DNA of 17,296 nucleotides from a bacterium (GCA_965233585.1 CBDDTI010000011.1:1-17296); one strand, 5' to 3'. Counted from the stretch's first letter, positions 1 to 17,296 are shown. Translations and numbers: made by a program. Notes: a model not told the origin generated them from the letters alone.

Positions 1-523
1 CCTCAGGATTTTGAAGAATATGTTGTAACTGCTCCATGATGAAAGATTTTATGGGCTGAGCACGGAATTCTTCTTCTTTTTTTCTCTCTCAGCAGATACT
101 GGCAGCTCATCTTGGAGCAGTTACAACATATTCTTCGAAAATCTGAGGTATACTTCTTTTGAAAACACTGCAGTACTGGCGATTCATCTTGGAGAAGTTA
201 CAACCATAGATATATTATGCTCATAGATGAACGAGAAAAAAGCTTCTCTGGGGTATTTTAGAAATGACCGAGAGATGAATATTACAAATTCTCGGATCTT
301 TCTTGCATTAAGCATATCAAACGTATTCAGCTGATATAGATCCAACACAGCAAGATAAAAGAAGAATAGATATTACTTTATACAAGGCTAACAAATGTCT
401 CTGTTGGTTACCCCACCATGCACAAGGCTCTAGTGTTCCTCTATGTATATAACAGTACTCTGTGGTTACAACATATTCTTAAAAATTCTGAGTTATACTA
501 ATTCTGATAGCACTGTAGCACTG
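1..523. repeat. Degenerate ~77-bp repeat family in direct and inverted orientation
   Basis: 1-42 is the near-exact reverse complement of 107-148. Direct partial copies start at 97 and 174 (TACTGGC..TCATCTTGGAG.AGTTACAAC), with another at 465-523. Confidence 0.75.
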
Positions 524-747
524 ATTATCTCAAAATGTTTTTTACCTTTCTTCTAGGAAGAAGACACTAGAACAATATCTGAAAATGAGGAAACTTTACG
601 ATGACGGAGAGGACGTAACAAGCAATTCTTTGTGCATTAGTCTTTTTAAAAGGCGGATATGGGGCGTGGCCCAAAATATTTCAGCCTTTAAGCAATAGAT
701 TGCATCACTGGTGAGAGCATGCTCTGGCGAGGGGGAAAATTCGAACC

Positions 748-909
748 CAGGCCCGTAGCCAGGATTTTTTACGGGGGGGGGGCGATCATTTTTTACGGGG
801 GGGGTGCGGGAAATTTTTAACTGTTTATTTTTTTAACAAAAAAGTGGACCTCAGCTGTCTGTGGGGGGGTGCGATCGCACCACTCCCACCCCCCCTGGCT
901 ACGGGCCTG
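748..909. mobile_element. 162-bp MITE with perfect 16-bp TIRs and 5-bp TSD
   Basis: CAGGCCCGTAGCCAGG (748-763) and CCTGGCTACGGGCCTG (894-909) are exact reverse complements. GAACC flanks both sides (743-747, 910-914). Internal G/C runs. Confidence 0.9.
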
Positions 910-1186
910 GAACCCATCTTTCTTACAAAAAGAAGACACTTCTTCCTTCTCTTCTCTCTTAAAAAGCCTTCTAATTAAAAAAAAAAAAAATTATTAACAC
1001 TTGTTTAACAATGAGAAAAAAATTTTCATTTCTAGCAAAGATAGGCAATACTATGGAGAAGACATGTTGAAGTTTTCAGTGCTAACTTTTCACTGACAGA
1101 GAAACAGTGGCAGTAACATCAAAATTTATTGAAGTGACAAAAATATTTTTGTCCGAGTTGATGTGAGCGACATCTACCAAGCTAAA

Positions 1187-1519
1187 ATCTTTTGGCAAAA
1201 TCCAGATCATCTTACTAATTTAGTTGTTGATTTGTTATAATAACTTACATATGGGAAGAGTTCTGCAGCCTGATGCAGATCATTTTATTATGACTTATAG
1301 ACTCATTTTTCAGAACTTTGCCTCCGTTTTGTGACTTTACTTTTGTTCTATGTCATAGCTTCTGTTTTGTGTCACCGCTTCTGTTTTGGAAACTCCAGAA
1401 TTTTTTAAAACAATGACATAAGCACACTGCTGTGAAACTCTTCAAAGGTCCCCACATGTAAGTTATTACTGCACATTAACTGCCAAAGTAGTAAGATGAT
1501 TTAGGTTTTTCCATAAGAT
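1187..1519. mobile_element. Degenerate MITE/foldback element with about 70-80 bp imperfect inverted arms
   Basis: 1187-1256 (ATCTTTTGG..ATCATCTTACTA..TAATAACTTACAT.TGGG) is the imperfect reverse complement of 1449-1519. Short internal repeats GCTTCTGTTTTG. Exact ends and TSD unclear. Confidence 0.7.
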
Positions 1520-3046
1520 GCCACTCATAATGTTTTAAAATTATCGCTTGTCACACAAAACTGGTACGTCGGTCAATGGTTATTTAATTAAGAAAAACAG
1601 ACCATTCATGTTACGTGGTCCGAGCGGTAGGATTGGATGGGTGGCAATGACCATTTTTAGTGATTTTTATATAGTAAGCAAAAAAGACAAAAAACGATCG
1701 TTAACAATAGTTAAGTTAAAAATCAACGGCCCAAACTTTAACGATAAATAAAAAACATTCCCTATTTAAAATGGTGACAGATATTCTCAATATACCTCTA
1801 ACGATTGAAGAGAAAACACGATGTTTGCAAAGATTTTCAAAGAAAACGTGGAAAGGCTATTGGCATGGTCAAAGTACATGCATTTCTAATCTGTAATGTA
1901 TTTTTCTGTGACATGAACATTGGGAAGGTGTCCTTAAAGTAATGAATTTTGAGCAAATACCTACATGACAAAAATGTTAAAGAAATTTCCTCCATATATT
2001 GAGAAAAATTTTGGTGAAAGTATAAAAATTGATAAACCATATGAAAAGGATCTAATCATCACACTCTTCAAACTATTAACAGATATTTTTACCTAAAATT
2101 CAATGACCAAAAGTCATTCATCAACAGGCCCTTCATCAATATACATGCTGCCAACACAAAAACATTACAAGTTTATAAAAAACTAGCTGTAGATGGCAGT
2201 ACCTAATAATAGGAGGGGGGTCGACCATGCCCATAGGAATGTCTTCTCGGAATATATGGGTAAACTTCAGCCCTTTAGGGTTATTTTTCAAGTTTCACAT
2301 TTTTTAGATAATTTCCCCATTTTTTGTTCTTATTTTGCAATCTTTTTCTCTAATTTATGTCTCTATGACTCATGAGTCATGACCAAATTAAATAAAAAGG
2401 AGAAAATGGGATAATTTGTTCTGCTTGTCAGAAAATAATTTCAACAATTCATAGGCACACTCATGGTTTGCTTGTTCGGCTGAAAAAAGTAAGTTTAATG
2501 TTTTGCATGGGATTTTTAAAGGTTCGTCTACAGAGTAACGACCTATTTTTCCCAACTACATATTTCTGATTTACTGTCAAAAAAGGCAATACATTTTCAC
2601 ACTCCTCCATTAGAAAGTCAAAGTTTATTTTAAAGCAAGGAAAGCAAGGTGCTAAAATTTTAATCTTACGGTAATTTCAGAGCAATTAATTCCTTCATAA
2701 AGCAGACGGTGATGTAACGGTTAAGTTGAGCTTTATATGGCGTTCGACCATGAACTTGAAAGCTACAGGATTGTGAAGGTAGTAACTTACTTAGCTATCA
2801 AAATTTACTCAATACTACTTCATTTGAGTTTGACTGATTTAAAAAAAAAACCATTTTGTCTGATGTTTTTTAGGCTTTATCAACAGAGATCAGGGATTTG
2901 TGCAATCAAAGAGTCAGTATTCAGCAATCATACTTTCGAAATTTTTATGAAGTTTGCGTGTGAAAAATGCCGGAAATGGCTTTACAGTGTTAAGTTGCCT
3001 CAAAATTGTAGCAGAAAGTCTTGAATTGGGGTGATTTGAACTTTTT

Positions 3047-3206
3047 TCGCTTACGTAAGGATATTTCTAGGAATATCTGTGGAAAAAGAGAAGAAAAACG
3101 GCGCTAGCTGGGTTGAGAGAGGCAGTGGATATCCTCTTTGGCAAGCTAGCACCGTTTTGCTACCTTTTTTCCACGAATATTCCTAAGATTATCCTTACGT
3201 TAGCGA
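3047..3206. repeat. 160-bp imperfect palindrome (foldback / hairpin element)
   Basis: 65-nt arms 3047-3111 and 3142-3206 align ungapped as reverse complements at 53/65 positions, with a 30-nt spacer. Confidence 0.85.
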
Positions 3207-3207
3207 G

Positions 3208-3492
3208 CAGGACGATCCAACTTGGGGGGGCGGCGCCCTGTTTGCCCGAAAAAATTACGCGGTGCCCGAAACGCAGAGAACAGCAGCAGAGCATCAAATG
3301 TTTCAAGATCCACAGCAAAGGCTTACTCCAAAACAACAACTTTCATATCACAAGTAGTATTTTTTTACGTTCAAGTGTTTCAATTCCATCGCTTATCGTT
3401 TCTTTATTGCCCGAATTTTTGGGCGTTTTGCCCGAATTTTTTTAAACTGGGGGGGCTGCCGCCCCCCAGCCCCCTTGGCAAATATGCCTATG
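3208..3492. mobile_element. 285-bp non-autonomous DNA element (CA...TG ends, 5-bp TSD)
   Basis: GCGAG is duplicated at 3203-3207 and 3493-3497. Ends are CAGGACG.. and ..GCCTATG. Subterminal G/C-run blocks like those of the 748-909 element, and four internal TGCCCGAA motifs. Confidence 0.7.
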
Positions 3493-3500
3493 GCGAGCAC

Positions 3501-4048
3501 GAACGGGCGGAAAGTCCGGGACTCTGTTTTGTAAACGATATTTACTTTTAGAGTTTTAAAGTGTTACTCAAACACTCAAAGAGGAGGCTAGAGGACTGAA
3601 GTCCCTGAGCTTCTAAGTAACACTGAATTTATATTTCTAACCTCGCTTCTGAGGTTAATTTTACTATATACATAATATATACAAAATAGGAACAGAAATA
3701 GAAAGAGGTAAAAAATACCCGTGGATCATGGGGATGTAATCCGGGTCATTGACATGCTTCTTATGCATAGGTGACCGCAAGGGACGATGAGCCATTATCA
3801 CTGGCTCTATTGTCTAGCCATGGGACACGGTAAATGCATTAGGAGAAAAATGGGCTGGCTTTTCTAGCCTCTATTTTTCTTTTGAAGGAGTCAAGGTGAC
3901 GATTTTAAGCGACGTTTTACGATGGGCAAAGTACAATCTTTATGGAGACAAAATACTCTATGTTTTTCTCACTCATTGTTTTTGCACTTCATTCTCGCCT
4001 TCTAATCTTCACACTAAAAATATTCATGAAATATTGCTGGTCCCTTCA
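3501..4048 (-). repeat. 3' LTR (outer terminal nt missing or mutated)
   Basis: On the minus strand it begins TGAAGGGACC at 4048, right after CTTGGGGGCATA. The reconstructed LTR is TGAA...TTCA, i.e. canonical TG..CA with a short terminal inverted repeat. Confidence 0.94.
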
Positions 4049-4060
4049 TATGCCCCCAAG
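4049..4060 (-). promoter_or_regulatory. Putative short polypurine-tract (plus-strand primer) region
   Basis: Minus strand CTTGGGGGCATA lies immediately before the TG of the 3' LTR. The purine run is only 5 G. A longer purine-rich run (AAGAAGAAGAAGTTAGAAAG) lies at 4078-4097. Confidence 0.5.
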
Positions 4061-4712
4061 GAGAATTGGAAAGCTTGCTTTCTAACTTCTTCTTCTTAGG
4101 AGAACTAACTAAACATGTCGAGACTTCCACGATGATAGTGATGTCCAGGTACGCATGAGTCCTGGGTAGCGCGTGCGTTCTTCGGAGGTCTTGTTTTCGA
4201 CATCACTGATCGACATCCGATCGATTCGGATTCTTTCTGTTCCATTGGATTTCCACTGATTTGGATTCTTAATAATTCTGGTATTCTGGTATTTTGATAA
4301 TCGGAATCATCAATTAGTTGTGGTCGCAATTGGGGTAATTGCGCAGTAGCGGTTTGATAATTGCGGCAGATGAGAACTGTGTGCATGGTTGCTAATGATT
4401 TGGTGTTTTCGGGACGACAAGATGTTTGAAGACACAATCTGGACGCTGGATCAGAACAGGGCTTGATTGATTATGGATGCTGATTATCAATGTGCTTCGT
4501 TGAGAAACGAAGGGTCTGCCGGGTGATCAATTCGGGCTTCGCCTGTGTTGGTCTCAGGTTGATTCAGAGCGGATCTGCTTGTCATCTTACGGTTAAGAGT
4601 GTTGGAAATTTATTTGTGGTGTTTGATGACTTGTTATTGCATCTAACCGACAATTAAGCGGTTATGATCTTACTGACCATTTCACTGGTCACGTATTAAG
4701 CATAGATTACTC

Positions 4713-7700
4713 TTACGGCGGGCCGTCGAGAGTATATCCTGGTTGTGGAACGGGAGACTCGGCTAGAGGTGCCTGAGGATAAACCGTTCTTCCACTTGTC
4801 CGGACAGCAGAGTCGGACACATAACTACTTCCTTCGAATTCAGGCTTCCGAATTGGTAAAAGTCTAGGCATGCTCGGAGGCATTTCAGATTGAGCTATAC
4901 TTGAGGAAGGAGGAGTTACATATGGAGGAGGAGATTTGTCCAACCTCTTAAAAGCTGTGACATCTCGATTAAGAGCCTCTATATTTGACTGCACTCTACG
5001 AGTAGATGCTAGTCGCTCTTCCTGCTTAGCTAACCTTTCTTCCTGCCTTCGCACATGGCGGTTCAGCATCTCCGACATTTCCTGTCGTGAGGCTTGTCCT
5101 TCCGGCGAGTTTGGATCGTCGGAATCAGAAGTTTTGAGGTCGTCAATACAACCACAACTAAGGACACGTCTGATGTTCTCACCCATAGTCCTTCTTTTCT
5201 TAGTTGGACTTTCTGTAGGATCAGTATCAGCTCTTCCAGACGCGGCTTTGCGTCGTCGTTGAACTTTCTGATAGTGATGCGTGAACAACACTTCTGTACA
5301 GAATGACCACGCCAATTGTGGCGAACAGCCATGGGCTCTATGTATATACCCACAATTCATGAGTACCTTAAACAAATACCAGACTATACGGCCTACTATA
5401 AAAAGACCAAAGATGGTGGAGAAAATCTCGCCTAGTCCGCGAATAGCTCCCCAAATTTTACCAAGGATAAAAGAGTGCCATGACCCACCCGGTAATGTGT
5501 AAGATGGAAACATCAGCTTAGGGGTGATGTACTGCCCCGGGTTAAGGTTTCCAACCTGGTCGGCCAATTGGTGTACTACCACTTCTTGGCGACGGTTGCC
5601 TTCTAACCACGTTATAAGGTCATCTACCGCATCAGGGTCATATACTCCTCCCTTGCTAAGGTCTATGTCGTTAGCTGGATCAAATAAAACCTTCCTTTTT
5701 AAGGATTCCAGATCAAGGGTACCAGGAGGTTCCGTGATCGAAAGCTGAGGCGTTACGGCAAACCATTGACCAAATATATCCTTATACCTAGCAAAAAACT
5801 GTGATAGGCAAGGGACCTTTTTGGCAACCGAGGTAATTCGGTGCGTCAGAGGTTCAATGTAAAACCTAGGAGCTACTACTTCTTCTCCATCCTCCTGGGT
5901 AAAGGATGTAAGAGTATAGTTATTTTGTGCTACTTCAACCGGGAGGGCGTCGTAGCATGTTTGGGCTTGGATAGCCGCTACAAGTCGAGGTCGACATTTG
6001 TAAAAATAAGCCACTTCTCCAGCTGCGGTTAGGTAGTTAGAACCACCTAATCGGTATGTGTGGAAATTAGGCATTTCGCGGTCCAAGAAGTGTTCAGTCT
6101 TGGTCTTGCGAAGATTCTCTTTGCACTCGTCATGCAAAATTGAGGCAAATTCGCGACGAAGATTACGGGTTATTTCGTGATATACGAAATCATCCCGATT
6201 TGTAATAAAATTAGATAGTTTAAGTTCGTCTTTAGGCAATTCCCTATCGACAAGGTCGCGATCTGGGATTCCGTCAATCATCGTATCCCTGATTAAGAGA
6301 TCTGGATAATTTGTCACCAAAAATTTCTGGTCGCATTCGACTTTGGATCCTTTGATGACAAAACGAACGTGAGAACTATCAGTTGACATAGCCACCTTAT
6401 GTGACTTAATTGTCAAACCTGCTGAGTCGTATTTAACTATCTGTCCCTTAAATCTACGGACATGATATAAAGGGCAATGAGACTTAATGGGGACTCGCCA
6501 AACATATGTTACATCTCCACCGACACAATGTTCATCCTCAATGGGGCAAGTCAACCGGACGTTATTGAAATGTGCAATAACTCCGTCATCGTCTTCCCTA
6601 AGGATAAATTTTTCGTCTCGAAAGAGGATTTCTTCCGTAACATACATGACCATATTGTCAACTAGCACACCGTCAACAAGGAGCCTTCCGCCGCTGCAGG
6701 TAACTTGATTGCCATCCCAGCCATCATAGGCGTTGGCAGTACCGAGAGCGAAATAGCTGATTTCCCTTCTGGTGTTTTTGGCGATACTGTAAGTTTTGCC
6801 ATCTTTGGCACGATACTGCCCCATTTGTAGTCCTCGGCACTCATTATTGGCCAAGACCTTGGGTCGCCTGAAAAAGGTTTCTTGTGGTAAGGGACTCGCG
6901 TGATCTGCGTTTCCGCAGTAGTAGGTGAATTGAGAAATGTATCTCTCACACCTAGATCCTGAGAATTCCCTTCTAGTCTCATATTGGACTATTTGAAATT
7001 GGGTTTCAGACTCTATCTCATATGTGTCCTCATCGCTAGACTCATTGGGTATACAAGGATCGTGTATGAAAGAACTTATAGGCTTAACTTCCATAGGTTT
7101 GGAACAGTCATATCCTACAAGAAATCGTCTATTGACCCGAGCCTTAAGATCACGGAACTGTTCTTTGCTTAGTCCGAGTTCGGTGAGGGCGTCAGGGGCA
7201 ACTTGGCGCCGTTCGCGCGACGCTCGTTTCTCGGCAAATTTACAAGCCGAATCGCGGGCTAAGTCAGTAGTATTGACTTCGGCCAGTTCATGACAACCTG
7301 CATCCTGGAATGGATGATAGGGTTCCGGCTTCCGGTGAGGAATGATCGGAGTAGCATATTTTTTACTCGCCTTAATGCGAGGATCACGGGCCGTAGAAGC
7401 CTGTTGGCGCCTAGGGTCAGCAACTTCCGCAGCTGCAGTGCGAATAGGTTGCTTTTTAGGCTGTTTAGCACGAGTAGCCTGTTTTCGAGGCTTCTTCGTC
7501 CGGACAGGTTGTTTTACCAATGTTCGAGGTTTTTTGGTATACAACTCGCCTCTTGCCTGGTTGTGAGGCTGCCAAGAATACATTTTCGGAAAGTATGTTC
7601 CAACTTTCCACCATTCGGTACCCGAAGCATTACGGGAATTCGTCATCCAGTTAAGGGCTTCGTATTGGACAAAATGACGTTTGCCCTTGGGGTTGTCTAT

Positions 7701-7763
7701 TTTGCCTTGAATTAGGCAAGATAAGTAGATAACTAAAAGAGAGCAGCGCTGGTAGCTTTTCAT
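4713..7763 (-). CDS. env: Envelope-like membrane glycoprotein, chuvirus-G / gB-like class III fusogen type (1016 aa from ATG 7763; ORF open from ATG 7880, 1055 aa)
   Basis: Third ORF position. Signal-peptide-like MKSYQRCSLLVIYLSCLIQG, furin site RERR (7206-7217), Cys-rich ectodomain starting GYDC (7104-7115) with Q-I-V-Q..C..YYCG..H.S, N-glycosylation sequons, hydrophobic TM region about 5285-5480, then a cytoplasmic tail. Confidence 0.85.
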   Translation of the reverse strand: MKSYQRCSLLVIYLSCLIQGKIDNPKGKRHFVQYEALNWMTNSRNASGTEWWKVGTYFPKMYSWQPHNQARGELYTKKPRTLVKQPVRTKKPRKQATRAKQPKKQPIRTAAAEVADPRRQQASTARDPRIKASKKYATPIIPHRKPEPYHPFQDAGCHELAEVNTTDLARDSACKFAEKRASRERRQVAPDALTELGLSKEQFRDLKARVNRRFLVGYDCSKPMEVKPISSFIHDPCIPNESSDEDTYEIESETQFQIVQYETRREFSGSRCERYISQFTYYCGNADHASPLPQETFFRRPKVLANNECRGLQMGQYRAKDGKTYSIAKNTRREISYFALGTANAYDGWDGNQVTCSGGRLLVDGVLVDNMVMYVTEEILFRDEKFILREDDDGVIAHFNNVRLTCPIEDEHCVGGDVTYVWRVPIKSHCPLYHVRRFKGQIVKYDSAGLTIKSHKVAMSTDSSHVRFVIKGSKVECDQKFLVTNYPDLLIRDTMIDGIPDRDLVDRELPKDELKLSNFITNRDDFVYHEITRNLRREFASILHDECKENLRKTKTEHFLDREMPNFHTYRLGGSNYLTAAGEVAYFYKCRPRLVAAIQAQTCYDALPVEVAQNNYTLTSFTQEDGEEVVAPRFYIEPLTHRITSVAKKVPCLSQFFARYKDIFGQWFAVTPQLSITEPPGTLDLESLKRKVLFDPANDIDLSKGGVYDPDAVDDLITWLEGNRRQEVVVHQLADQVGNLNPGQYITPKLMFPSYTLPGGSWHSFILGKIWGAIRGLGEIFSTIFGLFIVGRIVWYLFKVLMNCGYIHRAHGCSPQLAWSFCTEVLFTHHYQKVQRRRKAASGRADTDPTESPTKKRRTMGENIRRVLSCGCIDDLKTSDSDDPNSPEGQASRQEMSEMLNRHVRRQEERLAKQEERLASTRRVQSNIEALNRDVTAFKRLDKSPPPYVTPPSSSIAQSEMPPSMPRLLPIRKPEFEGSSYVSDSAVRTSGRTVYPQAPLAESPVPQPGYTLDGPP

Positions 7764-7843
7764 TGTGAAAACCAAAGTTAGATTGGCAGAAAATCTAATT
7801 GGCAACCCTCTTTTGTACTCGCGAATCAATCGCGTCGCGATCT

Positions 7844-10800
7844 TTAGCGATGTGCTGCGCATGGGCGAGTACGGGTACATTTAGCACAACGGTCTTGTAC
7901 AGTGTGCTGATTGCATGCTAGCCCGCCTTTGCAATTTTCGCAATGGGCTACGCACGTAAAGGAGTCAGTACAGCGCGGACAAACTCGAGGTTTGTTTTTG
8001 CGACCGGGAGGTCGCCCTCTCTTTTTGGGAGCAGGCTGTTCTGGTATAGCTTCCGTATCAAGTGCTGCATCTTCAGGAATGGTAGGCAACCTGGCAGGAG
8101 GTTGTGATACTCGCGGCAACTTGGCAGGAGGTTGAAGCATACTTGGTTCAACCACTGGAGCTTCGAGAGCCCGCTGGGGTTCTGGAGGTGCAGGAGCGGA
8201 TTTCGAAGGTTCCGTAGGAACTGGCTCGGGACTACTTTCAGGTATTTTGTCCCTGGGCAAATCGCTCGCTGGTAAATCCTCTTCAGGCTGACCAGTGGGT
8301 ATTGCATGTGGCAAGTTTTGATCGGTATCAAAAATATGCGGAGCAAAATCAGAAGCGGGAATTCGTCCCATTACTTCTTGATGCTCGAAGTAGGGTCGAA
8401 CGTCGGCAGCCGTTAATTCGACGGGGACGCCTAAGTTCGTATCAGGATCATTGACAAAACACTTTTTCAATCGATCGACTGCAGCCGTAGTAACTATCTT
8501 CTCTTTAGTCCATCGGCCGTAAGACTCGATTTCAAAGAGTGTGTTAGCTAAATTGCGAGTTACACGGTAAGGTCCAGACCAAAACGATTGGAATTTCCGA
8601 TTTAAGTTTGGATTTGGCCTGTCGGTGTATAGCCAGACAAGGTCATCGATGTTGATCTTGTGATGTCGTTCTCTATACAGCTCCTTCTGACGGATCACGT
8701 AAGAGTTCTGCCGTTCGGCGACGACAGCAAAAGCTTTAGCGAATTGATGCTTAAGCCGTTCAGTATATCGGTCTAAAGTTGTGGACTGGTCGGGAGGAGG
8801 CCCAGCGACCATGTCGACAGGAAGTCGGGCTTCACGACCGTGTTCTAAAAAGAACGGTGTGAACCCTGTGGTCCGATTAACAGAAGTTCTCATGGCCAGC
8901 AAAGTAGCCGGAAGAGCTTCGTCCCATTCGTCATCGAATTCGTGAATTAATGACGTTAGTCTACGCTTCATGGTCCGGTGAAACCGTTCGACCGTGTTGC
9001 TTTTAGGGTTGTACACGGGAGTGGTCGTGGTCCGAACATCAAAGGCCGCCATTGCGACTTTAAAGACATGAGCAATGTACGCAGGTCCATTATCAGAATG
9101 AACGACGGAAGGTACACCCCTGTCCGGAAAATAATCACGGACTAAGTGTTTGATAACCGTTTCAGCCTTTTGGTTTTTTACCGGCCAAGCAGTAAACCAT
9201 CGGGTATAGACATCAACGATAGTTAGAAGAGAAGTGTGTCCCTTTTTTGTAGGTTTTAATGGTCCTACAAAATCGAGGCATACTTTTTCTCCTGGGCTCC
9301 CGACAAGGTCGTACCCATAAGTATGGCGTTGCGCAGTCTTTCTAGCAAGACGTTGGCAACGGGGGCACTTAAATACAAATTCCCTGCAAACTGAGATTAG
9401 CCTTGGGAAGATGTACTTAAGCTGGACGGAATCTGCCAGGGAATTTCCCCCAGAATGGTTTTTGCCGTGCAGGGATGCGAGCACAGTCATTTGCAGATTT
9501 TCCGGTAGAACGATCCTGCTGTCTTTCTCGTTGGTATACGGAATAGGCAGTCGGACGAGGAGACCGTCTGGTTTTAATTGAAGGTATTCTAAGCAATCAA
9601 CATAAAACTTTTCGTCGGAAGTAAGAAGCTTATATTCCTGAGCGGTTGGTTTATGTTGCATTTTAACCCATTGTCTGACTTTGGACAAAACGGGGTCAGA
9701 TTTTTGTTTCTCAATTAAAGTCTCTTGACGAATTTCCTTAGGAGAGGGGTATTCATCGCTATAGGGAATTCGAGGGTCGATTTCAGTATCGGAATCGCTA
9801 AGAGAATCAAAATTCTCTTCAGGTTCCTGACCGTCGTCCTCTCTGGCCTCGCCGAGGAGTAATATCTGGTCGTCGGCTAGTACTTCTTCAGCTTCCCGTG
9901 AGGACAAAAAGGGAGCATGAGAAGCGCGAGAGAGAGAGTCTGCGTTACCGTGCTTAGTCCCAGCTCGATGCTGTATGTCGAACTCATAGGTACTAAGGAT
10001 TCTCAGCCATCTCATTAGTATCCCTTTAGGATCTTTCTGAGTTTTTAGCCAAGAAAGGGCGGAGTTATCTGTTCGTACAAGGAATTTTCTACCTGTGAGA
10101 AAAAACTTGTACGTATCGATAGCAAAGATAAGTGCCAATAATTCACCTTTGTGTGAAGCATATTGAGACTCACTTGGCTTCAGTCGCCTAGCATTAAAAG
10201 CGATGGGCCTCTCTACACCATTCTGGATTTGAGATAAGACAGTGCCGATCCCGTCATGCGAGTAATCGGTGTCGACTATGAAAGGTTCAGAGCTGTCAAA
10301 ATCCGGGTAGGCCAGTAGCTGGGGAGAAGTCAAAAGTTCCTTTAAAGCCTTGAACGAGGCTACTGCTTTTGGGTCTTCGGACAAGTTAAGCTTGCGTGAG
10401 CTTTCGCTTGCGCCCTTAAGGTGCGACATCAACGGGGCAGCAACAATGGCAAAATTTTGAAAATGACTGCGGTAATAATTACATTTTCCAAGGAAGGATC
10501 GCAAATCTTTCAAGGTGGTCGGTAACGGCCAATCTTTAATGATTTGGGAGAATTCGGGAGGTACGGCTACTCCCTTATCAGAAATGAGATGTCCCAGGAA
10601 TTTAACCTGAGTTTTTACCCAGTCCGTTTTTTCCATGTTGAGCCGCAAACCAGCTTTTCTTAGGAGCGTGAATACCTCCTTAATGGTGTCTATGTGGATT
10701 TTAAGATCTGGTGAGTGGATCAATAAATCATCAAAAAAGACAATCAGCTTGGTTTTTGGGATGTCTTGTAATACCTTGGTAACCAACCTGGCCCAAGTGT

Positions 10801-12346
10801 TTGGGGCGCTGGTCAGGCCAAATGGCATTCGACAAAATTGGTAGAATTTGTCAAGTGCGCAGAAAGAGAGTTTTTCCCTGTCGACTTCTCGCACGGGAAT
10901 AGAGTGGAACGCTTGAGCTAAATCGAGAGAGGTGAAATATTTACTATTTCTAAGATAGCTTAAAAGTTCGACTATATTTGGAATGGGAAAGGAATCTTTA
11001 CGAGTTACCGAATTTAGCATTCTAAAATCTACAACCCATCTCCATTTGCCATTCTTTTTTCGAACTGGGAGGAGTGGAAAATTCCAAGGAGAGATACCGC
11101 CAGAGCGGATTACTCCATCCTTGAGCCATGTAGCGATTTGTTCTTTTAGGGAGTCAATCAAGCCAGGGTTTATGGGCCTATTTTTCAACCTGATAGGAGG
11201 GTGACCTTTAGGAGTATAAACCGGGTGTTCGATTACGTCCGTTCCTCCACAATTACCTTCTCGATAAAAGACATTCCAAAAAATCATGATAAGATCTGCT
11301 AACTGTGCAGCAATATTAGGATTAGCCTGCAAGCCTGGACTGTTAGGGGCGTCTAGGATTTTGACTATATATTCTTTACGCCGAATAAAATCGTGAGGTT
11401 TTAACTTGGCGGAGGGAATATTGTTCATCCAAGAAGCGTCAGGTGCTGGATCAGATCCTATGGTCATGACATTATTCATGTCAACTGTTTTAGCGCTAGG
11501 TGCAGGAATCGCGATCGAGCCGATTATGCAATTGGTGCTAATGGTTATCGGGATTTCCGACTCATTAAAGAAATACACATTTAATTCATTAGATTTAGAG
11601 ACCGCGGTGGCTTGATCTAAAGAATTAATGCCAAAATATGTTTCATCCTGAGAAGGATGCTCTTTATTTAAACTTAGCGCGTGTACTTTATTGAGAAAAG
11701 AATTTTTATAGGAGAAAACAGTGTCAGTCTGGCTGTTGACAATTGCCTTTCCCGGAATAATAGCATTAATTAATTTTCCCGTGTGAGGAGGAATAGTTTG
11801 ACGAATTCTGTTGCTCACTTCGGCAGTTGAACTCGTGATGTTAATGGCGCCGACTCTTGGTAACTTCGACGCAAGTTGGCGGGCATGACTCATGTTCCTG
11901 TAGAGAGGAAACTGAAGTTGCTTTGAAGACCATACCAGCGTCCCTCGGGAGTGTAGCTGGTCCAAACCATTCTCGACCAGGAAGGGAAGAGAGATGTTAA
12001 GTCCGCATGACAGATGGCGAACAATAACCAACCTTGCGTTGATTACGTGACGTTGTCCGGATTCGTCGGTGAGTCCAAAACCAATCTTATTGATAATGCC
12101 GACAATATCCAAAGTAGATCCGACAAGGGCAGTTCCTACTGGAGGCCCCTGATACTTATCGTAGTGAGTAAGGCCAATCTTGGTGGCGACAGAAAGAGAG
12201 ATTGCGTTATAGAAGCTATTGCCGCTATCGACTAAGCCTAATACCATTGATCCACAAAGCTTGACAGGTAGAAGTTTGTTCAATGCTGTGGATTTTGATT
12301 GGAAGGAATTAATTAACTCCTTCATTTCTCGGACTGATTTAGTCAT
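7844..12346 (-). CDS. pol: Pol polyprotein, 1500 aa: aspartic protease, reverse transcriptase, RNase H, integrase
   Basis: Protease LVDSG (12221-12229). RT SPWNFPLLPVRKKNGKWRWVVDFRMLN, LDLAQAFH, MPFGL, FFDD (10727-10738). RNase H DTDYS..ELLAL..RTDNSAL..NADSLSR. Integrase HHCC (H-x3-H..CPRC), LDFVG / SDNG / VERFH catalytic triad and WSGPY. Confidence 0.98.
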   Translation of the reverse strand: MTKSVREMKELINSFQSKSTALNKLLPVKLCGSMVLGLVDSGNSFYNAISLSVATKIGLTHYDKYQGPPVGTALVGSTLDIVGIINKIGFGLTDESGQRHVINARLVIVRHLSCGLNISLPFLVENGLDQLHSRGTLVWSSKQLQFPLYRNMSHARQLASKLPRVGAINITSSTAEVSNRIRQTIPPHTGKLINAIIPGKAIVNSQTDTVFSYKNSFLNKVHALSLNKEHPSQDETYFGINSLDQATAVSKSNELNVYFFNESEIPITISTNCIIGSIAIPAPSAKTVDMNNVMTIGSDPAPDASWMNNIPSAKLKPHDFIRRKEYIVKILDAPNSPGLQANPNIAAQLADLIMIFWNVFYREGNCGGTDVIEHPVYTPKGHPPIRLKNRPINPGLIDSLKEQIATWLKDGVIRSGGISPWNFPLLPVRKKNGKWRWVVDFRMLNSVTRKDSFPIPNIVELLSYLRNSKYFTSLDLAQAFHSIPVREVDREKLSFCALDKFYQFCRMPFGLTSAPNTWARLVTKVLQDIPKTKLIVFFDDLLIHSPDLKIHIDTIKEVFTLLRKAGLRLNMEKTDWVKTQVKFLGHLISDKGVAVPPEFSQIIKDWPLPTTLKDLRSFLGKCNYYRSHFQNFAIVAAPLMSHLKGASESSRKLNLSEDPKAVASFKALKELLTSPQLLAYPDFDSSEPFIVDTDYSHDGIGTVLSQIQNGVERPIAFNARRLKPSESQYASHKGELLALIFAIDTYKFFLTGRKFLVRTDNSALSWLKTQKDPKGILMRWLRILSTYEFDIQHRAGTKHGNADSLSRASHAPFLSSREAEEVLADDQILLLGEAREDDGQEPEENFDSLSDSDTEIDPRIPYSDEYPSPKEIRQETLIEKQKSDPVLSKVRQWVKMQHKPTAQEYKLLTSDEKFYVDCLEYLQLKPDGLLVRLPIPYTNEKDSRIVLPENLQMTVLASLHGKNHSGGNSLADSVQLKYIFPRLISVCREFVFKCPRCQRLARKTAQRHTYGYDLVGSPGEKVCLDFVGPLKPTKKGHTSLLTIVDVYTRWFTAWPVKNQKAETVIKHLVRDYFPDRGVPSVVHSDNGPAYIAHVFKVAMAAFDVRTTTTPVYNPKSNTVERFHRTMKRRLTSLIHEFDDEWDEALPATLLAMRTSVNRTTGFTPFFLEHGREARLPVDMVAGPPPDQSTTLDRYTERLKHQFAKAFAVVAERQNSYVIRQKELYRERHHKINIDDLVWLYTDRPNPNLNRKFQSFWSGPYRVTRNLANTLFEIESYGRWTKEKIVTTAAVDRLKKCFVNDPDTNLGVPVELTAADVRPYFEHQEVMGRIPASDFAPHIFDTDQNLPHAIPTGQPEEDLPASDLPRDKIPESSPEPVPTEPSKSAPAPPEPQRALEAPVVEPSMLQPPAKLPRVSQPPARLPTIPEDAALDTEAIPEQPAPKKRGRPPGRKNKPRVCPRCTDSFTCVAHCENCKGGLACNQHTVQDRCAKCTRTRPCAAHR

Positions 12347-12366
12347 AGAGAAGCATTAGGGTAGGA

Positions 12367-15300
12367 TTACTTCCTTTGCCGTCCAAACCTGGCGATTAGG
12401 TTTTCGTGGCGTTCCCGAAAGCGATGGAGTAGCGCTTGGGCGATGGGTAAGAGGTTCTGTCGCCGGAGTTGGCGAATTTGCTGGAGCGCTGCGTGGTTGA
12501 GACTGGACAATACTAGCGGTGGTGTGTCCTTCTGGTTGTCCCAACGTCGAGACATGCGGATTGGAGTGTTAATCCTGACAAAAGCCGTCAATTCTTTATT
12601 GAAAGCGGCACGCTCGCTGTCACGAAGAGCCCAGATGATTTTGACATCTTCTTCTGAAAAACCAAGGCGGAAGATATCTGGCAAAGCGAAATCGTCTTCA
12701 ATCGCGGTTTTCTCTAGCAGAACTGTAGCTTGATGCTCTTCAGCCTGACGATAGGCTTCAGGAGAGATTTGTGCGATGATTGGCAGGACGGTATTGAATC
12801 TGCTTCTCCGCCATGCGGCGTCAAGTGTTCTTCCTTTGTAGCACGTTCTACAACGGGAGCTAACGAAGAAATTGGTCATATATGCGATGGCAGGGTTGAC
12901 GAGCTCATCTCGCAAATGGGTAATAGTCTCGGGATGCTCGAAAATAAAGGCTTGTTCAAAAGCTTCAAACATAGCATGTAACGCATTCCTAAAAACCTTT
13001 TCGAGTTTTTCTCTGTTTACCGTGCTGCTGTTTGCATCGTGGGACTGCGTCTTGTCTCGCCTGGTGACCTTGACGTTAAATGATTGGATCCTGGAATTTC
13101 CTTTCTGGCGCAGGTCCATAAGATGTTGGTAATCCTGGAAGTAGGATTCGTAGAATAGATCAGGGCGAAGCCAGACAGCATCTTCGTTCCAGATATGGCT
13201 TTCCCTCTGCAGCATGATCATTGCGAAGGTCTTACAGTCTTCCATCGAAGCATTAGGTTTGTAGACCAGTTCTTGGCTCTCGTTGGTCGGCAATGTGGGA
13301 ATACTGATTTCTCCCGTTGCCACGTCGACGTCGGAATCTTCTTGAGCCTGAATGGGAGACTCGGGTCTTACCGCGGTGTCCTTGGAGGGTCTTGAGGTAA
13401 TTGTTAACGGAATTGAGGCTTCCGTTGAAAGTTTGGAAAGGTGCTGCACTGTTGTTTCCACCTTACGCTCGTAAGTGTCTGTGGAAAATGTAATCCTTAA
13501 GCCTTCCTTAGGCTTAGATTTATTCATCAGATGGGAGTGCGAGGCTGGCACTTGAATAGGAGTGTTAGGCATCTTTTTTCCACGCCCACGACTGATGCGA
13601 ACTCTAGGGGGCTGATTTGCAGCCTGACCATTGAGGGAACTTCCCTCAGCTTTAGACCTTGTCCTGGAGGAGGACCTAGATCTGGAGCGTGAGCGTCTGC
13701 TAGTCCTTTTAACAGGAGGTTGCTCCGGCATGGCGAATTCAAGCCCGACTTTGGGCTTATCAACAAGATGGTCAGAAGAAGCCACGGCTACCAAGTTTGG
13801 ATCAGATACCGAGGAAGTAGCGACCACTGTGTTGTGTGGCGCAGGTATCGGTTGGTAATAGATCCCGTTGATCTTTACGGGGCCGTTGGGTAAAGGCACA
13901 GTCGTCTGAGGAACGGCTGGATTGCTGACGGCAGGCAACGGCGGAAACGCTTCATCGGCTACTTCAGTTAAATCCATTTTGGTAATGTCTGGTGAAAATG
14001 GATTTATTTCAACCTTGGGTATCTGGATAGAAGAATCAGAGGGTTGAATGTCAGGACCGTCAAGTAACGCAATATCAGAAGGACTGAGAGCTGCGTAGTC
14101 CGATGAGAGACCTGGGGATCCTAAGGAGGATTCAAGTGTTTCGCGCAAACCATCGTTGGTGCATACACTGGTCTGCGAGGTCGTAGAGCCGGCATTACTG
14201 TGCTCATTCTTAGAATCTGATGTGCATTTTTCTGCAGGCGCACAGGGTGTTTCGACGTCTGTCATTATTACGTCTTCCTCTTCAAGCATGTTGCCTGGTG
14301 TTAAGACAAGTATGTGTGAATCAGAATGATGCTCATCTTCATCTGATTCTTCGGAAGAGGATTCTGCATAAAGCTGCATTAAGCTTTGTTCCACAACATT
14401 ACTGTCGTCATCGTCGGAACTTTTGTCTAAGGACACCCCTTCCATTTCTTCAATGGATCTTAGGAATTTCTTTTTGTCGCTTGTAGATTTGAAGCGTATC
14501 CTACGGGGTTGGTTCTTCTTCGCACCTGTCGGCCGTTTTTTAGCGGCGTTTGTTGGTGCGGGCTCCTGCTGCGCGCGGCAGTTGGAGTCGGAGTGCTTGT
14601 CAGTCTTATGCAAAGCACACCATTGACGTATGGCTTGAATTTTAACGTCTTCTACAGACGAATCGATCACCTGAATAGATGAGCCTTTGTGAGATGGTCG
14701 GGATAATGGGTGGCCGTTAGAGGCTGCCATCTTCCAAGCCAACGATCTTTGCCGTAGGGTTTGGTGTTCTGGGAAAATAGCGGCTGAAAACGCCATAGCC
14801 CCGTTAACTGCTTCCCTGAAGTTCCTCGGCAAAGGAGGGGTCCTAAGCTTTTCCTTTATTTGAGGAGATACTAGGCCAGTGATAAATTTATCCATTAAAA
14901 ATATGGATTGGTTTGGTTCTGTTCCCGGATAGGCACGATAGAACAGATTTTCGATGTCAATGGAATAGTCCTGTACAGGGACATCTTCTCTTTGACAGAA
15001 GCTGTTAAAAAGATTAACAGCTACCATACGGTTGCCTGAGGTATTGAATATACGATCTAGATGTTCTAGAAGTTCGGCTAAATCACGCATGGTGCAATCC
15101 TGTGAGATGTTTTTTGCCATTTCAGCGGCTTTATCTCTTAACAGGTGAATTGCAACTCGGCAAGCCTGGGGTTCTGAAGGCTGATAGAGATTGACACCGG
15201 AAAGGAATTGAGCAACCCATTGCGGGAATCGGCTCATGTCTTGTCCGTTGAAAGTGTCCATTCTGGCCGAGGAGCCAAAGAGCTTGGCTTTTTTAGACGC

Positions 15301-15849
15301 AATTTCGTCGTTACTTGAGAAAGTAACCCAGACGTTATTGCCGGCGATACCCATTCTGCGGGTAAAGGTGCCGTCATCGCTAGGAATAGCGGGATTGGGC
15401 CTAGGCCTATTTGGAGCCGGAGGGGCGGCTATATAGGAAGGCATAGTAGCATCTGGAGCCGGAGGAGTGGCGCCGTAAGGAGTACTAGTGGCACTGGGCA
15501 CTCGTGGAGCTACAGGAGGCGCTCTTGGGGTTGCTTGCGGTCCGACGAATTCGGTGGCGCTAAGCACATTAGTAACATCTTCTTTCAATGCATTAAGTTC
15601 GGCTCTGATTTTTAGAACTTCTTCTTTAAGCACTGAGTACCTAGCTCGATTGTATTCTACATACTTAGTGAGATAGGTAAAAAAGACTACTATACCAGGG
15701 GCTTGGTTGTCTAACGAACGTATAAACGTATTAAGACGGGAAGAGGACCAAGCTGACAAAGTAACGTCATTGATAGCGTCTAATAATGTAACATTGCTAG
15801 CGGCGCCGGGTGGCTCGGTACTAGGTGCTCTAGATTCGTCGCTAGGCAT
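12367..15849 (-). CDS. gag: Gag polyprotein, 1160 aa, with long C-terminal extension
   Basis: First ORF after the PBS. It has an N-terminal heptad segment (LKEEVLKIRAELNALKEDV), a Pro-rich linker and a retrotransposon capsid-like region (TFNGQD..FPQWVAQF..LRDKA..QREDVPVQDY..LFYRAYP..FITGL). A zinc knuckle variant C-x2-H-x4-H-x4-C lies at 14578-14619. Confidence 0.9.
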   Translation of the reverse strand: MPSDESRAPSTEPPGAASNVTLLDAINDVTLSAWSSSRLNTFIRSLDNQAPGIVVFFTYLTKYVEYNRARYSVLKEEVLKIRAELNALKEDVTNVLSATEFVGPQATPRAPPVAPRVPSATSTPYGATPPAPDATMPSYIAAPPAPNRPRPNPAIPSDDGTFTRRMGIAGNNVWVTFSSNDEIASKKAKLFGSSARMDTFNGQDMSRFPQWVAQFLSGVNLYQPSEPQACRVAIHLLRDKAAEMAKNISQDCTMRDLAELLEHLDRIFNTSGNRMVAVNLFNSFCQREDVPVQDYSIDIENLFYRAYPGTEPNQSIFLMDKFITGLVSPQIKEKLRTPPLPRNFREAVNGAMAFSAAIFPEHQTLRQRSLAWKMAASNGHPLSRPSHKGSSIQVIDSSVEDVKIQAIRQWCALHKTDKHSDSNCRAQQEPAPTNAAKKRPTGAKKNQPRRIRFKSTSDKKKFLRSIEEMEGVSLDKSSDDDDSNVVEQSLMQLYAESSSEESDEDEHHSDSHILVLTPGNMLEEEDVIMTDVETPCAPAEKCTSDSKNEHSNAGSTTSQTSVCTNDGLRETLESSLGSPGLSSDYAALSPSDIALLDGPDIQPSDSSIQIPKVEINPFSPDITKMDLTEVADEAFPPLPAVSNPAVPQTTVPLPNGPVKINGIYYQPIPAPHNTVVATSSVSDPNLVAVASSDHLVDKPKVGLEFAMPEQPPVKRTSRRSRSRSRSSSRTRSKAEGSSLNGQAANQPPRVRISRGRGKKMPNTPIQVPASHSHLMNKSKPKEGLRITFSTDTYERKVETTVQHLSKLSTEASIPLTITSRPSKDTAVRPESPIQAQEDSDVDVATGEISIPTLPTNESQELVYKPNASMEDCKTFAMIMLQRESHIWNEDAVWLRPDLFYESYFQDYQHLMDLRQKGNSRIQSFNVKVTRRDKTQSHDANSSTVNREKLEKVFRNALHAMFEAFEQAFIFEHPETITHLRDELVNPAIAYMTNFFVSSRCRTCYKGRTLDAAWRRSRFNTVLPIIAQISPEAYRQAEEHQATVLLEKTAIEDDFALPDIFRLGFSEEDVKIIWALRDSERAAFNKELTAFVRINTPIRMSRRWDNQKDTPPLVLSSLNHAALQQIRQLRRQNLLPIAQALLHRFRERHENLIARFGRQRK

Positions 15850-15904
15850 GTTTAGTTAGGTCTATAGTCTGTGAAGACTTAACCCCCGAACAAAAAAGGG
15901 CTCG

Positions 15905-15914
15905 GCTGCCACCA
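15905..15914 (-). promoter_or_regulatory. Primer-binding site, probably tRNA-Leu
   Basis: Minus strand TGGTGGCAGC starts 2 nt after the 5' LTR terminal CA. It is complementary to a tRNA 3' end GCUGCCA-CCA, which I recall from metazoan tRNA-Leu(AAG/TAG). The match is only 10 nt. Confidence 0.8.
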
Positions 15915-15916
15915 CG

Positions 15917-16461
15917 TGAACGGGCGGAAAGTCCGGGACTCTGTTTTGTAAACGATATTTACTTTTAGAGTTTTAAAGTGTTACTCAAACACTCAAAGAG
16001 GAGGCTGGAGGACTGAAGTCCCTGAGCTTCTAAGTAACACTGAATTTATATTTCTAACCTCGCTTATGAGGTTAATTTTACTATATACATAATATATACA
16101 AAATAGGAACAGAAATAGAAAGAGGTAAAAAATACCCGTGGATCATGGGGATGTAATCCGGGTCATTGACATGCTTCTTATGCATAGGTGACCGCAAGGG
16201 ACGATGAGCCATTATCACTGGCTCTATTGTCTAGCCATGGGACACGGTAAATGCATTAGGAGAAAAATGGGCTGGCTTTTCTAGCCTCTATTTTTCTTTT
16301 GAAGGAGTCAAGGTGACGATTTTAAGCGACGTTTTACGATGGGCAAAGTACAATCTTTATGGAGACAAAATACTCTATGTTTTTCTCACTCATTGTTTTT
16401 GCACTTCATTCTCGCCTTCTAATCTTCACACTAAAAATATTCATGAAATATTGCTGGTCCC
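15917..16461 (-). repeat. 5' LTR (outer 4 nt missing relative to the reconstructed 549-bp LTR)
   Basis: Matches 3501-4044 except at 16007 (g vs a at 3590) and 16066 (a vs c at 3649). On the minus strand it ends ...CCCGTTCA, followed by CG and the PBS. Confidence 0.96.
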
Positions 16462-16659
16462 AAATACATACAGGGGTTCGTCAAAAAATTTTTTTCGCCT
16501 CATACTCACTGTACTCTCCTAAAGTGATGAGAAAACCCATAAACAAAATAATAGATTAGACGGATATTGACGGCCCATTTGCCGTCAATGATGTGAGTGG
16601 CTAGAATCCAAAATTCTTACTAAAAATATATTGGACCTGAACATCTGTAGCCCAGATTT

Positions 16660-16754
16660 TCTCATCAGGTACAGAAAATCTCGTCAGGTACAGAAAATCT
16701 CATCAGGTACAGAAAATCTTGTCGGGTACAGAAATTATCACCAAGCTCAGAAAA
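16660..16754 (+). repeat. 19-bp minisatellite, 5 copies
   Basis: TCTCRTCAGGTACAGAAAA units at 16660, 16679, 16698, and more diverged at 16717 and 16736. Confidence 0.9.
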
Positions 16755-16987
16755 TTGATGGTGAAAAGTTTCGTGATTCTGCAATCAAAATTGAGCCGCA
16801 TAGACATAATAAATGAAAAATGAGTCCGACAAAAACAAAAAATGAAGATTTCCGCCACAAAACTGGAAGGTCCCTACGGTTCACTGTAGTACCGTTTTTA
16901 TAACAAAAAATGTCAACGTAGTATATACTACTCTTTATGGTTGATTATCCCTTAATACCTACAATACAAGTGGCATAAATAATATAT

Positions 16988-17239
16988 AGGTTCCCGCATC
17001 CTCCAAAATAATCTACCGTCGTACATTCGAAATTCGGACTGAAATGTGGCTTCTATCAACGGGTAAACGACCATGCAAATAAACAGGTCGGGGACCCCTT
17101 CAGAGCACTTTGGTAATTTACCCATTTTTTAAAGCAAAAAAGAACGACGACAGCTTCAAATTTTTTCAGGTTGATCTTCCATAAAAATCTCTGGCCGTAA
17201 ATTCGAAATTCAAACAGAAACGTGGGCTAATATCAACGG
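16988..17239 (+). repeat. Diverged ~72-bp direct repeat with ~176-bp spacing
   Basis: 16988-17062 resembles 17168-17239 (shared ATTCGAAATTC..GAAA.GTG..TATCAACGG). Confidence 0.6.
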
Positions 17240-17296
17240 TGTTGATAGTAATAAAGGCTAATTGATTGATTGATTTAATCTTCAAAAGAACCGCCC

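Follow-up and report, generated by a model that had tools for sequence, protein, structure and literature searches.

The window is the whole of one 17,296-nt contig (C11) of a 12-Mb assembly, and its minus strand carries an LTR element of 12.96 kb (12,961 nt). This is an intact, env-carrying element of the Ty3/gypsy type, and its features are collected in Table 1. ORF2 contains the domains RVT_1 (E 4.2e-34, residues 428-586), RT_RNaseH (5.3e-28, 684-787) and rve (5.7e-17, 1018-1114), and ORF3 matches PF24664 with an E-value of 4.1e-50 over residues 253-891. ORF1 had no Pfam match in this element; PF14893 is precomputed on 7 of its 32 gag homologues, which show 45-99% identity and come from contigs of 7-138 kb. 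An in-frame TAA lies 9 nt upstream of the ORF1 ATG, and the gag start M-[P/Q]-[S/R]-D is common to four relatives. The 3' UTR runs for 664 nt, from the ORF3 stop (4713) to the 3' LTR. Env-carrying Ty3/gypsy elements with a gB/Chuviridae-like envelope are known in metazoans (PMC13524379), and the available text of that paper describes them as having LTRs, a tRNA-type primer-binding site, gag-pol-env ORFs and a Chuviridae-related class III fusogen.

Table 1. Features of the LTR element and of its two complementary sites, in window coordinates.
Feature	Position	Strand	Description
3' LTR	3500..4048	-	549 nt; direct repeat; taken as TG...CA unit
Polypurine-tract region	4049..4063	-	RNA sense CTCCTTGGGGGCATA; abuts 3' LTR
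Palindrome GAAAGCTTGCTTTC	4069..4082	-	May form a small hairpin immediately 5' of the polypurine tract (PPT); sequence reading
3' site	4101..4122	-	In 3' UTR; RNA-sense core CAUGUUUAGUUAG at 4117..4105
Conserved 3' UTR stem-loop	4137..4207	-	9-bp outer stem GUGAUGUC.../...GACAUCAC and inner CAGG/CCUG hairpin
ORF3, env-like class III fusion glycoprotein	4713..7880	-	1055 aa; PF24664 Monjiviricetes_fusion
ORF2, pol	7844..12346	-	1500 aa; RT - RNase H - integrase
ORF1, gag-like	12367..15849	-	1160 aa
5' site	15842..15863	-	RNA-sense core CUAACUAAACAUG at 15859..15847; gag AUG at 15849..15847
Primer-binding site	15898..15914	-	RNA sense TGGTGGCAGCCGAGCCC; TGG-starting 17-mer, 2 nt after 5' LTR
5' LTR	15917..16465	-	Direct repeat; taken as TG...CA unit

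The two LTRs are 99.6% identical over 544 nt (3501-4044 against 15918-16461, 12,417 nt apart, by BLAST). Their outermost 4 nt differ, with ATTT in the 5' LTR and TGAA in the 3' LTR (3500-3501, 4045-4048, 16462-16465), and the outer end of the 3' LTR is CG where the 5' LTR has CA. On reading the sequence, no target-site duplication was visible at the ends of the element, and the original flanks of this copy may have been lost through recombination. The primer-binding site is kept with small changes in all five leaders of the clade, and a search for its primer among 180 predicted tRNAs on the non-bacterial contigs gave no match, the best reaching 10/17. At the polypurine tract, TTGGGGG.A.ATGAAGGG.CC is common to all six 3' ends of the clade. 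Where this element has the palindrome, two relatives (C401:25130-25180 and C640:6920-6960) have TTAGAAAGC and GCTTTCTAA about 25 nt apart, and the elements of clade B, described below, have AACGTCC...GGACGTT at the equivalent place.

The assembly comprises 12.0 Mb in 747 contigs, compared with 1.3-9.7 Mb in the 87 related bacterial genomes searched. Many eukaryote-type LTR retrotransposons occur across it, and C11 is one contig of this kind. Such contigs look like host DNA binned with a bacterial genome, though the contamination was rated at 2%. Repetitive DNA flanks the element: four tandem units of 19 nt lie at 16653-16747, repeats in both orientations, inverted and direct, lie at 1-523 and 1187-1519, and part of 198-474 is similar to repeats on five other contigs.

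The first-pass annotation drew attention to a stretch of the 3' UTR said to be perfectly complementary to the region of the gag start codon. The 13-nt core CTAACTAAACATG (4105-4117) is indeed the exact reverse complement of 15847-15859, and the coordinates and counts given for both the core and its extension were confirmed. The word "perfectly" applies to the core and not to the extended 22-nt arms, which are complementary at 19/22 positions (86%) in an inverted-repeat search. The best local alignment of the two sites covers 17 nt with one mismatch (16/17, score 14). The 5' arm ends in the ORF1 ATG, covers positions -14 to +3 and follows the primer-binding site at a distance of about 40 nt. 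The two sites begin 57 nt (3') and 58 nt (5') from the inner edges of the LTRs.

The match is a sharp island, since complementarity along the same diagonal is 25-40% just outside the 22 nt. The sites are therefore not what visibly remains of a large inverted duplication, and a decayed one is disfavoured. Two coding explanations of the 3' site were also set aside. Its AUG opens a frame of 3 codons in C11 and of 11-28 codons in the relatives, with no common product, and on the opposite strand an ATG opens about 6 codons in C11 and about 14 in C408 (sequence reading).

An inverted match of this length is no rarity in an element of this size. Two exact inverted 13-mer matches were seen element-wide (12,961 nt), the shuffle mean was 1.55, and at least one was present in 78 of 100 shuffles. 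The other exact match (10478-10490 with 13482-13494) has both arms in coding sequence, in pol and gag, and fits the chance expectation. Length alone does not set the 13-mer of C11 apart from chance; its position is unusual. Complementarity scores were calculated by gapped local alignment and compared with random genomic segments and shuffles. For the leader (90 nt) against the 3' UTR (664 nt), score 14 was reached once among 1000 genomic segments and once among 1000 shuffles, and for the window from AUG-20 to +6 against the 3' UTR it was reached by none of 1000 genomic controls and none of 1000 shuffles. The match had originally been picked after a scan of the whole window, which carries a look-elsewhere cost, and it was therefore handled as a hypothesis and tested on relatives. 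Two other scorings were less useful. Folding the leader and 3' UTR as a duplex gave -40.8 for the observed pair, whereas the controls averaged -48.5 and 257 of the 300 equalled or bettered the observed value; because this produced long, loop-ridden duplexes without discriminating power, the local-alignment statistics were used. Ungapped scoring overlooks the bulged duplex of clade B described below (score 9, reached by 117 and 86 of 200 controls).

Two relatives in the same assembly, C408:5502-19973 and C164:8513-22950 (C164b), are full-length and intact. They are near-copies, with LTRs 99.5% identical, so that the full-length comparison has two independent lineages only, C11 on one side and C408/C164b (clade B) on the other. 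Against C11, C408/C164b have about 50% identity in gag, 70-73% in pol and about 64-66% in env. Partial relatives in this assembly are C193 and C696, which have the 5' end only, and C164:1-7124 (C164a), C401 and C640, which have the 3' end only. The distance from the env stop to the 3' LTR is 2.1-2.2 kb in clade B (C408:17384-19598, C164:8926-11052) as against 664 nt in C11.

Comparison of the AUG window with the element's own 3' UTR was set in advance as the test for C408/C164b. The region of their gag AUG reads ATACTCCATTATGCA, and their own 3' UTR holds TGCATAATGAGTAT. The pairing of ATACTC(C)ATTATGCA with TGCATAATGAGTAT has 14 bp and one bulged C, includes the AUG, scores 11, and differs in sequence from that of C11. 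In a first run, with 1000 controls of each kind, 5 and 4 genomic segments and 27 and 39 shuffles scored as high; in a second run, with 500 of each, the counts were 1 and 5 for genomic segments and 17 and 14 for shuffles. The test was weaker with the whole clade-B leader as query, where 47 genomic controls and 65-79 shuffles, out of 1000 each, reached the score. Taken alone, the clade-B match would be modest evidence. In all three full-length elements, however, the best complement of the AUG window across the whole 13-14.5-kb RNA is the 3' UTR site, with top and next-best scores of 14 and 8, 11 and 9, and 11 and 9, and in both lineages it lies within the last 170 nt before the LTR.

The arms are specific to their lineage. 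Cognate arms score 14 and 11, whereas the C11 leader scores 5-6 on the clade-B 3' UTRs and the clade-B leaders score 7 on the C11 3' UTR. When the duplexes are anchored on AUG:CAU, 7 of the 20 positions compared are pairs that changed on both sides and still pair, 6 are identical (3 of them the AUG itself), and the remainder are unpaired in one or both lineages. This table presumes that the 3' sites are homologous, because MAFFT did not place the 3' sites of the two clades in the same columns. It would be equally fair, on this comparison, to say that each lineage has its own complementary pair. Complementarity between the gag start and the 3' UTR thus persists with different sequence in a diverged relative. 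The claim made for C11 survives the check in relatives that had been proposed for it, given the assumed homology of the 3' sites. The symmetric spacing that was also reported is confined to C11: the distance from the 3' site to the 3' LTR is 52-56 nt there, 161-166 nt in C408 and 142-147 nt in C164b.

The partial relatives add a little to this picture. The C193 leader ATACCCAATTATGCA and the C164a 3' site TGCATAATGGGTAT can pair over 15 bp with a bulge (score 12), and relative to C408 a U to C change in the C193 leader is matched by an A to G change in the C164a 3' site. The LTRs of C193 and C164a are 88.5% identical, closer to each other than either is to C408. The pairing is suggestive only, since the two are not one element. 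The 3' site of clade B is preserved from C408 to C164a within a 3' UTR that otherwise aligns poorly. The C696 leader scored 8 and 6 against the clade-A 3' ends of C401 and C640, with no clear partner, and these ends are not established as cognate to it. A separate observation concerns the LTR of C193 (C193:13786-13800), which holds GCATAATTGGATATT, a 14/15 complement of its own gag-AUG leader; this may be chance, or a 3' arm located within U3 in that lineage.

Control elements were taken from the same assembly. Megablast gave 300 same-contig direct-repeat pairs, of which 22 were kept as LTR-like and as enclosing long ORFs. Ten of these rows were dropped beforehand as alternative pairs of the same element, as tandem arrays, or for having no gag-like first ORF (the second pairs of C61 and C231, the outer pairs of C233 and C408, C102, C448, C523, C599, and C653 twice). 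The 12 picked by eye were C11, C408, C164b and nine controls (C61, C68, C101, C212, C231, C233, C437, C476 and C640b, the second element of C640), which amount to about seven families because C68, C231 and C640b form one. None of the nine had a complement of its AUG window in its own 3' UTR; their scores were reached by 144-497 of 500 controls. Within this set the complementarity is restricted to the clade of C11 and clade B. A distant env-carrying element (C523:33633-42721) was considered as an outgroup and rejected, as it has no recognisable gag start.

Searches elsewhere found few relatives, and none whose DNA could be used in the comparison. For pol there were none in the genome or viral contig collections and one distant, partial metagenome contig, which has 32% identity and lacks a leader. 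Among the 63 other genomes of the order sample, pol had distant matches only, in 3, and gag had none in the 87 other genomes of the phylum sample. The primer-binding-site pattern had 4 + 1 matches in public contig collections, all without gag or pol, and the PPT and stem-loop patterns had none in viral contigs. Rfam gave no match at the gathering threshold, the 3' UTR stem-loop included. Matches in sequencing runs came from four runs of one study, with no RNA run listed.

These comparisons bear directly on the explanation by chance, in which one of the one or two expected inverted 13-mers happens to lie on the AUG and clade B supplies another coincidence of modest size. The shuffle expectation, the manner in which the C11 match was found and the whole-leader scores of clade B all agree with this, as does the folding analysis given below, which does not favour the duplex. 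They have to be set against the position-restricted result (1 in 1000), its replicate in the AUG windows of C408/C164b (1-5 of 500-1000 genomic controls), the location of the top complement of the whole RNA close to the LTR in both lineages, the nine control elements, none of which comes near, and the preservation of the clade-B site between C408 and C164a. On balance we regard chance as unlikely.

RNA folding gives a mixed answer. The isolated duplex is predicted at -17.9 kcal/mol in C11 and -14.3 kcal/mol in C408, and opening both sites would cost 7.6-14.6 kcal/mol, which leaves a predicted net of -2.7 to -6.7 kcal/mol. The net energies for the AUG duplex are thus modestly favourable in these models. 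Co-folding of the 5' and 3' segments, which had been suggested as a further check, went against the duplex: the minimum is without it in either lineage and uses other contacts, with a ddG of about -9 kcal/mol. The AUG region of C11 also closes a predicted local hairpin, which could be the competing state of a switch or could simply be the real structure.

Directly 5' of the 3' site is the stem-loop of Table 1, which occurs in all six 3' ends, in both clades. RNAalifold on the six relatives predicts 18 pairs for it, 4 of them with changes on both sides and none broken, but with one gap. As judged by this comparison, the compensatory changes in the stem-loop show that the 3' UTR adjoining the 3' site is under constraint at the RNA level. 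The stem-loop may serve in export or as a signal for packaging. Another candidate 5'-3' contact was also observed, between UUCGGGGGU in the leader (15877-15890) and ACCUCCGAA in the 3' UTR (~4185-4195), with equivalents in C408. This contact of a G-run with CCUCC is the one used by the co-fold minimum, and it is conserved in both lineages without covariation. The G-run of the leader has a local partner as well, the 3' flank of the primer-binding site, with which it closes a hairpin.

After this one comparative test, a functional 5'-3' pairing that includes the gag AUG is moderately supported by the sequence comparisons. We lean, if only slightly, towards reading the two sites as the arms of a selected 5'-3' RNA pairing that covers the gag AUG and resembles CYC5:CYC3 of Ty1. 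The arms would pair in the full-length genomic RNA, either within one RNA or between both RNAs of a dimer, and in vivo the helix would probably form with Gag as chaperone. Pairing would place the end with the primer-binding site and U5 beside the end with the PPT and U3-R, and the gag start codon would be inside the helix. The most likely use, by analogy with CYC5:CYC3, would be as an aid to the initiation of reverse transcription or to the first strand transfer. With the AUG enclosed in the helix, translation of the paired RNA would be poor, and lower gag initiation on it would be a coupled effect. Cyclisation and masking of the AUG, which the first-pass annotation had proposed as the functions of the duplex, are what we infer from its location.

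To our knowledge, Ty1 is the sole LTR retrotransposon in which genetic work has demonstrated direct 5'-3' cyclisation. There CYC3, at the 3' end, is the pairing partner of CYC5, which follows the primer-binding site, and initiation of reverse transcription recovers when compensatory mutations are made (PMC4974528, in its available text). As far as the available text of PMC4974528 and PMC7969010 describes it, the arrangement is like that of C11 in that a site after the primer-binding site pairs directly with a site at the 3' end, the primer-binding site is brought near the 3' end, and no tRNA bridge is required. Of the features of the Ty1 type, C11 has the two complementary sites, one following the primer-binding site and the other in the 3' UTR ahead of the PPT and LTR. 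For changes on both sides, the sample is small, consisting of one diverged lineage and one pair of a 5'-only and a 3'-only relative, with homology of the 3' sites assumed. The likeness is in the way of working only: because its pol domain order (RT-RNase H-IN) is that of Ty3/gypsy, the C11 element is not a member of Ty1/copia, and Ty1, which belongs to the other superfamily, differs from it in pol order and in the env that C11 carries. The available text of the Ty1 papers does not describe CYC5 as containing the GAG start codon, whereas the putative C11 helix contains the AUG. The function in Ty1 was shown genetically, and in C11 it is inferred.

In Ty3 itself the two ends are bridged by the primer tRNA, which is annealed to both through a bipartite primer-binding site (PMC11381356 and PMC4974528, in their available text). 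Ty3 is thus like C11 in being a Ty3/gypsy element whose ends are brought together for reverse transcription, as those sources describe it, and differs in the tRNA bridge; none would be needed in C11, because the two sites can pair directly. For env-carrying Ty3/gypsy elements, a limited literature search that included PMC13524379 found no report of 5'-3' pairing at the gag AUG, and the word "cyclization" does not occur in the available text of that paper.

Retroviruses and flaviviruses offer further parallels. The gag start codon of HIV-1 is occluded by a long-distance pairing, U5:AUG, that is linked to dimerisation and packaging. The AUG partner in HIV-1 is U5, on the same side of the genome, whereas in C11 the candidate partner is in the unique 3' UTR, outside the LTR; no U5 partner was found for the C11 AUG, the best complement element-wide being the 3' UTR site. 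HIV-1 also differs in having two separate contacts, whereas the one C11 duplex would do both jobs. In flaviviruses, the UAR sits beside the start codon AUG. The nearest functional analogy is with these viruses, whose cyclisation arms, like those proposed for C11, are located by the start codon; they are nevertheless unrelated RNA viruses that replicate with an RdRp and without reverse transcription, and the comparison is by analogy only. Their cyclisation elements, 5'UAR/3'UAR and 5'CS/3'CS, are regarded as a switch by which the genome alternates between translation and replication (PMC5101012 and PMC12168079, in their available text).

The pairing may also be real with a main role other than help to reverse transcription. 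It could serve translational control, with the 3' site titrating the AUG region off its local hairpin and so setting the output of gag, or genome dimerisation, with the 3' site joining two RNAs head-to-tail for packaging. The AUG would be inside the duplex in both lineages, the predicted local AUG hairpins would compete with long-range pairing, and the U5:AUG pairing of HIV-1 is tied to dimerisation and packaging. The 5'-3' contact between gag and U3-R in HIV-1 points the same way: sequences in the gag ORF pair there, unlike in C11, with the terminal 123 nt, and the contact is conserved despite sequence divergence (PMC1976439, in its available text). Yet the AUG is the one invariable part of the leader and may merely anchor the helix, and its common position in both lineages may be inherited and not independently selected. 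The present results do not separate such a role from the cyclisation reading, and we consider it rather improbable as the main one. Finally, the sites might play no part in RNA-RNA pairing and be instead a DNA-level or protein-binding motif, such as a host-factor or integrase-associated site, that occurs in inverted orientation by the inner edge of each LTR, or else what is left of a small inverted duplication. This is very unlikely: the symmetric placement in C11 fits it and an inverted repeat is equally two double-stranded DNA sites, but the sequence of a protein site would be expected to stay constant, whereas between these lineages it differs and the complementarity is retained, the symmetry is lost in the relatives, no extended similarity surrounds the core, and the opposite-strand ATG in the 3' site opens the few codons given above.

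The Ty1-like pairing that we prefer could be taken one step further. In this clade of metazoan env-carrying elements a single short helix might act as a two-state switch, between a local AUG hairpin in an RNA that is translated and a duplex with the 3' UTR in an RNA that is circular or dimeric and ready for reverse transcription and packaging; this extension is doubtful as matters stand. If true, the switch would merge in one element the roles played by CYC5:CYC3 in Ty1 and by U5:AUG in HIV-1.

A helix that contains the AUG would tie circularisation of the genome to whether an RNA is translated or copied, an open question in every retroelement whose single RNA serves both purposes. On the switch reading, the arms would co-evolve fast enough to be specific to a lineage, and this could limit co-packaging or recombination of RNAs. 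The arms are short and differ between lineages, and the idea is therefore testable by comparison. Elements of the env-carrying Ty3/gypsy type are widespread in animals.
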